Below are positions 1 through 56,183 of a stretch of DNA of 56,183 bases, one piece after another. Made by a program: the position numbers and the translations under genes. Every line of letters starts with the position of its first letter. Position 1 is the first letter of the stretch. The stretch spans positions 1 through 56,183 of the forward strand of contig DXJV01000061.1 of the NCBI GenBank assembly GCA_019056785.1, given 5' to 3'. Origin of the DNA: Candidatus Heimdallarchaeota archaeon. Lineage in GTDB: Archaea > Asgardarchaeota > Heimdallarchaeia > JABLTI01. The notes beneath the pieces were generated by a model. That model was given only the letters and a program-made list of their open reading frames with translations, made no database searches and had not been told where the DNA came from.

Positions 1-1454
1 AAAACACTGACCTCGAGTAAACTATTACCCATCAAACGATTGCTACCGTGGGTTCCACCGGTAACTTCGCCAGCAGCATAAAGATTAGGAACAGGGGTCT
101 CAGCATTTGCATTGATCTTTAAACCACCATTTTGGTAGTGCAATGTTGGATAAATAAGCATTGGATCTTGAGTAATATCAATACCATAGCGACCGAATTG
201 CTTCACCATTGCAGAGAAGTTTTTCTCAATAGTTCCTTCGCCATGAATGATATCGATTAATGGTGAGTCAAGCCACAAGCCGCGTTGCCCAGTAGGAGTG
301 ATGATCCCGTTATCTCGACCAACACATTCTCGAATAATCAAACTTGCTTCTACGTCACGTGTCTCTAATGGGAAGCAGAATTGTTCACCATCTTTATTGA
401 CCACTTGCGCGCCTTTTCCACGTATTTTTTCGGTAACTAATAAGCCGACAATTTGCTCGGGGAAAGCTGCACCCGTAGGATGATATTGCACTGACTTCAA
501 AAGTCTGAGAGGAACACCTGCACGATAGCCCATAACACAACCATCGAAGGTAGCACCGTAATGATTTGTCGTTGGAAAACCTTGAATGTGCAATCGACCA
601 AAACCACCTGTTGTAAGAATAGTGGTTTTTGAGCGGACAATAATGTATTCTTGGGTATCAAGATTCAAAAGAACGGCACCGGCAACTTGCCCTTTATCAT
701 CTTTAATCAATTCGGCTGCAGGACTAAACTCGAGAATTTTAACCCCACTATTAAAGACTGCATCTCGAAGAGTGCGCATGATTTCTAATCCAGTATAATC
801 TTTTGCAAAATGCATACGCATACGAGAAGTTCCACCACCATGGATAGCATCCATTGTGCCGTCTGGGAATTTATCAAACATCATCCCGAGTTCTTCATAC
901 CACTTCAACATAAAAGGAGCATCTGATACTAACCGTTTGACAAGCGCGGGATCATTCTCATAATGTCCCCCACCCACAACATCAACGTAATGAATTGCAG
1001 GACTATCATTTTCATGGACAGCGGCCTGAATACCTCCTTGAGCCATCGTAGTGTTAGCATCTCCCATGCGCAACTTGGTGGCAATGATAATATTTTCAGG
1101 CTTTACACCACTTTTCATAGCCCAGAGAGCAGCGTTTGCTCCGGCACCGCCACCACCCACAATAAGAACATCAGTATCAAAGTCAATTTTTGTCAAGTCG
1201 ATGTCTTTGGGGTTAATAATGGATTTTGTTTCGATAACTCGTGCAACTTCAAGGGGAACAACTTCTCCTTTTGAAACACCAAATCGTAATTTGGTTTTTT
1301 GTTCTTTGATAAAATCTGGATGGTATTTGCTTAAAACATCATCAATTTCATCAGGAGAGCATTGATCAAAGACTTCTTTTGCACGGCGATCGCGAGTTTT
1401 TTCAACTTTATTTATAGATTCTCTCATGTAATCTGGATAAGGATCTTTTGTCAT
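1..1454 (-). CDS. tfrA: Soluble fumarate reductase/succinate dehydrogenase-family flavoprotein (TfrA/FdrA-like); 3' end runs off the window; absent from the ORF track
   Basis: Manual translation from ATG at 1454 gives MTKDPYPDYMRESINKV..., FAD-binding DVLIVGGGGAG, GDANTTMAQGGI, QYHPTG, TEKIRG, ETRDV, HYQNGG, LYAAGE and HGSNRLMGNSL. Confidence 0.88.
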   Translation of the reverse strand, partial: MTKDPYPDYMRESINKVEKTRDRRAKEVFDQCSPDEIDDVLSKYHPDFIKEQKTKLRFGVSKGEVVPLEVARVIETKSIINPKDIDLTKIDFDTDVLIVGGGGAGANAALWAMKSGVKPENIIIATKLRMGDANTTMAQGGIQAAVHENDSPAIHYVDVVGGGHYENDPALVKRLVSDAPFMLKWYEELGMMFDKFPDGTMDAIHGGGTSRMRMHFAKDYTGLEIMRTLRDAVFNSGVKILEFSPAAELIKDDKGQVAGAVLLNLDTQEYIIVRSKTTILTTGGFGRLHIQGFPTTNHYGATFDGCVMGYRAGVPLRLLKSVQYHPTGAAFPEQIVGLLVTEKIRGKGAQVVNKDGEQFCFPLETRDVEASLIIRECVGRDNGIITPTGQRGLWLDSPLIDIIHGEGTIEKNFSAMVKQFGRYGIDITQDPMLIYPTLHYQNGGLKINANAETPVPNLYAAGEVTGGTHGSNRLMGNSLLEVSV

Positions 1455-1466
1455 TTTTCTTTAACC

Positions 1467-2141
1467 TCACCGTTTGACTTCTTCACGCACACGCGCAGCG
1501 TATAGCTCCACAAGCTTTTGCTTGCTGGCTTTTGTGAGTTTGCTTAGTTCATCTTCGAATTTACCTTGCTCAATTTCTTTCACGCGTTTTTCTAATTGCT
1601 TATATTTTGGAGCGATGTACTTTCCGTAAAGGCGTCTTGCAAGAATGCCAACATTAAATTGAGTGATTTCAGCTGGGCAACGTGTTGCACATAACCCACA
1701 CATAATGCAATCAAAACTTAACTCAGCCGCTTTTGCAATATCGCCTCGCAAGGCAGCTTGGACGTAATCCATTACTTGGATGTCTTGCGGACAGGCTTTG
1801 GTGCAAGTGTTACAAGAAATACAACGAGCAACTTCAGGATAAAGTTCAAGGATTGTATTGGGTTGTGCCTTTAAGCTGTCGATATTGTAGCTTTTCTTAT
1901 TAGCAGGGCTAATAGGGATTTGAGCAATGATCATACCATCCTCTACTTTGGTTGCGCAAGCCAATCCTGTGTAGAGTTTATGGTCGCCTTTCATTCGGTA
2001 GATTGTACTACAGGCTCCACAAAAACCTCCTCGACAACCAACGCCTCGTTTTAGTCTCCAACCAAGATATTCGAGAGCTTTCATTATCGTCAGATTACTT
2101 GGAACCTTATATTCAGTATTTGCAACAATTATTCTTGCCAT
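1467..2141 (-). CDS. tfrB: Fumarate reductase iron-sulfur subunit (2Fe-2S plus 2x4Fe-4S; TfrB N-terminal/FdrB-like, no CCG domain)
   Basis: GCRGGFCGAC...LAC 2Fe-2S motif; CISCNTCTKACP and CIMCGLCATRCP; adjacent to the flavoprotein. Confidence 0.8.
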   Translation of the reverse strand: MARIIVANTEYKVPSNLTIMKALEYLGWRLKRGVGCRGGFCGACSTIYRMKGDHKLYTGLACATKVEDGMIIAQIPISPANKKSYNIDSLKAQPNTILELYPEVARCISCNTCTKACPQDIQVMDYVQAALRGDIAKAAELSFDCIMCGLCATRCPAEITQFNVGILARRLYGKYIAPKYKQLEKRVKEIEQGKFEDELSKLTKASKQKLVELYAARVREEVKR

Positions 2142-2184
2142 TTCTTGTTTTATTTCTGTTGTTTCAGTAGTCGTTTAAACCACC

Positions 2185-3105
2185 TCACTTTGCAATTTTT
2201 GCAGCAACCTTTTTCTTTTCACGAATAAGGCCGCGCTTTTTTAAAATGGGAACAGGGTCGACGTAATGATCTTGGAAACCCAATTTTTTATAATCAACCC
2301 CCATGGCTAATGCCATTAATTGAGTGAAATAAACGATAGGAACTTTATGGAATGCTGGATTTAATGCTTTCACCTCTTTTTGCCGCCTATCAAGATTGAA
2401 TTGACAGAGAGGGCAAGAAACCATTATAATATCAGCAGAACGTTTTTGCATCGAACCAACTATTTTATTCGTTCGATCTGCCACGAGATGTTTGTCTTTA
2501 ACAGTAAGATAAGACCCACAGCACTCTGTCATGTATGGGTCTTCCACGGGCTCTCCACCTAATGCAAAGATTAGTTCAGAGAGAATGGAAGGATGTTCAA
2601 TGTTTTCATCAATAGAGATCTCTCGTGGACGTAAAAGCGTACAACCATAATATGGAGCAATTTTCAAGCCTTTCAAAGGATTTGTTACTTTTTCCTTTAC
2701 AGCCTGGAATTTTACCCGCTTAACCAAAAGATCAAGGAGATGAAGGACAGTAACATTTCCCTCATAGTCAGGCTCTTTATACATGAAGGCATTCAACCGG
2801 TCGGCTTTCTCTTTATCACTTTTAAAGAGGTCATTTGCACGAGCAAGAGTGTTATAGCACATTGAACAGATGGTGACAACTTCATCAAAACCATTTTCGA
2901 GCGTACGAATCATATTGCGAATAGGGGCCAGTTGACTATAGAGGTTATCATCGGCCAAGCCATATACAGTGCCACAACAATTCCAGCGGTCGAGTTCAAC
3001 GAGTTCAATACCCAGCTCTTTCATCACAATTCGAGCTGTTGAATCCATGTACTTTGCATAGGATTTTGCTGTGCATCCGGGATAGTAAGCAATTTTCTCA
3101 GTCAT
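2185..3105 (-). CDS. hdrB: Heterodisulfide reductase subunit B
   Basis: Two CCG domains: YYPGC...WNCCG...CSMC and YYGC...ECCG...CPLC. Confidence 0.93.
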   Translation of the reverse strand: MTEKIAYYPGCTAKSYAKYMDSTARIVMKELGIELVELDRWNCCGTVYGLADDNLYSQLAPIRNMIRTLENGFDEVVTICSMCYNTLARANDLFKSDKEKADRLNAFMYKEPDYEGNVTVLHLLDLLVKRVKFQAVKEKVTNPLKGLKIAPYYGCTLLRPREISIDENIEHPSILSELIFALGGEPVEDPYMTECCGSYLTVKDKHLVADRTNKIVGSMQKRSADIIMVSCPLCQFNLDRRQKEVKALNPAFHKVPIVYFTQLMALAMGVDYKKLGFQDHYVDPVPILKKRGLIREKKKVAAKIAK

Positions 3106-3125
3106 ATCTTCTTCATCCCATTTTA

Positions 3126-3542
3126 TTATTGTGTTTGTTTCTTGAAGCTGCTAACAAATGCTATTTGTGGGATCTCCTTCAAGTCATCTTCTTCCAGAGA
3201 GTCCAAAGTAAGATAACTCTGCTTCGAACGGAGGACTATCTCTCGAAGCGCCTCCATTACCTTGGCAATGTCAATCCCTTTTGGGCAGCGCGTGCTACAG
3301 ACAAGACAAGTCGAACAAATCCAGAAGGTGTTTGCATGTAAAACAGACTCATCACCCAGCTGAATTTTGTGCATCACTTGATTAGGTAAGAGATCCATTG
3401 CTCCTGCTTCTGGACAACCACCAGAACATTCGCCACATTGATAGCATTTAATTACAGCATTACCTGCCAATTCTATGACCTTTTCTCTGAATTGGATGTT
3501 TTTCTTCGACTTTGTTAATTTCACAAAGGCCATTTTTTTCAC
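3126..3542 (-). CDS. hdrC: Heterodisulfide reductase subunit C
   Basis: CYQCGECSGGCP and WICSTCLVCSTRCP; directly upstream of hdrB. Confidence 0.92.
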   Translation of the reverse strand: MKKMAFVKLTKSKKNIQFREKVIELAGNAVIKCYQCGECSGGCPEAGAMDLLPNQVMHKIQLGDESVLHANTFWICSTCLVCSTRCPKGIDIAKVMEALREIVLRSKQSYLTLDSLEEDDLKEIPQIAFVSSFKKQTQ

Positions 3543-3552
3543 TCCAATTTTT

Positions 3553-4068
3553 TTAGGTTATTTTTTCTTTAATTTCATTTTCAACTAATGCAACCGCTTT
3601 CGGGACAGCATTAGCAACTTTTTCTGTAAGTTCTTCACTAAAAGCATCAAACTTTTCAATTTCAATCCCAATAATTACTACCTCTTCAGGTAGGAGTTCT
3701 GCTCCAAGCTTTTCTTTTAATATGTCATAGGCAGTAGCTAAGTTGCAGTCATGAGCACAATACATGCGTTTTGTCGTCATAAAGTCAACGATAGTCAGTC
3801 GGTGAACTTCGCCAGGTGTACCGTTCTCTAAAGCCAAAGCATCGATCATTATTACTTTCTCGTATCCTACAAAGCGTTCTGCTAAGCTTAAGCCGCCTGT
3901 GTCATATTCATCAAATTCGAGCATTGGGGCATCAGCATATTTCTCCTTTAACACACGCAAAACATGGATGCCAACTCCATCATCACTTAGGATGGGGTTA
4001 CCAACACCCAAAACAAGCCATCGTTTGCTTGCCGTTTTGAATTGTGTTAAAGAAGAATATCCTGTCAT
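3553..4068 (-). CDS. [NiFe]-hydrogenase maturation endopeptidase
   Basis: LGVGNPILSDDGVG, IDA and AHD motifs; overlaps the mvhA stop. Confidence 0.92.
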   Translation of the reverse strand: MTGYSSLTQFKTASKRWLVLGVGNPILSDDGVGIHVLRVLKEKYADAPMLEFDEYDTGGLSLAERFVGYEKVIMIDALALENGTPGEVHRLTIVDFMTTKRMYCAHDCNLATAYDILKEKLGAELLPEEVVIIGIEIEKFDAFSEELTEKVANAVPKAVALVENEIKEKIT

Positions 4069-5522
4069 TTTCTTTTAACCACATCTTTTAAGGTGCGTTT
4101 TTTATCGTAGATTTTTATCTCGAGAGGAAGACTGCCATGAGGCGTATGAGTTGAACATGCAAGACATGGATCGTAGGAACGAAATGCCATTTCAACCATA
4201 TTCAACATTGCTTCATTTTCGTAGTTACCATTTCGAATGACTTGTCGAGCTGCTTCTCGCACACTAATATTGATAGGAGCGATATTGTGAGTTGTAGCAA
4301 CAATAAGGTTGACTTTTTGAATGATACCATTTTCATCGGCAGTATAATCATGAATTAGTGTCCCACGAGGGGCTTCGACTGCAGCAACACCTCTGCCGCC
4401 AACCTCCTGAGGAATAACACGATAGTCTTTGTTAGTTATATATGGTTTTTTGGCCAACTCAATAATAAGCTCAGCAGCATTCAGCATTTCTACTAAACGA
4501 ACCCAATTTGAAACTTGTTGTAAGTGAATTGGGCGACCAATCTGTTCGATAATTTTCTTTTGGGCTTCTCTTGCAAGTGGGGTCGAATATTCTGCAATGT
4601 TAAATCGAGCAAGAGGTCCAACACTGTAAACACCACTATCTGCACCACTTTTGAGACCGGTCCAACCAATCTTTCGTACAAACGTTTGTTTTGCGGTCAC
4701 CCAAGGTTCGGTGTGTTCGCCTATGTGCTCATAATAGACTTTCGGGTCAAATCGATCTATTTCCTTTCCTTCAGGGTTAACAATGACAGCCGTCCCACCA
4801 TAGTAATCAATTTCTCCTTTGTCATTGACTGTTGCTAAATAATTATACTCGTTTTTGTAAATGTTCCCAACAACGAGATCTTTTATTTTCTTTTTAGCAA
4901 TGATGTCGTCAAATAATTCCAGAGACTTTTGAGAGAATTCAACCAAAGCTTCAGCACGTTGAATGATCTCTTTTCGTTTCTCTTCAGTTAAACCTATAGA
5001 GACACCACCAGCAATAGCCGTAATAGGATGGATCGATTTTCCGCCGAGAATTTGCTGGATTATGTGTGAATGATTCCGTGCTTCCAAAACTTTGACAGTT
5101 AAGTCTTTGTCCGCACGCAATAGTCCCAACAAATTTCTTTCAGAGGGCTTTGCATCTGGTCCAAGAATAAAATCAGGACCAGCTAAAGCAAAGAAATGAG
5201 CAGAATGAGAATACCAGATATGAGCAGCCAGTCCCATTCTCCGGAGTTCTTCGCCCGTCTTTGTGGGTTGGGCATGAAAGATTTGATCGAGGACTTTTGC
5301 ACTGACAATATGATGGGGCCAGGGGCAGACACCACAAATACGAGAAACAATTCGTGGCATTTCTTCAGCGGGTCTCCCTTGGCAGAACTTTTCAAAACCT
5401 CGATATTCAGTGACTTGGAAGTAAGCATCCTCGGCATTACCTTTTTCATCAAGGAAAATAGATATTTTTGCTTCTCCTTCTAATCGTGATACTGGATTTA
5501 TTTCTATTACTTTTTTGGGCAT
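4065..5522 (-). CDS. mvhA: Group 3c [NiFe]-hydrogenase large subunit
   Basis: SRLEGE, RGFE, L1 RICGVC, EAPRG, L2 DPCLACSTH plus a cleavable C-terminal tail; ATG at 5522 preferred over TTG at 5540. Confidence 0.93.
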   Translation of the reverse strand: MPKKVIEINPVSRLEGEAKISIFLDEKGNAEDAYFQVTEYRGFEKFCQGRPAEEMPRIVSRICGVCPWPHHIVSAKVLDQIFHAQPTKTGEELRRMGLAAHIWYSHSAHFFALAGPDFILGPDAKPSERNLLGLLRADKDLTVKVLEARNHSHIIQQILGGKSIHPITAIAGGVSIGLTEEKRKEIIQRAEALVEFSQKSLELFDDIIAKKKIKDLVVGNIYKNEYNYLATVNDKGEIDYYGGTAVIVNPEGKEIDRFDPKVYYEHIGEHTEPWVTAKQTFVRKIGWTGLKSGADSGVYSVGPLARFNIAEYSTPLAREAQKKIIEQIGRPIHLQQVSNWVRLVEMLNAAELIIELAKKPYITNKDYRVIPQEVGGRGVAAVEAPRGTLIHDYTADENGIIQKVNLIVATTHNIAPINISVREAARQVIRNGNYENEAMLNMVEMAFRSYDPCLACSTHTPHGSLPLEIKIYDKKRTLKDVVKRK

Positions 5523-5541
5523 TTTCTTTTTTCCCTCCAAA

Positions 5542-6567
5542 TTATTTCGATTTAGAGCTCACATGTTTTACTTGTTTCTTAGCCATTTTCATTTGTTTCA
5601 TTATTTCAGGAACAGCAAATCGATAGAATGTTCCAAAGGGATCAACTACCTGGTCCATTAATGCTTTTAAGCCTTCTTCACCAAGCTCCCCTTCTTTCTT
5701 CGCACCTGCAATGGATGCAATGGCTGAAAGCATTTTAATGCCCGCATCATTTACTTCAGGAGCAGGACCAAAACAACCCCGACAAGGGACATTTGCATTC
5801 AAGGTGCATTTTGCACCACAACCAGAACGCGTTGCGGGGCCAAGGCAGATAATTCCTTGGGCAAGTAGGCATATTTCTGGGTCAGGGTCCACCTCATAAG
5901 GCCGAACGAATTTGTTAATGACTATTTCATCTGGTTTTGTTCGGCCACACTCTTCACATAAAGCAGTATTACCCGCAATGACCGTTCCTTTTGGTGGTAA
6001 TTCGCCTGTCTTGATGAATTTAGAGATGATATCAAGCAGAGTTTCCCATTGACCAGGAACAGGAGGGCAGCCGGGGACAAAATAATCAACTTCAACCTCA
6101 GTATCTAAAGGCAAGCAAGAATCGAGGAGCTTTGGTAAGGTCATCTTCCGCCCCTTTTTGTATTCAGATGTCGGTTGCATGTGATTTTGTCCAGAGTCAT
6201 CCATGTTATAGCCATGAACGTAATTCTCATCCAGGATCTCTTTAGCGCTATAAGAATTAGCCAGTTGAGGAATGCCACCAAAACAAGCACACGATCCATA
6301 GGCAATCATAATCTTACTTTTCTTTCTAAAGAGATGCGCTGTTTTGATGTGTTCAGAAGTTCGTATGGGACCATCGAAGAGGGTGATATCAATTTCGCCA
6401 TCTTTTAATTTTTCAACATCCTTTAGTTTGAAGTCTGCAGCAAATTGCCAGAACTGAAGATCAATTGCGTCTTCGAGAGGGATCAACATCTCGTTTAAGG
6501 CTACAATACTCATATCGCAACCACCACAATAAGAGCCAGCGGCAACAGCAAGTTTTATTTTAGTCAT
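5542..6567 (-). CDS. mvhG: Group 3c hydrogenase small subunit
   Basis: CGGC, AYGSCACFGGI, PGCPP, LCEEC, CLGPATRSGCGAKC, PCRGCFGP. Confidence 0.92.
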   Translation of the reverse strand: MTKIKLAVAAGSYCGGCDMSIVALNEMLIPLEDAIDLQFWQFAADFKLKDVEKLKDGEIDITLFDGPIRTSEHIKTAHLFRKKSKIMIAYGSCACFGGIPQLANSYSAKEILDENYVHGYNMDDSGQNHMQPTSEYKKGRKMTLPKLLDSCLPLDTEVEVDYFVPGCPPVPGQWETLLDIISKFIKTGELPPKGTVIAGNTALCEECGRTKPDEIVINKFVRPYEVDPDPEICLLAQGIICLGPATRSGCGAKCTLNANVPCRGCFGPAPEVNDAGIKMLSAIASIAGAKKEGELGEEGLKALMDQVVDPFGTFYRFAVPEIMKQMKMAKKQVKHVSSKSK

Positions 6568-7021
6568 TTGTTTTTTCCTCCTGAGTAACTCCTTTCAGTT
6601 TAGAACTACAGGGTGGGAGATGTTTCAATTTATTCACCATATCGTTTGTAACTGTAACTAGTTTCTTCGCTTCTGCAGTAGCAATCCATTCCACCCTGAT
6701 CCTCTCTTCCTCTATTCCCATTTCTTTTGCAAGTTTCTTTACCAGAATCATTCTTTTCAAAGTCTTATAATTACCAACAACATAATGGCATTCGCCGAGG
6801 TGGCAACCTGCAACAAGCACGCCGTCCGCACCTTCAGCAAAAGCATCAAAAATAAATTCTGGTTCAACACGCCCTGAGCAAGGTGTCATAATTGGAATGA
6901 AGTTAGGGGGATATTCCATTCGCGAGACACCGGCAATGTCTGCGGCTTTACTACTGCACCATTTGCAGAAAAAAGCAACAATTTTTGGTTTAGGGTTTAA
7001 GATTTCAGGCATTTTTTCCAC
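6560..7021 (-). CDS. mvhD: Hydrogenase/Hdr linker 2Fe-2S subunit
   Basis: FFCKWC, PCSGRV, GADGVLVAGCHLGECHY. Confidence 0.93.
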   Translation of the reverse strand: MEKMPEILNPKPKIVAFFCKWCSSKAADIAGVSRMEYPPNFIPIMTPCSGRVEPEFIFDAFAEGADGVLVAGCHLGECHYVVGNYKTLKRMILVKKLAKEMGIEEERIRVEWIATAEAKKLVTVTNDMVNKLKHLPPCSSKLKGVTQEEKTND

Positions 7022-7025
7022 ATCC

Positions 7026-9014
7026 TCATGTTGTTTCAGTTCTTAAGGCGGCTTTTATCATCTTTTCTAGTTGATCTGTTGAATAGTTCTTCAAACTTAA
7101 AGCACCGGTGGGGCAAGCACTAACACAGGTACCACAGCCCTCACAAAGAACTTCATTTACAACAGAAACATTGTTCTCGTTATCGAAGGAAAGTGCATCA
7201 TAGGGGCACAAGCCTTGGCACACTTTGCATCCAACGCAAACTTCGGAATTGACAGTTGCAACAATTGGTTCATGTTCCAATTTGGGTTTGGCTAAGATAG
7301 TCATTGCTTTTGATGCAGCAGCACTTCCTTGTGCAACGGATTCAGGGATGTCTTTTGGTGATAATGCAACACCTGCAATTAAGATTCCTTGGATATAACT
7401 TTCAACAGGACGAAGCTTCATGTGGCTTTCTTTATAGAAGCCATATTCATCTAAGCTGGCTTTGAGGACATTTGCAAGTTCCTTCGTACCTTTTGAAGGA
7501 ACAATTGCTGGAGCTAAAACAACCAAATCAGCTTCAACTTCCAAGCGTTCGCCAGTTAAAGTATTCGCCACCCAAAGTTTGGTTTTATCGCCATCGCGGA
7601 AAATTTTCGAGGGTTTACCACGAATATAAACCACACCCATCTCTTGAGCTCGTTGAATGAATTCTTCATACCCACGGCCCGCGGCACGAATGTCAATGTA
7701 AAAAACATACACCTCGGCATTTGGGTCTTTCTTTTTCATGAGCATGGCATGCTTCCCGGTATAGGTGCAACAAATTTTACTGCAATAAGCCATATGATGT
7801 TCGGGGTCACGACTACCGACACACTGAACAAAAACAACGGTTTCTGGTTTTTTGTGATCAGATGGTCGGAGAACTTTTCCATTAGTTGGCCCACCCACGT
7901 AAAGCATTCGTTCGAATTGAAGGCTATCAATCACGTCAACATCTGGGCCAAAGGCATATTCAGGAATTTTGTTAATATTATAGAGATCATAGCCGGTTGC
8001 AACGATAATGACTCCAAAAGTTCTTGTTATTATCTCCGGTTGCATGTCGTAATTAATTGCATTTTGTTCGCAAACGTCTTTACATTTTGAACAAACGAGA
8101 GGGTGAATCCCCAGACAGTTATCTGCATCTAAAACATAGGTACTCGGAACTGCTTGGGCGAATGGCAAGTAAATGGCTTTTCGAGGACCAATGCCACCAT
8201 CATATTCACTTGGAACAATAACGGGGCAGGCCTTTTCACACTCACCGCAAATATTACAGAGATCCGAATCGACATACCGAGGGGTTTTTTTGATATCGAC
8301 CGAAAAATTCCCAACAAAACCGCTAACATTAACAACTTCGGCAGTGGTAATTAATTCAATGTTTTTATGATGTGCCACGGCAGAAGTCTTTGGTGAGAGG
8401 ATACATTGTGAACAATCTAAAGTGGGAAAGGTAACAGAGAGTTGAGCCATGTGACCGCCGATATAGGGAGCGCGCTCAACAATGGTTACTTTGTACCCTG
8501 CATCTGCAAGATCAAGTGCTGCTTGAATGCCGGTGATGCCGCCACCGATGACCAAACAATCTTTATTAACATCGACAGAGATGGGGGTTAAAGATTCATT
8601 CTCAGCGACTTTTTCGACTTTTGTGCCAACAATTTTAATGGCTTTTTCCGTGCCTTCTTTAATGTCAGAATGAACCCAGCTACATTGTTCACGGATATTG
8701 GCAATTTCAACTTGATAAGGATTTAAACCCGACTTTTCAGCCAGAGAACGGAATGTTGCTTCATGCATGCTGGGAGAACAACAGGCACAAATAAAGGACT
8801 CGAGATTCTTCCCACGGATAGCATCTTGGATTTCTTTTTGCCCGGGCTCAGAGCAGAGGTAGTGGTTATCGGTACTAAAGACAACATCAGGGTATTCTTC
8901 TTTAATGGTTTTTGCAACCCGTTCAACATCAACAGTTTCAGCGATATTTTTACCGCAATGACAAACAAATACACCAATACGTTTTTTGGGCTTCTTGTTT
9001 TCAGGAGAGGGCAT
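7026..9014 (-). CDS. hdrA: Heterodisulfide reductase subunit A (electron-bifurcating flavoprotein)
   Basis: IGVFVCHCG, ANIREQCSW, VIGGGITG, TFPTLDC, QCVGSRD, YCSKICC and C-terminal ferredoxin motifs. Confidence 0.95.
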   Translation of the reverse strand: MPSPENKKPKKRIGVFVCHCGKNIAETVDVERVAKTIKEEYPDVVFSTDNHYLCSEPGQKEIQDAIRGKNLESFICACCSPSMHEATFRSLAEKSGLNPYQVEIANIREQCSWVHSDIKEGTEKAIKIVGTKVEKVAENESLTPISVDVNKDCLVIGGGITGIQAALDLADAGYKVTIVERAPYIGGHMAQLSVTFPTLDCSQCILSPKTSAVAHHKNIELITTAEVVNVSGFVGNFSVDIKKTPRYVDSDLCNICGECEKACPVIVPSEYDGGIGPRKAIYLPFAQAVPSTYVLDADNCLGIHPLVCSKCKDVCEQNAINYDMQPEIITRTFGVIIVATGYDLYNINKIPEYAFGPDVDVIDSLQFERMLYVGGPTNGKVLRPSDHKKPETVVFVQCVGSRDPEHHMAYCSKICCTYTGKHAMLMKKKDPNAEVYVFYIDIRAAGRGYEEFIQRAQEMGVVYIRGKPSKIFRDGDKTKLWVANTLTGERLEVEADLVVLAPAIVPSKGTKELANVLKASLDEYGFYKESHMKLRPVESYIQGILIAGVALSPKDIPESVAQGSAAASKAMTILAKPKLEHEPIVATVNSEVCVGCKVCQGLCPYDALSFDNENNVSVVNEVLCEGCGTCVSACPTGALSLKNYSTDQLEKMIKAALRTETT

Positions 9015-9581
9015 TTAAGAGGTAACCTCCAAAGGTTTTGCTTTTTGAGCGTATTTTACCCCCAACTTGAAAGCTTTCTCGTTTAAGGCTTTGAAACGAG
9101 GGGGGACCATACGCAAAGTAGATTTTAACAGAGTTTCTTTATCAATTAAATCATTCAACTCGGCAAAGAAGCCAAGCATGACAATATTTGCAACGATACG
9201 GCGACCCAGTTCTTTTTCGGCAATTGTAGTTGCAGGAAGCTTGTAGATCTTCCCAGCCTTTTTCATACGGTCATCAACCGGCACGAGATCTTCTTCATAG
9301 ATGAAGAGACCACCAGGACGGAGAGAGTCGATATATTTAGTATAGGCCTCTTTACTCATGCAAATGAAAACCTCAGGCTCAATAACGTAGGGATAGTCAA
9401 CAACATCATCGGAAACGACAATATTGCTGGCACTTGCGCCACCACGGCTTTCAGGACCGTAAGATTGAGTTGTGACGCTATGTCGATTGCCAAAAACCGA
9501 AAAGGCAGAGCCAAGAATCTTGCCCATAAGAGCAATTCCTTGACCGCCAAAACCACACAAACGAATTTCATGACGAGTCAT
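9015..9581 (-). CDS. korC: 2-oxoacid:ferredoxin oxidoreductase gamma subunit (2-oxoglutarate type)
   Basis: GFGGQG, SYGPESRGG, ANIVMLG. Confidence 0.88.
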   Translation of the reverse strand: MTRHEIRLCGFGGQGIALMGKILGSAFSVFGNRHSVTTQSYGPESRGGASASNIVVSDDVVDYPYVIEPEVFICMSKEAYTKYIDSLRPGGLFIYEEDLVPVDDRMKKAGKIYKLPATTIAEKELGRRIVANIVMLGFFAELNDLIDKETLLKSTLRMVPPRFKALNEKAFKLGVKYAQKAKPLEVTS

Positions 9582-9590
9582 TTAGTTCAC

Positions 9591-10457
9591 CTATTTGGGA
9601 GATGATTTTTGATGAACGCGTTCAACGCGATCCTCTAAAGTAGGCTGAATCGGTTTGTTAATGAATTTGCCGACAACAATATCTTGCCCCAAAACAATGG
9701 GAACTTCTTTGGGGTCAATGTTATGTTTAATAACAGTCTTTTCATTGAAATAACGAAGCATTTTAAGGCCGGTATCAAACTCATTTCGGCGACCAAAGGT
9801 GGTAGGACAAGCGGAAATAACTTCAATAAAGGAGAAACCAGGACGGAGGAGAGCCTCTTCAATGGATTCTTGAAGACGACGAACATTAAGAGAAGTCCAG
9901 CGAGCAACATAAGAAGCACCGGCAGAATAAACAAGATGACAGAGATTAAAAGGAGTCTCAACATTTCCATAAGGACTGGTAGAGGACCAAGAATTAGTGG
10001 GAGTAGTGGGCGCCAACTGACCGCCAGTCATGCCATATATAAAGTTATTGGCACAAATTACCGTTATATCTGCATTTCTTCTTGCGGCATGAATGATATG
10101 ATTTCCCCCAATTGCGAATAAGTCTCCATCTCCTGAGAAAACCACAACTTTCAAGTCTGGATTTGCTAAGGACAAGCCTATTGCGAATGGGATGGCTCTT
10201 CCATGTGTTGTATGGAAAACATCGAGATTGATATAACCCGATGCTCTTCCGGTACAGCCTATCCCCGATACTACGGCAATCTTTTTCGTGTCCAATCCAG
10301 ACTTTGCTACTGCCTGGACAAAACACGACAAAATACTCCCCAATCCACACCCGCTACACCACACATGTGGCAATCGATCTCGTCGAAGCAGGTCATCCAT
10401 TGGGTGCTTTTTTGCTTCTACTAGTTCATCTTTTACTTTGGTTTCAACTGAGGTCAT
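9591..10457 (-). CDS. korB: 2-oxoacid:ferredoxin oxidoreductase beta subunit (TPP-binding)
   Basis: WCSGCG, SGIGC, HTTHGRA, GDGD...GGNH, NNFIYGMTGGQ. Confidence 0.9.
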   Translation of the reverse strand: MTSVETKVKDELVEAKKHPMDDLLRRDRLPHVWCSGCGLGSILSCFVQAVAKSGLDTKKIAVVSGIGCTGRASGYINLDVFHTTHGRAIPFAIGLSLANPDLKVVVFSGDGDLFAIGGNHIIHAARRNADITVICANNFIYGMTGGQLAPTTPTNSWSSTSPYGNVETPFNLCHLVYSAGASYVARWTSLNVRRLQESIEEALLRPGFSFIEVISACPTTFGRRNEFDTGLKMLRYFNEKTVIKHNIDPKEVPIVLGQDIVVGKFINKPIQPTLEDRVERVHQKSSPK

Positions 10458-10797
10458 TATTTTTCACCTAACCTCTGGTAAAATAAATAAAAAGGATGAC
10501 TTCTTTTATCATCTCTTTTTGAAGAATGAATAATGGTAATGAGTCTTTTTACCGACATTGTACTGCATCGATGAAGTTTTCCGAAATGCACATTTTTCTT
10601 CTTAAAAAGTATTTTCATACCTAATAAAATCAAACAGTTCTTCCTTCTCATAAGAAATTGTTTGCTTTTCCCTTTAGCAGGAAACTGAAAAAAGAGCTCC
10701 TTTTTCTCCCCTCCTAGCATGCTATATTGCCTTCTCTCCCAACTCAACTTGTAGCTATTCCTCCGGTTTTTATGAAAAAAAGAAAGCTGAGAGGCGG

Positions 10798-11967
10798 TCA
10801 TTTATTTTTGCTTGCCTCTTTAATTTTCTCGAATATTTCTGTTGGCGTATGTACGCTTCCGCCCAGCTTGCTTGAAAGTATCACCGGAATGTCTCTTGCT
10901 GCTGCTTCTTTCACTTCTTTGATGACTTGTCCATTATTTATTTCTGCCACCACAATTACATCCACTTTCTTGGAATACTCTCTTAATACCGGAATTGGGA
11001 ATGGCCAAATAGTTATCAAACGTAACAATCCTGCTTTGATTCCCTTCTTTCGAGCGAGATCGACTGCTCCTTTTGCTGACCGTGAGGTAATACCGTAGGA
11101 AACCACCAGTATCTTTGCATCTGACGTTTTGTATTCCTCAATTCTCCGAATTTTTTCTTCGTTCAATAGTATTTTGTCGCACAACCGCTTTACTAATTTC
11201 TCCTGCGCGTCTGCGTTGATTTCCGGGTAGCCTCGTTCATCATGTGTTAATCCCGTGACAAACACATTGTATCCTTCTCCTGCCGTGGCCATTGGAGGAA
11301 TCAAATCATCATCAGGCTTGTATGGCAAATAGTTTTTCTTGGAGCCTTTGGGCTTCTTTCGATTTATGACTTTTATCTTGCTTTTTGGTGGGATGACAAC
11401 CTTTTCGAACATGTGGCAAATGGATTCATCTGTTAGCATGATTACTGGGACACGATATTGCTCTGCCAGATTGAATGCTTCTATAGATAGATCAAATGCT
11501 TCTTGCACTGAATTTGGTGATACAGCGATTATTTCATAATCACCATGTGACCCCCATCTTGCTTGCATGACATCTCCTTGTCCGACTAAGGTGGGCAAGC
11601 CTGTTGAAGGGCCACCTCGCTGAACATTTACGATTAAACAAGGTGTTTCGGTCATAGCGCCTAAACCGATGTTCTCCATCATTAGTGAGATCCCCGGCCC
11701 AGAAGTTGCCGTCATTGCCTTTTTACCGCCCCAAGATGCCCCTAACACAGCTGCTATGGATCCTAATTCGTCTTCCATCTGAATGAAGACACCATTTACT
11801 TGTGGAAGCCGATAAGACATTCTCTCGGCAATTTCACTCGAGGGAGTGATAGGATAACCTCCAAAAAAGCGGCAGCCGGCAGCAAGGCAACCTTCAGCTA
11901 TGGCCACGTTCCCACTGATGAAATGCTGCCCGGTTAAAACGTCTTTTGCAGATGCTTTTTTACTCAT
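10798..11967 (-). CDS. korA: 2-oxoacid:ferredoxin oxidoreductase alpha subunit
   Basis: GYPITPSSE, QMEDE, TATSGPG, QRGGPSTGLPT, QARWGSHGDY. Confidence 0.9.
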   Translation of the reverse strand: MSKKASAKDVLTGQHFISGNVAIAEGCLAAGCRFFGGYPITPSSEIAERMSYRLPQVNGVFIQMEDELGSIAAVLGASWGGKKAMTATSGPGISLMMENIGLGAMTETPCLIVNVQRGGPSTGLPTLVGQGDVMQARWGSHGDYEIIAVSPNSVQEAFDLSIEAFNLAEQYRVPVIMLTDESICHMFEKVVIPPKSKIKVINRKKPKGSKKNYLPYKPDDDLIPPMATAGEGYNVFVTGLTHDERGYPEINADAQEKLVKRLCDKILLNEEKIRRIEEYKTSDAKILVVSYGITSRSAKGAVDLARKKGIKAGLLRLITIWPFPIPVLREYSKKVDVIVVAEINNGQVIKEVKEAAARDIPVILSSKLGGSVHTPTEIFEKIKEASKNK

Positions 11968-11990
11968 TTACTTTCGCCTTGGTTCAATTG

Positions 11991-12305
11991 TTATTTTTTT
12001 TCTTTCTTTTTGTTCGCGGCTTTGTCACCGCCCTCTTCTATTTTCTCGAGGAAAATTGAAAATTCTGGGCATATCAATTCACAAAAACCGCACTTCGCGC
12101 AATCATCCATCGTTGCGCCATCCTTTAATTTTGGTGGGTGATACCCCTTTGCATTGAACTCACTTGAGCTCTCCAAAATCTGCGTCGGACAAAATGTAAT
12201 GCAGAACAAACAGCCTTTACATCTATCCTTAACAATACGCAATTGCCATTTTTCCTGTTTCTCAAATTCCGGAGGTATAAAAGATATTGCTTTTTTCGCT
12301 GTCAT
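11991..12305 (-). CDS. korD: 2x[4Fe-4S] ferredoxin-like delta subunit
   Basis: CKGCLFCITFCP, FNAKGYHP, CAKCGFCELICPEF; ATG at 12305 (TTG at 12317 is an alternative start). Confidence 0.88.
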   Translation of the reverse strand: MTAKKAISFIPPEFEKQEKWQLRIVKDRCKGCLFCITFCPTQILESSSEFNAKGYHPPKLKDGATMDDCAKCGFCELICPEFSIFLEKIEEGGDKAANKKKEKK

Positions 12306-12544
12306 TTGCAAACGCAACAGTAAAGGTTAGTGAACGACTCTTAGAAAACTTTCCATTAAAAAATTATTCGATATGATTCACTTTTGTAGTGAATAAATTA
12401 CTTTCCCGAGAAGCTAATAATAAAGCAGCAGATCTTCTGAAAAGAATAGCCGAAGAAATTATATTGCGGGTAGTTCTTACGAGTCTGGATAGAACATATG
12501 ATGGCAGAGTATTGTACCTACTATGCTTTGTCTATATAAATACG

Positions 12545-12652
12545 GTATGTAAAGAATGTAAGGTATGTAAAGAATGTAAGGTATGTAAAGAATGTAAGGT
12601 ATGTAAAGAATGTAAGGTATGTAAAGAATGTAAGGTATGTAAAGAATGTAAG
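12545..12652. repeat. Perfect tandem repeat, 6 x GTATGTAAAGAATGTAAG (two alternating 9-mers)
   Basis: Read directly; identical copies with no spacers. Confidence 0.98.
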
Positions 12653-12686
12653 GATGGTCATAAAAATACTAATGCCTTTCTCTTTT

Positions 12687-13616
12687 TCAGTTAGCAACAT
12701 CCAGAGGATAGAGAAGTGTAATAGTCTTTTTTAAGCTTTCAGGGGTAGTGCAATAATCTTTGACGAGTTGCAGAATATTCTTGGCGATTTGTATTGCTCG
12801 TGGCACAGAATCATTTTGATTGACAATCAGAGCAATAACATAGCCCTTTTGCTTCACTAAAACAATTTTGTATTTATTGTGTTCTGTCACTTCTTCAGCC
12901 GTCTTATGTATGCGCATCACCCGAGAGAAAATAGTTGCCTTTCTTCTGATGTGATGTATTGTTGTAATTAACGAAAGGTCAGGCTTAGGGGTAAGAATTA
13001 CGTCCATTAGATCGCTTGTCTCTTCACAGAGGGTTACACAGGCTGCAATATGAACATAATCGATTATTCTTTCACGTTGTTTAAAGAGCGTTTTAGTCAG
13101 CCATTCTTCTATGGTGTACATGCCTTCACCAGTTTTCGCAGAAAATTTAAAGAGGTCGCAATGACAGCGGGTCCTCTTATCAAGCTCCACAACTTCTAAA
13201 GTGTCAAGTAATTCATCAATTGAAATTGACTTGCTTGAATCTGCCTTTGAACCAAGAATCAACAGTCGGTCGGGTAAAACCTCCTCAATTAAAGCCCATA
13301 ACAGTTGCTTATTAAGAGTGAGATGAGCACGGTCTGTGGAATCAACAATAAAAAATAGAACATTCGCACCTAAAATAGCTCGCTTCCATAACGAATGGTC
13401 GCTTGGGAGGGAGTCTATAATATCCCAAGTCAATAAAGTAAGATTCTCATGTACATAGAGCTTCAAACCTAAAGATTCTTGCGTGGATATTTGAAGAAAA
13501 TCTTCAGTTTGCAAAATACGTTTAACTAACTCGGTCTTCCCAGCATTTTTTAACCCAATAATTGCAATTGAAATTTTGTTCTTAACTTTAGAGATTAAAG
13601 TTTTCAAGGAAGACAT
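12687..13616 (-). CDS. Arf/Rag-like small GTPase fused to a C-terminal ~130-aa roadblock/longin-like domain
   Basis: G1 GLKNAGKT, degenerate G3 WDIID, FIVDSTD, G4 SKAD, G5 FSAKTG; alpha/beta C-terminal module. Confidence 0.75.
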   Translation of the reverse strand: MSSLKTLISKVKNKISIAIIGLKNAGKTELVKRILQTEDFLQISTQESLGLKLYVHENLTLLTWDIIDSLPSDHSLWKRAILGANVLFFIVDSTDRAHLTLNKQLLWALIEEVLPDRLLILGSKADSSKSISIDELLDTLEVVELDKRTRCHCDLFKFSAKTGEGMYTIEEWLTKTLFKQRERIIDYVHIAACVTLCEETSDLMDVILTPKPDLSLITTIHHIRRKATIFSRVMRIHKTAEEVTEHNKYKIVLVKQKGYVIALIVNQNDSVPRAIQIAKNILQLVKDYCTTPESLKKTITLLYPLDVAN

Positions 13617-13684
13617 TTTACTACAAACACACTCTCAAGTCAATCTTTAACAACTGTTCGCCAACAGGAGGCATTTTACACAAA

Positions 13685-13752
13685 AGAAGAAAAAGGCTAG
13701 AAGAAGAGGGACAACCCTCTATCCTGTTTATTCTGATGACAAAAAAGTCATC
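13685..13752 (-). terminator. Putative terminator of the proline-rich gene: two hairpins and a U-rich tract
   Basis: GATGAC-N6-GTCATC (13735-13752) and AGAGGG-ACAA-CCCTCT (13705-13720), then CCTTTTTCTTC on the minus strand. Confidence 0.45.
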
Positions 13753-14798
13753 TAACCTTCTTCGCTCATAAATTTCTTTAGACGAGCCAATTCTCGCAAC
13801 ATTTCCATTCTTAGTCCACTGATACTTTGGGTATCACTGTCGCTAGTAGCCGGAGCTGTGCCGGGTGAAGAAACACTTGTTGCTGTTGGAACAGGCGGGG
13901 GAACTAAATCAGAGGTTGTTGGAGGAGCAACTCGAGAGGGAGATGTTGTGGGGGCTTTTGGTGGCATGGGTGGTGTTGAAACTGTAGGAGGAGCGATGCT
14001 CGGTGGGACGACTGTCGTGGGCTTAGCAGTAGGAGGACCAACAGTGGGGATCTTAGGCGGTGTGGGAATCGGTGAAGAGGGTTTTGTTGGCGGAGTGCCC
14101 ATTTTAGGCGGCGCGGCAGTAGGAACCTTCGGAATGGAAGATACTCCTGATTGAGCTGTTGGAGGGGCACTGCGTCGAACCGGCGGGGCCGTGGCCGGAA
14201 TGCCCGGTGTTGGACTTGGAGGAGGGGGTGGAGGGGTCCTTTTTGAGGTAGGAGCTTTCGGCATAACTTTACCACGAATCCGATCTCTACTTTGCTCTAG
14301 TGTCTCAGCCAATGATTGGTATTCTTGAGCACCAGAACGCCGTTTCATATCGGAATCGATCTTTGCAATTCGTTGTTTATAGCGATTTGTTAAGGTACTT
14401 GCCACACGGGAACTTATCCGTTTATTTTTACTTGCGTCTTTTACTGCTGAAAGAGCAGTGCTGGCCGCCACACGTTCTATTGAAAGAATTGCCATAACTT
14501 CTTTTGGATCAGCATTTGTTGTCCCTGTGTCCAGCGATTGATCTGAAGACGCTAACGCCGCCAAAGCTGAAACGTCGACAGCTTTTTTCTTCTTCTTAGA
14601 AGTAGCAATCCATATAATGACTAAAATTATCACAAGGCCTAGCCAAACAAATGATGCCCAAATCATGGCATTAAGTGAGACATTAGGTACGATTTCGGGT
14701 AGATCGATTTTATCTATAAATGACAACAATATTTGCCCCTTTTTTATTTTGTATATTCTTTTTCTGGTAAAGGATAATTCTCCGTTTTTTATAATCAA
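13752..14798 (-). CDS. Single-pass membrane protein: helical hairpin (steadiness-box-like), long Pro/Thr-rich linker, C-terminal amphipathic helix
   Basis: TM WASFVWLGLVIILVIIWIA followed by KKKKK; RTPPPPPPSP; terminal LRMEMLRELARLKKF; true start is probably a TTG near 14729/14726. Confidence 0.8.
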   Translation of the reverse strand: MIIKNGELSFTRKRIYKIKKGQILLSFIDKIDLPEIVPNVSLNAMIWASFVWLGLVIILVIIWIATSKKKKKAVDVSALAALASSDQSLDTGTTNADPKEVMAILSIERVAASTALSAVKDASKNKRISSRVASTLTNRYKQRIAKIDSDMKRRSGAQEYQSLAETLEQSRDRIRGKVMPKAPTSKRTPPPPPPSPTPGIPATAPPVRRSAPPTAQSGVSSIPKVPTAAPPKMGTPPTKPSSPIPTPPKIPTVGPPTAKPTTVVPPSIAPPTVSTPPMPPKAPTTSPSRVAPPTTSDLVPPPVPTATSVSSPGTAPATSDSDTQSISGLRMEMLRELARLKKFMSEEG

Positions 14799-15054
14799 TT
14801 TAACTGCTCAATTTAATGTTGTTGACAGTTAAACGTTAATATTAGCTTGTAGGTTATTGATTGAGTTAAACCTTGGTTACATCTCTAACTAAGGTTTATT
14901 TCCTATCGAAACTAACTACAAACTCTTTATTAATTATTGTGTTTATGACATAAAAAAATCATTTGCTCTGGTTTTTATATTTGAATCCTATTTTGCCCGA
15001 CGAAACCCCTTTATGGCGAGAGAAAAAGGCAGAAAAAGACTCTAATCTTATAAA

Positions 15055-16062
15055 GTGTATTCTTTTTTATTTAAAAATGACTGGGAGAAGATGATGAAGA
15101 ACGACAATATCGCTACTGTTTTGGCAAGAGAATATGGCTATCATATTGGAATTATTGAACGCTTTATTAGCTATTTTGGGCTAGAGACAACCAAAAAAAT
15201 GCTGGAAGCATATAATGTCCCCCTCAAAAAAACAATTAGATGTAATACTCTAAAATACTCACCTCAAGAACTATTAGAAAGGTTAGAAAGAAAAGGGTTT
15301 CAATTAGAGAAAAGCCCATATTATGACTTAGGGTTTGTTATTCTTGCAGAACCTTTTCCATTAGGAGCAACAACAGAATATTTACTGGGGGGGTATTTCA
15401 TTCAATCCCAAGCCTCCTGGCTTCCTGTGCTTGCTTTAGAGGTTCAGCCGGGGGAGTTTATTATTGACTTTGCTGCAGCACCAGGTGGAAAGGCAACACA
15501 CATAGCTCAGCTAATGGAAAATCAAGGAGTTTTACTTTGTTTAGAGATCTCGAGGGAACGAATGAAGGCTCTGCGATCCAATTTAACTCGATGCGGAGTA
15601 AAAAATGTCATAACTAAGCGGATGGATAGCACAAGTTTCTGGGAACTCAACATTAAAGCAGATAAAATATTATTAGATGCCCCATGCACAGGTGAAGGCT
15701 TAATGGCGGTTGATCTCGACAGGAGGAAGAAGAGCGTGAAAAGTGATATGGAGCGATTGAATGAAATCCAAAAAGAACTTTTCGCATCCGCACTTCACTC
15801 TCTAAAAAAAGGAGGCGTTTTAGTTTATTCAACGTGTTCTACGGCACCAGAAGAAAATGAAAAAGTTATTGAGTGGGCTCTTGAAGAGTTTCCTATAGAA
15901 ATCCTTGAATTGCAGATTTCCAATATTGCTCCTGGTTTGCAAAAAGTCGTAAAAGAGGAATTCCAACCGGCAATACGAAAAACGGGGAGGTTATTCCCAC
16001 ATCTTCACGGAACCGAGGGATTTTTTGTGTGTAAGATCCAATTGGAGGAGGAAATAGACTAA
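15055..16062 (+). CDS. RsmB/NOP2-family RNA m5C methyltransferase
   Basis: DFAAAPGGKA, LLDAPCTGEG, VYSTCS, PEENE, EGFF. Confidence 0.93.
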   Translation: MYSFLFKNDWEKMMKNDNIATVLAREYGYHIGIIERFISYFGLETTKKMLEAYNVPLKKTIRCNTLKYSPQELLERLERKGFQLEKSPYYDLGFVILAEPFPLGATTEYLLGGYFIQSQASWLPVLALEVQPGEFIIDFAAAPGGKATHIAQLMENQGVLLCLEISRERMKALRSNLTRCGVKNVITKRMDSTSFWELNIKADKILLDAPCTGEGLMAVDLDRRKKSVKSDMERLNEIQKELFASALHSLKKGGVLVYSTCSTAPEENEKVIEWALEEFPIEILELQISNIAPGLQKVVKEEFQPAIRKTGRLFPHLHGTEGFFVCKIQLEEEID

Positions 16063-16608
16063 ATGAGTTTAGTGTTCAGAGAACTAACTAATGAAGAAGA
16101 AACAATTCTTCAAACAGAATTAGATTATTGGTTAGAAGAAAAAGAGCTATTGAGTTTTAAAAAGGAGAACAGCTTTCTTATTGCTGAAGGAAAATGGTGC
16201 GAGCTTGTAATTACAACAAAAAACGTTGAAAGGTTCTTCAAAGAGAATGCCCAAATAAGCCCTTATTCTATAGGAATCACTTTTGGCGAAATTAAAAACA
16301 GAAAAATTCTTTTGTCGCTTGGAGGAGCAGAGGAACTCTGCACGATAAGTAGAAAAAAACTAAGAATAAATGAAACTGCTGAACAATTGTTCCTTTACCA
16401 AAGAGATATTTTGAGTAAATCTATCATCGGGTATCCAACGCATGTAAACAAAGGGCAGAAAATTTTAGTGACAAACCCACAGGGTGATTGTTTAGGGGTC
16501 GGTCAACTGCTTCTCTCCAGAGAAGAAGTAGCAAGAGTAGAAAATGCAGAGAAAATAGCCGTCAAAAATCTGAAAGATTTGGGGTGGTATCTTCGGAAAG
16601 GAAAATAA
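16063..16608 (+). CDS. nip7: NIP7-like ribosome biogenesis PUA-domain protein
   Basis: AEQLFLYQRDI and C-terminal KNLKDLGWYLR; abuts the NOP2 homologue. Confidence 0.8.
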   Translation: MSLVFRELTNEEETILQTELDYWLEEKELLSFKKENSFLIAEGKWCELVITTKNVERFFKENAQISPYSIGITFGEIKNRKILLSLGGAEELCTISRKKLRINETAEQLFLYQRDILSKSIIGYPTHVNKGQKILVTNPQGDCLGVGQLLLSREEVARVENAEKIAVKNLKDLGWYLRKGK

Positions 16609-16633
16609 AGAGCTAAAGAGCATTACTGCTTTT

Positions 16634-17344
16634 TCAAGCGGTTTGCTCTGGAAAGGTAAATCGATCGATAAAAATAATCTCTCTATAGGCTGGCAGATAT
16701 TTGTTAATGTCAGCAGCAATTCGCATTTTTCGTAATTGAATGTACAAATCTTTTGTAGCGATTTCCTCTGGAATGGTTATTGTTACTTTATCTTTCTCAT
16801 CCTTAATTGTAAAAGTAGAAAGATCCACACCGGGCATCCGATAATCTATTAAAGCCCCGATCTTCTTTTTAGCAGATGAAATCTTCTCCTCGATTTTCCC
16901 TTCATAAACAATCGTTTTTCCCACTAAAGGATGATTGAAATCAACACGGACGCGACCGCCGACAACAGATTTAATGACACCTGTTTGATTTCCCCATTGG
17001 ATTTGTTTGCCAACAACAGGTACAATGTCTTTTGCAATTAACTCTTTTCTTCCGAGTAATTTGACTTTTGTATGGTCCCAATTACCAAATGTTTCTTCAG
17101 GTGGGATGGCAACCTTAAATTTCTCGCCAACTTCCTTACCTATCATCACATCATTGAGTCGTTTGAGAAACATCTCTTCATTTCCTACGACCATAAGCCT
17201 TGGGCCATATTGATTCTTTTCGTCGTAAATGTTGGCTCTTTTTGCAACTTTTTCATCGGTCGTTTCGATAATGCGAGCTGTTTCTTTAACTTTCAAAGTA
17301 AATGAAATACGGATGAAATCTCCGAGTTTTATTTTAGTGGCCAT
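16634..17344 (-). CDS. slyD: Long-type archaeal FKBP peptidyl-prolyl isomerase
   Basis: IETTDE, IPPEETFG, GGRVRVDFNHPLVGK. Confidence 0.9.
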   Translation of the reverse strand: MATKIKLGDFIRISFTLKVKETARIIETTDEKVAKRANIYDEKNQYGPRLMVVGNEEMFLKRLNDVMIGKEVGEKFKVAIPPEETFGNWDHTKVKLLGRKELIAKDIVPVVGKQIQWGNQTGVIKSVVGGRVRVDFNHPLVGKTIVYEGKIEEKISSAKKKIGALIDYRMPGVDLSTFTIKDEKDKVTITIPEEIATKDLYIQLRKMRIAADINKYLPAYREIIFIDRFTFPEQTA

Positions 17345-17447
17345 TTTTTTGGATTCCTGCCAGCTGATTATTTTTAATAATATTCTTTAGACCATTTGAG
17401 ACTACTACATTCAAAAGAGTTTTGTTGAATCAAGCAATTCTGTAAAA

Positions 17448-18428
17448 TTATCGTGTTAAAGAAGAATGATACGGGAATAATTTAAAAGTGTCAAAAAAGC
17501 AATAGGCTCTTGTTTTACTTTCTAAAGGAGTTGAATCATATAAAATCATTAAACGATCAAAAAGAGCTTCATTCACCACACCAAGACCAACAGCAGTAAA
17601 AGTGCCTGGTTTTAATTGAGTCTTGCCGGCGTCTTGTATCAAAGAACAACGAAGCTTTGATTTTCGTGCCTTGCGATAGATGCTCAAAAGGTTCTCCTCT
17701 GAGCATGTTGTCCAAATTTCAATTGGTTGAGAGTGAAAATCCCACTCGAGTTCACCTTCGCTTATTAGAGAAACCAGTGCATGAGCAGCTTGAGTGGAAA
17801 ATTTGCCCTTACCCATATGAATGTCTTTGCGCAAAACAATGCCAACCATATTATCTCCCAGTTTTTGCAACGTCCGAAATTTTACAGCCAAAATGCGATT
17901 ATTATGGAAAAAAGAAGCAATACTATTCTTACTCCAGTGCCCCTTGATTATTGGTTTAAGAATTTTCTCAGGTTCGCAAAAAGGGACATTTACTACAGAA
18001 AGGACATAACCATTACTGTTTTCACCAGCAATTTGCAATAATTGCGTTCCGTTAAATGAACAACCCATTTCTTTTACCACACGTCTAATAGCAACAGCAC
18101 AAAGACGTTCAATGGTTGTATCCTGAAGTGAAAAATCGGTTGTCGTGTTCATATCTAAGGGCGCCGTTTCATGAATGTCTTTAGTAGTTGAAAGCAACCA
18201 CTTAAAAACCTCGGGATTAGTTTTGAAGAAAAGAGAATAACTTCGCTCAACTAGTTTCATGAGCGAGTCTTTCGACAAAAGCTCTTTATCAAATTGATAA
18301 CTTAGAAGCCAATTGTTAGAACCAAAGCGCCGGTCCAGTTCAATGAGAGCAGATTTCTTAGGAGGACCAAGAAAAGATGGACGACCAAGAATAGCCCAGT
18401 CATTAATAAAAGCTTGAATACAAGTCAT
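17448..18428 (-). CDS. pth2: Uncharacterised N-terminal domain fused to a peptidyl-tRNA hydrolase 2 domain
   Basis: C-terminal VLRKDIHMGKGKFSTQAAHA and IQDAGKTQLKPGTFTAVGLG. Confidence 0.78.
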   Translation of the reverse strand: MTCIQAFINDWAILGRPSFLGPPKKSALIELDRRFGSNNWLLSYQFDKELLSKDSLMKLVERSYSLFFKTNPEVFKWLLSTTKDIHETAPLDMNTTTDFSLQDTTIERLCAVAIRRVVKEMGCSFNGTQLLQIAGENSNGYVLSVVNVPFCEPEKILKPIIKGHWSKNSIASFFHNNRILAVKFRTLQKLGDNMVGIVLRKDIHMGKGKFSTQAAHALVSLISEGELEWDFHSQPIEIWTTCSEENLLSIYRKARKSKLRCSLIQDAGKTQLKPGTFTAVGLGVVNEALFDRLMILYDSTPLESKTRAYCFFDTFKLFPYHSSLTR

Positions 18429-18601
18429 TTGTTTAACGCCGTAAAGAACATTTCACATTTCAGCACAATAATTTCTCTTTAAGATTTATTCCATGATATT
18501 GAAGAATTAAAATTTTTGTAAAAAAAAAGCAATCAAGAAAGTTGCGTACGCTACTATCAAGGAGAAACGGTTTTTTTAAGCAGAACGAGATAATTTTGTC
18601 A

Positions 18602-18895
18602 TTAAATGGTTGGTGGATGTCTTTGTAGTTCTTGCTCTTTTGCCATGATCTTCAATTGGTCCTTTGTAAATTTGACCTTTACTGTCCCGTCCGGCAACAA
18701 TTTTGCATCACGTGTTCTTACTTTCACTTTTGTAGCAGGGCCGATCTTAATTTTTCGTTCTAAAGTTATCTCAATAAAATCAACATTAATCTTTTCATAG
18801 CGCTCCCGGATAATCTGTGAAATTATTCCAACTTTATTATCATTTGAATCGAATACACTTTTGGATTTTAACATCTCTGGAGTTACGCGACTCAT
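18602..18895 (-). CDS. Small PRC-barrel domain protein
   Basis: LKSKSVFDSNDNKVGIISQI matches the PRC-barrel N-terminal pattern (LxGxxVxdxxGxxvGxV). Confidence 0.65.
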   Translation of the reverse strand: MSRVTPEMLKSKSVFDSNDNKVGIISQIIRERYEKINVDFIEITLERKIKIGPATKVKVRTRDAKLLPDGTVKVKFTKDQLKIMAKEQELQRHPPTI

Positions 18896-18997
18896 GGAAA
18901 GTCCACCTTCTAAAACACGCTTGTGCTTAGCCTCAGATAGATTAACAGTTATAATACTTTTTGATTGATTAAAAAAATACTCATTTCGGCAAAATGG

Positions 18998-20296
18998 CTA
19001 AGTCAATACGAAAGAGACCAGTAAAAGCAATGTAGAAACAACCAGATTAGATAAAGAAGCGATAATAGGGACAGAAAGATTGTCGGGATCCAACCCCTTT
19101 TTAAAAACAAAAATAATTAATGAGAAAATGACGAAAAGAATGAGAAGAAACCCAAAACCATTGATTAAGAGAGCAATGCCAAATACAACGCCAATATGTG
19201 CAAAGTCTCCAGCGAAGACTGAGCCCAAGACACCGTAAATGACATGCAATAATAACCCGGCAACACCAACACCAATGAAATTAGGCCATAAGTCTTTATC
19301 TTTAAATGCATGATAAGTAGGAACAATAGACCCCATTGAAAGATGTGTAGATGTAGTGTTTGCGACCATGCTTACTTCATCTCCCAATGTGTCTATAAGA
19401 GCAGGGTAGATAAGGAACAACCCAGGATAGTTTGTAAGCGCCGATCCGGCTTTGCTTAGTATGCCCCCCGTAAGAGAATTGATTGTTAAAGTAATTGATT
19501 GAATGGGAATGGCTTGTTTTAAAATTGCTCGAAATCTTTTATTCTTTGAGAATTTACTTACTAGAACAATAACAAATGTCAAATAGAGAATCACAGGGAT
19601 TAACCCAAAATATACACCACGAGAAATTCGTATCCACTTGCCCTCTGTTGTAAACCAATTTGCGGGTTTAAAAAGGAAGATCAACAAAGCGTAAAATACT
19701 GTGCTTAGAATATTATTAATTGTCGACATCGTCGGATAGACTAGAATATCAGGATTTAATTTACGTTTAAAAACAAAAAAAGCCAAGAGACTTGTAAGTT
19801 GTGATGAGAGCAAAGAGGCCATTGTTAAACTCAAAATGGGGATGACAATAAATGGGAGGGGATTTAAAACACGGCTCGGGCCCAAAGTAGCAAGGTTAGT
19901 GATGTAGGAGATAAGAGCGATCCAGAGAGAGTTGAAAACACCCAGGGTTAAAACCCCAGCCATTAATGCCCAATAATTCTTAGTATTCTTAAAAAGGGAT
20001 GGTTTTATGGAACCAATATGTAAACTTGTTCCGAGATGGCTTGCCAAAACCCCTATCCCCCCATCTGAAGACAAAAGAGGGGGATAAAGAAGAATGATAA
20101 ACGCACTGGCATTCGAAAATATTGAAGCATATTTTAGGAAGGTATAACTGCCAATACTACCTGCCCCTAGACCAAAAACATCAAAAAGAAGGGCGATAAA
20201 TGCTTGAGCTATAATGAGAAAAATGATGCGTAACATTGTTGGTTTTTTGAACCATTCAATAAGGTGGATTTTTCTCATTTTTCCCATTGTACTCAC
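18998..20296 (-). CDS. mgtE: MgtE/SLC41-type divalent cation transporter with two MgtE membrane repeats
   Basis: About 10 TM segments; LASHLGTSLHIG, KRKLNPD, KKGLDPDN. Confidence 0.82.
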   Translation of the reverse strand: MSTMGKMRKIHLIEWFKKPTMLRIIFLIIAQAFIALLFDVFGLGAGSIGSYTFLKYASIFSNASAFIILLYPPLLSSDGGIGVLASHLGTSLHIGSIKPSLFKNTKNYWALMAGVLTLGVFNSLWIALISYITNLATLGPSRVLNPLPFIVIPILSLTMASLLSSQLTSLLAFFVFKRKLNPDILVYPTMSTINNILSTVFYALLIFLFKPANWFTTEGKWIRISRGVYFGLIPVILYLTFVIVLVSKFSKNKRFRAILKQAIPIQSITLTINSLTGGILSKAGSALTNYPGLFLIYPALIDTLGDEVSMVANTTSTHLSMGSIVPTYHAFKDKDLWPNFIGVGVAGLLLHVIYGVLGSVFAGDFAHIGVVFGIALLINGFGFLLILFVIFSLIIFVFKKGLDPDNLSVPIIASLSNLVVSTLLLLVSFVLT

Positions 20297-20337
20297 GCTG
20301 TTTTTTTACTTTGATTTTTTTAAGGGGCAAATAAACA

Positions 20338-20493
20338 TACAAAAGGCACAGCAAATTTGCATGCCTTTTTGTAATTATGAGTGATAGTAATTCACGTAAA
20401 TAACATAATTGAAAAAGTGTGACTTTGAATCACAAGACACCCTTGCCAGAGGTGGCTCTGACATGCATTAAAAACCAAGCACCTATATTTTAA
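20338..20493 (-). promoter_or_regulatory. Putative structured leader/attenuator of the second mgtE: TATA-like box, 29-codon uORF and four hairpins
   Basis: TTAAAATATA at 20493-20484; ATG 20464 to TAA 20375; stems at 20444-20463, 20418-20434, 20373-20410 and 20338-20373. Confidence 0.45.
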
Positions 20494-20552
20494 TGTTTCA
20501 GAAAAAATGATAAATTCAATTAATAATTAATGTGAATAATTTAAAGAATAAA

Positions 20553-21926
20553 TCAAAAGTTTAGGAACGCGCCCAAGATTGTCACAGCCGTTTCGGTAGA
20601 TGCCCCATGAGATGAAACGCCAGGCAAAATGAGAAAAGAGAAGATAATAATAAAGCCCGCACAAGCAAGATCGGCCAAACAAGCTGTAAGAGGGATAGCA
20701 AAATTATCTGGATCAATTTCTCGTTTGAAGGCGAAAATTGCCAGAACATAAATTAGTGAACCTACAATTACATACGCCAAAATATTTGCAAGTACAGTGA
20801 CAATTATCACGAGTACAACATACCATTTTGTAACAATTGTACCCCACTTGATGAATGTGCCAATGACTGCCAGTAAAATTGTAATGGTTATACCCCCTGC
20901 ACCTATCCCTAAAAACTTCAAGAAAACCGTTGGTTTTCGAATGGATTTTAACTCGGGTTTAACATAACCAGCTGAAAAGTCTGTGATTAGTAAATTAACA
21001 GTGATGGCATTTTGATCCACAACTGTCCCAATGAGCGCAGGAAATGCTACGAGTAATTGAGGATAGGCTTCCAATGCCGCCTCTCCTTTCGATAAAGTAA
21101 AACCGGTAATAGTGCCAATAATACCACTTGCGAAAACCGCAAAGATAGATTCTTTCATCATTTTCCGGTATTCATGCTCTTTTCGATTTTTCATAATAAT
21201 GTAAATGATCCCCCCAAGAGACAGAGCAACGGGGATAATAGCGATATATGTTGCAAGCATATCACCACTTCCGGCCTGTGCAGGTAGCCAATAATCTGCA
21301 TCTGGTGCTCCCACTGTCCAAGGTTTTAGAATTTTTAGAATAACAGCATAAATGATTGTTATGAGAATATTATTCACAGTTGACATTACTGGAACAACAT
21401 AAACATCAGGGTTCAAACCTTTCTTATATGTGAAAAAGGAAACTGCACTAGTAATTTGTGTAGAGAGAGTAGCAGCAATCGCCATAACAAGAATAGGGAT
21501 TACAAAAAACAGCGTAGGATTGAGCACTTTGTATTCTGGGGGGAATGTTAAAATGTTCATGAGGTAAGTGACTGTTCCTACGATAAGAGCATCAAGCATT
21601 GCAATAGTCAATGTTGAAGAGACGAGACTTTTATAGATGGGGGTATTCTTCTTAAACGATGGTTTAACAGTTCCTAAATGAAGACCCGTACCAAGTTTTC
21701 CGGCAAGAACAGCAATATCACCCCTCGCCGCCAGAAGAGGGCCGTACATTAGAACCACCCATTTGATTTGTTTGGTATTCATCATAAAACTCGCGATTGT
21801 CCCTGAGATAATGCCACCAGAATCAAACGAAAGAGCTATTACTGCTTGCAAAAAAATCCCAAAAAAGAGATTTACCGCAGTTTTCTTAGCCACACTTGTC
21901 GAGGATGTTGACATTAATTTCACCAA
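20553..21926 (-). CDS. mgtE: MgtE/SLC41-type divalent cation transporter, paralogue
   Basis: PLLAARGDI, KLGTGLHLG, KKGLNPD, REIDPDNFAIP...LADL. Confidence 0.85.
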   Translation of the reverse strand: MVKLMSTSSTSVAKKTAVNLFFGIFLQAVIALSFDSGGIISGTIASFMMNTKQIKWVVLMYGPLLAARGDIAVLAGKLGTGLHLGTVKPSFKKNTPIYKSLVSSTLTIAMLDALIVGTVTYLMNILTFPPEYKVLNPTLFFVIPILVMAIAATLSTQITSAVSFFTYKKGLNPDVYVVPVMSTVNNILITIIYAVILKILKPWTVGAPDADYWLPAQAGSGDMLATYIAIIPVALSLGGIIYIIMKNRKEHEYRKMMKESIFAVFASGIIGTITGFTLSKGEAALEAYPQLLVAFPALIGTVVDQNAITVNLLITDFSAGYVKPELKSIRKPTVFLKFLGIGAGGITITILLAVIGTFIKWGTIVTKWYVVLVIIVTVLANILAYVIVGSLIYVLAIFAFKREIDPDNFAIPLTACLADLACAGFIIIFSFLILPGVSSHGASTETAVTILGAFLNF

Positions 21927-22017
21927 ATTTCACAAAGGGGGTATTGTACAAAGTGCAATTGCACTTTTTCTCAAAGAATTTGACTTGCTTTCAAAGTCAA
22001 ATGTTCAACGTCTAAGC

Positions 22018-24081
22018 TTACTCTGTTTTTGATACTTTTTCAGCTGCCTCTTCAGCAGCTTTCTTTGCGACTTCTTTCACTTCTTTTTCGATAACCTCCT
22101 TGACTTTTTCTTTCACCACTTCTTTTGCGGCTTTAGTGGCTACCTTCGTTATCTCATTTTCAACAACTTCAGAAGCAACCTCTTCAGCTGCTTTTGCTGC
22201 CACCCGTTTACCGGTTCGTTCTACAACCTTTTCAGCGGCTTTCTCAGCAGCTGAGATTGCAACATCTTTAGAAGCATCTTTCACAATTTTTTCAGGTGAT
22301 TCTACAACATGCACTTCTTTAATTGCTTCTGCAGCAGCCCGTTTTGCAGCGCGTTCAGCATCAACTTTAATAGTTTCTTTTACAATGCTTTCTACTTCTT
22401 TTGCAGCCATTTCTGTTGCAGCTTTCTCTGCCTTCTTGTAAACGGTTGCGGATTTTTCTTCAATTTTCTCTTCCGCAGACTCTTTTGCAGCTTGAACTAC
22501 ATCCTTTTTGGCTTCCGCCAGGCTTTTTTTCGCAGCAGCTTCAACAGCATCTTCGAGGACTTTCTTAACTTCCTTTTTATTTGCTCTTAGTTGTTCTGGT
22601 TCTACAGATTCAATGGTTTCTTTTGCCACCTCCTTGGCCAATTTTTTAACCATCTCTTCGGTGACTTTTTCCGTCACTTCAGAAGCGGCTTTAGTGATGG
22701 TTTTTTGAGTGACTTTTTCGGAAACCCTTTCTATAACCTTTGGTGCGATCTCCACCGCGGCTTTCTTTGAGACTTCTTTTGCAACAGCATCTGTTGCCTC
22801 TTCTACGACCTCGGTTATAACTTTATCAACAACTTGTTCGGCTGCTTTCTTCGTAGCTTCCAATTTCGCCTCTTTTTCTTCTACCGCTTCTTCTTCGCGC
22901 TTTTGAAACGCAGTACATGCATCACGCAAACCCGTGAAAATGATCGTGTCTCCGGCTCGTATTTTCGTTCGTCTTCGAGGTTTGAAATAATGCCCACCTT
23001 TTCGTTTTATTGCTAAGACCCTGATCCCAAATTCATCAAGATAATTACCGGCCGGCACAGTTTTACCAACGAGGGGGGAAGACTCTTCAACGACTTTTTC
23101 GAAGATGCTTTCAGCAGACTCACCGATTACAAGTTCAATTATCGGATGAGAGGGGATTTCTGTTAGAACAATTTTTGCTATTTGATTTGCTGAATCAGAA
23201 ATGTTTTCAGTAGCCTCAATTGTTCTTAACAATCCTTGAAGAGAAGTGATATCCTCTGAGGAGGATTTTGCCAACTTCAAGATGGCGATTTCCGCTTTAT
23301 TCCGAATGGTGTCCACCCGTTTTTCCATATTTGAAACGAGTTGAGCCAACTCTTTATTATTATAAAGAACAGCGCCATAGGCAAGATCGACCATCACTTC
23401 ACTTGTGTCTTTTAGTGCTATAAGATAATCTACGATATTCTCAGTAATTATTTGATGGTCAATGTCTTCATCTTCCTCTTCGGGCGGGGAAATTTCTTCT
23501 ACACTGCCACCAACGAGTAACTTGAGAAGGCTGATACCAGAGCTTGAGCCGCTCGCAAGGATGATGTCACCAGCTTGCAGTGCCATATCCTTCTCAGGGA
23601 TAATTAACCATTTTCCGGAACGGCGTATGGCAAAAATCACGATAGAATAATTCATTTTTTCGACGACTTCTGCAACAGTGTACCCTTTCAAAATGGATTC
23701 TTCGGAGATTTCTCCTCGCATTAAATCACGCGCGACTTTTTGGGACAGCTCTTTTATTGTTGGATGGATTACAAACCCTTTAATGAGAACATTTGCAATG
23801 TCTGTTGCGGAATTGGCAATGTCTTTGCTTGCCTGCCCCAAAACAACTAAAGGCAGGGTTGCTTGAGCGTCACGGCCATCACGAACTGCAACTTCAAGAG
23901 ACATGATTAACAAATAATCGAGATGAACAACAAGATCTCTCAACTCTTTAACTTCTTCTGCTAAGTCTTTATCCTCAAAAATAATGGAGGAATACGCGAG
24001 ATCAACCATTATACTACATAAGTCTTTGATTTGTTTGAGAGCATCTTTTGCAGAAATTGGTTCATAGGTGATTTTTGACAT
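22018..24081 (-). CDS. Duplicated PhoU/TrkA-C (RCK_C) regulatory protein with a ~290-aa A/E/K/V-rich helical tail
   Basis: Two KDxSxxMVDLAY PhoU-like repeats, each followed by a TrkA-C motif (AIRRSG..LQAGD; AIKRKG..IRAGD); usual archaeal neighbour of MgtE-like genes. Confidence 0.82.
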   Translation of the reverse strand: MSKITYEPISAKDALKQIKDLCSIMVDLAYSSIIFEDKDLAEEVKELRDLVVHLDYLLIMSLEVAVRDGRDAQATLPLVVLGQASKDIANSATDIANVLIKGFVIHPTIKELSQKVARDLMRGEISEESILKGYTVAEVVEKMNYSIVIFAIRRSGKWLIIPEKDMALQAGDIILASGSSSGISLLKLLVGGSVEEISPPEEEDEDIDHQIITENIVDYLIALKDTSEVMVDLAYGAVLYNNKELAQLVSNMEKRVDTIRNKAEIAILKLAKSSSEDITSLQGLLRTIEATENISDSANQIAKIVLTEIPSHPIIELVIGESAESIFEKVVEESSPLVGKTVPAGNYLDEFGIRVLAIKRKGGHYFKPRRRTKIRAGDTIIFTGLRDACTAFQKREEEAVEEKEAKLEATKKAAEQVVDKVITEVVEEATDAVAKEVSKKAAVEIAPKVIERVSEKVTQKTITKAASEVTEKVTEEMVKKLAKEVAKETIESVEPEQLRANKKEVKKVLEDAVEAAAKKSLAEAKKDVVQAAKESAEEKIEEKSATVYKKAEKAATEMAAKEVESIVKETIKVDAERAAKRAAAEAIKEVHVVESPEKIVKDASKDVAISAAEKAAEKVVERTGKRVAAKAAEEVASEVVENEITKVATKAAKEVVKEKVKEVIEKEVKEVAKKAAEEAAEKVSKTE

Positions 24082-24249
24082 GAGTGTTCAACAACAAGCA
24101 AATTTTATACTTTTGACAAATGAAGCACTACTATTATTATCTTTCCTTTCTTTCCATTTTTGACGAAAAGAAGGTGGGCAAACTTCTACTTCTCGTCACC
24201 TTGCTAATTACAGAAAGAAGAAGGAAAAATTTTCAAAAAAAAACAACAA

Positions 24250-25077
24250 TTAGAGAAGGAAAGGAATAATAGCCTTGCGGTTTTCCGGGTAGTCTTCAAA
24301 TGTTTTTTTATACCATTTATGATGTGAAATCGCTCTTGGGAGCAGATTTGCAACAGTCCAAATAGCGAAATACATGCCAGCAATTGACCACGTTAAAAAT
24401 GCCCAGCCAACCCATTCGAGAATTTCTCCAAGATAATTTGGGCATGATAAGAGACGATATAATCCTCCTGTGGGAATTTTGTAAGTATTTTCCTCTCCAG
24501 GCTTCCTTAAATTCCGTAAAATGTAGTCCGATTGTTTATTGATGAAATAACCGACTGCAAAAATGATCGTCCCGATAATGAATTGAGGGGTATATAACCA
24601 AGCAATAGTAGTATAATCCGCATTCGAAAAATTAAAGAGCAAATCATCGGCATAAATGGCATCAGAAAGTGTGAAAAGCCAGCGCCCTTGAATATAAACA
24701 TTAACCAGATTAAAGAAGAAACCCATTGCAACAATAGTTAAAGTGATTTTCTTTCCATTTTTAATTCTGAACGGATAAATAAAGACCCTGTGGGCATAGT
24801 GAATGAACCAGATCATAAGAAAAGCGTAATGAGTAATGCTTGTCTTTTTATCACTGAGACCAAAACAGAGAAGCATGATGACTATTGTAGGGAGCTCCAT
24901 GATAAACCACCCCAGATGAGTGTTCATTTTTGGCCCCCAATGCCCATCCATATGTCGTCCATAGCCAGCTTTCACAAAGAAGAGCATAATGAAAACCATA
25001 ACGCCAATTCCCATGGAAACTAAAAGAATAATACTATAAATTAATGGTTCGTTTGGATACCAAAGACCGATACTCAT
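24250..25077 (-). CDS. 3-oxo-5-alpha-steroid 4-dehydrogenase (SRD5A/DET2 family) membrane reductase
   Basis: YGRH, WFIMELP, HYAHR, SDYILRNLR, YKIPTGGL, SCPNYLGEILEW, NLLPRA..HHKWY; start uncertain (25077-25140). Confidence 0.88.
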   Translation of the reverse strand: MSIGLWYPNEPLIYSIILLVSMGIGVMVFIMLFFVKAGYGRHMDGHWGPKMNTHLGWFIMELPTIVIMLLCFGLSDKKTSITHYAFLMIWFIHYAHRVFIYPFRIKNGKKITLTIVAMGFFFNLVNVYIQGRWLFTLSDAIYADDLLFNFSNADYTTIAWLYTPQFIIGTIIFAVGYFINKQSDYILRNLRKPGEENTYKIPTGGLYRLLSCPNYLGEILEWVGWAFLTWSIAGMYFAIWTVANLLPRAISHHKWYKKTFEDYPENRKAIIPFLL

Positions 25078-25258
25078 AGCTGACTTCATCCTATGAAGAA
25101 GATAGATGGATGAGCAAGTAAATGTTCGTAAAAAGAACATTATTGCTCACTTGACTATCTCTGTTTCGGTATTATTGTCGCATGCTTTTTTTTAAAGGTT
25201 TCTTTTTTAAAAATAAAAGCAGCTGGAGCAATTAAATAGCTGAAAAATAACTAGATAA

Positions 25259-25337
25259 TAGGTCTGTTCTAACCTTAAGTTGCACTGAGTATAGGAAAAA
25301 CCTAACAATGAAGTGTGAAGAGTCAAGAACAGACCTA
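25259..25337. mobile_element. 79-bp MITE-like element or long hairpin with 12-bp perfect terminal inverted repeats
   Basis: TAGGTCTGTTCT (25259-25270) and AGAACAGACCTA (25326-25337); both ends are TA; internal TAGG-AAAAA-CCTA. Confidence 0.4.
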
Positions 25338-26048
25338 CAAACAATTTTCCTTCACTTTTGCAAGACGGGTGTCAATAACCTCTTTCGCATGTTGATTTAT
25401 CTCAAAACCAATATAACGCCTGTTTAATTTCAGACAAGCAGCGGCTGTTGTGCCATTGCCAAGGAACGGATCTAAAACAAGATCACCTTCTTTACTCGAG
25501 TAGAGCAAAATTTTCTCAACAAGCTTATCAGGGAGTTTTGTGGAGTTTTTCTTTTCCCCGGGGAGATATTCTCGTTTTATTTCCCAAACATCCTCCGGGT
25601 AATGCTCTATTTTATTAAAATAGTACTTTTTACTGTTCTTCACGACGAATAATATGTGATAATGGCTGGTGACATATTTTCTTTTTGTAAAGACACCGAA
25701 TTGATATTTCCAAATAATATGATTTATAGTGATGAATCCCACATCATCAATAGCTTGTAAAATTGCTTTAAGATTATTCCAGCCCGAGAAGATATAGGCA
25801 CTCCCTGTCGTTTTTAGAACCGGAAAAATCGCTTGAATCCATGCCTTTGAAAATGCTTCATAATCTCCTGCTGTGACTTCTTGATAACCGGCCACAACCA
25901 ATTCATCTTTCCGGTTGTATTGAGCACCTTTTCCAGTGAACTTAATGCCAAAAGGAGGGTCAGCAATGACTAAATCAATGGATTCCTTTGGAATGCGCTT
26001 TGGGATGTTTTCAATACAATCTTCATAATATATCACATTTGTTTTCAT
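25335..26048 (-). CDS. Orphan N4/N6 DNA methyltransferase (beta class)
   Basis: Catalytic DPPF precedes SAM-binding DPFLGNGTT; no endonuclease nearby. Confidence 0.9.
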   Translation of the reverse strand: MKTNVIYYEDCIENIPKRIPKESIDLVIADPPFGIKFTGKGAQYNRKDELVVAGYQEVTAGDYEAFSKAWIQAIFPVLKTTGSAYIFSGWNNLKAILQAIDDVGFITINHIIWKYQFGVFTKRKYVTSHYHILFVVKNSKKYYFNKIEHYPEDVWEIKREYLPGEKKNSTKLPDKLVEKILLYSSKEGDLVLDPFLGNGTTAAACLKLNRRYIGFEINQHAKEVIDTRLAKVKENCL

Positions 26049-26327
26049 ACTTGATTGTCACCATCTTCCCTTTAAAAAGAAATTCTTTAGCCGGACTGAT
26101 AATACTTTCGGTTGTCTCTCCACAGAGGGCTCTTTTTTTTGGAAGAAAAAAGGAGAAACTTACCGAGGAAAGAATGCTGGAAAGTCAAAGTAAAGAGAAA
26201 GCTAATTTAAACGTGGAAAAAAAGGCAGAATTAGAAGAATTCGAATGTTTGTAACGAGCAACTCACACATTTCTTTCCTGTGAAATAAAAAGATGTTGAA
26301 AAAACACTGTTTGAGGAAAAAATAATT

Positions 26328-29300
26328 TTGACATTGAACGAGATTCACGATAAAATAATTGTCAAAGGTGCACGACAACACAATTTAAAAAATATTGATT
26401 TAGAGATACCTCGAGAGAAATTAGTGGTTTTAACAGGGGTGTCAGGCTCCGGAAAGTCATCCTTGGCTTTTGATACGCTTTTTGCAGAAGGACAGCGTCG
26501 CTATATTGAATCGCTTTCTTCTTACGCACGCCAATTTATGGCTCAAATGAGTAAACCAGATGTGGATGCCATTGAGGGGTTGTCCCCAACAATTTCGATA
26601 AGCCAAAAAACGACGAGTTTTAATCCTCGGAGCACCGTTGGAACAGTAACAGAGATTTACGATTTTTTACGAGTGCTTTTTGCCCGCATTGGTGTGCCTT
26701 ATTGTCCTAAATGTCACATTGAGATTAAAGCTCAAACAACCCCTAAAATTGTAGAGCAAATTTTCAGCAACTTTCGGGATGAAGAGATAATCATTTTAGC
26801 TCCAATAGTACGAGATAGAAAAGGGGAATATCAGAAAGAACTCCAAGGACTGCTTGCAAGTGGTTACACTCGAGTCAGAATTGATTACGAGTTAAAACGA
26901 CTTGATGAGATGCCCGAAGAAGAGATGAAACTCTCGAGATATTATCGTCACACTATAGAAGCCGTCATTTCAAGAGTGCGGGTGACCGGTGAGGCAGAAG
27001 AGAGAATTACGGAAAGTGTTCAAGAAGCACTTGATCTTGCAAATGGCATGGTAATTATCACAACACAGGAAGATTTGGAAAAAAAGAAACGGCTTTCCCG
27101 CAAAAGTTCTACTACATCAAAAAGAAAAAAAATTGATGAACAAGAAGAACTAGAAAGCCATGAACGTTTATTTTCCATTCATTTTGCTTGCCCGAAATGT
27201 GGTTTCAGCTTTCCGAAACTTGAACCACGCAATTTTTCATTTAATTCTATTCATGGCGCTTGTCCTGCTTGTAAAGGACTGGGAACTTTGGTAGAAATTG
27301 ACCCCACTCTACTGGTTCCTAACAAAGAACTTTCAATTAGTGAAGGCGCCTTTGCAGATTTCGACCTGAAAACGAAACGATTCCGTGTGCTAAATTATCG
27401 CTTGAATAGAATAAAGGCCATCGTTGAAAAACTCGGGTTTACAATCGAAACGCCATTAAAAGACCTCACGCCCGAACAATGGAATGCTTTCTTCTATGGA
27501 CCAAAAAAGACTATCTATGTTAATTACGACTTTTCTTGGGAAGATAAAAGAGGAGGGAAAGGGAAGGGGCGAGCCAGGTTGCCCTTTAGAGGGATAAATG
27601 ACATTATTATGAGCCGTTTTAAACGCACAAGTTCACAATACATCCGGAATCTAATCTTAGAATATACAACGCCTGTTATTTGTAAAGAATGCAATGGCTC
27701 AGGCTTGCGGGAGGAAAGCCGCGCGGTTTATTTTAAGGGGAGGACAATTGCCGACATTGCTTCCATGTCAATTGAAGAATGTCTAGACTTTTTCAATTCA
27801 ATTGAAATGACAAAAACAGAGCAGCAAATTGCAGAAGGATTACTAAAAGAAATTAAGATGCGGTTGCAATTTCTAATTAACGTGGGGTTACCATATCTTT
27901 CCTTGGATAGAAGAGCAAACACATTATCGGGCGGGGAAAGCCAACGAATCCGTTTAGGAACACAAATCGGGTCAAGCCTCGAGAACGTCTTGTATATCCT
28001 AGATGAGCCCTCCATTGGATTACATAACCGAGATAATTTAAAACTGATTCATACACTTGAAAAACTCAGGGATAAAGGGAATACAGTACTCATCTCTGAA
28101 CATGATATTGATACAATGCTTGCGGCCGATTGGTTAATAGATATTGGACCATTTGCCGGCGCAAAGGGTGGTAAAATAATTAGTACAGGGCCACCAAATG
28201 AAGTGGCAAGAAATAAGCAATCAATTACAGGGCAGTTTCTCGCAGGAAAAAGAGAAATAAAAATCCCGAAGAACAGAAGAAAAGGGAATGGTAAATACTT
28301 GCAAATTGTCGGCGCTGCTCAAAACAACTTAAAAGAAATTGATGTCACCTTTCCCTTGGGAGTTTTCATTTGCGTGACAGGGGTCAGCGGTTCAGGAAAA
28401 AGTTCACTGGTAACTGACATTCTTTGGAAAGCGTTAGCAAGACAGCTAAATAGAGCAAAGACAAAACCGGGGAAACACGAGAAAATTCTCGGAACCGAAT
28501 TACTTGACAAAGTGATTGAGATTGATCAATCACCAATTGGTTATACACCTCGCTCTGTTCCAGCAACCTATACAAAGGTTCTCGACCACATCAGAGACTT
28601 CTACACCTCTTTACCTATTTCAAAAGCAAGAGGATTTAAAAAAGGACGATTCTCCTTCAATACAAAGGAAGGGCGCTGCACAGCATGTAATGGATTGGGC
28701 TATAATAAAATTGAAATGCAATTTCTTCCAAACCTCGAAGTTGAATGTGAAGTTTGCCGCGGAAAAAGATTTAGCGCTGAAACGCTGGAAGTTAAATATC
28801 GCAATAAGAACATCGCACAGATCTTAGATATGAGTGTTAATGAAGCACTTGCGTTTTTTAAGGACCACCCCAAAATTACCAAAATTTTACAAACAATGCA
28901 AGATGTAGGGCTGGGATATATAAAATTAGGACAGTCATCAACAACACTTAGTGGGGGAGAAGCGCAAAGAATTAAAATATCGAGAGAACTAAGCAAAAAG
29001 GCGACAGGAAAAACATTATACTTACTCGAGGAACCAACTGTCGGCTTACACTCTTATGATGTTAGTAAATTGCTCGAAATTCTAAACCGGCTTGTAGAGG
29101 CTGGAAATACAGTTGTAGTCGTTGAACATAATCTTGATGTCATAAAATGTGCCGATTGGATAATCGATTTGGGGCCGGAAGGAGGAGAAAAAGGGGGGAG
29201 AATTGTTGCAACAGGAACACCAGAAGAGATCGCAAAGTACGAACAATCGTACACTGGACAAGCTTTAAAGAAAGTCTTATTTGAAAGGCAAATTGCCCCT

Positions 29301-32207
29301 GTTAAAACAACATTCAAAACTACACTCAGAAAAAAATCAGGAGCAAGCAACGAAATTGTGGTTTGGGGGGCAAAAAAGAACAATCTAAAGAATTTAGAGG
29401 TGCACATCCCAAAAAACAAATTTACGGTGATTACAGGCATCTCAGGTTCAGGAAAATCCTCTCTTGCGTTAGAAACGCTTTTCGCAGAGGGGCAAAGACG
29501 TTTTGTTGAATCACTTTCCACGTATGCACGACAATTCCTTGGACGAATGGATGACGCTGAAGTTGAAAAAATAACCGGTTTATCCCCAGCAATTGCTATT
29601 GATCAAAAGTCTGCCGGACGAAATCCACGCTCAACAGTGGGAACAGTTACCGAAATAAATGATTATCTCCGATTGCTTTTCGCCACGGTGGGGATCCCCT
29701 ATTGCCCTCGTTGTGGGAGAAACATTTCACCCTTGACATTAGAAGAGATGGTAAAACGAACGCTGGCATTGGGGGAAGGCACTCAAATTAAAATTATCGC
29801 CCCTCTGGTGAAAAATTCGAGAGGAAACTTTCTGCCATTACTTGAACAGCTTATAAAGGAAGGCTTTTCCAGGGTAATAATTGATCACGAAAACGAGGTG
29901 CTCCTAGACGAGCTTGACTTTAAAGAAGAAAAGAACAGGTTTTTTATTAAAGAAAAAGAACATACAATTGACCTTGTTGTTGATAGATTGGTTGTACACG
30001 AAGACGAAAAAGAACAGCTTTTCGATTCCATTGAAACGGCTCTCCAAAAGGGCGGAGGAGTAGTAAAAATCGCCTATGATGGAGATACTATTTCTTTCAG
30101 CACAAAGAAATTCTGTTTTGATTGTGAAATAAGACTGCCCGAAGAATTTACACCGAAAATGTTCTCCTTTAATGCTCATGTTGGCGCTTGTGAACGATGT
30201 GCAGGATTGGGGATGATAAAATCTATCGACCCCCAGCTGTTTATTAAGGATCCAAACAAGAGCATTCGACAAGGAGCAATTGGGCCGATTAGCGAAAACA
30301 AAGATGAAAATAGCTGGATGATGTCTATAATAAAAGGCTTGGGAGAAGAGCTTGGGTTTACACTTGATACGCCAATCAAGGATTTGACACCCGAACAATA
30401 TCAAGCACTTCTTTATGGCACGAATAAGAAATTCAAACAAAAAAGAGATGTGCAGCGAAGAACACTATCTTATACTTACGAGCGGGAGCGCGTCTTTAAA
30501 GGGCTTATCCCAATTTATGAGGAATGGTTAAATAAAGCGACATCAATGTGGTGGCTAGATTGGATGAATAAATTCGTACGAACGCAAAAATGCCCTGCTT
30601 GCAATGGTACACGATTAAAACCGGAGATCCTTTCTATTCGTGTGGGAGGGTTGAATATTCACGAAGTCACTGAATGCTCTATCGCAACAGCCTATGAGTT
30701 TTTTAAGAATATTAGCTTTAGTGGAGCAAAGCAAATTATTGCTGAGGGGATAATAGAGGAAATATTGGCACGATTAAAGTTCTTAATGGATGTTGGACTA
30801 GATTATCTTACACTGGACCGAGAAGCACGAACGCTTTCAGGGGGCGAAGCACAGAGAATCCGCTTGGCAACACAAATAGGAAATAAATTAGTAGGGGTAC
30901 TATATGTCCTTGATGAGCCCTCTATTGGCTTACACCCGCGAGACAATGCAAGACTCATACGAACGCTTACAGAACTTCGAGATTTGGGGAATACCGTTGT
31001 TGTAATAGAACATGATGAAGGGACAATTAGAAGCGCTGACTGGGTCATTGATCTTGGGCCGGGCGCGGGAGTGAATGGCGGGCAAATTGTCGCAGAAGGA
31101 AAACTCGAGGATGTTCTGAAAAGCGCACAATCACTAACGGCAAAATATTTAAGCGGAAAGGAAAGCATCCCTGTCCCGCAGAAGAGACGAACCCCTCAAA
31201 ATTTTCTGACATTAAAAGGAGCAAGGCAAAACAATCTTAGAAACCTTACCATTAAATTCCCTTTGGGGGTATTTACTTGCGTCACCGGTGTAAGTGGCTC
31301 TGGGAAAAGTTCCCTTGTTGTGGAAACACTACATAAAATCCTAGCAAAAGAATACCATCGATCTAAAGCTCCAATCGGCAAGTATGATTCTATCGAGGGA
31401 TTAGAGCGGCTCGATAAAGTAATTTTAATCGGCCAAGACCCCATTGGTAGAACACCGCGCTCGAACCCGGCCACATACACAGGTGTCTTTGATTACATCC
31501 GTGATTTATTTGCACAATTACCCGAAGCGAAAATTAGAGGCTTTACACGTAATAGGTTTTCATACAATAATGCCAAAGGAAGATGCCCAGTTTGCCGTGG
31601 TAGAGGAACAAAAGAAGTTGAAATGCTGTTTTTAAGTAATATAGAAATCATTTGTGACGAGTGTGGGGGGAAACGTTACAATCAAGAAACACTCAAAGTA
31701 AAATACAAAGGGAAGAGTATTGCCGAAGTGCTTGAACTTACAATTGATGATGCACTAACCTTTTTTGAAAATCAACCTAAAATTGCGAGAATATTGAAAG
31801 TCATGACCGAAGTGGGCTTAGGCTATCTCCAACTAGGACAATCAGCAACCACACTCTCAGGAGGAGAAGCGCAAAGAGTTAAACTTGCCACGGAACTTTG
31901 TCGGCCACAAACAACGAGAACGCTTTTTATTTTGGATGAACCTACAGTAGGGTTAGCAGCTTATGACATCCATAAATTGCTCAAAATTTTAAACAAATTA
32001 GTTGATACAGGAAATACTGTGATTGTCATCGAACATAATCTTGATGTAATAAAGAGTGCAGACTGGATAATTGATTTAGGACCCGAAGGGGGGGAGAAAG
32101 GCGGGAGAATAGTAGCCAATGGTACCCCCGAGGAAGTAAGCAATATTAAAGAGTCAATTACAGGCATATATCTCAAAGAGGTTTTGAAAATTAATGATGA
32201 CCACTAG
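26328..32207 (+). CDS. uvrA: Double-length excinuclease ABC subunit A (two UvrA units fused, four ABC ATPase sites)
   Basis: Four G[VI]SGSGKSS Walker A, four LSGGE signatures, duplicated zinc fingers; second unit starts near 29350 ([14 protein letters not shown]). Confidence 0.95.
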
Positions 32208-32273
32208 AGCATCACTAAGGTTCATTTATTGACTTAAAAAGAAAAAAAGACGTTGTTATAATAGCAAAAAGGG

Positions 32274-32507
32274 TTGGAAAATTTGACAGTAAAACATGCG
32301 AATGAGAAAATTCAGAAGAGAAACACCGAAATTGAGAAAGAACGAGAAGGGAAAGCAAAAACGACTTGCCCTGTATGCGGCAGTGAAAATTGTTATGGTA
32401 TGAGCAGGGTGGTAGGCTATTTTAGCATTATCGAAAATTGGAATCGCTCTAAACAAGCAGAATTCTCAAAGAGATAAAAAGGGGACTATTGGTTCTTAGA
32501 AGAATAA
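32274..32507 (+). pseudogene. Stand-alone NrdD C-terminal (zinc ribbon plus glycyl-radical loop) mini-protein, probably cut by a premature TAA at 32475
   Basis: CPVCGS...MSRVVGYF...WNRSKQAEFSKR*KGDYWFLEE*. Confidence 0.6.
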
Positions 32508-32617
32508 ATAGAAAGCAGGTATGAAAGAGGACAGACAGATGTTTTTGCTCAAGCCAGGCAATGTTACGAAGATTTTAAAATAAAAATAGTGTAATGTAAA
32601 AAGGAGCGCGTATTGAT

Positions 32618-32917
32618 ATGGCCAACTTAGACACTTCTATAAGTAGATTTGCCGAAAAACATCAAGTTGATTTTGTTGAAATATGCATTTGCAATGACAG
32701 AGAGAGATTTTTAGGATATAATGCTGCTGATAAGACCTATTTTGGCGAAGGAGGATGCAATAAGAATTTCACCTGTGCAATCTTACAGATACACAAACAC
32801 AAGATTGATCTTTTAGCTAGAAAGCAGAGACTACTTGAACCAAATGCCCACCACAGAAAAAAAGAACGGCGCATTTTAAAAACACCTTTTGACCAGACGC
32901 TAGACCAATTTCTGTAA
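32618..32917 (+). CDS. Hypothetical 99-aa protein, four Cys, C-terminal PIP-box-like QTLDQFL
   Basis: ATG preceded by AAGGAG; fills the intergenic space; ends TLDQFL*. Confidence 0.55.
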   Translation: MANLDTSISRFAEKHQVDFVEICICNDRERFLGYNAADKTYFGEGGCNKNFTCAILQIHKHKIDLLARKQRLLEPNAHHRKKERRILKTPFDQTLDQFL

Positions 32918-32938
32918 CAGGACAGAAAACCGAAAAAG

Positions 32939-34963
32939 TCAAGCATGAGTTATTAATGGTAAGCAGAATTGAACAGTATAAGTAGCAGAGCATTGATCAC
33001 ACGTAAAAGTTGCCACAAGCTTTTCACATTTTATTCCTTGTTCTGTTGTAAGAGAAAGAGAATAATTACCTACCTTGCAATTAATACAGTTCTTAGGAAC
33101 AACTAACACTACCTTTGATCGTTCCCGAGGATGGACCTCTCGCACAATAAATTCACCCACGCCCCATTCTTTTAATTCGTGTAATAACTCGGTAAAAAAT
33201 GCAAATGATTTTTTACTTAAAGGCCGAGCGAATTTTTTCCCGCTTTTGGTAAGCATGGTTTTCGGAGCAACAAGAGCATAAGTTAATTCTCTGCTCAAAC
33301 TGGAAAGAAGCGCCTCGCTTAAATTGGTCCCGCGTAAGGCCATTTTCGTAAAAAAATTAGCAACACCTATTGAGCCAAGTTTTTCGAGTCTATCAGCATC
33401 GTGAAGAATCCGGCAATAAATGTCACAGGAAAGATTCTCGTTATAAAGAGCATTAATTGCTTTTAAAACTGCGGCAATATGTGTGGAGCTAAAACCAGCT
33501 TCTGTAAGAATGGTATTTGCAATTGAAGAGGAAAGTTCTTCTTCGGCAATATTACCCTCATGGTATTTACCAAGAACAAATTTTCCACTGTCGTGAAAAA
33601 GAGCCGCCAAAATGGCAATCAAGGGGTCCGCACCCTCAGCAATGGCAAGCTTGTAAGCAATTTTACTAACACGAAAAGAATGGTCCCATAGAAAGTTGGT
33701 GGGGAATTTGGGTGCCTCTTGATTGAATTGTTCCTCGGCTTCTTGAATAATTGTTTTCACTTTCGAAACAAAATCATTTGGAAGGTTCTTCTTGAGAAAG
33801 GCATCAAAGGTCATTTGGTGGAAATTTTTCTTAGTCAATGCCATTTGCTTCCGATACTTGTTAATTTTCTTTTTGAGAAACCAACTTGAAAGGTTTTCTC
33901 TTTTGAGATGGGCAAGAGCATCTACTGCTGCATGATAGGCAAGAAAATGGATTTTTCTCCGGACCCAAAAGCGAGTTTCAGCATAAAATGATTCGAAAAT
34001 TTTCGCCCTGAGGAAGGAATTAACATGTTGGTCACTAAAAAGTTCAGAGTGTGAAATAACTGTTAAGAAGAGGTGTAAAAGCAGAGCAGCATGAAAAAAC
34101 AAACGCTTCTTTTGTAGAGCATGAGCTAATTGAATGGCGGCTAGAATCGTTTCCTCCTTTAAAAGAGAAGAATGCGGCAACTCGAAAAAGGATTGAAAGT
34201 TTGTAAGCAACGATTGGTTAATGTCAATTTTAAAGGTTAAGAGAGAGTTAAGATCAAAAAGAGACTTTGTTTCAGACGAAGCAGTCAAAAGTTCAAGGGT
34301 AGGAGGGAGGTCTGTCAGTTTGTTAATACTTGAGAACAATTTTGTAGCATGTTCTTCCTGTGCTTTGTCTATTGGTAAGAAACTGACTTCAGGAGCTAAG
34401 CGGATAATGTCATCAGCTCGACTCGAGTCATAATGTCGCAAAACTTGAATAAAAGGGAGAAGGGCATGTGGTTTTGCAATGAACAGTAAAGGCTCGATTT
34501 TACCACAAGAACGCCAAAAAGGGAAAAGCAACAACTGATGCTGACCAGCAGCAATAAAATCTTTGAGAAGGCCATGAGAAAGTAAGGGCATATCTACAGG
34601 AACCACCAGAACAGAAGGCGTCTTTACTGCAGGAAAAGCAGATAAAATTGCCCGAATCGGGCCGGAACGTGCTATCTCCTTGTCATCAGTGACAAATGTC
34701 AATGTGGTGGGAACACGGTTATCAAATAAGCGAAGATGTTCTTCATATCTTTCCTTTCGTATGGCATCATTAACTGCAATAATTATTTCTTTGCAAAAAG
34801 GTGAAAGGGTCTTGATGGTTTGAATAAGTAGACTTGTTTGTGGAGCAACTTCATATAATGCTTTATCTTGCCATGTGCTTCCGGCCTTTTGAAAACGGGA
34901 GCTTTTCCCACCTGCTAAAATAAGCCCTGTTAACGGATAGGATGTATTTGTCTGGTGGGTCAT
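32939..34963 (-). CDS. Fusion of a MobA-like NTP transferase, helical linker, HD phosphohydrolase and Cys-rich zinc finger
   Basis: LILAGGKSSRF..DKA, GPIRAI, PVDMP; DHSFRV...LFHDSGK...HDADRLEKLG; CINC..C..CDQC..FCLP. Confidence 0.85.
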   Translation of the reverse strand: MTHQTNTSYPLTGLILAGGKSSRFQKAGSTWQDKALYEVAPQTSLLIQTIKTLSPFCKEIIIAVNDAIRKERYEEHLRLFDNRVPTTLTFVTDDKEIARSGPIRAILSAFPAVKTPSVLVVPVDMPLLSHGLLKDFIAAGQHQLLLFPFWRSCGKIEPLLFIAKPHALLPFIQVLRHYDSSRADDIIRLAPEVSFLPIDKAQEEHATKLFSSINKLTDLPPTLELLTASSETKSLFDLNSLLTFKIDINQSLLTNFQSFFELPHSSLLKEETILAAIQLAHALQKKRLFFHAALLLHLFLTVISHSELFSDQHVNSFLRAKIFESFYAETRFWVRRKIHFLAYHAAVDALAHLKRENLSSWFLKKKINKYRKQMALTKKNFHQMTFDAFLKKNLPNDFVSKVKTIIQEAEEQFNQEAPKFPTNFLWDHSFRVSKIAYKLAIAEGADPLIAILAALFHDSGKFVLGKYHEGNIAEEELSSSIANTILTEAGFSSTHIAAVLKAINALYNENLSCDIYCRILHDADRLEKLGSIGVANFFTKMALRGTNLSEALLSSLSRELTYALVAPKTMLTKSGKKFARPLSKKSFAFFTELLHELKEWGVGEFIVREVHPRERSKVVLVVPKNCINCKVGNYSLSLTTEQGIKCEKLVATFTCDQCSATYTVQFCLPLITHA

Positions 34964-35034
34964 GTTTCACACTACTACCCAGTCTACCTTGTGGAATTTC
35001 AATTTTTCCAAAAAAAAGAGAAAAAAAAGAGAGC

Positions 35035-36345
35035 TTACCGTCTTCGTCGACGTTCGCTTCTCGATCTTGTTTTTGGCGGTTTCTTTTTCACTTCTTCTGA
35101 AATTGATTTCATATCTAATTCTTCTAACTCTTCTTCTTTTTCCGGCGTTATGGTTGCCTCAATTTCTTCAATTTCCTCATCAAAGTAAGCTTCTTCAATT
35201 TCTTCATCCACTTTCTTTCGGCGTTCCTCTCGTTCGCGCATTTTTATGAGTGCTTCCGAGATCTCCACTCGTTTCGTTTCGCGCCCTACCGTGAACAAAA
35301 TGGACCCCACAACCATCATAATAAAGAAGATACCAATAATTGAAATGACGAAAAGACCGAAATCTGGGATAATACCCTGTGCTGCTTCTTGAGGAGTATC
35401 ATGCAAAAGCCAAGCGATGATATTTTTCCATAAAAGTGCGTTATCAAAAGCTTCGAACCAAGTGGTGGTATTATCTTTTGTTATTTGCAAATCGCTAAAC
35501 ATAATGCCAGAGGCACAGGAAACACCTCGAGCCACACCACCTTGTAAGGCAGGCTTCTCGTCAGCAACAAGAATGGTGAAATTCTTTGTGCCACCAAAAG
35601 GCACCTCACCATTTTCATCCACATAATAAGTTGTTATGGGAGTCTTAATCACCTTTTGTGCTTGAGTGGTCATAGGGATATAAGTAGCGTATGTTAGGAG
35701 TTCAGAGACCGAGGGAGCATTATTAAAGCCCTGAACAATGGGATGAGAATTGTCAAAAGTGTCATTATTCAAGTAAATAAATCGTTCATCCCCAAAAGCA
35801 TAACTAAAGTCGTTCATGAGAGTTACAATTGATGGGTTAAAATTCAAGGTACCAAATGAGCTTTGCCCCTCAATGGTTGTTCCCATCATGTCATTCACAT
35901 ACCGGACATTACTCGAGTAATTTCTCATCTCATCTTCAAAGAAATAGGGGTTAGCGAGATATAGAAGAGAGCCACCATCAAGATAGAATTCAGATACCGC
36001 TTGCTTTTCGACCTCGCTAAAATCACTTCGTGACGCATCAATGAATGGTGCTGGGACGATAAGCAAGTCCGCCCCTCGAAGATTGGTAAGTGTAAAATTA
36101 TCAGTATTAATTACAATATTGGCATCAAATTCATCTCGCAATAACTGGATTGCAGACTGTAAGTGTGTGTGGTTGAATCTCTGCTCATGACCAGCATCTA
36201 TAATGATTACTGGACGAATTCCGCCCTTATATCCATTCACCGGGATTGCATCACTTAACAAATTTAATGAAAGCACAAAGGTCAGGCTAAAGAGTGCCAA
36301 GATCAGGAATGATAATTTCCGAGATTTCATGCGAATCAACCACAA
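35035..36345 (-). CDS. Type I membrane protein with an extracellular GATase-like (GIFT/DUF4350) domain and a charged cytoplasmic tail
   Basis: N-terminal signal/TM; IIIDAGHEQ, ADLLIVPAP, FSEVEKQAVSEFYLDGGSLL, DNALLWKNIIAWL; C-terminal TM; acidic then Arg-rich tail. Confidence 0.7.
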   Translation of the reverse strand: MWLIRMKSRKLSFLILALFSLTFVLSLNLLSDAIPVNGYKGGIRPVIIIDAGHEQRFNHTHLQSAIQLLRDEFDANIVINTDNFTLTNLRGADLLIVPAPFIDASRSDFSEVEKQAVSEFYLDGGSLLYLANPYFFEDEMRNYSSNVRYVNDMMGTTIEGQSSFGTLNFNPSIVTLMNDFSYAFGDERFIYLNNDTFDNSHPIVQGFNNAPSVSELLTYATYIPMTTQAQKVIKTPITTYYVDENGEVPFGGTKNFTILVADEKPALQGGVARGVSCASGIMFSDLQITKDNTTTWFEAFDNALLWKNIIAWLLHDTPQEAAQGIIPDFGLFVISIIGIFFIMMVVGSILFTVGRETKRVEISEALIKMREREERRKKVDEEIEEAYFDEEIEEIEATITPEKEEELEELDMKSISEEVKKKPPKTRSRSERRRRR

Positions 36346-36510
36346 TTAACTAATTAATCGTTTTCTGAGGAGAGTTCCTCAATTTAAAGTTATATAACTT
36401 TTTTGAATGTTTAGCTTTCTCGACTATTAAATTGTTTTCATATTTAGATAAATAGCTCCCTTTTCGACAAATAATTTTTACTTGGAAGTAAATTTAAAAA
36501 GCAGTTTGAA

Positions 36511-37098
36511 ATGGCATTACACACAGTGGAAAGCATGGTGGTCACACGAATTATTGCTGTTACTGGAACACAAGGCTCCGGAAAAAGCGTCTTTACAGGC
36601 ATTGCCAATAAAAAGTATCAAATCCCAACTTATCGTTTAGGGAATGTTATCATTCAAGAGTGCAAAGAAAGAGGGATGGCAGTCAATGGGCGTAACATGG
36701 CAAAAATGGCGTCCATCTTACGCTTCGAAGGTGGGGATCAGGCAGTGGCACAAAAAGCCTTGCCAGCAATAAGGGAGCTCTATGAGAAAAAGCCAAAAGC
36801 AATTTTAATTGATGGGATTCGCTCTTTTTCGGAATTAAGCCTATTTAGAGAAGCATTTGGTGAAGTCACCCTGGTAGGAATAATTTCGACGTTGAAAACA
36901 AGGCGGAAACGAATTAAAGCACGAAAACGCCTGGACCATAAATATGAAGGCGACTTTGAAGAACGAGAGCAACGAGAGTTGGGATTCGGGCTAGGAAATG
37001 TTATTACCAAAGCAGATTACTATATTCTCAACGAAAATCTGACAAAAGAACAATTTATCAATGAAATTGAACGCCTACTACAAGAATTACTCGAGTAA
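36511..37098 (+). CDS. Archaeal dephospho-CoA kinase-like P-loop kinase (UPF0200)
   Basis: VTGTQGSGKS, IDGIRS, ERExRELGFGLGNVITKADY. Confidence 0.82.
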   Translation: MALHTVESMVVTRIIAVTGTQGSGKSVFTGIANKKYQIPTYRLGNVIIQECKERGMAVNGRNMAKMASILRFEGGDQAVAQKALPAIRELYEKKPKAILIDGIRSFSELSLFREAFGEVTLVGIISTLKTRRKRIKARKRLDHKYEGDFEEREQRELGFGLGNVITKADYYILNENLTKEQFINEIERLLQELLE

Positions 37099-37194
37099 TT
37101 TGAAGAGAGAAGAAAAGAACGAAAAGAAAAATTCCAAAGAAGGGGAGTACCCTAGAGTAAATTGGAGCTGGAAAAAAGTTGCTTGTGAACTAGT

Positions 37195-37350
37195 CTACCA
37201 ACTGTGTTTGCGGATTTTTGCGGTGGCACCAAAGCCACAACTTGCACAAACAGACTTCTTCAAGTTATAAGCATTCTTACCGCATCTTCTGCAACGTATG
37301 TGTGTTGGTGTACGATTTCTTTTCCCTTTGCTAGGAGTGCCTTTACCCAT
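37195..37350 (-). CDS. rpl37e: 50S ribosomal protein L37e (51 aa; below the ORF-track cutoff)
   Basis: Manual translation [51 protein letters not shown]; conserved Sm-L37e synteny. Confidence 0.97.
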
Positions 37351-37402
37351 ACAAATCACCTTATAGTTTTAGATTGACTTCTTTACTCAATAATTGCTAA
37401 GC

Positions 37403-37660
37403 TTATTTTTCAATTGTTGGTGGGGGACTAATGATAATGACGTTATCGCCTCGTAAAATAATTGTTCCTAGGCTGTTGTTTTCTTCTTCCAGGATTTCTT
37501 CAGCGTCATCTAACGTAAGATTAAGGTGTGCGTCATAATTGATGAGCTTACCCCGTAATTGCCGGCCACCTTTTAATTTCACTAGGACGATTTTATTGAG
37601 AGATAATGTCAGTAGATCCATCGGTCGATCTTTGTTCAAACGTTTTTCTTGTTTACTCAT
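37403..37660 (-). CDS. Sm-like archaeal protein (SmAP1/Lsm)
   Basis: RPMDLL, VLVKLKGG, GKLINYDAHLNLTL, IILRGDNVIIISP. Confidence 0.95.
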   Translation of the reverse strand: MSKQEKRLNKDRPMDLLTLSLNKIVLVKLKGGRQLRGKLINYDAHLNLTLDDAEEILEEENNSLGTIILRGDNVIIISPPPTIEK

Positions 37661-37894
37661 TTTATGTTTTCTCCGGATGCTAGTTTAGGAGAACCTATAC
37701 CTTTTTGATATAAATCGGTTTTTAAATGCTTTCTTAATTATCAAACTCTTTTTAGAAGAGTGGCATCTAATAGTTAGCCCGCCTTTTAACAAGCATTATT
37801 GAGAAAGAAATAATGGCTTATTAATTTTTGCCAAAAAAAGTATAAAGCAGTGAAAAATGTTATGCTAAAGAAAGCCAGTAGTTGCGGTGAGAAA

Positions 37895-38380
37895 ATGGAC
37901 ATTCTAAAAAGGTACACTATCCGTAAAAGCGACTTCAAAAAACTGAAAGAACAATTAAAACAAGTAATTGGAGAAGAAGGAGAAACACTTTTCACGAAGA
38001 ATGCAGAATTAGTTGAAACCGATAAAGGGATTCTGTTTGCGGAAAATAGAACTGTTCTTGCGTTTCAATTTCAAGCCATAGTCTTACCCAGCTTACGCGC
38101 TTTAAACACTCAAAAAGCACACCTCCCCCCAGTCACGGTTGACATGGGGGCAGTACCATATGTTACAAATGGAGCGGATATTATGGCTCCGGGAATAGTG
38201 AAAGTCACACCCGGATTGAAACAAGGAGAGTTTGTGATGATCGTGGATGAACGTCATAGCAAAGCATTAGCAGTAGGGGAACTGCTGGTAAATAGTGATG
38301 AAATACTCGCGAGGAAAAAAGGAAAAGTAATAAAAAACATTCATTATGTGAATGACGAAATTTGGTCATTGCAATTGTGA
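37895..38380 (+). CDS. PUA-domain RNA-binding protein (MCT-1/Tma20-like)
   Basis: VTVDMGAVPYVTNGADIMAPGI, KGKVIKNIHYVNDEIW; ATG 37895 follows GGTGA. Confidence 0.88.
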   Translation: MDILKRYTIRKSDFKKLKEQLKQVIGEEGETLFTKNAELVETDKGILFAENRTVLAFQFQAIVLPSLRALNTQKAHLPPVTVDMGAVPYVTNGADIMAPGIVKVTPGLKQGEFVMIVDERHSKALAVGELLVNSDEILARKKGKVIKNIHYVNDEIWSLQL

Positions 38381-38396
38381 GATTGCAACGACTTTT

Positions 38397-40322
38397 TTAA
38401 CACAAACGAATGGTCTCGAGAACGTCAGGTGCTTTGGTTTCTGTTTTTAGCATTTTATGTAAGGTGGAAGCCAAGGAGATACATTTTGATTTTTCACCAT
38501 GGATAAGGAATAACTTTTCAGGTCGAGGGGAAACTTTCCGTGCATAGGCTAGAAGTTCTTTGCGGTCGCTATGACCTGAGAATCCTATCACAGTGTGAAC
38601 CTCCATCTCAATGCGAACGATTTTTGCGTGCCCTTCCTTAATAACGGTGATTTCATTCACATTTTTCTGGATTTTTCTTCCAAGTGATCCTTCACCTTGA
38701 TAGGAGACAAACACAATGGAATTCTTGGCGTCACCAGACAATTTCTCGAAATATTCAACAGAAGGACCGCCAGTTAACATACCACTTGTTGCCATTATGA
38801 TGCAAGGGTCGCCCAGAATAATCTTGTCTCGTTCTTCTTTCCCTTCGACTTTGTGGAAACACTCGGCCAAAAATGGATTCTGGCCGGCATGGAAAATTTT
38901 ATCTCGAAGTTTCCGGCTGAGATATTCGGGATGGCAAGTAGTAACGGCAGTGGCCTCTGAGATCATTCCGTCAAGATATACAGGCACAGGAGGGATCAAG
39001 TTTTTCGAAATAAGGTTCTCAATAACTATTTGAAGTTCTTGTGCACGCCCCACTGCTAAGACGGGAATAAGTACCTTCCCACCACGATTTAGGGTATTGT
39101 TAATTATTTCGCGCAATTGGTTTTCAGCATCGACGTTTGAAGGCATAACATCTTGAGGATTACCATAAGTTGATTCCATAAGAAGAGCTTCTAAACGCGG
39201 GAATTTCGAGACCGCTGGGTCAAGCAAATTGGTTTGCCGGAATTTAAAGTCTTGAGCAACTGCTATATTGTAAAGCCCGTTACCAATATGGAGATGGACA
39301 ATGGCAGAACCCAAGATATGCCCTGCATTATGAAGCGTGAGACGCACGTCCGGAGAAATGTCAGTGACTTCACCATAATTCAAGGGGATGGTGTGTAAAA
39401 CGAGATTCCTAACATCTTTTGAACTATAAGGTAAGAGTTTTCCTTCTTTCTTTGCCACATCCAAATAATCAATTTGGAGGAGAGTCATCATGTTACTGGT
39501 TGCTTTGGTGGTATAAACAGGGCCTTCATAACCATATTTGTAAAGATAGGGGAGAAAACCACAATGATCAAGATGAGCGTGAGTTATAATAACGGCATCA
39601 AGATTTTCTATTGAAAATTCTAAGGCATCAAGACGGGGAAACATATCTTTTTGTGTATTCTTTCCAACATTCACTCCACAATCGATTAAAATACTACTTT
39701 CCGGCGTGCGGAGTAATGTGGAGCTTCTCCCGACCTCTCGATAACCACCAAGAGCAGTAATACGCACCCATTCCGTAGGGAATAATTGCCGGCGATGAAT
39801 TCTTCGACCAATTTTCCTCAGAATTTTCTTGCGCTCTTCACTATTTTTAAACAAAATTTCTCGGACGGTTTTGATGATACGGGATTCGAGAGGGGGGGTA
39901 CGAGAAACATTGGGCCGCCAAAACGTTTCTGAAGTAAGCGTCCGAAGCGTGGCACCATTTTTACCTATAACTAGTCCAGGTTTGACGGCTTCTATTAAAA
40001 TTTCACCAATGTTAGGATCAAATTGTATGGAGGTTACTTCAGCCTCTGCTGGAACTAATTCTTCTACGATGCGTTTTGCTTCCTTCTCACTTTTTCGTAT
40101 GCTCGGGTCGGAACGAATGACAATTCGTTTTCGCAAATCTTTTGCAAGATTTTTCACAAGGTCGCCATTGTCAACGAGAATCTGGGGGTTTCTTGAGTAA
40201 ACAGCCACTTCCGGGCCTTCAAATTCGATCTCTGTTATGTCAGCAGATGGTGGGGTTTTTGCTAATATTTCAGCTTTGATTTCATTCAGTGTTTCTTCAC
40301 TTACTAACATTGTTCTTGACAC
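38397..40322 (-). CDS. fttA: Beta-CASP ribonuclease aCPSF1 / transcription termination factor
   Basis: N-terminal KH domains (EFEGPE, KPGLVIGKNG), LGGYREVGRS, THAHLDH, AGHILGS, GFSGHSD. Confidence 0.96.
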   Translation of the reverse strand: MSRTMLVSEETLNEIKAEILAKTPPSADITEIEFEGPEVAVYSRNPQILVDNGDLVKNLAKDLRKRIVIRSDPSIRKSEKEAKRIVEELVPAEAEVTSIQFDPNIGEILIEAVKPGLVIGKNGATLRTLTSETFWRPNVSRTPPLESRIIKTVREILFKNSEERKKILRKIGRRIHRRQLFPTEWVRITALGGYREVGRSSTLLRTPESSILIDCGVNVGKNTQKDMFPRLDALEFSIENLDAVIITHAHLDHCGFLPYLYKYGYEGPVYTTKATSNMMTLLQIDYLDVAKKEGKLLPYSSKDVRNLVLHTIPLNYGEVTDISPDVRLTLHNAGHILGSAIVHLHIGNGLYNIAVAQDFKFRQTNLLDPAVSKFPRLEALLMESTYGNPQDVMPSNVDAENQLREIINNTLNRGGKVLIPVLAVGRAQELQIVIENLISKNLIPPVPVYLDGMISEATAVTTCHPEYLSRKLRDKIFHAGQNPFLAECFHKVEGKEERDKIILGDPCIIMATSGMLTGGPSVEYFEKLSGDAKNSIVFVSYQGEGSLGRKIQKNVNEITVIKEGHAKIVRIEMEVHTVIGFSGHSDRKELLAYARKVSPRPEKLFLIHGEKSKCISLASTLHKMLKTETKAPDVLETIRLC

Positions 40323-40368
40323 TCGTTATTTCATTAGTTTTTGGAGTCAAAGATACTGTGCATCCTTT

Positions 40369-40587
40369 GGAGTTTTGTGTTGTTGCGTGTTCTCTCAATT
40401 CTTTTCCTCTTGTTTAGTCCTTATCGTTTAAAAGGAACTTTTCGTTCTTTTGCTTGTTTGACTTCACAGATTTAATTCATGGAGCTTGCTTAAAATTGAT
40501 TTTAGCGGGATTAAATTGAGAGACAGGCACTACTGCCAAAAAAACTCCTTTTGTAATTGTGAGTCTTATTAATATTTAAAATTATTC
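40369..40587 (-). promoter_or_regulatory. Putative long structured 5' leader and TATA region of aCPSF1
   Basis: Nested inverted repeats GGAGTTTT/AAAACTCC (40369-76/40541-48) and TCTCTCAATT/AATTGAGAGA (40391-400/40514-23), three local hairpins, and an AT box at about 40566-40587. Confidence 0.45.
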
Positions 40588-40702
40588 TTAGCACTTTTAT
40601 AGCAAAAAAGCCTTGCTGACCCACTTTCGATATACACCAAGAAATAATGCTAATTCATGAAAAGTTATTAAAAGAGCCGAGGGGGGCTTAAAAACTACAG
40701 TA

Positions 40703-41635
40703 ATGTGGTTGATTGTTATGGCAAGCAAGAGAAAAATCGTTGAATCAGTTCCAAATTATAGCGAAGGGACTGATAGTAAAGTTGTCGAAGCGATTGTGGA
40801 TGAAATTCGAAAAACACCAAAAACGCGTATTGTGGACGTTCAATATGATTCTGATTACAATCGTGCTGTAATTACATTCGTAGGCGAGCCTGAAGCAGTC
40901 TTACAGGCAAATATTGCAGCGTCGAAAAAAGCGCTCGAATTGATCGATATGAACAAACACAAAGGACAACATCCACGAATTGGAGCAACAGATGTCGTTC
41001 CTTTTGTACCAGCACAAAATGTCACCATGGAAGAATGTGATGCATTAGCAAAAAGATATGCAAAAGCTATGGCAGAGCTTGGTGTTCCTGTCTATCTTTA
41101 CGAGGAATCTGCAACAAGACCAGAAAGAAAAAACATCGATAACATTCGTGTGGGAGATTACGAAGGACTGAAAGAGACTATTAAAACAAACCCTGACCAC
41201 AAGCCGGATTTCGGCCCCTCTGAATTTCACCCAACTGGTGGAGCAACTATTACCGGCGCAAGAATGCCATTAGTTTGTTTAAACATTAATTTAGGGACAA
41301 CTGATGTCAAAATAGCTAAACGTGTTGCACGAAGGATTCATCTCGCTTCTGGAGGATTAGTGAACATTAAAGCAATGGGGACTGCAATCGAAGGGAAAGA
41401 TTATGTTCAAGTAGGAATTAGCAATGTCAATTATAAGAAAACACCTCTCTACCGCCAACTTGAACTTGCTCGAATAGAAGCAGCAAGATATGGGGTTCCT
41501 ATCGTAGGAACAGAATTGGTTGGACCAATTCCCTTAGAAGCGGCTCTTAATTCCTTGGAGTACTATTTACAGCTCGTCAATCCAAAGCATCTCACAGAAG
41601 AAAATCTAATTGAACACTATTTTGATTTTGAGTGA
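40703..41635 (+). CDS. ftcD: Glutamate formiminotransferase (no cyclodeaminase domain)
   Basis: VESVPNYSEG, DYNRAVIT, IDMNKHKGQHPRIGATDVVPFVP, HPTGGATITGAR. Confidence 0.92.
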   Translation: MWLIVMASKRKIVESVPNYSEGTDSKVVEAIVDEIRKTPKTRIVDVQYDSDYNRAVITFVGEPEAVLQANIAASKKALELIDMNKHKGQHPRIGATDVVPFVPAQNVTMEECDALAKRYAKAMAELGVPVYLYEESATRPERKNIDNIRVGDYEGLKETIKTNPDHKPDFGPSEFHPTGGATITGARMPLVCLNINLGTTDVKIAKRVARRIHLASGGLVNIKAMGTAIEGKDYVQVGISNVNYKKTPLYRQLELARIEAARYGVPIVGTELVGPIPLEAALNSLEYYLQLVNPKHLTEENLIEHYFDFE

Positions 41636-41645
41636 ATGATCCCAT

Positions 41646-42944
41646 TCACTCTGAAGTTCTTTTTTTATGTTTCACAACAATTTTTCCTTTTTTAATGACT
41701 GTTTCTACAAGATTTACCCCAAATTGATAAGTGAGGAACTGATAATTTGGAACTTCAAAAATAACGATATCGGCTTGTTTTCCAACTTCCAAGCTACCAA
41801 TAAGATGCTCCCGATTTATCGCACAAGCAGCATTTAAGGTTGCAGCAGTCAATGCCTCTGCCGGGCTGAGTTTCATATTGTAACAAGATAAAGTGAGAAT
41901 CATTAACATGGATTCAGTCCAGCAATTGGGATTTAAATCCGTGGCAATAGCAATGGGAACACCATACTCAATCATTTTTCGGGCGGGAGCATAATTCTTC
42001 AACATTAAGCAGAATGGTGTGCCGGGAAGAAGAGTAGCAATAACGCCTGCTTTTGCCAGCGCTTTTAAGCCGGCATCATTGGACTGGAGAAGATGACCCA
42101 CCTGTACAGCTTTCAACTCGGCGGCCAATTTGGCACCATTCGTATCTACAATCTCATCAATATGAATTATTTTTTTCAAGCCGAACTGTTCTGCGGCAAG
42201 AAGAATTCGTCTTGTTTGCTCAATAGAAAAAATGCCTTCTTCACAAAAAACATCAACAAATTCAGCAAGATGCTCTCGAGCAATTTCCGGGAGCATTTCA
42301 GAAATGATTAATTGAACATACTCATCCGTTTTTCCTGAAAACTCGGGAGGGACAGCATGTGCCCCTAAAAAAGTGGCAACAAGTTCAATAGGATGAATGG
42401 CATTAAGTTGATGAATGGCTTTCAAAGACTTGATTTCATCTTTTACTGTGAGTCCATAGCCGGACTTTGCCTCCACAGTTGTGGTACCATAGGCAAGCAT
42501 TCGGTCAAGTATTTTTTTACCATTAGTAACGAGGGCTTCGAGAGAAGCTTTCCTCGTCTCCCGAACGGTTTTCAAAATTCCCCCTCCGGCAGCTAAAATC
42601 TCGAGGTATGTCTTCCCAGCGAGTTTCATCGCAAGTTCATTTTCACGCGAACCAGCAAAAATTAGATGAACATGAGGGTCGACAAAACCTGGTGTTACAA
42701 GTTTACCGGACGCATCAAGAACCTTTGTTTCTTGTGGCGCTATCAATTTTTGAGTTTGCAATTCCTCTGTTGTTCCCACAAAAATAATTTTTCCGTCTTT
42801 AACAGCAATCGCGCCATTCTTAATAATGGCAAGTTTATTCATATTTTCACCAATGCGCGGTACACCAAATTTCGAGTCAAGAGTCACAAGCTCATTTGCA
42901 TTCAAAATTACTAAATCAGCCACTTCAGAAGGCATTCCATTCAA
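41646..42944 (-). CDS. hutI: Imidazolonepropionase
   Basis: PGFVDPHVHL, YLEILAAGGGI, EAKSGYGL, FLGAH, DVFCE, ATDLNP. Confidence 0.95.
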   Translation of the reverse strand: MNGMPSEVADLVILNANELVTLDSKFGVPRIGENMNKLAIIKNGAIAVKDGKIIFVGTTEELQTQKLIAPQETKVLDASGKLVTPGFVDPHVHLIFAGSRENELAMKLAGKTYLEILAAGGGILKTVRETRKASLEALVTNGKKILDRMLAYGTTTVEAKSGYGLTVKDEIKSLKAIHQLNAIHPIELVATFLGAHAVPPEFSGKTDEYVQLIISEMLPEIAREHLAEFVDVFCEEGIFSIEQTRRILLAAEQFGLKKIIHIDEIVDTNGAKLAAELKAVQVGHLLQSNDAGLKALAKAGVIATLLPGTPFCLMLKNYAPARKMIEYGVPIAIATDLNPNCWTESMLMILTLSCYNMKLSPAEALTAATLNAACAINREHLIGSLEVGKQADIVIFEVPNYQFLTYQFGVNLVETVIKKGKIVVKHKKRTSE

Positions 42945-43101
42945 CTCACGTATTTATATGATTAGTATTCTTTGTTAAAGGCATTACTTATGAAGATTAT
43001 TCTTTATTAGAGAAAAACATCAAATAATTAAAAAAGTACTAATTATAAGAGAATAAAACAAACTAGTGAAATGAACAAATCGTATTTGGAGAAATGTTAG
43101 G

Positions 43102-44922
43102 TTGACAGATTTGAAAAAAGAGATCGACATATATGGTCGACCAATGTATATGGATTTGAAGCCAAAAGAACCATTAGCTGCAGATGAAAGCACCGAGCTT
43201 CTACACTGTAAAACATGGGATGCAGAAGCAGCCCTTCGGATGTTATATAATAACTTACATCCAAAAGTGGCTCGAAATTGGGAGGAATTAATTGTCTATG
43301 GTGGCTCTGGCAGAGCTGCTAGGAACTGGAAAGAATTTCACAAAATCGTTCGTGCACTAAAAGCATTAGAACCAGATGAAACATTGTGCATCCAATCCGG
43401 CAAAGCAGTTTATGTGGCGCCGACTCATGAAGACGCCCCCCGGGTGGTAATTGCTAACTCAAACCTTGTGGGCAACTGGGCAACGCAAGATTATTTTGAC
43501 CATCTTGATCGTCTGGGATTGATGATGTATGGGCAGATGACTGCTGGGAGCTGGATTTACATCGGAACGCAAGGTATTTTACAAGGAACCTATGAAAGTT
43601 TTGCTGCTGCAGGAAAAATGGATTTCCATACAGATTCGCTGGCTGGAAAATTGATTTTAACTGCTGGTATGGGTGCTATGTCAGGAGCCCAACCAATGGC
43701 AGGAACGCTAAATGATGCAGTCATTATTGATGTCGAAGTTCTCGAGTCAGAGGTCGCCCGTAAGGTCAAAGAAAACTATTGCGACAAAATGACCAAAGAT
43801 CTTGATGAGGCTTTAAAATGGGCTATGGAGGCAAAGGAACGAAAAGAACCCCTCTCAATAGGGTTAATTGGAAACGCAGCAGACATCCATCCCGAATTCG
43901 TGAAAAAAGGGGTCATTCCGGACATTGTCACCGACCAAACAAGTGCCCATGAAGTAAAGAAGTATGTACCAAGCGGATATGATAGAAACTACGTGGAACT
44001 ACTCGAGAGCGGTGTGGAAGTTAGAGAAGGAGAGTATGTTCGAGAATCCTTCAAATCCATGGCGACGCACGTTAAAGCAATGATTGACATGCAAAAGAAA
44101 GGCGCAATAGTATTTGACTATGGGAATGCCATTCGAAATCAAGTGGAATTAGCCATTAAAATTGCAATGGGAAAAGCACCCCCGGAAGGGGGCATGACAG
44201 CAGAAGATGTTGCCGACTTGAAGCGCCATTTGGAACAATTGAACATCCTAACCGTACGAAAAGAGGATGGTGGCTACATCTATCCTGGATTTGTCTTAAA
44301 ATACGTCCGACCCCTCTTTTGTGAAGGGAAAGGGCCATTTAGGTGGGCATGTTTATCTGGCAATCCGAAAGATCTGGCTGCAATAGATGATGCCTTAATT
44401 TCCACATTCCCAGATGACAAACCACTCATTCGTTGGATTGACAGAGTTCGAAAGAAAGTTCCTATCCTCGGCCTTCCGACCAGAATTTGTTGGTTAGGCT
44501 ATGGCGACCGAGCAAAGTTTGGGCTAATAATTAATGACCTCGTCAAAGAAGGAACAGTCACGGCACCTGTTGTTATTGGACGCGACCATTTAGATTGTGG
44601 TTCTGTTGCATCCCCAAGTAGAGAAACCGAAGGAATGAAAGATGGAAGCGATGCAATTGCAGATTGGCCGCTGCTCAATTTTGCCTTAAATGCCATAAAT
44701 GGTGCAAGCTGGGTTTCCTTCCACCATGGTGGTGGTGTAGGCATTGGTAAATCACTCCACGCAGGAATGGTTATCGTTGCAGATGGAACGAAAGCAAAAG
44801 CAAAACGATTACAACGCGTCCTCACCGTTGACCCAGGTACAGGAATAGCCAGACATGTAGATGCCGGCTATGAAAAAGCTTGTCGTATCGCTGAAGAACG
44901 GAACGTAAAAATCCCCAAATAA
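43102..44922 (+). CDS. hutU: Urocanate hydratase
   Basis: [58 protein letters not shown]. Confidence 0.97.
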
Positions 44923-44941
44923 AATAAGGTGGCACAGATCA

Positions 44942-45736
44942 ATGCAACTCCAGCCCACAGTTTTTGATATAGACTGCAAAGCAGTAAGTGAAAAAATCGA
45001 AGATTTCATTTGCGAGTACGTGGCACAATCAAAAACAAAAGGAGTTGTTGTTGGATTAAGTGGAGGGATAGACTCTTCGGTGACTACAGCACTCGCAGTC
45101 CGAGCTTTGGGAAAAAGAAATGTATTGGGGCTTATCCTTCCAAACGCTAACCTTGCACAACATTATGAAGACGACGCGCGTACGCTGGCAAGACAACTGG
45201 GCATTACCGTTAAAAAAGTCTCTATTGCTGATTTTATTTCGGCTTTTACAAAAAATGTTGACATAGAGCTTAGTAAGAATAGACTGGTCTTAGGAAATGC
45301 CATGGCACGGTTCCGGATGATCATCAATTATGCCTATGCGAATTACTATCACTATCTTGTCCTTGGCACCAGTAACAAGACAGAGATAATGGTTGGCTAT
45401 GTTACAAAGTACGGAGACGGCGGGGTGGATTTTGAACCTTGTGGAGGGCTTTACAAAACACAAATTCGTTTAATGGCAAAATACCTGAACATACCAAAAC
45501 CTATTATTGAGAAACCTCCTTCCGCTGGGTTTTGGGACGGGCAGACAGATGAAGGAGAACTTGGCATTACTTACGATTTGTTAGATCTTATTCTCTATGG
45601 TATTGAACACAATTACAATCCAAAGGACATTGCAAAAGAGTTACAAATAAAGGAAATGGTCGTTGAAAGGGTTTTAGAAATGACCGCAAAATCAGAGCAT
45701 AAGAGACACATTCCACCTGTTTTTGAACTCGAGTGA
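44942..45736 (+). CDS. nadE: NH3-dependent NAD+ synthetase
   Basis: GLSGGIDS, NAMARFRM, GTSNKTE, TKYGDG, PSAG..QTDE. Confidence 0.95.
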   Translation: MQLQPTVFDIDCKAVSEKIEDFICEYVAQSKTKGVVVGLSGGIDSSVTTALAVRALGKRNVLGLILPNANLAQHYEDDARTLARQLGITVKKVSIADFISAFTKNVDIELSKNRLVLGNAMARFRMIINYAYANYYHYLVLGTSNKTEIMVGYVTKYGDGGVDFEPCGGLYKTQIRLMAKYLNIPKPIIEKPPSAGFWDGQTDEGELGITYDLLDLILYGIEHNYNPKDIAKELQIKEMVVERVLEMTAKSEHKRHIPPVFELE

Positions 45737-45838
45737 GTTCACTCCCCTTTTTTTCTTTTTAAGAAGAAAGCTTTAAGGAGAGCATTTTTTTAAATAATAA
45801 AATTAAACTAATTTCCAATAGCACACGGACGTAGGAAT

Positions 45839-46567
45839 TTGTCTAAATCAATACTTTGCCCGGAAGAACTTGAACTGTTAATCTTTGGTGAGAAAATAGA
45901 ACTCAAACAGCTCCAGGGAAAGCTTATCCATGTTTTTGGCGAAGCCGGAAGTGGCAAAACCTCTTTAGCAATTCAACTTGCCGTAAACTTTTGCGCAAAT
46001 GAACAAAAAGTCGTATTAATTGACACCGAAGGGAAAATAACCGGGCATCAGATGAAAAAATATTTCAGCGGCAAAAATTTTTCGAAACTCAATTCATTAT
46101 TAAAATTGTATCAACCAAAGAATTTTCAAGAGCAATTTGAGCTCATAAATAAGTTAGAATTCTTTCTACAAAATCAGAGTATTGGTTTATTGTTGGTCGA
46201 CACTATTACTAACTTTTACCGACAAGAGTCAACAAACCAATCAAGAGAGAAAAAAGCCTTTAAGAAACTGGCGTTTCAAGTAGCATTATTACGACAAATT
46301 AGCCACCGATTACATTTTCCGGTAATTCTTTTCAACCAAGCAACAATGATTAGGAGAAAGACAAAAGGCGAGCAGGATATTTTAGCCCTTCTTTCCGAAG
46401 AACGCATACGTCCTGTAGCAAAAGCAATTTTACAATATTGGTCTGATAGAGAAATTATTCTTTTATCACATGGTTTTGGACGATTTGAAGCGAGAATTCC
46501 AACGGAAATTGAAGGAAGAGTTAAATTTGAGATTACTGCAAATGGAATCTCACCCCTAAAGAAATGA
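45839..46567 (+). CDS. radB: RadB-like RecA-superfamily paralogue
   Basis: GEAGSGKT, IDTEG, Walker B LLLVDTI, FNQ; lacks the RadA N-terminal domain. Confidence 0.75.
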   Translation: MSKSILCPEELELLIFGEKIELKQLQGKLIHVFGEAGSGKTSLAIQLAVNFCANEQKVVLIDTEGKITGHQMKKYFSGKNFSKLNSLLKLYQPKNFQEQFELINKLEFFLQNQSIGLLLVDTITNFYRQESTNQSREKKAFKKLAFQVALLRQISHRLHFPVILFNQATMIRRKTKGEQDILALLSEERIRPVAKAILQYWSDREIILLSHGFGRFEARIPTEIEGRVKFEITANGISPLKK

Positions 46568-46583
46568 ACCAAAGTGAAGAAGA

Positions 46584-47582
46584 ATGAATGAAACGATTGA
46601 TGTTGAAGAAGAGTTCAAGGACCATCCCGAAGTCATTGCCTTACAAAGGGAACTAAAAGGGATGAGCAAAGAGGTCATGAAAAAAACAATGGATAGCCTA
46701 CGGACAGAAATTACCCAGATCTCAACAAAAATTGCCCAATTAAAAAAGAAACGGGAAGAGCATAATGCTGAAGCAAGGCATTATCGAGCAATGCGTGACA
46801 ATGTAAGCGGTGACAAATTTTCAAATATAAATCAATTACGAGAAAGGGCGAAAGAGGAAAAAGAAGCACGAGATCGGTGTAACGAGGAGATACGTAAGTA
46901 TAAGAAAATTCGCGAAGAGCTTAAAGAGAAAATCAGAGCGGCATGGGGAAAAGTAAAAGAACTGCGCGAGAAATATTACCAAATGAAGGACGAAGTTGGG
47001 GTAATTCCGGAAGAAATTACCAATGAAATCCGTGACCTTGAATGGAAACAACAAACAACGATTCTCACACTGGAAGAGGATGCATATGTCACTAAACGAA
47101 TAACAGAACTTTATGAAAAAGCCTACACAGCACATCTCATTGGATTTTCCTCAAGCGAACTCGAAGCAGCAGTAGAACAGGCAAAGCAACTTTCAAAAGA
47201 GCAAGAAGAAGCCCACCAAAAAGTCCTCTTCTTCCATGAAGAGGGACAAAAGCATCATGAAGCAATGCAACAGATCTATAAGGAGCTGGATGAATTAAGA
47301 GCCGGTGGGGATAAAATGCATCAAAAATATCTCGAGGCGCGTCAAGCAGCAGATTTAGCACATAAAAATATAGTCGAATTGTACAATCAGATTAAATTAA
47401 AACAATTTCTTATTGAATTAATAGAAGATGAGCAAAGCAGAAGAAGACATGAACAAATCCTCAAACAGAAAGCAAAGAAAATAGAAGAAACAAAGAAGAA
47501 ACAGACCGCAAAAAAGAGTTTGAGTTTAGATGAACTCCGGCTTTTGTTGGGTGAAGATGAGGAAGAAAATGGAACTAAATAA
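46584..47582 (+). CDS. Conserved archaeal coiled-coil protein (COG1340-like)
   Basis: Heptad E/K/R-rich sequence, LEWKQQTTILTLEE, H-containing repeats, LSLDELRLL. Confidence 0.75.
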   Translation: MNETIDVEEEFKDHPEVIALQRELKGMSKEVMKKTMDSLRTEITQISTKIAQLKKKREEHNAEARHYRAMRDNVSGDKFSNINQLRERAKEEKEARDRCNEEIRKYKKIREELKEKIRAAWGKVKELREKYYQMKDEVGVIPEEITNEIRDLEWKQQTTILTLEEDAYVTKRITELYEKAYTAHLIGFSSSELEAAVEQAKQLSKEQEEAHQKVLFFHEEGQKHHEAMQQIYKELDELRAGGDKMHQKYLEARQAADLAHKNIVELYNQIKLKQFLIELIEDEQSRRRHEQILKQKAKKIEETKKKQTAKKSLSLDELRLLLGEDEEENGTK

Positions 47583-47643
47583 TTTTAAAGCAAATAATTA
47601 AAACAGAGAAATTAATTGACAAGTAAAGAAGTTGGTAGAATCA

Positions 47644-49515
47644 ATGACGCGAGTTGCCATTGTCGAAAGAGAAAAATGTAACAAGAAAAAATGCGCCCTA
47701 GAATGCATCAAATATTGCCCCGTTAACCGAACCTCGGATGAGCCTTGCATTTCCCTCGACGAAAAAACAGGGAAAGCAAAAATCATCGAGCTTTTATGCA
47801 CAGGATGTGGCATTTGTGTGAAAAAATGTCCGAGAAAGGCAATTCAAATCATCAACCTACCGGATGAACTCGAGACTGATTTAGTCCATCGTTACGGGCA
47901 GAATGGGTTTAAACTTTACCGCTTACCAAAACCACGACCCGGAAGTGTTTTAGGGCTAATTGGACAAAATGGCGCAGGAAAGTCAACGTCCTTAAAGATT
48001 CTTGCAGGACAGCTAAAACCCAATCTGGGAAACTGGGACAACCCACCATCTTGGGAGGAGATCATTGAATATTTCCGTGGGTCGGAATTGCAAAACTATT
48101 TTCAAGCCATTCAGGATGGAAAGCTAAAAACAGCAATAAAACCCCAAGAAATCAGTGGACTGCCAAAACATGCGAAAGGAGTGGTGAAAGACCTCCTGGC
48201 GAAAGTGGATGAACGTGGCGCAAAGGATGAAGTTAAGGTTTTACTAAATCTGGAGAAATTTTGGGACAGAGAACTCGCAGTCTTGAGTGGTGGTGAATTA
48301 CAAAGAGTGGCAATTGCAGCAACCATTGTGAAAGATGCTGATGTCTATCTTTTTGACGAACCCTCAAGTTTTCTGGATGTAAAAGAACGAATGAACGCAG
48401 CAACCGCAATTCGTAGCCTAATTGCGGACAACAAGTATATTGTGAATGTTGAACATGATCTTGCGGTTTGTGATGCAATTAGCGATCAAATATCAATGTA
48501 TTATGGCTCAGCGGGGGCATATGGAATTGTCACCCATCCAAAGGGCGTTCGAGATGGCATTAATGTATTTCTCGATGGATTTATTCCTGATGAAAACATG
48601 CGCTTCAGGGACTATAGCATTTCCTTTAGCAGAGTCCCGGCACCATCAGAAGGAAGCATCAGTCATAAAGTTGCCCTGCGCTACGGCGCCTTTACAAAAG
48701 ATTTCAATGGCTTCAAATTCAAATCAGGACCAGGAACAATACACAATTCAGAAATAATTGGAATTATTGGTCCAAATGGCATAGGAAAAACAACCTTTGC
48801 AAAAATTTTGGCAGGCGATGAACAACCTACCACTGGGGAGGTGTATCTCGAGGTTAACTTTAACCAGCAACCTAAAGAGGAAAAAAGTGAGGAAGAAGGA
48901 GAAGAGGAACATATCAAGATCAAAATTGGGCACAAACCACAATATATCAATGTTGACTTTAAAGGCACAGTGGAGGAATTTCTCATTTCAATAAATAAAA
49001 CCTTACTTTCTGACCCGTGGACTCGTGCCGAAATCATCCGTCCATTGAAAATTGAGGATCTTTTAATGCGAAATATCGAAGACCTTAGTGGTGGAGAATT
49101 ACAGAAAATAGCCATTGCCGGAACGCTTGCTCAGGAATGTGAGATGTACCTATTTGATGAACCAAGTGCTTATTTAGATTCCGAAACGCGGATGGTGGTC
49201 GCAAAAATTATTCAAAAGATAATGCGAACAAAAGGACGCGCAGCATTCGTTATTGACCACGACTTAATGTTCATCGACTATTTGAGTGATAATTTAATGG
49301 TCTTCGAAGGAGAACCCGGCGTTCGTGGTAAAGCAAACTCACCTACAGACCTGCGACGAGGAATGAACAAATTCTTGAAATCTATTGATATCACATTCCG
49401 GAGAGACAAAGTTTCAGGAAGGCCCCGAGTAAATAAAAAAGGCTCACGATTGGATAGGGCGCAACGAGAAATTGGGGAATTTTATTATGTCCCCAGCAGT
49501 CTTGAAAAAGAATAA
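47644..49515 (+). CDS. rli1: Ribosome recycling ATPase ABCE1/Rli1
   Basis: N-terminal Fe-S (CIKYCP, CTGCGICVKKCP), two ABC domains, ITFRRD..GRPRVNK. Confidence 0.96.
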   Translation: MTRVAIVEREKCNKKKCALECIKYCPVNRTSDEPCISLDEKTGKAKIIELLCTGCGICVKKCPRKAIQIINLPDELETDLVHRYGQNGFKLYRLPKPRPGSVLGLIGQNGAGKSTSLKILAGQLKPNLGNWDNPPSWEEIIEYFRGSELQNYFQAIQDGKLKTAIKPQEISGLPKHAKGVVKDLLAKVDERGAKDEVKVLLNLEKFWDRELAVLSGGELQRVAIAATIVKDADVYLFDEPSSFLDVKERMNAATAIRSLIADNKYIVNVEHDLAVCDAISDQISMYYGSAGAYGIVTHPKGVRDGINVFLDGFIPDENMRFRDYSISFSRVPAPSEGSISHKVALRYGAFTKDFNGFKFKSGPGTIHNSEIIGIIGPNGIGKTTFAKILAGDEQPTTGEVYLEVNFNQQPKEEKSEEEGEEEHIKIKIGHKPQYINVDFKGTVEEFLISINKTLLSDPWTRAEIIRPLKIEDLLMRNIEDLSGGELQKIAIAGTLAQECEMYLFDEPSAYLDSETRMVVAKIIQKIMRTKGRAAFVIDHDLMFIDYLSDNLMVFEGEPGVRGKANSPTDLRRGMNKFLKSIDITFRRDKVSGRPRVNKKGSRLDRAQREIGEFYYVPSSLEKE

Positions 49516-49521
49516 AAAAGA

Positions 49522-50943
49522 TTAGAGAAAATCAACCGTTTTCTCTGTCCCTTTATCAGGACCATAGATTCGTTCGTGAGCCCAGGTAAAGGGGCGGGTC
49601 TTTTTTGCCATTTCTTCTAAGAACCAATCCATGATTTTTGCGCTGACATTTTCACCATAAATTTTCGGAGCAGTTCTCATTTGAGAAATCAGTTCCTTAT
49701 CATTTCGAATGTGTTCTACAAGCAAGGCGATATTTTCTGCAGAAGCCGGAGGAACAAGAACATTGGAATGCGCTTCCGAAATTGATTCAGGGCGGTCTGT
49801 GTTAAACCGGAGCGTTAAACAAAGGACTTCCTGAATCTCATTTAGCTCCTCTTGTATGCTGCCTGAATCTGTCAATTCAGCAAAACAGCGTCCGCTCTTC
49901 CAGAATTCAATAACTTGTCCATATTCCCGCCAAAGGGGAGTGAACAGGAAATTGGGATATTTTTCATTGGCTTGCAAGACTTTCTTCCGGAGGTTGAAAA
50001 AATCCAGCGCTTGCCGAGTCGCGGTTAATTCACACCAAGTAATAGGAACGCCTTTCTTCACAAGAGAAAGAACGCCTTGAACTATTGCTTTAAACCTTCT
50101 TTCAGTTAAATTGCCACGGCGATGGACATCAACGCGGATCCAATCGTCATATTCTTCGAGTTGTGGAAAATCAGTGAAAACAGATTCCTTTGGTTTGGGG
50201 ACCAGTTTTATAGCATCCACAACTGAGTTCCCGACAACTCTGATTGATTCATCGGGATAGCCCTCTCGCAAGAGATTTTGGCGGTTAATTTCACATGCTG
50301 CCAAAAGATAATTTGCTCCAGCACCTGAGACAAAAGTATCCCACTGTTCAGGCCAGGGCTCTGCTCGGTTAAGTTCCCACTTTCCTTTCCATTGTTCTCG
50401 AACAAACGCAGAAGGGTCGGAAATACGTTCTTTAAAGAGATTTATATCGTGAAACGAAACAGGGTTCATCCCACGGATACCTGCCTCGTTTTGAGCAACA
50501 CCTGAACGAATAGATAAAAACCATGCTGCGGAGACTATCGCAGCAGTTAAAGTATCGCCGTGGGGGATGGGAACTATTGTTCTCTCAGGGAATTCTTTTT
50601 GGAACCACTTGGCAAGGGAGCCAATTTTATAAAAAATATCAGTCGCTTTTTGTAAGAGGTCACCTTTAATGCGGAGATCTATTAATGGTTTTAAATTAAA
50701 CTCCTTTATCCCGTAACCTAAGAGATCATCAAAGTGTTGTCCAGTAGTAGCACAGATAACAGGGACCCCTTTCTTGTTTGCCCAATAGATAAGAGGGGCT
50801 TGTTTGTAAAAGTCCGGTTTAGTCCCTACGACAACCATCAAGACCCATTTATCCTTATCTGAATTCTTGAAAATGGCACGAATTTCTTCTTCTTGGACAA
50901 TGGGGGGAGAAAAATCTTGTGGCGGATAAAAAGACTGTGGCAT
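49522..50943 (-). CDS. wecB: UDP-N-acetylglucosamine 2-epimerase family protein
   Basis: VGTKPD, TGQH, HGDT, EAGIR, PEQ, VGNSVVD, HRR, TDSGSIQEE, RFNTDRPE. Confidence 0.85.
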   Translation of the reverse strand: MPQSFYPPQDFSPPIVQEEEIRAIFKNSDKDKWVLMVVVGTKPDFYKQAPLIYWANKKGVPVICATTGQHFDDLLGYGIKEFNLKPLIDLRIKGDLLQKATDIFYKIGSLAKWFQKEFPERTIVPIPHGDTLTAAIVSAAWFLSIRSGVAQNEAGIRGMNPVSFHDINLFKERISDPSAFVREQWKGKWELNRAEPWPEQWDTFVSGAGANYLLAACEINRQNLLREGYPDESIRVVGNSVVDAIKLVPKPKESVFTDFPQLEEYDDWIRVDVHRRGNLTERRFKAIVQGVLSLVKKGVPITWCELTATRQALDFFNLRKKVLQANEKYPNFLFTPLWREYGQVIEFWKSGRCFAELTDSGSIQEELNEIQEVLCLTLRFNTDRPESISEAHSNVLVPPASAENIALLVEHIRNDKELISQMRTAPKIYGENVSAKIMDWFLEEMAKKTRPFTWAHERIYGPDKGTEKTVDFL

Positions 50944-51045
50944 TTAACCTATCACCCTAACTAACTATTTGAAAGTAAGGTATTTACTTTACTTAACTAA
51001 TTAAATCTTTTTAAGAATTGCAAAAGTTATTCGGTGAGAAAATTA

Positions 51046-52029
51046 TTATAGGATGCTTTTTTTAAGCAGTTCAAGATTTATTCCTCCCAAAGTAAAAAGA
51101 CTACCGGTCGTAGTGTTATTCACGACAATTTTTGCAGGGGCAAACAAACCAGGATCGATTTTATAAAAGTCACCGCCGACGCTCTGTAAAATCTCAAAAA
51201 AGGGTCTGCCATATTCACTCGAGTGAGAAGAAACGGCTTTTGAAAGAAATGCTTTTAGTTTTGTATCATCATTATAAGCCACTTGAAGAAAGACTTCTGC
51301 TCCATAGGTTAACATGTCATTGGTTCGCCCCATCATTTGCTGAGCATTTTTGTTTATAAGCGGAGCGATAGGGCAAACACCCATTGCTGATTTAACAGTC
51401 AGAATATCCATACCTTGATGGAAAAGCTGATGAAGGGCAGTTTCAATTGAACGCCCGGCAATTTGAATGGCACCAGCCATGCTCGTAGTGGGGGCAAGAA
51501 GAACACAAAGATTGTCAAGAGGGACATTGCATTTTTGTGCCAGATACTCAAGAACGGCATCTGGTGGATAGGCATTAGCCTCAAGGACAATAACAGTTTC
51601 AGGATAATCATCTATAATGGGCAATTGTTCGTAGATGGTTTTGGGCTTTTTTGCTAAAATCCTCGCTGGCCCGCTACCAATTGCTTGATACCCCTCTTTC
51701 TTGATTGCCCAGCCTGCAAATTGTGAGCCAATCGTCGCAACTGCGGGGTGATCAGTCGAAACAAGAACCGCTGGTAAAGTTAGCTTATTCGAGTAGTTTT
51801 TCGTAGTTAAAGAAACTTCCGCAAGACCGCCCATACAAACCTGAATAGTGTATTCGCCGGCCAATAAGCCTCCAGGAGCATTTAGGCCAACATCAAGAAT
51901 GGTGGGACCAAGACGTGTTTCAACCATCTTTCCTTTTATAACCTCTTCCATCTCGAGCATTTCATCGAAAAGGTCCACGGCAGCCTCATTCATTGTTGAT
52001 CTAAAAGGGGCAATCTTTTCTGTCACCAT
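51046..52029 (-). CDS. mch: Methenyl-H4MPT cyclohydrolase
   Basis: CMGGL, SQFAGW, GSGPAR, VLE, QIAGRSIETALH, MGRTND, FYKIDPGLFAPA. Confidence 0.93.
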   Translation of the reverse strand: MVTEKIAPFRSTMNEAAVDLFDEMLEMEEVIKGKMVETRLGPTILDVGLNAPGGLLAGEYTIQVCMGGLAEVSLTTKNYSNKLTLPAVLVSTDHPAVATIGSQFAGWAIKKEGYQAIGSGPARILAKKPKTIYEQLPIIDDYPETVIVLEANAYPPDAVLEYLAQKCNVPLDNLCVLLAPTTSMAGAIQIAGRSIETALHQLFHQGMDILTVKSAMGVCPIAPLINKNAQQMMGRTNDMLTYGAEVFLQVAYNDDTKLKAFLSKAVSSHSSEYGRPFFEILQSVGGDFYKIDPGLFAPAKIVVNNTTTGSLFTLGGINLELLKKSIL

Positions 52030-52047
52030 TCTTCACCTTTTTTTTAA

Positions 52048-52956
52048 TTACTTGTTATCATCAGTCAAATCCTTTAAATTAATAGTTATTTTTCCAAGTT
52101 CACCGCCAAAATTGGAGCTGGTTATTTTCACGATAGCATTATTTTCACGGAGGGCACCTATTCCTGCTTTTAGCGCCTTTTTCAATTCATCTTCATTAAC
52201 AGCATTAATAACTATTTCATAAGCACACTGTACCTCAGATGGCAGAAGACTATCACTAATGTCCTTTTTTAAACCGGGACAAAAGTGATGATTGGTCGAT
52301 TCATTGAGAAATGAATATTTGGAGCCTATTTTAGAACCGGAACGACAAATGCCACTAGGAAAAGAAGTTATTGCTTGTACCTTTGAATCACAAATCGCTT
52401 TAACAGCAGTTTTTGCTGCCTGAAGGGTTGTCATTTGTTCTGTTCCAAGGAGTATAAGTAAACCCCCTGCAATACCTTTTGCAATATTAAAGGAGTCTTC
52501 TATAAGAAAGGAGCCGTCCATTACAGGTACTTCCCACAATTCGCGACCAAATTTAGTGATTTTCTTTTGAAAACCATCACCAAAATAAGCGATCAGTTTC
52601 CCCACCGGAACTGATTTCTCAGCGATTGGTGTGAAGTTAAAAATATTTGTTGTGGGGGTGGTCATGGCACATTGGGAAAGCCGCGAAAGAAGTTCATCCT
52701 TCATTTGTTTGCTATGACGGGTCCAAATTTGAATTACCACACCCGGGCGATTGTCTGGCGTTTCCTTCGCAGATACGAAGCGCTCTATACCTGCCTCTGC
52801 AGAGCACATAATAATACTTGTTGCAAATCCAATAGTCTCTTGTGCGGCAATTAACGCCATTTCTTCGTCGATAGCGGTAATTAAAATTCGAGAATACCAC
52901 ATTGTAAAGCATTCGGAATAAGTATCATCTATTATTGGTGGGACCATTTTTTTCAC
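52048..52956 (-). CDS. ftr: Formylmethanofuran:H4MPT formyltransferase
   Basis: IDDTYSECF, GFATSIIMCSAEAGIE, TPDNRPG, YFGDGF, PVMDG, SGSKIGSKY, YEIVIN, NFGGELG. Confidence 0.93.
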   Translation of the reverse strand: MKKMVPPIIDDTYSECFTMWYSRILITAIDEEMALIAAQETIGFATSIIMCSAEAGIERFVSAKETPDNRPGVVIQIWTRHSKQMKDELLSRLSQCAMTTPTTNIFNFTPIAEKSVPVGKLIAYFGDGFQKKITKFGRELWEVPVMDGSFLIEDSFNIAKGIAGGLLILLGTEQMTTLQAAKTAVKAICDSKVQAITSFPSGICRSGSKIGSKYSFLNESTNHHFCPGLKKDISDSLLPSEVQCAYEIVINAVNEDELKKALKAGIGALRENNAIVKITSSNFGGELGKITINLKDLTDDNK

Positions 52957-53387
52957 TCTCGGGATTTTTGCTGTTTATGAGCTAATAGATGCTCATTAAA
53001 AGCTTTCTGCCAACGCGCTTCAAGGATTATCGGGACAATACCCAACGTAGGGATGGTGAAAAAGAGAAAGAATAAAAGCGCTTTATAGCCTTCGGCACAA
53101 TTTATGCTACTTTGAATAGGCGAAGTAGCGATGTGTTCATGTAACAAATGATATTTTGTGTAATAAGAATAAAGAGGAAAAATAATTAAAAAAATAAACA
53201 ACGTCGTAGGATTGTTAAGAGTAGGATAAGAACGTGGCTCAAATTTAAATGCTAGCTGATAATGCTCATCTAAATCACGGTAAAGCCAGAATTGATAAAA
53301 CAAATTGTAAAAACCAAAAGTAAGAAAAGAAAGAAGCAACGCCCGGAAAAAATTCCGAACCGTACCAAAATCTGTTTTTTGAACCAT
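52953..53387 (-). CDS. Small membrane protein (DUF4234-like)
   Basis: LLLSFLTFGFYNLFYQFW pattern and several TM segments; overlaps the ftr start. Confidence 0.6.
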   Translation of the reverse strand: MVQKTDFGTVRNFFRALLLSFLTFGFYNLFYQFWLYRDLDEHYQLAFKFEPRSYPTLNNPTTLFIFLIIFPLYSYYTKYHLLHEHIATSPIQSSINCAEGYKALLFFLFFTIPTLGIVPIILEARWQKAFNEHLLAHKQQKSRE

Positions 53388-53448
53388 CTATATGTCAATC
53401 CTTAAAGTTATTTTCGTTCTGGTTTCTCCTTCTTTAATAAAGACCAAG

Positions 53449-54189
53449 TTACTTTAGCATCTCTGAGGTTTTCAAGCTTTTCCATGCTTGAGCTTCACCA
53501 CGCCTGATTCGCCGGTATTCTGGTAAGTGGCGGATGAGAAGAATTACCATCGAACCTAGGGCATAGAGTAGTATGAACTGCCAACCAAGCCCATCTGCAA
53601 AATATTCATGAGGCCAAAATGCCGCTGGCAGGCCAAAGGTGAAGGGATTTGGGGTTGGAACAAACAAATCAATAAGATACCAAAAAGGTGTGATAAAGGC
53701 CGCTGCCCAGACAGCACCTATGCCAGAGAATCCACTAATACGGATTAAGAGGAAAAGCATGATAACCCAAAAAAAGGCTGTTGGCCAGTAAAAATAAAAC
53801 AACAATCCAACATAAGTCCCCAAACCTTTACCTCCTTTGAATTTGAGGTAGGGCATCCAACAGTGACCGATAACCGCAAAGAATGCTGTGAGAATCACAT
53901 AATATTCGCGATGTACTGCTGCACCAAAGGGAGCAATAAGGTACTCGACTATTGCTGCAGCCACCATTCCCTTTACAACATCCACTGAAAAGGTGATTGC
54001 GCCCCAGGGCCATAACCCAGCTGCACGGATGGTGTTTCTCGTGCTCACAGAACCTGAGCCAAACTTCCGGGGATCGATATCGACAACTGATTTTGAAATG
54101 ATATAAGCAGTGGGGAAACTTCCAGCCAGTAAACCAATCAAAGGAGAAATGAAATAGGGCCAAATATCATTCGCAGTCAAATTAATCAC
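53449..54189 (-). CDS. plsY: PlsY-family glycerol-3-phosphate acyltransferase homologue
   Basis: GSFP, DPRKFGSG, DVVKG, GHCW...FKGGKG, IRH; multiple TMs. Confidence 0.85.
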   Translation of the reverse strand: MINLTANDIWPYFISPLIGLLAGSFPTAYIISKSVVDIDPRKFGSGSVSTRNTIRAAGLWPWGAITFSVDVVKGMVAAAIVEYLIAPFGAAVHREYYVILTAFFAVIGHCWMPYLKFKGGKGLGTYVGLLFYFYWPTAFFWVIMLFLLIRISGFSGIGAVWAAAFITPFWYLIDLFVPTPNPFTFGLPAAFWPHEYFADGLGWQFILLYALGSMVILLIRHLPEYRRIRRGEAQAWKSLKTSEMLK

Positions 54190-54273
54190 TAATGCGAATC
54201 TTACATTCCAATTTATAAAAAATTTGTTGTAAAAAAGAAGGAAAAGAGAAAGAAAAAGGGGAAATGACTAATG

Positions 54274-54975
54274 TTATAGCAGTATGATTTGTTCGTTGTC
54301 CTTGATTTTTAAGAGCCCACCAGTTTCTAACTTTTTAATGCGCTCCAATAAGGTATCCTTTGTAAGATGTAAAATAGTAGTGAGGTCGGATATGCCAAGT
54401 TCACCTCCACGGGAAGCCAAAGTCTGAATAATTCGTTGATCAATTCGTTGTGGGAGGAGTTCGTAAGAAATACTCCGGATGTGATTGCGAATATTCGAAT
54501 ATGTTGCTTCTGCTGCAGATTTGGCGATATTAATTTTATCTAATTCTTGCCCCAATTGTTTGAGCAGGTCGCTAAAAGCGGACAGTTTCTCTCGCGAGTT
54601 GGGTTCTTTAGAAAGTTTTTTACAAGTGCGGACAATTTCTGCAAGTTCGGGGAATTCTTTGGGAACGCTGATCTCGATTTTTGGGACATCAAACAATTCC
54701 ACATCAAACATTTCAGGCGAAATTTGTACTTCAACCCGAACTGCTCGAGCTATTTGATAGTATCGCCGCGGAGCGCCTTGCCCGGCTTCTCTAAAGTCTG
54801 ACTCGAGGAGCCCCGCCTCTTCTAATAACTGTAAATGGCGGAAAATTGCTTGTTGACCCAAATTAAGATAGTAGGATAATTGCGTTAGATACATTGGTTC
54901 TGCTGCAAGCATCTCCAAGATTTTCCTACGAGTTTCACTCTTTAATGCAAGAAAGATCTTGTCTGGGTCAGCCAT
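54274..54975 (-). CDS. ArsR-family HTH regulator (archaeal heat-shock regulator-like)
   Basis: LKSETRRKILEML..PMY, QQAIFRHLQLLEEAGL, GAPRRYY, coiled coil and a second wHTH; next to cdc48. Confidence 0.82.
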   Translation of the reverse strand: MADPDKIFLALKSETRRKILEMLAAEPMYLTQLSYYLNLGQQAIFRHLQLLEEAGLLESDFREAGQGAPRRYYQIARAVRVEVQISPEMFDVELFDVPKIEISVPKEFPELAEIVRTCKKLSKEPNSREKLSAFSDLLKQLGQELDKINIAKSAAEATYSNIRNHIRSISYELLPQRIDQRIIQTLASRGGELGISDLTTILHLTKDTLLERIKKLETGGLLKIKDNEQIILL

Positions 54976-55024
54976 TTTTTACATTCCTCCATTACAATTA
55001 CTTGTTAGTATAGGGAGAAGGAGA

Positions 55025-56183
55025 TTATAAGAATGATATTTCTCCTTCTTTAAATTTATTAGAGATACCCCGATATTTATTTAAATCGACAGATGAGATT
55101 TTATGGACTGTATCAAGTGCTTGCAAGAATTGCTTGTGAGTTACTTTGAATTCTTTGTTATTAATACGTTTCTTGACTTCTTCTGGGTCAGGGGATTTGC
55201 TAATAAATTCTCGCACAGCAAGCATGCCCGCTTCTTTGCAAATAGCGGCAATATCAGCACCTGTCAACCCTTCGGTTTTATCGGCAAGTTCAGATAATTT
55301 GACATCGCTAGCCAAGGGCATTTTTTGCGTGTGTATCTTGAAGATTTCCATCCGGGCTTTTTTGTTTGGTATATCGATTGCAATATAACGGTCCGTTCTT
55401 CCCGGACGCAGAATTGCCGGATCGATTATGTCAGGGCGGTTAGTAGCCATAATGACTACAACATTTTTTAATTTCCCTAAACCATCAATTTCAGTCAAGA
55501 GTTGGCTTACGACACGTTCAGTAACATTACTATCGTGTACTCCACCCCTTTTTGGCGTGATACTATCCACTTCATCCATAAAGACAATACAGGGGGCTGC
55601 TTGACGTGCCTTTCTGAAAATTTCTCTGATGGCTTTTTCGGATTCTCCAACCCATTTGCTCATCACTTCAGGGCCTTTGATACTAATGAAATTAGCTTCG
55701 CTTTCAGTAGCAACAGCCTTTGCCAGCAAAGTTTTCCCTGTTCCAGGAGGCCCATAAAGCAATATACCTTTGGGGGGTTCTATTCCGGCTTCATCAAAGA
55801 CTTCAGGATATTTCAAAGGCCATTCTACAGATTCTTTCAGCTGTTGAATGGCATCTTTTAAGCCACCAATTTGGTCCCATTTAACATCTGGACTTTCAAC
55901 AAAGACTTCGCGCATAGCCGAAGGTTCAACTGTTGCAAGAGCATTTTGAAAGTCGGCTTGTTTTACTTCGATTTCTTGTAAAATCTCAGGAGGAACAGTT
56001 TCTTCACTCCAATCAATTTTTGGCAAAATTCTTCGAAGGGCGCTCATTGCAGCCTCTTTTACCAGTGTTGCAAGATCAGCTCCAACGAAGCCGTGGGTAA
56101 CTTTAGCAATTTCATGCAAGTCAACATCTTCAGCCAATGGAACACCACGAGTATGAATTTGAAGAATGTCATATCGCCCTTGC
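55025..56183 (-). CDS. cdc48: Cdc48/p97 (VAT) AAA+ ATPase, C-terminal part; 5' end lies beyond the window
   Basis: [50 protein letters not shown]. Confidence 0.96.

Follow-up and report, generated by a model that had tools for sequence, protein, structure and literature searches.

A near-invariant C-terminal helix on a membrane-anchored tether: an undescribed family of probable Asgard adaptors and its possible link to Vps4

Little is known of how the eukaryote-like machines of Asgard archaea (ESCRT, actin and small GTPases) are linked to the membrane, and a gene in the 56,183-nt stretch of a Candidatus Heimdallarchaeota contig analysed here (DXJV01000061.1; hereafter the window) raises the question of which machine an anchored protein ending in a short amphipathic helix might serve. 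A first-pass annotation had proposed a membrane-tethered scaffold in an Asgard archaeon, with a steadiness-box hairpin, a polyproline arm and a MIM1- or WH2-like end helix recruiting Vps4/ESCRT or profilin-actin. We find that the protein is a member of an undescribed and unannotated family of predicted bitopic membrane adaptors, widespread in Asgard archaea, and argue that it is very probably a membrane-anchored tether with a docking helix. The explanation that we prefer as a whole, an adaptor with a docking helix whose likeliest client is Vps4, has in our estimation a probability of roughly 0.4.

The gene and the layout of its product

The open frame extends 5' of the TTG at 14729 as far as a TTG at 14798, and the earlier reading had taken all of it. 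That frame exists and every feature described for it is present, but the more downstream start is the likelier one: the protein-database entry for the product is 325 aa long and begins at this second TTG, the N-termini of homologues (MAxxDF...) fall at the equivalent position in 20 of 20 aligned cases, and AAGGGG lies ~8 nt 5' of it. TTG 14729 is thus most likely the start of the adaptor gene, and since the database product and all 20 homologues begin there, the 23 additional N-terminal residues of the 348-aa reading are probably untranslated. The features of the gene are as follows, with residues numbered on the 325-aa form.

13752..14798, reverse strand: open reading frame of 348 aa from a TTG (sequence)
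13752..14729, reverse strand: likeliest coding sequence (325 codons and a stop), starting at TTG 14729 (database product and homologue starts)
14598..14666, reverse strand: single transmembrane (TM) segment, residues 22-44 (sequence; AF2 helix 19-48)
14583..14597, reverse strand: KKKKK stop-transfer or positive-inside signal, residues 45-49 (sequence; basic in all homologues)
14268..14513, reverse strand: conserved alpha-helical hairpin, residues 73-154, with helices 75-101 and 107-154 (AF2; conservation; fold and profile searches)
13830..14267, reverse strand: disordered Pro/Thr/Ser-rich tether, residues 155-300 (AF2; composition; block conservation)
13755..13829, reverse strand: C-terminal amphipathic helix, a putative docking motif, residues 301-325, core LRMEMLRELARLKKFMSEE (conservation; AF2)

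The hydrophobic segment MIWASFVWLGLVIILVIIWIATS runs directly into KKKKK, and a hydrophobic window is found in all family members that could be parsed; by the positive-inside rule, the N-terminal stub, short and acidic, should lie outside (N-out/C-in). An AlphaFold2 (AF2) model of the 325-aa protein, built with a 21-sequence alignment, places the TM segment within a helix of residues 19-48, followed by a second helix (53-72) and by the two helices of the hairpin (75-101 and 107-154; block-mean pLDDT ~85-95 across residues 81-150). Residues 155-301 are disordered, with no secondary structure called in the linker and block-mean pLDDT mostly ~35-57, and the chain closes with one continuous helix (303-324, pLDDT 70-88). 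The linker holds 48 Pro (33%), 24 Thr and 18 Ser in 146 aa, PPPPPP included, and retains within the clade the blocks PPPPPPS.TPGIPxTAPPV, KPSSPIPTPPKIP, VVPPSVAPPTISTPPLPP and VAPPTTSD.APPPVP. The clade consensus PGIPPTAPPV contains PTAP, the window copy reading IPATAPP; at such a composition ~0.4 occurrences of P[TS]AP are expected by chance.

Across 21 homologues, the C-terminal helix has a mean column identity of 0.96, the hairpin one of 0.86 and the linker one of 0.68 (with blocks up to 0.90), against 0.48 for the predicted extracellular stub. Because conservation is so uneven along the protein, and because the motif of the C-terminal helix occurs a single time in the 2.87-Mb genome, these architectural features are not due to chance. 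Of the first-pass proposal, the Asgard origin and the tethered-scaffold layout are borne out, and the terminal helix proves to be conserved.

An Asgard-wide family and its end helix

A profile of the hairpin (E<=1e-6) detects the family in 60 of 201 sampled Asgard genomes, about a third, with one match per positive genome in all but two. Every lineage examined keeps the order of TM segment, hairpin, linker (78-203 aa) and end helix, the last with the motif L[RQ]xEM[LM]x[EA]hx[RQ]L[KR]. Linker composition is not kept across the wider family: one clade has an acidic linker, and PPP runs are missing from most other lineages. Searches of Pfam and NCBIfam with the whole protein returned TM-type noise only, and the nearest Protein Atlas clusters, unnamed Thorarchaeota 'hypothetical proteins' (0.84), are a lead only. 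The most widespread neighbours across the family are rpiA-like and PPDK-like genes; ESCRT genes were found near the family gene in none of the more than 45 loci examined.

The terminal stretch GLRMEMLRELARLKKF is present as first described, and 20 of the last 23 aligned columns are invariant among 21 homologues. L306, E309 and M310 are invariant throughout the phylum, even where hairpins are only ~20-30% identical, so that the helix, far from being unconserved in orthologues, is clearly the most conserved part of the protein. We propose that the TM helix near the N-terminus holds the protein in the membrane (N-out, C-in); that the juxtamembrane hairpin, of the steadiness-box/CdvA/SHOCT type, is probably a module of assembly or oligomerisation; that the disordered tether of ~80-200 residues, Pro/Thr/Ser-rich in the present case, would carry the end helix into the cytoplasm; and that this near-invariant amphipathic helix would act as the docking motif, with the Vps4 ATPase of the ESCRT system, through its MIT domain, as the likeliest partner.

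The case for Vps4 comes from the tails of ESCRT-III proteins. The MIM1 consensus is (D/E)xxLxxRLxxL(K/R) (PMC11998489), and M310, L314, L317 and K318 of the adaptor occupy its hydrophobic and basic positions; Glu313 stands where the consensus has Arg, and across the family this position is Glu or Ala. A strict MIM1 regular expression matches none of the genome's 3,977 ORFs (>=100 aa), its ESCRT-III proteins included. ESCRT-III tails of this class end in [DE]L.xE[IL]xxL[KR]K(K)(MSED), and a hidden Markov model made from the family's end helices alone, run on the last 40 aa of all 3,977 ORFs, puts the two ESCRT-III proteins of the genome in places 3 and 9; among 131 ORF C-termini taken from ESCRT-III loci elsewhere, its 30 best matches are all ESCRT-III tails. 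The pattern E-h-x-x-E-h-x-x-L-[KR]-K, derived post hoc, occurs within the last 30 aa of those two proteins and the adaptor only. Vps4 MIT is the likeliest client because the helix shares with the lineage's two ESCRT-III tails both a pattern (acidic-h-x-x-E/A-h-x-x-L-K/R) and its extreme C-terminal position behind a flexible linker, and we put this assignment forward tentatively, as the leading candidate of several. A single Vps4 with an MIT domain is encoded in the genome (contig 11, at ~96.9 kb), and a recruiter of Vps4 that is no ESCRT-III protein but uses a C-terminal MIM1 is known in AcMNPV Ac93 (PMC11998489). The genome's own Vps4 has ARAKE where VPS4B has DRAEK, a possible charge swap in the MIT domain from which we draw no support for the MIM1 reading.

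Several observations weigh against this client. The canonical consensus is not matched; in the reverse test, models of ESCRT-III tails from other families rank the adaptor 15th (type B, E ~6) and 71st (type A), values (E ~6-33) that are not significant; the register in which HMMER aligns the family helix to ESCRT-III tails differs from that chosen by eye; and the family gene was never seen inside an ESCRT gene cluster. The helix is built of a repeated h-x-x-L-[RK] pattern, and because the best PDB matches of its profile are segments of the GCN4 leucine zipper only (NEVARLKKLM; E=0.0085), its likeness to ESCRT-III tails may be no more than any amphipathic helix of Leu and Lys would show. The description of the terminus as MIM1-like draws moderate support from the likeness to the lineage's own ESCRT-III tails, but the canonical consensus does not fit, and the GCN4 zipper matches equally well.

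The adjoining GTPase gene and competing explanations

On the same strand, 135 nt downstream of the adaptor gene, lies a second gene.

12687..13616, reverse strand: Arf-family GTPase with a roadblock/longin-type domain (Pfam Arf 1e-17; AF2; VIA-align; synteny)

Its product has the motifs WDIID (G3) and SKAD (G4) and a degenerate switch II, and its AF2 model (pLDDT 82) matches Arl8/Arf/HodArfR1 in VIA-align with Z=22. The C-terminal domain (residues 185-309; beta-beta-alpha-beta-beta-beta-alpha-alpha) appears to be of roadblock/longin type, as judged from the order of secondary structure alone; the match list of a fold search with the whole model was filled by the G domain. The first-pass annotation made no use of the conserved pairing of the two genes.

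This pairing invites the explanation that the adaptor is a membrane tether or regulator of its co-encoded GTPase in the manner of LAMTOR1/Ego1, with the hairpin or the end helix as the binding surface for either domain of the GTPase (G or roadblock/longin-type), which would be held at the membrane in this way despite having no lipid anchor. The GTPase gene is directly downstream in 13 of 13 loci of the adaptor's own lineage, two of them with different upstream neighbours; in a clade annotated as Wukong/Hod, the homologue lies divergently beside an operon with genes for a small GTPase and a membrane protein, for two V4R proteins and for a product of 300 aa; and with only ~30 small-GTPase ORFs in the genome, such an immediate neighbour would arise by chance ~1-2% of the time. 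Small GTPases of the Asgard isolate MK-D1, moreover, were found to have no terminal Cys to which a eukaryote-style lipid anchor could be attached (PMC10933270). Against this, ~30 loci from seven other Asgard families have no small GTPase within 6 kb, so that tethering one cannot be the core function of the family; the GTPase diverges to 34% identity, with one orthologue lacking the P-loop Lys, while the end helix stays invariant; and the 13 loci probably belong to one family-level lineage, so that the synteny may be inherited. A complex prediction with two GTPase copies and adaptor residues 50-325 gave a score of 0.00 against a mark of 0.32, which speaks neither for nor against binding. We consider a tether of this kind unlikely on what the sequences offer.

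The zipper matches suggest another possibility, namely that the end helix forms a short coiled coil in the manner of a leucine zipper, with a second copy of itself or against the hairpin, giving a membrane-proximal oligomer or brush that needs no separate client. A heptad-like seam (I303-M310-L314-L317-M321) with hydrophobic flanks would fit such a scaffold, as would the role of hairpins of the steadiness-box, SHOCT and CdvA types as assembly modules. Coiled coils tolerate substitution, however, and in this helix neither Glu309-Met310 nor the Leu positions change anywhere in the phylum while the rest drifts, which suggests a fixed partner surface; in addition, 21 residues are short for a stable zipper and the hydrophobic moment is only moderate (0.29). 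Self-assembly as the whole function seems to us distinctly unlikely.

In a WH2 motif, an amphipathic helix leads through a short and commonly Gly-containing linker to an extended LKK[TV] (LLxxIxxGxxLKKV). The earlier proposal of a WH2 or profilin-actin function fares poorly against this layout: in MLRELARLKKF, the LKK begins three residues after the last helix hydrophobic, not six as in WH2, there is no Gly to break what is modelled as one continuous helix, and Pfam WH2 (PF02205) matches neither the protein nor any of 26 family members. The reading is weakened further because PPP runs are missing from most other lineages and the linker of one clade is acidic. An actin adaptor could still be imagined in which the end helix lies in the groove of an Asgard actin and the polyproline recruits profilin-actin, as in a membrane-anchored elongation or tethering factor of VASP/WASP type. 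The layout matches that of arcadin-2, whose conserved C-terminal helix follows an unstructured linker and binds the crenactin groove (PMC5173319); LKKF follows the helix; PPPPPP and several PPxP blocks are conserved within the clade; the genome encodes a eukaryote-like actin (contig 5, 18.6-19.7 kb); polyproline is bound weakly by Heimdall profilin (PMC8410842); and an ARF GTPase was co-immunoprecipitated with Lokiactin in L. ossiferum (PMC13716822). Pfam profilin finds no match in the genome, but this model is uninformative for Asgard profilins, its control having stayed silent as well. All told, we regard the actin reading as improbable.

The hairpin bears on a last explanation, that it is a genuine steadiness box and the protein a true ESCRT-I subunit, joining Vps23-like and Vps28-like proteins in a membrane-anchored headpiece. 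VIA-align does place the C-terminal hairpins of Vps23 first (2f66_A, Z=10.0, rmsd 2.4, 65 aligned; 2caz_D, Z=9.3), but Z>=8 is reached by 116 chains in all, and the best match is separated from unrelated hairpins by less than one unit of Z; the hairpins of CHMP4B and PspA (Z 8.6-8.7) are not above this background, and with Foldseek, a check suggested for this fold, the best E is 0.7. Profile comparison (hhalign) of the family hairpin with Asgard Vps23 steadiness boxes scored 24.4 over 47 columns (P=5e-4, probability 31%), against 9.3 for the reversed alignment, 9.4+/-1.8 (maximum 14.2) for 40 column shuffles and 19.4 for Vps23 with Vps28. The probability is 45% for distant members and 0.9% for the Heimdall clade alone. 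Distant members and the genome's own Vps23-like protein have in common the turn xNG[DE]ISxxx[FY], but the same turn equally gives sub-threshold matches to SHOCT, GvpG and CdvA, and matches the cytoplasmic hairpin of OST1. Pfam Vps23_core (PF09454) matches neither the protein (E<=1) nor its hairpin (E<=10), and none of 26 family members, while it does detect, as a positive control, the Vps23-like and Vps28-like ORFs on contig 52 of the genome. Orthologues of those ORFs were found in 19 of the 81 genomes searched, and in the whole set of 81 the frames matched by PF09454 differed in length from the adaptors (192-490 aa, for the most part Vps23/Vps28-like), so that none belonged to the adaptor family.

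Pfam CdvA matches 2 of 26 members below threshold (best E=8e-4 in a distant member; 19.9 bits against a cut-off of 30), and the protein has no PRC barrel, which together with a profile match defines CdvA, so that it falls outside that family. Pfam Snf7 (PF03357), genome-wide at E<=0.01, finds only the genes on contigs 47 and 80 and not the adaptor, and the hairpin profile gives nothing below E=0.02 against the sequences of solved structures. The steadiness box and the CdvA hairpin are themselves reported as related (PMC11188069), and the adaptor's hairpin is only weakly steadiness-box-, CdvA- or SHOCT-like, in no established family. Of the earlier steadiness-box claim there remain a real hairpin and a profile signal from distant members, on a fold that is generic. 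The protein lacks both a UEV domain and a stalk, and its gene is not linked to the ESCRT-I genes of contig 52; a true ESCRT-I subunit is the least probable of the explanations considered here.

Implications and relation to known systems

The family offers a concrete candidate for a link between Asgard machinery and membrane because it is a mostly single-copy membrane protein whose only near-invariant element is a 20-residue, presumably cytoplasmic, helix on a flexible arm. It is also easily tested, since one peptide could be tried on the few candidate clients, namely Vps4 MIT, actin and the Arf-like GTPase. On the reading that we prefer, the adaptor would be a membrane-resident receptor bringing Vps4/ESCRT activity to a membrane site, as CdvA or a viral MIM mimic does, and in the window's own lineage the co-encoded Arf-like GTPase may regulate or position it. 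If Vps4 is indeed the client, the family would be a missing membrane receptor of the Asgard ESCRT system. A bolder version, which we hold to be doubtful, is that a dedicated, TM-anchored and CdvA-analogous receptor recruits Vps4, or assemblies of ESCRT-III and Vps4, through its MIM1-like helix, independently of ESCRT-I/II, and that in one Heimdall lineage it has been wired to an Arf-like GTPase switch. If true, ESCRT recruitment under the control of a GTPase would have a prokaryotic example, and this in the archaea most closely related to eukaryotes.

Among known proteins, ZipA is an architectural analogue, bitopic and anchored at its N-terminus, whose P/Q-rich tether serves to bind a cytoskeletal partner; it ends in a globular domain where the adaptor ends in a helix. 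LAMTOR1 and Ego1 are the membrane anchors of the Ragulator/EGO complex, serving Rag/Gtr, and like the adaptor they are membrane-anchored and largely unstructured with short helices, the adaptor gene adjoining that of a GTPase with a roadblock/longin-type domain. They differ in being anchored by N-terminal lipidation in place of a TM helix, and share no sequence similarity with the adaptor; its adjacency to a GTPase is confined to two clades, and the G domain is Arf/Arl8-like, not Rag-like. Arcadin-2 and WH2 proteins likewise show a conserved C-terminal element on a long unstructured linker, but the adaptor has neither WH2 spacing nor a Pfam WH2 match, and the Trp needed for binding by arcadin-2 is absent.

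With the ESCRT-I steadiness box (Vps23/TSG101, Vps28-N, Vps37-C; PF09454), the family shares a helical hairpin of ~60-80 residues, the G-[DE]-I-S...[FY] turn in distant members and a profile-profile similarity that is weak but above controls. In contrast to that box, the adaptor comes without a Pfam match, UEV, stalk or ESCRT-I gene linkage and with a TM helix at its N-terminus; its second helix is far longer (48 aa), and the turn Gly is lost in the window's own clade. Like the MIM1 tails of ESCRT-III (Vps2/24/46 class) and Ac93, it ends in an amphipathic Leu-rich helix after a flexible, partly Pro-rich linker, and the hydrophobic i, i+4, i+7 and basic i+8 of those tails coincide with invariant positions of the family. 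Its helix is longer than theirs, with extra invariant positions (L306, L311, F/Y320, M/L321), and it has no ESCRT-III core, Pfam Snf7 detecting only the two real ESCRT-III genes.

CdvA (PF18822) offers a parallel in both layout and role, as a membrane-associated receptor in which a steadiness-box-like hairpin leads through an unstructured linker to a short conserved C-terminal element that recruits ESCRT. The adaptor differs in its TM anchor, in having no PRC barrel, in lying outside cdv/ESCRT loci and in a sequence similarity below every curated threshold, and where CdvA terminates in a peptide binding the wH domain of ESCRT-III, the adaptor terminates in a MIM1-like amphipathic helix. In Bathyarchaea, CdvA-like proteins are reported to be fused to Glu-rich unstructured sequence (PMC11188069), and these fusions resemble the clade of the present family in which the linker is acidic.

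Gene model and family

The target securely belongs to an undescribed membrane-protein family that many Asgard archaea share; no description of such a family was found in the literature searched. Its ORF was confirmed, and each element listed for it by the first-pass annotation is present in the sequence: a hydrophobic stretch (MIWASFVWLGLVIILVIIWIATS) followed by KKKKK, a helix-turn-helix stretch, a 146-aa linker (48 Pro, 24 Thr and 18 Ser, PPPPPP included) and the C-terminal end ...SISGLRMEMLRELARLKKFMSEEG. The predicted start needs correcting from 14798 to the second TTG (14729), because the 325-aa product in the protein database begins there and all aligned homologues start at the equivalent position; AAGGGG lies ~8 nt upstream of this codon. 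By the positive-inside rule, a 20-residue acidic stub would lie outside the cell and the bulk of the protein in the cytoplasm.

Layout of the target (residues from an AlphaFold2 model built on a 21-sequence alignment, 325-aa numbering)
13752..14798, minus strand: ORF of the target
Residues 19-48: helix containing the TM segment
Residues 53-72: short helix
Residues 75-101 and 107-154: hairpin, block-mean pLDDT ~85-95 over residues 81-150
Residues 155 to 301: unstructured stretch
Residues 303-324: C-terminal helix, pLDDT 70-88

The 42 close homologues found all come from Heimdall/Asgard MAGs; none is annotated or has a Pfam domain. Mean column identity in the 21-sequence alignment is 0.48 for the extracellular stub, 0.59 for the TM segment, 0.86 for the hairpin, 0.68 for the linker and 0.96 for the end helix, with ISGLRMEMLRELARLKKFMS identical in 20 of 21 sequences (the exception being IRGLRMEML...). 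In this close clade the linker is more than a spacer: blocks within it (PGIPxxAPPV, KPSSPIPTPPKIP, VVPPSVAPPTISTPP) reach 0.83-0.90 column identity.

Searched exhaustively with a profile, 1.84 billion representative proteins gave only seven matches, three of them distant (E 1e-5 to 2e-4) with the same architecture as the target, and including distant members brought in further ones annotated as Wukong- and Hod-archaeota. In a six-frame search (E<=1e-6), the hairpin profile matched 60 of 201 Asgard-phylum genomes, once per genome in all but two, across at least 12 family-level groups; three well-sampled groups were without a match to it (0/40, 0/10 and 0/7 genomes). Across 26 diverse members surveyed, an N-terminal hydrophobic segment occurs in every parsable sequence, the linker ranges from 78 to 203 aa (12-37% Pro, Asp+Glu up to 34%), and PPP runs, common in the clade of the window, are missing in most other lineages. 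The end helix is kept throughout the family (consensus L[RQ]xEM[LM]x[EA][LMI]x[RQ]L[KR]xhh, with L306, E309 and M310 invariant), and LRMEMLRELARLKKFMS is exactly retained in one clade whose hairpin is only ~25% identical. Given this conservation, the family-defining element is the end helix on its tether, not polyproline, and this is presumably also the functional element. The earlier proposal is supported in part, and its idea of a membrane-tethered scaffold survives. With a predicted N-out/C-in orientation, the cytoplasmic part securely comprises an assembly-type hairpin, which is conserved, a flexible tether and a putative docking helix that is near-invariant. A helix that is fixed across the phylum, while the rest of the protein has drifted to 20-30% identity, suggests that its partner is itself highly conserved.

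Genomic neighbours and a possible GTPase partner

In two clades a small-GTPase gene lies near the family gene:
12687-13616, minus strand: Arf-family GTPase gene, the next gene on the target's strand, 135 nt downstream
L029:2269-5677, minus strand: five-gene operon beside the family gene of a Wukong/Hod-annotated clade (also at loci L023, L024, L027 and L030)

The window's GTPase matches Pfam Arf (1e-17), and in a VIA fold search its G domain is nearest Arl8A, Arf1 and the Asgard HodArfR1 (Z=22), not Rag; G3 is degenerate (WDIID, no DxxGQ) and G4 is SKAD. Its C-terminal domain, modelled by AlphaFold2 as beta-beta-alpha-beta-beta-beta-alpha-alpha, is putatively of roadblock/longin type by its secondary-structure order. 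In one orthologue (L002:7118-8044) the Gly-Lys of the P-loop is lost, which suggests that it is drifting towards a pseudo-GTPase. The target-GTPase pair recurs in 13 of 13 related loci recovered, in two of which the upstream genes differ. In the Wukong/Hod-annotated clade, the family gene divergently adjoins a conserved operon. Its five products are a canonical small GTPase with a Cys at its C-terminus (...KDGC), a protein of 300 aa that matches nothing in Pfam, two V4R proteins of the TRAPPC3 superfamily and a polytopic membrane protein; together they could form a GTPase and TRAPP-like module. As the window's own genome has only ~30 small-GTPase ORFs, it is suggestive that the juxtaposition occurs twice independently (we estimate p at roughly 0.02). 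Outside these two clades, no small GTPase lies within 6 kb at ~30 loci spread over seven further family-level groups; the link is lineage-specific and not core to the family, and the co-encoded GTPase is a rather doubtful client.

Of 32 loci (L088-L119) from 8 Asgard family-level groups, 29 have a ~230-aa gene, in either orientation, as the immediate downstream neighbour of the family gene; in annotated loci it is ribose-5-phosphate isomerase A, with a PPDK gene next, a synteny unusually deep for apparently unrelated genes. Between the GTPase gene and a korD-like ferredoxin gene, positions 12389-12700 form a perfect tandem array, read as (VCKECK)n on one strand and (LTFFTY)n on the other. DNA near-identical to positions 12600-15000 occurs in at least nine hydrothermal-vent/marine-sediment metagenome runs from several studies (0.62-0.95 of sampled words matching), with no RNA run among those listed.

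The C-terminal helix

The end helix is, by its residue pattern, a three-fold h-x-x-L-[RK] amphipathic helix, and had been likened to MIM1, the Vps4 MIT-binding tail of ESCRT-III, or to WH2. The latter motif does not fit: LKK begins three residues past the last helix hydrophobic, against six in WH2, there is no helix-breaking Gly (the AlphaFold2 model has one continuous helix), and the Pfam WH2 model matched none of the 26 members. With PPP runs also lacking in most lineages, the WH2/profilin proposal finds no support, and actin is an unlikely client. The best PDB matches of the helix profile are GCN4 zipper segments (NEVARLKKLM, E=0.0085), in keeping with self-association of the helix, which we likewise consider improbable.

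The strict MIM1 consensus matches no own-genome ORF of >=100 aa, target and ESCRT-III included. The genome's two ESCRT-III proteins, a and b, end in ...AELAKEIEELRKEREN and ...EVSEEISELRKKIERERSGA, and the pattern E-h-x-x-E-h-x-x-L-[KR]-K, derived post hoc, occurs in the last 30 residues of 3 of 3,977 ORFs, namely these two and the target. In a non-circular test, an HMM from family end helices only, run on all own-genome C-termini, placed ESCRT-III a 3rd and ESCRT-III b 9th, and among 131 ORFs from other genomes' ESCRT-III loci its top 30 were all ESCRT-III tails. With HMMs from ESCRT-III tails, the target ranked only 15th and 71st, and the HMMER register (SIxxLRxE aligned with EIxELRKE) differs from that seen by eye. 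The end helix therefore looks like local MIM1-type tails, but not uniquely so, given the low reverse ranks, the differing register and the GCN4 matches; the MIM1 proposal survives in this form, without the strict consensus.

The hairpin and the favoured client

Foldseek gave no match to the hairpin below E=0.7. In the independent VIA search, C-terminal hairpins of the ESCRT-I protein Vps23 came top (2f66_A, Z=10.0, rmsd 2.4, 65 aligned), effectively tied with integrase, PadR, FemA, CHMP4B, PspA and GTPase-effector hairpins among 116 chains at Z>=8, and searches with the modelled fold cannot discriminate the Vps23/TSG101 steadiness box (SB) from other hairpins. Pfam Vps23_core matched neither the target nor any of 26 family members; it recovers the own genome's Vps23-like (UEV-plus-SB) and Vps28-like genes on contig 52 and their orthologues in 19 of 81 genomes. 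These two genes are adjacent (~9.4-10.8 kb, L019/L020) and encode 264 aa (UEV, coiled coil and SB) and 219 aa; a 228-aa ORF on contig 47 is a second UEV-plus-SB paralogue (SB-profile match at E=5e-4).

Aligned by hhalign with Asgard Vps23 SBs, the family hairpin scored 24.4 (P=5e-4, probability 31%) in a match of 47 columns that takes in the turn and the two helices, against 9.3 for the reversed alignment and 9.4+/-1.8 (max 14.2) for forty column shuffles; Vps23 SB and Vps28-N, accepted structural relatives, score 19.4. The signal comes from distant members (probability 45%), whose turn reads YKNGEISSDVY vs FKDGEISPVDF in the Vps23-like protein; Heimdall-clade sequences alone gave no SB signal in hhalign, and their relation to the distant members is secure (98.7%, E=4e-16). 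The same turn yields sub-threshold Pfam matches to GvpG (6/26), SHOCT (4/26) and the CdvA coiled coil (2/26, best E=8e-4), and also matches an OST1 cytoplasmic hairpin. In a 266-aa zinc-ribbon protein on the genome's contig 72, the hairpin motif K/G-x-[IL]-[ST]-x-x-x-Y recurs; this is the turn motif of SB, SHOCT and CdvA, and its recurrence shows how common it is in the organism. The SB and CdvA hints are mutually consistent, as HHpred similarity of the two hairpins has been published (Makarova et al., PMC11188069); the hairpin class is nevertheless broad, and membership is not established. What is left of the steadiness-box assignment is at best a weak remote similarity. A genuine ESCRT-I role is very unlikely; it would involve the hairpin and not the end helix, and so is compatible with any client (our estimates are not meant to sum to one): the hhalign score exceeds its controls, but Vps23_core and the many VIA matches speak against it.

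For the end helix we tentatively favour the Vps4 MIT domain, the client with most support among the candidates (probability roughly 0.35), because the helix resembles the ESCRT-III tails of the lineage and sits at the C-terminus behind a flexible linker, and because the hairpin has an SB/CdvA flavour. By eye, the ESCRT-III paralogue tails found across the class, DDLExEIQKLRKKEED and DLEAELEGLKKKMSED, show good resemblance to the target's EMLRELARLKKFMSEE.

What the first reader, a model, noticed from the sequence alone, without database searches (positions are those of the whole stretch)
20338..20493. Attenuator-like leader of a Mg2+ transporter: leaderless Pro-Pro uORF, hairpin cascade and terminator-like stem
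Seen (minus strand): TTAAAATATA lies about 25 nt upstream of ATG 20464, which opens MSEPPLARVSCDSKSHFFNYVIYVNYYHS* (to 20375). The stop abuts a long stem ACAAAAAGGCAUGCA-AAUU-UGCUGUGCCUUUUGU followed by AUGUUUAUUU. Three more stems lie inside the uORF, including UGUCAGAG-CCAC-CUCUGGCA. The wobble pairs are G-U only on the sense strand. Known: bacterial Mg2+ transporters are controlled by M-box riboswitches or proline-codon leader peptides (Salmonella mgtL, mgtP); I know of no archaeal equivalent. Inference: Mg2+- or translation-sensing attenuation in an archaeon.
Basis: partly seen in the sequence, partly recalled or inferred. Interest (0 to 1): 0.7.

Follow-up and report, generated by a model that had tools for sequence, protein, structure and literature searches.

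The report
Long structured leader of archaeal mgtE
The gap between two tandem magnesium-transporter-like genes of a Heimdall (Asgard) archaeon holds a conserved promoter and probably a long 5' leader with one strong RNA hairpin at a conserved position, but the proposed proline mini-gene is not conserved in relatives, so a leader-peptide attenuator is unlikely.

Summary
Only part of it exceeds chance.

- **Stems:** the long stem (20373-20338, -15.1 kcal/mol, z -3.8) is real. The stem over the ATG is marginal (z -1.9). The other two stems are at chance.
- **Mini-gene:** a 29-codon ATG frame turns up in 35% of shuffled spacers.
- **Promoter:** the AT box TGAAACATTAAAATA (20500-20486) matches this organism's own tRNA promoters. 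It is conserved, on the same strand, 198-234 nt before the start in eight leaders of seven congeneric genomes and further out in a ninth (eight genomes in all). A separate promoter and a leader of about 175 nt are therefore likely.
- **uORF conservation:** none of seven other leaders checked has an ATG at the predicted transcript start, and no shared reading frame was found.
- **Hairpin conservation:** every orthologue has a hairpin at the same place, about -86 to -43 from the start. The stems fall into three unrelated sequence classes. One class, a GGAGAUAG..UUCC/GGAA..UCUCU motif, occurs in seven copies with covariation.
- **Terminator tail:** the U-rich tail is kept in only two of the other leaders.
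- **Known families:** no Rfam family matches.
- **Transcripts:** no RNA data could be found.

Verdict: this is a plausible new cis-acting leader of SLC41-like MgtE genes in one Heimdallarchaeota genus. Magnesium- or proline-sensing attenuation is unsupported.

The parts
20553..21914 (-). Upstream MgtE-like paralogue. It has two PF01769 stretches and no CBS or MgtE_N domain. The start is probably ATG 21914, preceded by the ribosome-binding motif GGUGA; the longest frame starts at TTG 21926.
20502..20507 (-). T6 run 46 nt after the upstream gene's stop (TGA 20555-20553). It is a candidate archaeal oligo-T terminator for the upstream gene. T4-T6 runs lie between the stop and the box in the orthologous spacers too.
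   Evidence: read from the sequence; the role is inferred
20486..20500 (-). BRE/TATA-like promoter box TGAAACATTAAAATA. It occurs once in this genome. It is conserved before mgtE-like genes in eight genomes of the genus and matches the tRNA promoter consensus (C/A)GAAAG-N-TTTAAAA of this MAG.
20462..20466 (-). Predicted transcription start, about 23 nt after the last base of the TATA octamer, at the C-A step at 20465/20464. Not measured.
   Evidence: inferred from archaeal promoter geometry
20375..20464 (-). 29-codon ATG frame (MSEPPLARVSCDSKSHFFNYVIYVNYYHS*). It is specific to this lineage and kept, with V24L, in a near-identical strain. Probably not functional.
20444..20463 (-). Hairpin H1, UGUCAGAG-CCAC-CUCUGGCA, at the predicted 5' end. 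It covers the last two bases of the AUG. It is marginally above chance and more stable on the sense strand.
20338..20373 (-). Hairpin H2 (the 'long stem'), 15 pairs with two bulges and loop AAUU, at -86 to -51 from ATG 20287. This is the position of the hairpins in all orthologous leaders. Other strains carry a 14-nt insertion in its apex and keep the stem.
20324..20335 (-). TTTATTTGCCCC block. It is the U-rich tail of H2 and is shared with G010 and G008 (TTATTTGCCC) in otherwise unalignable leaders.
20297..20323 (-). A-rich linker predicted to be mostly unpaired. Its length varies between strains (+4 nt in run X11).
18998..20296 (-). Downstream MgtE-like paralogue. The ribosome-binding-like GUGAGU lies at 20296-20291. 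The start is probably ATG 20287, the 429-aa form on record as P0001; GTG 20296 and ATG 20278 are alternatives.
21950..22000 (-). Two hairpins in the short leader of the upstream paralogue: A at 22000-21980 and B at 21967-21950 (AAAGUGCAAUUGCACUUU). Both are kept in position, with different stems, in G002 and G003.

Best explanation
The spacer is the promoter and long 5' leader of the second SLC41-like MgtE paralogue.

RNA polymerase most likely starts about 23 nt after the conserved BRE/TATA box (20500-20486), at about 20464. This step is inferred. The resulting leader of about 175 nt begins with a small stem-loop (H1) and carries one strong stem-loop (H2, 20373-20338) at -86 to -51 from the start codon. 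An A-rich, open stretch and the ribosome-binding site follow.

H2 is the part under selection. A hairpin sits at this position in every orthologous leader although the stem sequences are unrelated. That points to a structure-dependent role acting on the RNA, not to a sequence-specific protein site. The role most consistent with all species is control of the transcript after initiation. H2 could be a pause or leaky stop site for RNA polymerase (in this lineage it is followed by a U-rich tract), or a barrier that sets the stability or processing of the mgtE message. Which of these applies, and what signal if any modulates it, is unknown.

The 29-codon frame is most likely a lineage-specific accident, created because an ATG happens to lie at the transcript start.
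For: **Promoter**
- The box equals the tRNA promoter consensus of this genome.
- It occurs once in the genome.
- It is the best conserved block of the spacer.
- It lies on the gene's strand 198-234 nt before the start in eight leaders, and further upstream in G009 copy 2.
- In the other families of the class it occurs at about background rate and not next to their mgtE homologues.

**Leader length**
- Ribosome-binding motifs peak at -15 to -10 in this genome. TATA-like words lie mostly within 90 nt of start codons, so a box about 200 nt out is unusual.

**Constraint**
- Between close relatives the leaders are 81-92% identical over aligned columns. Four-fold synonymous sites of the adjacent gene are 67-72% identical.

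**H2**
- z -3.8, with 0 of 200 shuffles as good.
- It ranks in the top 1.3% of upstream regions of this genome.
- It spans -86 to -51. The hairpins of G006 and G010 span -84/-86 to -46, that of G004 ends at -43, and that of G009 copy 2 spans -111 to -73.
- The relatives' hairpin motif (model R1) shows 90% of cells paired, five pairs with compensatory changes, and a covariation score of 0.44 against 0.24 in shuffles, with 0 of 500 shuffles reaching it.
- R1 is found at E<1e-3 before mgtE-like genes, apart from one hit in G011 whose context was not resolved.
- A 14-nt insertion in the apex of H2 in other strains keeps and lengthens the stem (-17.0 against -15.1 kcal/mol).

**Upstream gene**
- It has its own T-run before the box.
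Against: - No transcript data exist. No RNA run holds the locus, so the start site, the leader and any 3' end at H2 are all inferred.
- A second, proximal promoter cannot be excluded, because AT-rich TATA-like words lie between H2 and the start in all species.
- The stretch between the upstream stop and the box is as conserved as the leader, so the constraint is not specific to the transcribed part.
- The U-rich tail is missing in G002, G003, G006, G004 and G009, which weakens a termination role.
- The hairpins are palindromes in DNA as well, and the antisense strand folds nearly as well.
- The R1 covariation was counted on only seven related copies, in an alignment fitted to the model.
- H2 of the window does not match R1, so the equivalence is by position only.
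Confidence: 0.5

Rival explanations
1. One reading: a leader-peptide attenuator. A leaderless mRNA starting at AUG 20464 is translated. Ribosome progress through Pro-Pro (codons 4-5) to the stop, which abuts H2, decides whether H2 plus its U-rich tail forms and stops transcription, or whether the ribosome-binding site is freed.
For: - The TATA geometry puts the start at the A of the ATG.
- The stop lies 1 nt before H2, so a terminating ribosome would open its 5' arm.
- H2 is followed by a tract with 12 U in 17 nt.
- In one predicted ensemble the last codons (CACUCAU) pair with the ribosome-binding motif GUGAGU, with H2 nested inside.
- The frame is intact in a second strain.
Against: - There is no ATG at +13 to +34 from the box in seven other leaders, and no shared frame or Pro codons in any of the nine.
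- The frame length is reached in 35% of shuffles.
- The AUG sits in a stem of -10.2 kcal/mol with pairing probability 0.97. This is unfavourable for leaderless initiation.
- Pairing of the ribosome-binding site this strong occurs in 5-11% of shuffled leaders. Its partner changes with the 3' end of the fold and differs in every orthologue.
- The second strain differs by only one base in the frame, and that change is non-synonymous (V24L), so the comparison carries no information.
- From my own knowledge, leader-peptide attenuation has not been shown in any archaeon.
Confidence: 0.07
2. The box drives an independent small RNA of about 125-135 nt that ends at H2 and its U-rich tail. The transporter gene has its own proximal promoter.
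For: - The promoter is conserved, and a hairpin lies at a fixed distance of about 110-150 nt from it.
- A U-rich tract follows H2 in the window, G010 and G008.
- The TTTATTTG just after H2 could double as a weak TATA box.
Against: - There is no T-run after the hairpin in G002, G003, G006, G004 or G009.
- The hairpin keeps its distance to the start codon (-86 to -43), which ties it to the downstream gene.
- No BRE-like GAAA precedes the proximal AT words.
- In G009 the whole unit (box, hairpin and gene) was duplicated together.
Confidence: 0.12
3. The hairpins are DNA palindromes bound by a dimeric transcription factor (an operator or roadblock between promoter and gene), not RNA structures.
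For: - H2 and R1 are inverted repeats that fold almost equally well on both strands.
- The R1 core TTCC..GGAA is invariant.
Against: - Three unrelated stem sequences occupy the same position within one genus.
- Compensatory changes extend into the loop-proximal part of R1.
- Strains differ by a 14-nt insertion between the two arms of H2. This would change half-site spacing by more than one helical turn, yet it keeps the RNA stem.
Confidence: 0.1
4. H2 is the terminator or 3'-end stabiliser of the upstream paralogue's transcript.
For: - It is a hairpin plus a U-rich tail downstream of a gene on the same strand.
- Hairpins also follow the PhoU/TrkA_C gene in the next spacer.
Against: - H2 lies 180 nt after the stop, beyond a T6 run and a conserved promoter.
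- Its distance to the upstream stop varies from about 170 to 290 nt among orthologues, while its distance to the downstream start is fixed.
- From my own knowledge, archaeal termination needs oligo-T runs and not hairpins.
Confidence: 0.05

Closest known systems
mgtL / mgtA leader of Salmonella and E. coli (Rfam Mg_sensor, RF01056)
   Same: A long leader before a magnesium-transporter gene, a short frame with proline codons, and stem-loops after it.
   Different: It is a bacterial system. Its uORF and stems are conserved among orthologues, whereas here the uORF is found in one lineage only. The Rfam model does not match. The gene family differs: mgtA is a P-type ATPase.
mgtP / mgtCBR leader of Salmonella (consecutive proline codons; from my own knowledge)
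   Same: The idea that ribosome speed at Pro-Pro sets the formation of a downstream stem.
   Different: There is only one Pro-Pro pair, it is not conserved, and nothing shows that it is translated.
M-box (ykoK) magnesium riboswitch, RF00380, which controls many bacterial mgtE genes (PMC9276622)
   Same: A cis-acting leader before an MgtE-family gene. These archaeal proteins lack the cytosolic CBS sensor, so control of expression would make sense.
   Different: No match to the covariance model in the window or in seven orthologous loci. No aptamer-like core is conserved between species groups.
Leaderless polycysteine uORF attenuators of mycobacteria (bioRxiv 10.1101/834739)
   Same: A leaderless short frame at the 5' end of an operon transcript acts as a sensor of translation.
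   Different: Those frames are conserved and enriched in the sensed codon. Here there is no conservation, and the AUG is predicted to be paired.
R1 hairpin motif of the congeneric Heimdallarchaeota
   Same: The same position (-86 to -46) in the same leader of the orthologous gene, downstream of the same promoter box.
   Different: The window's H2 has an unrelated sequence and does not match the model; the best hit anywhere in the window is E 0.9 and lies elsewhere.

Membership tests
Leader-peptide attenuator (mgtL/mgtP type) | Short upstream frame conserved in orthologous leaders | tested here: not met
   No ATG at +13 to +34 from the box in seven other leaders. No shared frame in nine leaders of eight genomes.
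Leader-peptide attenuator (mgtL/mgtP type) | Conserved regulatory (proline) codons | tested here: not met
   Pro-Pro occurs only in the window's frame. Frames seen elsewhere (for example MEIVF.. in group B) shift with a 1-nt indel and overlap the hairpin.
Leader-peptide attenuator (mgtL/mgtP type) | Terminator (stem plus U-run) directly after the frame | tested here: inconclusive
   The stem is real (z -3.8) and has a tail with 12 U in 17 nt. The tail is kept only in G010 and G008 and is missing in five other genomes. Archaeal terminators do not need hairpins (from my own knowledge).
Leader-peptide attenuator (mgtL/mgtP type) | Mutually exclusive alternative pairing coupled to ribosome position | tested here: inconclusive
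   One predicted helix joins the last codons to the ribosome-binding site. It is at chance level and not conserved.
Leader-peptide attenuator (mgtL/mgtP type) | The frame is translated and the transcript starts at its AUG | not testable with these tools
   No RNA run holds the locus.
M-box riboswitch (RF00380) and Mg_sensor (RF01056) | Match to the Rfam covariance model | tested here: not met
   No such hit at E<=10 in 19800-21000. No hit at E<=0.5 in seven orthologous loci.
Archaeal BRE/TATA promoter | BRE plus TATA matching the organism's own promoters, conserved in orthologues | tested here: met
   The box is like the tRNA-Glu and tRNA-Gly promoters of this MAG. It is conserved in nine leaders.
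Archaeal BRE/TATA promoter | Transcription start about 23 nt after the TATA box | not testable with these tools
   No RNA data.
R1 leader hairpin of congeneric mgtE-like genes | Match to covariance model R1 | tested here: not met
   No hit in 20297-20552 with filters off. The best hit in the window has E 0.9 and lies elsewhere.
R1 leader hairpin of congeneric mgtE-like genes | Hairpin at about -85 to -45 from the start, downstream of the conserved box | tested here: met
   H2 spans -86 to -51. G006 spans -84 to -46 and G010 spans -86 to -46.
Double-domain MgtE / SLC41-like transporter | Two MgtE membrane domains, no CBS or MgtE_N domain | tested here: met
   PF01769 matches in two stretches in both proteins and no other family matches. 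The archaeal double-motif type is described in PMC9276622. Magnesium transport itself was not tested.

The most novel reading that the evidence does not exclude
One genus of Heimdallarchaeota controls its SLC41-like (sensor-less) MgtE genes through an undescribed cis-acting RNA leader. A dedicated promoter gives a constrained leader of about 170-210 nt, whose stem-loop at -86 to -46 (the R1 motif in most species, the unrelated H2 in this one) gates transcript completion or stability in response to a cellular signal such as Mg2+. This would be the first Mg-transporter leader control known in archaea.
Probability: 0.2. Interest if true: 0.6.

Novelty: new member of a known kind. Interest (0 to 1): 0.33.

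Why it matters
Few cis-acting RNA controls are known in archaea, and I know of none described for Asgard archaea or for archaeal magnesium transporters. The MgtE-like proteins here are the double-domain type shared with eukaryotic SLC41. They lack the built-in cytosolic Mg2+ sensor, so control of expression is a reasonable expectation.

A conserved promoter, a long leader and a hairpin fixed in position make a concrete, testable candidate. The result also shows that the attractive uORF reading does not survive comparison with relatives. Practically, the promoter consensus derived here, (C/A)GAAAG-N-TTTAAAA, helps in reading other Heimdallarchaeota loci.

Tried and rejected
- **Rfam:** the spacer and seven orthologous loci gave nothing near any gathering score. 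The best hits were RsaF and Phe_leader on the opposite strand, far below threshold.
- **tRNA or tmRNA in the window:** none.
- **Repeat element:** the spacer is unique in the genome. The H2-like pattern is not a repeated family.
- **Box as a regulon signal:** exact matches in 83 genomes of the class run at about background and are not next to mgtE outside the genus.
- **More orthologous leaders:**
  - The metagenome scan returned only the window's own contig.
  - The first genome-contig scan found nothing, and the second returned the seven loci already held.
The contigs of about 25 further homologues, including the 84%-identical P0002, could therefore not be fetched.
- **Expression:** no RNA holder was listed.
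- **Strain variation:** it was too small to test the frame, with one substitution in 90 nt.
- **Hiding of the ribosome-binding site:** predicted in the window, but at chance and not conserved.
- **Short frames of the spacer:** Pfam found nothing for either strand.
- **Similarity between H2 and hairpin B of the upstream leader:** both read AAAAAG..GC core..CUUUUGU, but this is loose and was not pursued as homology.
- **Earlier scan notes on Mg-transporter leader peptides:** all concern bacteria.

Full report
**Where it is.** The finding lies in the 256-nt spacer (20297-20552, minus strand) between two tandem paralogues. Each has two PF01769 (MgtE membrane domain) stretches and no MgtE_N or CBS domain. 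This is the double-motif archaeal/SLC41-like type described in PMC9276622. No NCBIfam family and no solved structure matches by sequence. Record titles of the orthologous loci place the genus in Candidatus Heimdallarchaeota. Near-identical DNA occurs in hydrothermal-vent and marine-sediment metagenomes. The order PhoU/TrkA_C protein, mgtE-like 1, mgtE-like 2 is kept in the genus, and one genome (G009) has three tandem copies.

**Check of the observation.**
- The long stem, here called H2 (20373-20338), folds at -15.1 kcal/mol with z -3.8, and none of 200 shuffles does as well.
- H2 is in the top 0.2% of 40-nt windows of the 56-kb window.
- Only 1.3% of 609 upstream regions of this genome hold an equally strong hairpin at -105 to -30.
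- The stem that covers the ATG, H1 (20463-20444), is marginal (z -1.9) but is 3 kcal/mol better on the sense strand.
- The two stems in the middle are at chance.
- The whole spacer is only about 2 sd more stable than shuffles, on either strand.
- A 29-codon ATG frame appears in 35% of shuffled spacers.
- So one stem is solid, one is possible, and the 'cascade' and the frame are not above chance by themselves.

**The promoter.**
- The block TGAAACATTAAAATA (20500-20486) is the best conserved part of the spacer.
- TGAAA[C/G]ATT[A/C]A[A/T]ATA is present on the gene's strand in G002, G003, G004, G006, G008, G010 and twice in G009. It lies 198-234 nt before the start in eight leaders including the window's, and further out before G009 copy 2.
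- It occurs once in the window's genome.
- Upstream regions of this MAG's tRNA genes give the promoter consensus (C/A)GAAAG-N-TTTAAAA. The tRNA-Glu promoter, AGAAAGATTTAAAAT, is almost the same as the box.
- By standard archaeal geometry the transcript would begin about 23 nt after the TATA octamer, at the C-A step at 20465/20464.
- In this genome ribosome-binding motifs peak at -15 to -10, and TATA-like words lie mostly within 90 nt of starts. A promoter about 200 nt out therefore implies an unusually long leader.
- A T6 run (20507-20502) lies between the upstream stop and the box, and T4-T6 runs lie there in the orthologues. The upstream gene probably ends before the promoter.

**The uORF.**
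- None of seven other leaders checked has an ATG within +13 to +34 of the box. No frame or Pro-Pro is shared among the nine leaders.
- Short frames that do occur elsewhere are not kept even between close relatives. Examples are MEIVF.. in G002 and G006, which changes frame in G003, and a TTG frame in G010 that is stopped at once in G008.
- The AUG is predicted to be paired within H1.
- A strain in run X11 keeps the frame with one non-synonymous change (V24L, 20395). With only two substitutions in the whole spacer this says nothing either way.

**The hairpin.**
- Every orthologous leader has a hairpin at the same place relative to the start codon:
  - window: -86 to -51
  - G006: -84 to -46
  - G010: -86 to -46
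  - G004: GCUGGAA-AUUUUG-UUCCAGC, ending at -43
  - G009 copy 2: -111 to -73
- In five relatives, and twice in G009, it is one motif: GGAGAUAG-[UUCC..loop..GGAA]-UUUCUCUC.
- A covariance model of this motif (R1) finds it at E<1e-3 before mgtE-like genes in the family, apart from one hit in G011 whose context was not resolved.
- On the seven copies, 90% of cells pair and five pairs show compensatory changes. The covariation score is 0.44 against 0.24 in shuffles (0 of 500 reach it), and the slid controls score far lower. The caveats are that the copies are few and related, and the alignment was fitted to the model.
- The window's H2 and G004's hairpin do not match R1. Three unrelated stems therefore occupy one position.
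- In other strains (runs X11 and X9) a 14-nt insertion sits in the apex of H2. The outer stem is untouched, and the variant folds into a longer stem (-17.0 kcal/mol).
- These points favour a structure-dependent role in RNA over a sequence-specific DNA operator.
- Leaders of close relatives are 81-92% identical over aligned columns, against 67-72% at four-fold sites of the adjacent gene. The stretch before the box is about as conserved as the leader.

**What H2 does.** This is not shown.
- In the window, G010 and G008 a U-rich block follows the hairpin, with TTATTTGCCC shared by all three. This would suit pausing or leaky termination by archaeal RNA polymerase.
- The other five genomes lack that tail.
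- The ribosome-binding site of the window is predicted to pair with the last codons of the frame, across H2. Equally strong pairing occurs in 5-11% of shuffled leaders. The partner changes with the 3' end of the fold and differs in every orthologue.
- I therefore commit only to this: a dedicated promoter, a long constrained leader, and a stem-loop fixed in position that acts on the transcript as a pause or leaky stop, or as a stability or processing barrier.
- The uORF is incidental. The rival explanations are weighed in their own section.

**Surroundings.**
- The short leader of the upstream paralogue (22017-21915) also holds two hairpins. Their positions, but not their stems, are kept in G002 and G003, after a conserved ATTGAACAT.
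- Hairpin B there ends 35 nt before the start.
- A hairpin some 35-50 nt before the start is thus common to the mgtE-like genes of this cluster.

**Comparison with known systems.**
- The arrangement resembles bacterial Mg-transporter leaders (mgtL/mgtA, mgtP/mgtCBR, M-box) only in outline.
- The defining features of a leader-peptide attenuator were tested and not met: a conserved frame and conserved regulatory codons.
- The Rfam models for M-box and Mg_sensor do not match.
- Earlier notes of this scan describe proline leader frames before bacterial Mg-transporter genes that were accepted because they are conserved. That criterion fails here.

**Limits.**
- No RNA data were available.
- There are only eight genomes with nine leaders, and they fall into about four lineages.
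- The nearest relatives could not be fetched.

Noticed in passing
L047-L052 and L058 (e.g. G006:C140:15627-15673, G009:C48:20616-20664 and 22275-22321): An undescribed two-tier hairpin motif (R1: GGAGAUAG-[UUCC..loop..GGAA]-UUUCUCUC) precedes mgtE-like genes in six congeneric Heimdallarchaeota genomes, in seven copies. It shows compensatory changes and has no Rfam match. In group B its pyrimidine arm can alternatively pair with the ribosome-binding sequence AGAGGAG.
   Followed up: partly
window 21950-22017 (minus strand): The leader of the upstream paralogue has two hairpins, at 22000-21980 and 21967-21950. Both are kept in position with different stems in G002 and G003. ATTGAACAT is conserved right after the stop of the PhoU/TrkA_C gene.
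   Followed up: partly
window 20338-20373; runs X11 and X9: A natural 14-nt insertion/deletion polymorphism sits in the apex of the long hairpin. The A-runs at 20300 and 20309 also vary in length between strains.
   Followed up: yes
window 18998-21926 and 22018-24081: The two tandem MgtE-like genes are of the double-domain SLC41-like type without a CBS sensor. One congener has three copies. A 687-aa protein with PhoU and TrkA_C domains always lies just upstream, which suggests a functional cluster.
   Followed up: partly
whole genome G000 (tRNA upstream regions, e.g. C11:106063, C88:27468): The tRNA genes give a clear promoter consensus, (C/A)GAAAG-N-TTTAAAA, about 30-35 nt before the mature 5' end. 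Ribosome-binding motifs peak at -15 to -10, so translation with a leader is common in this Heimdallarchaeon. ARAGORN found only 14 tRNA genes in the 82% complete MAG.
   Followed up: partly
L010 1-14 (G004:C48): The contig of G004 begins exactly inside the conserved promoter box, so its upstream paralogue is not assembled there.
   Followed up: no
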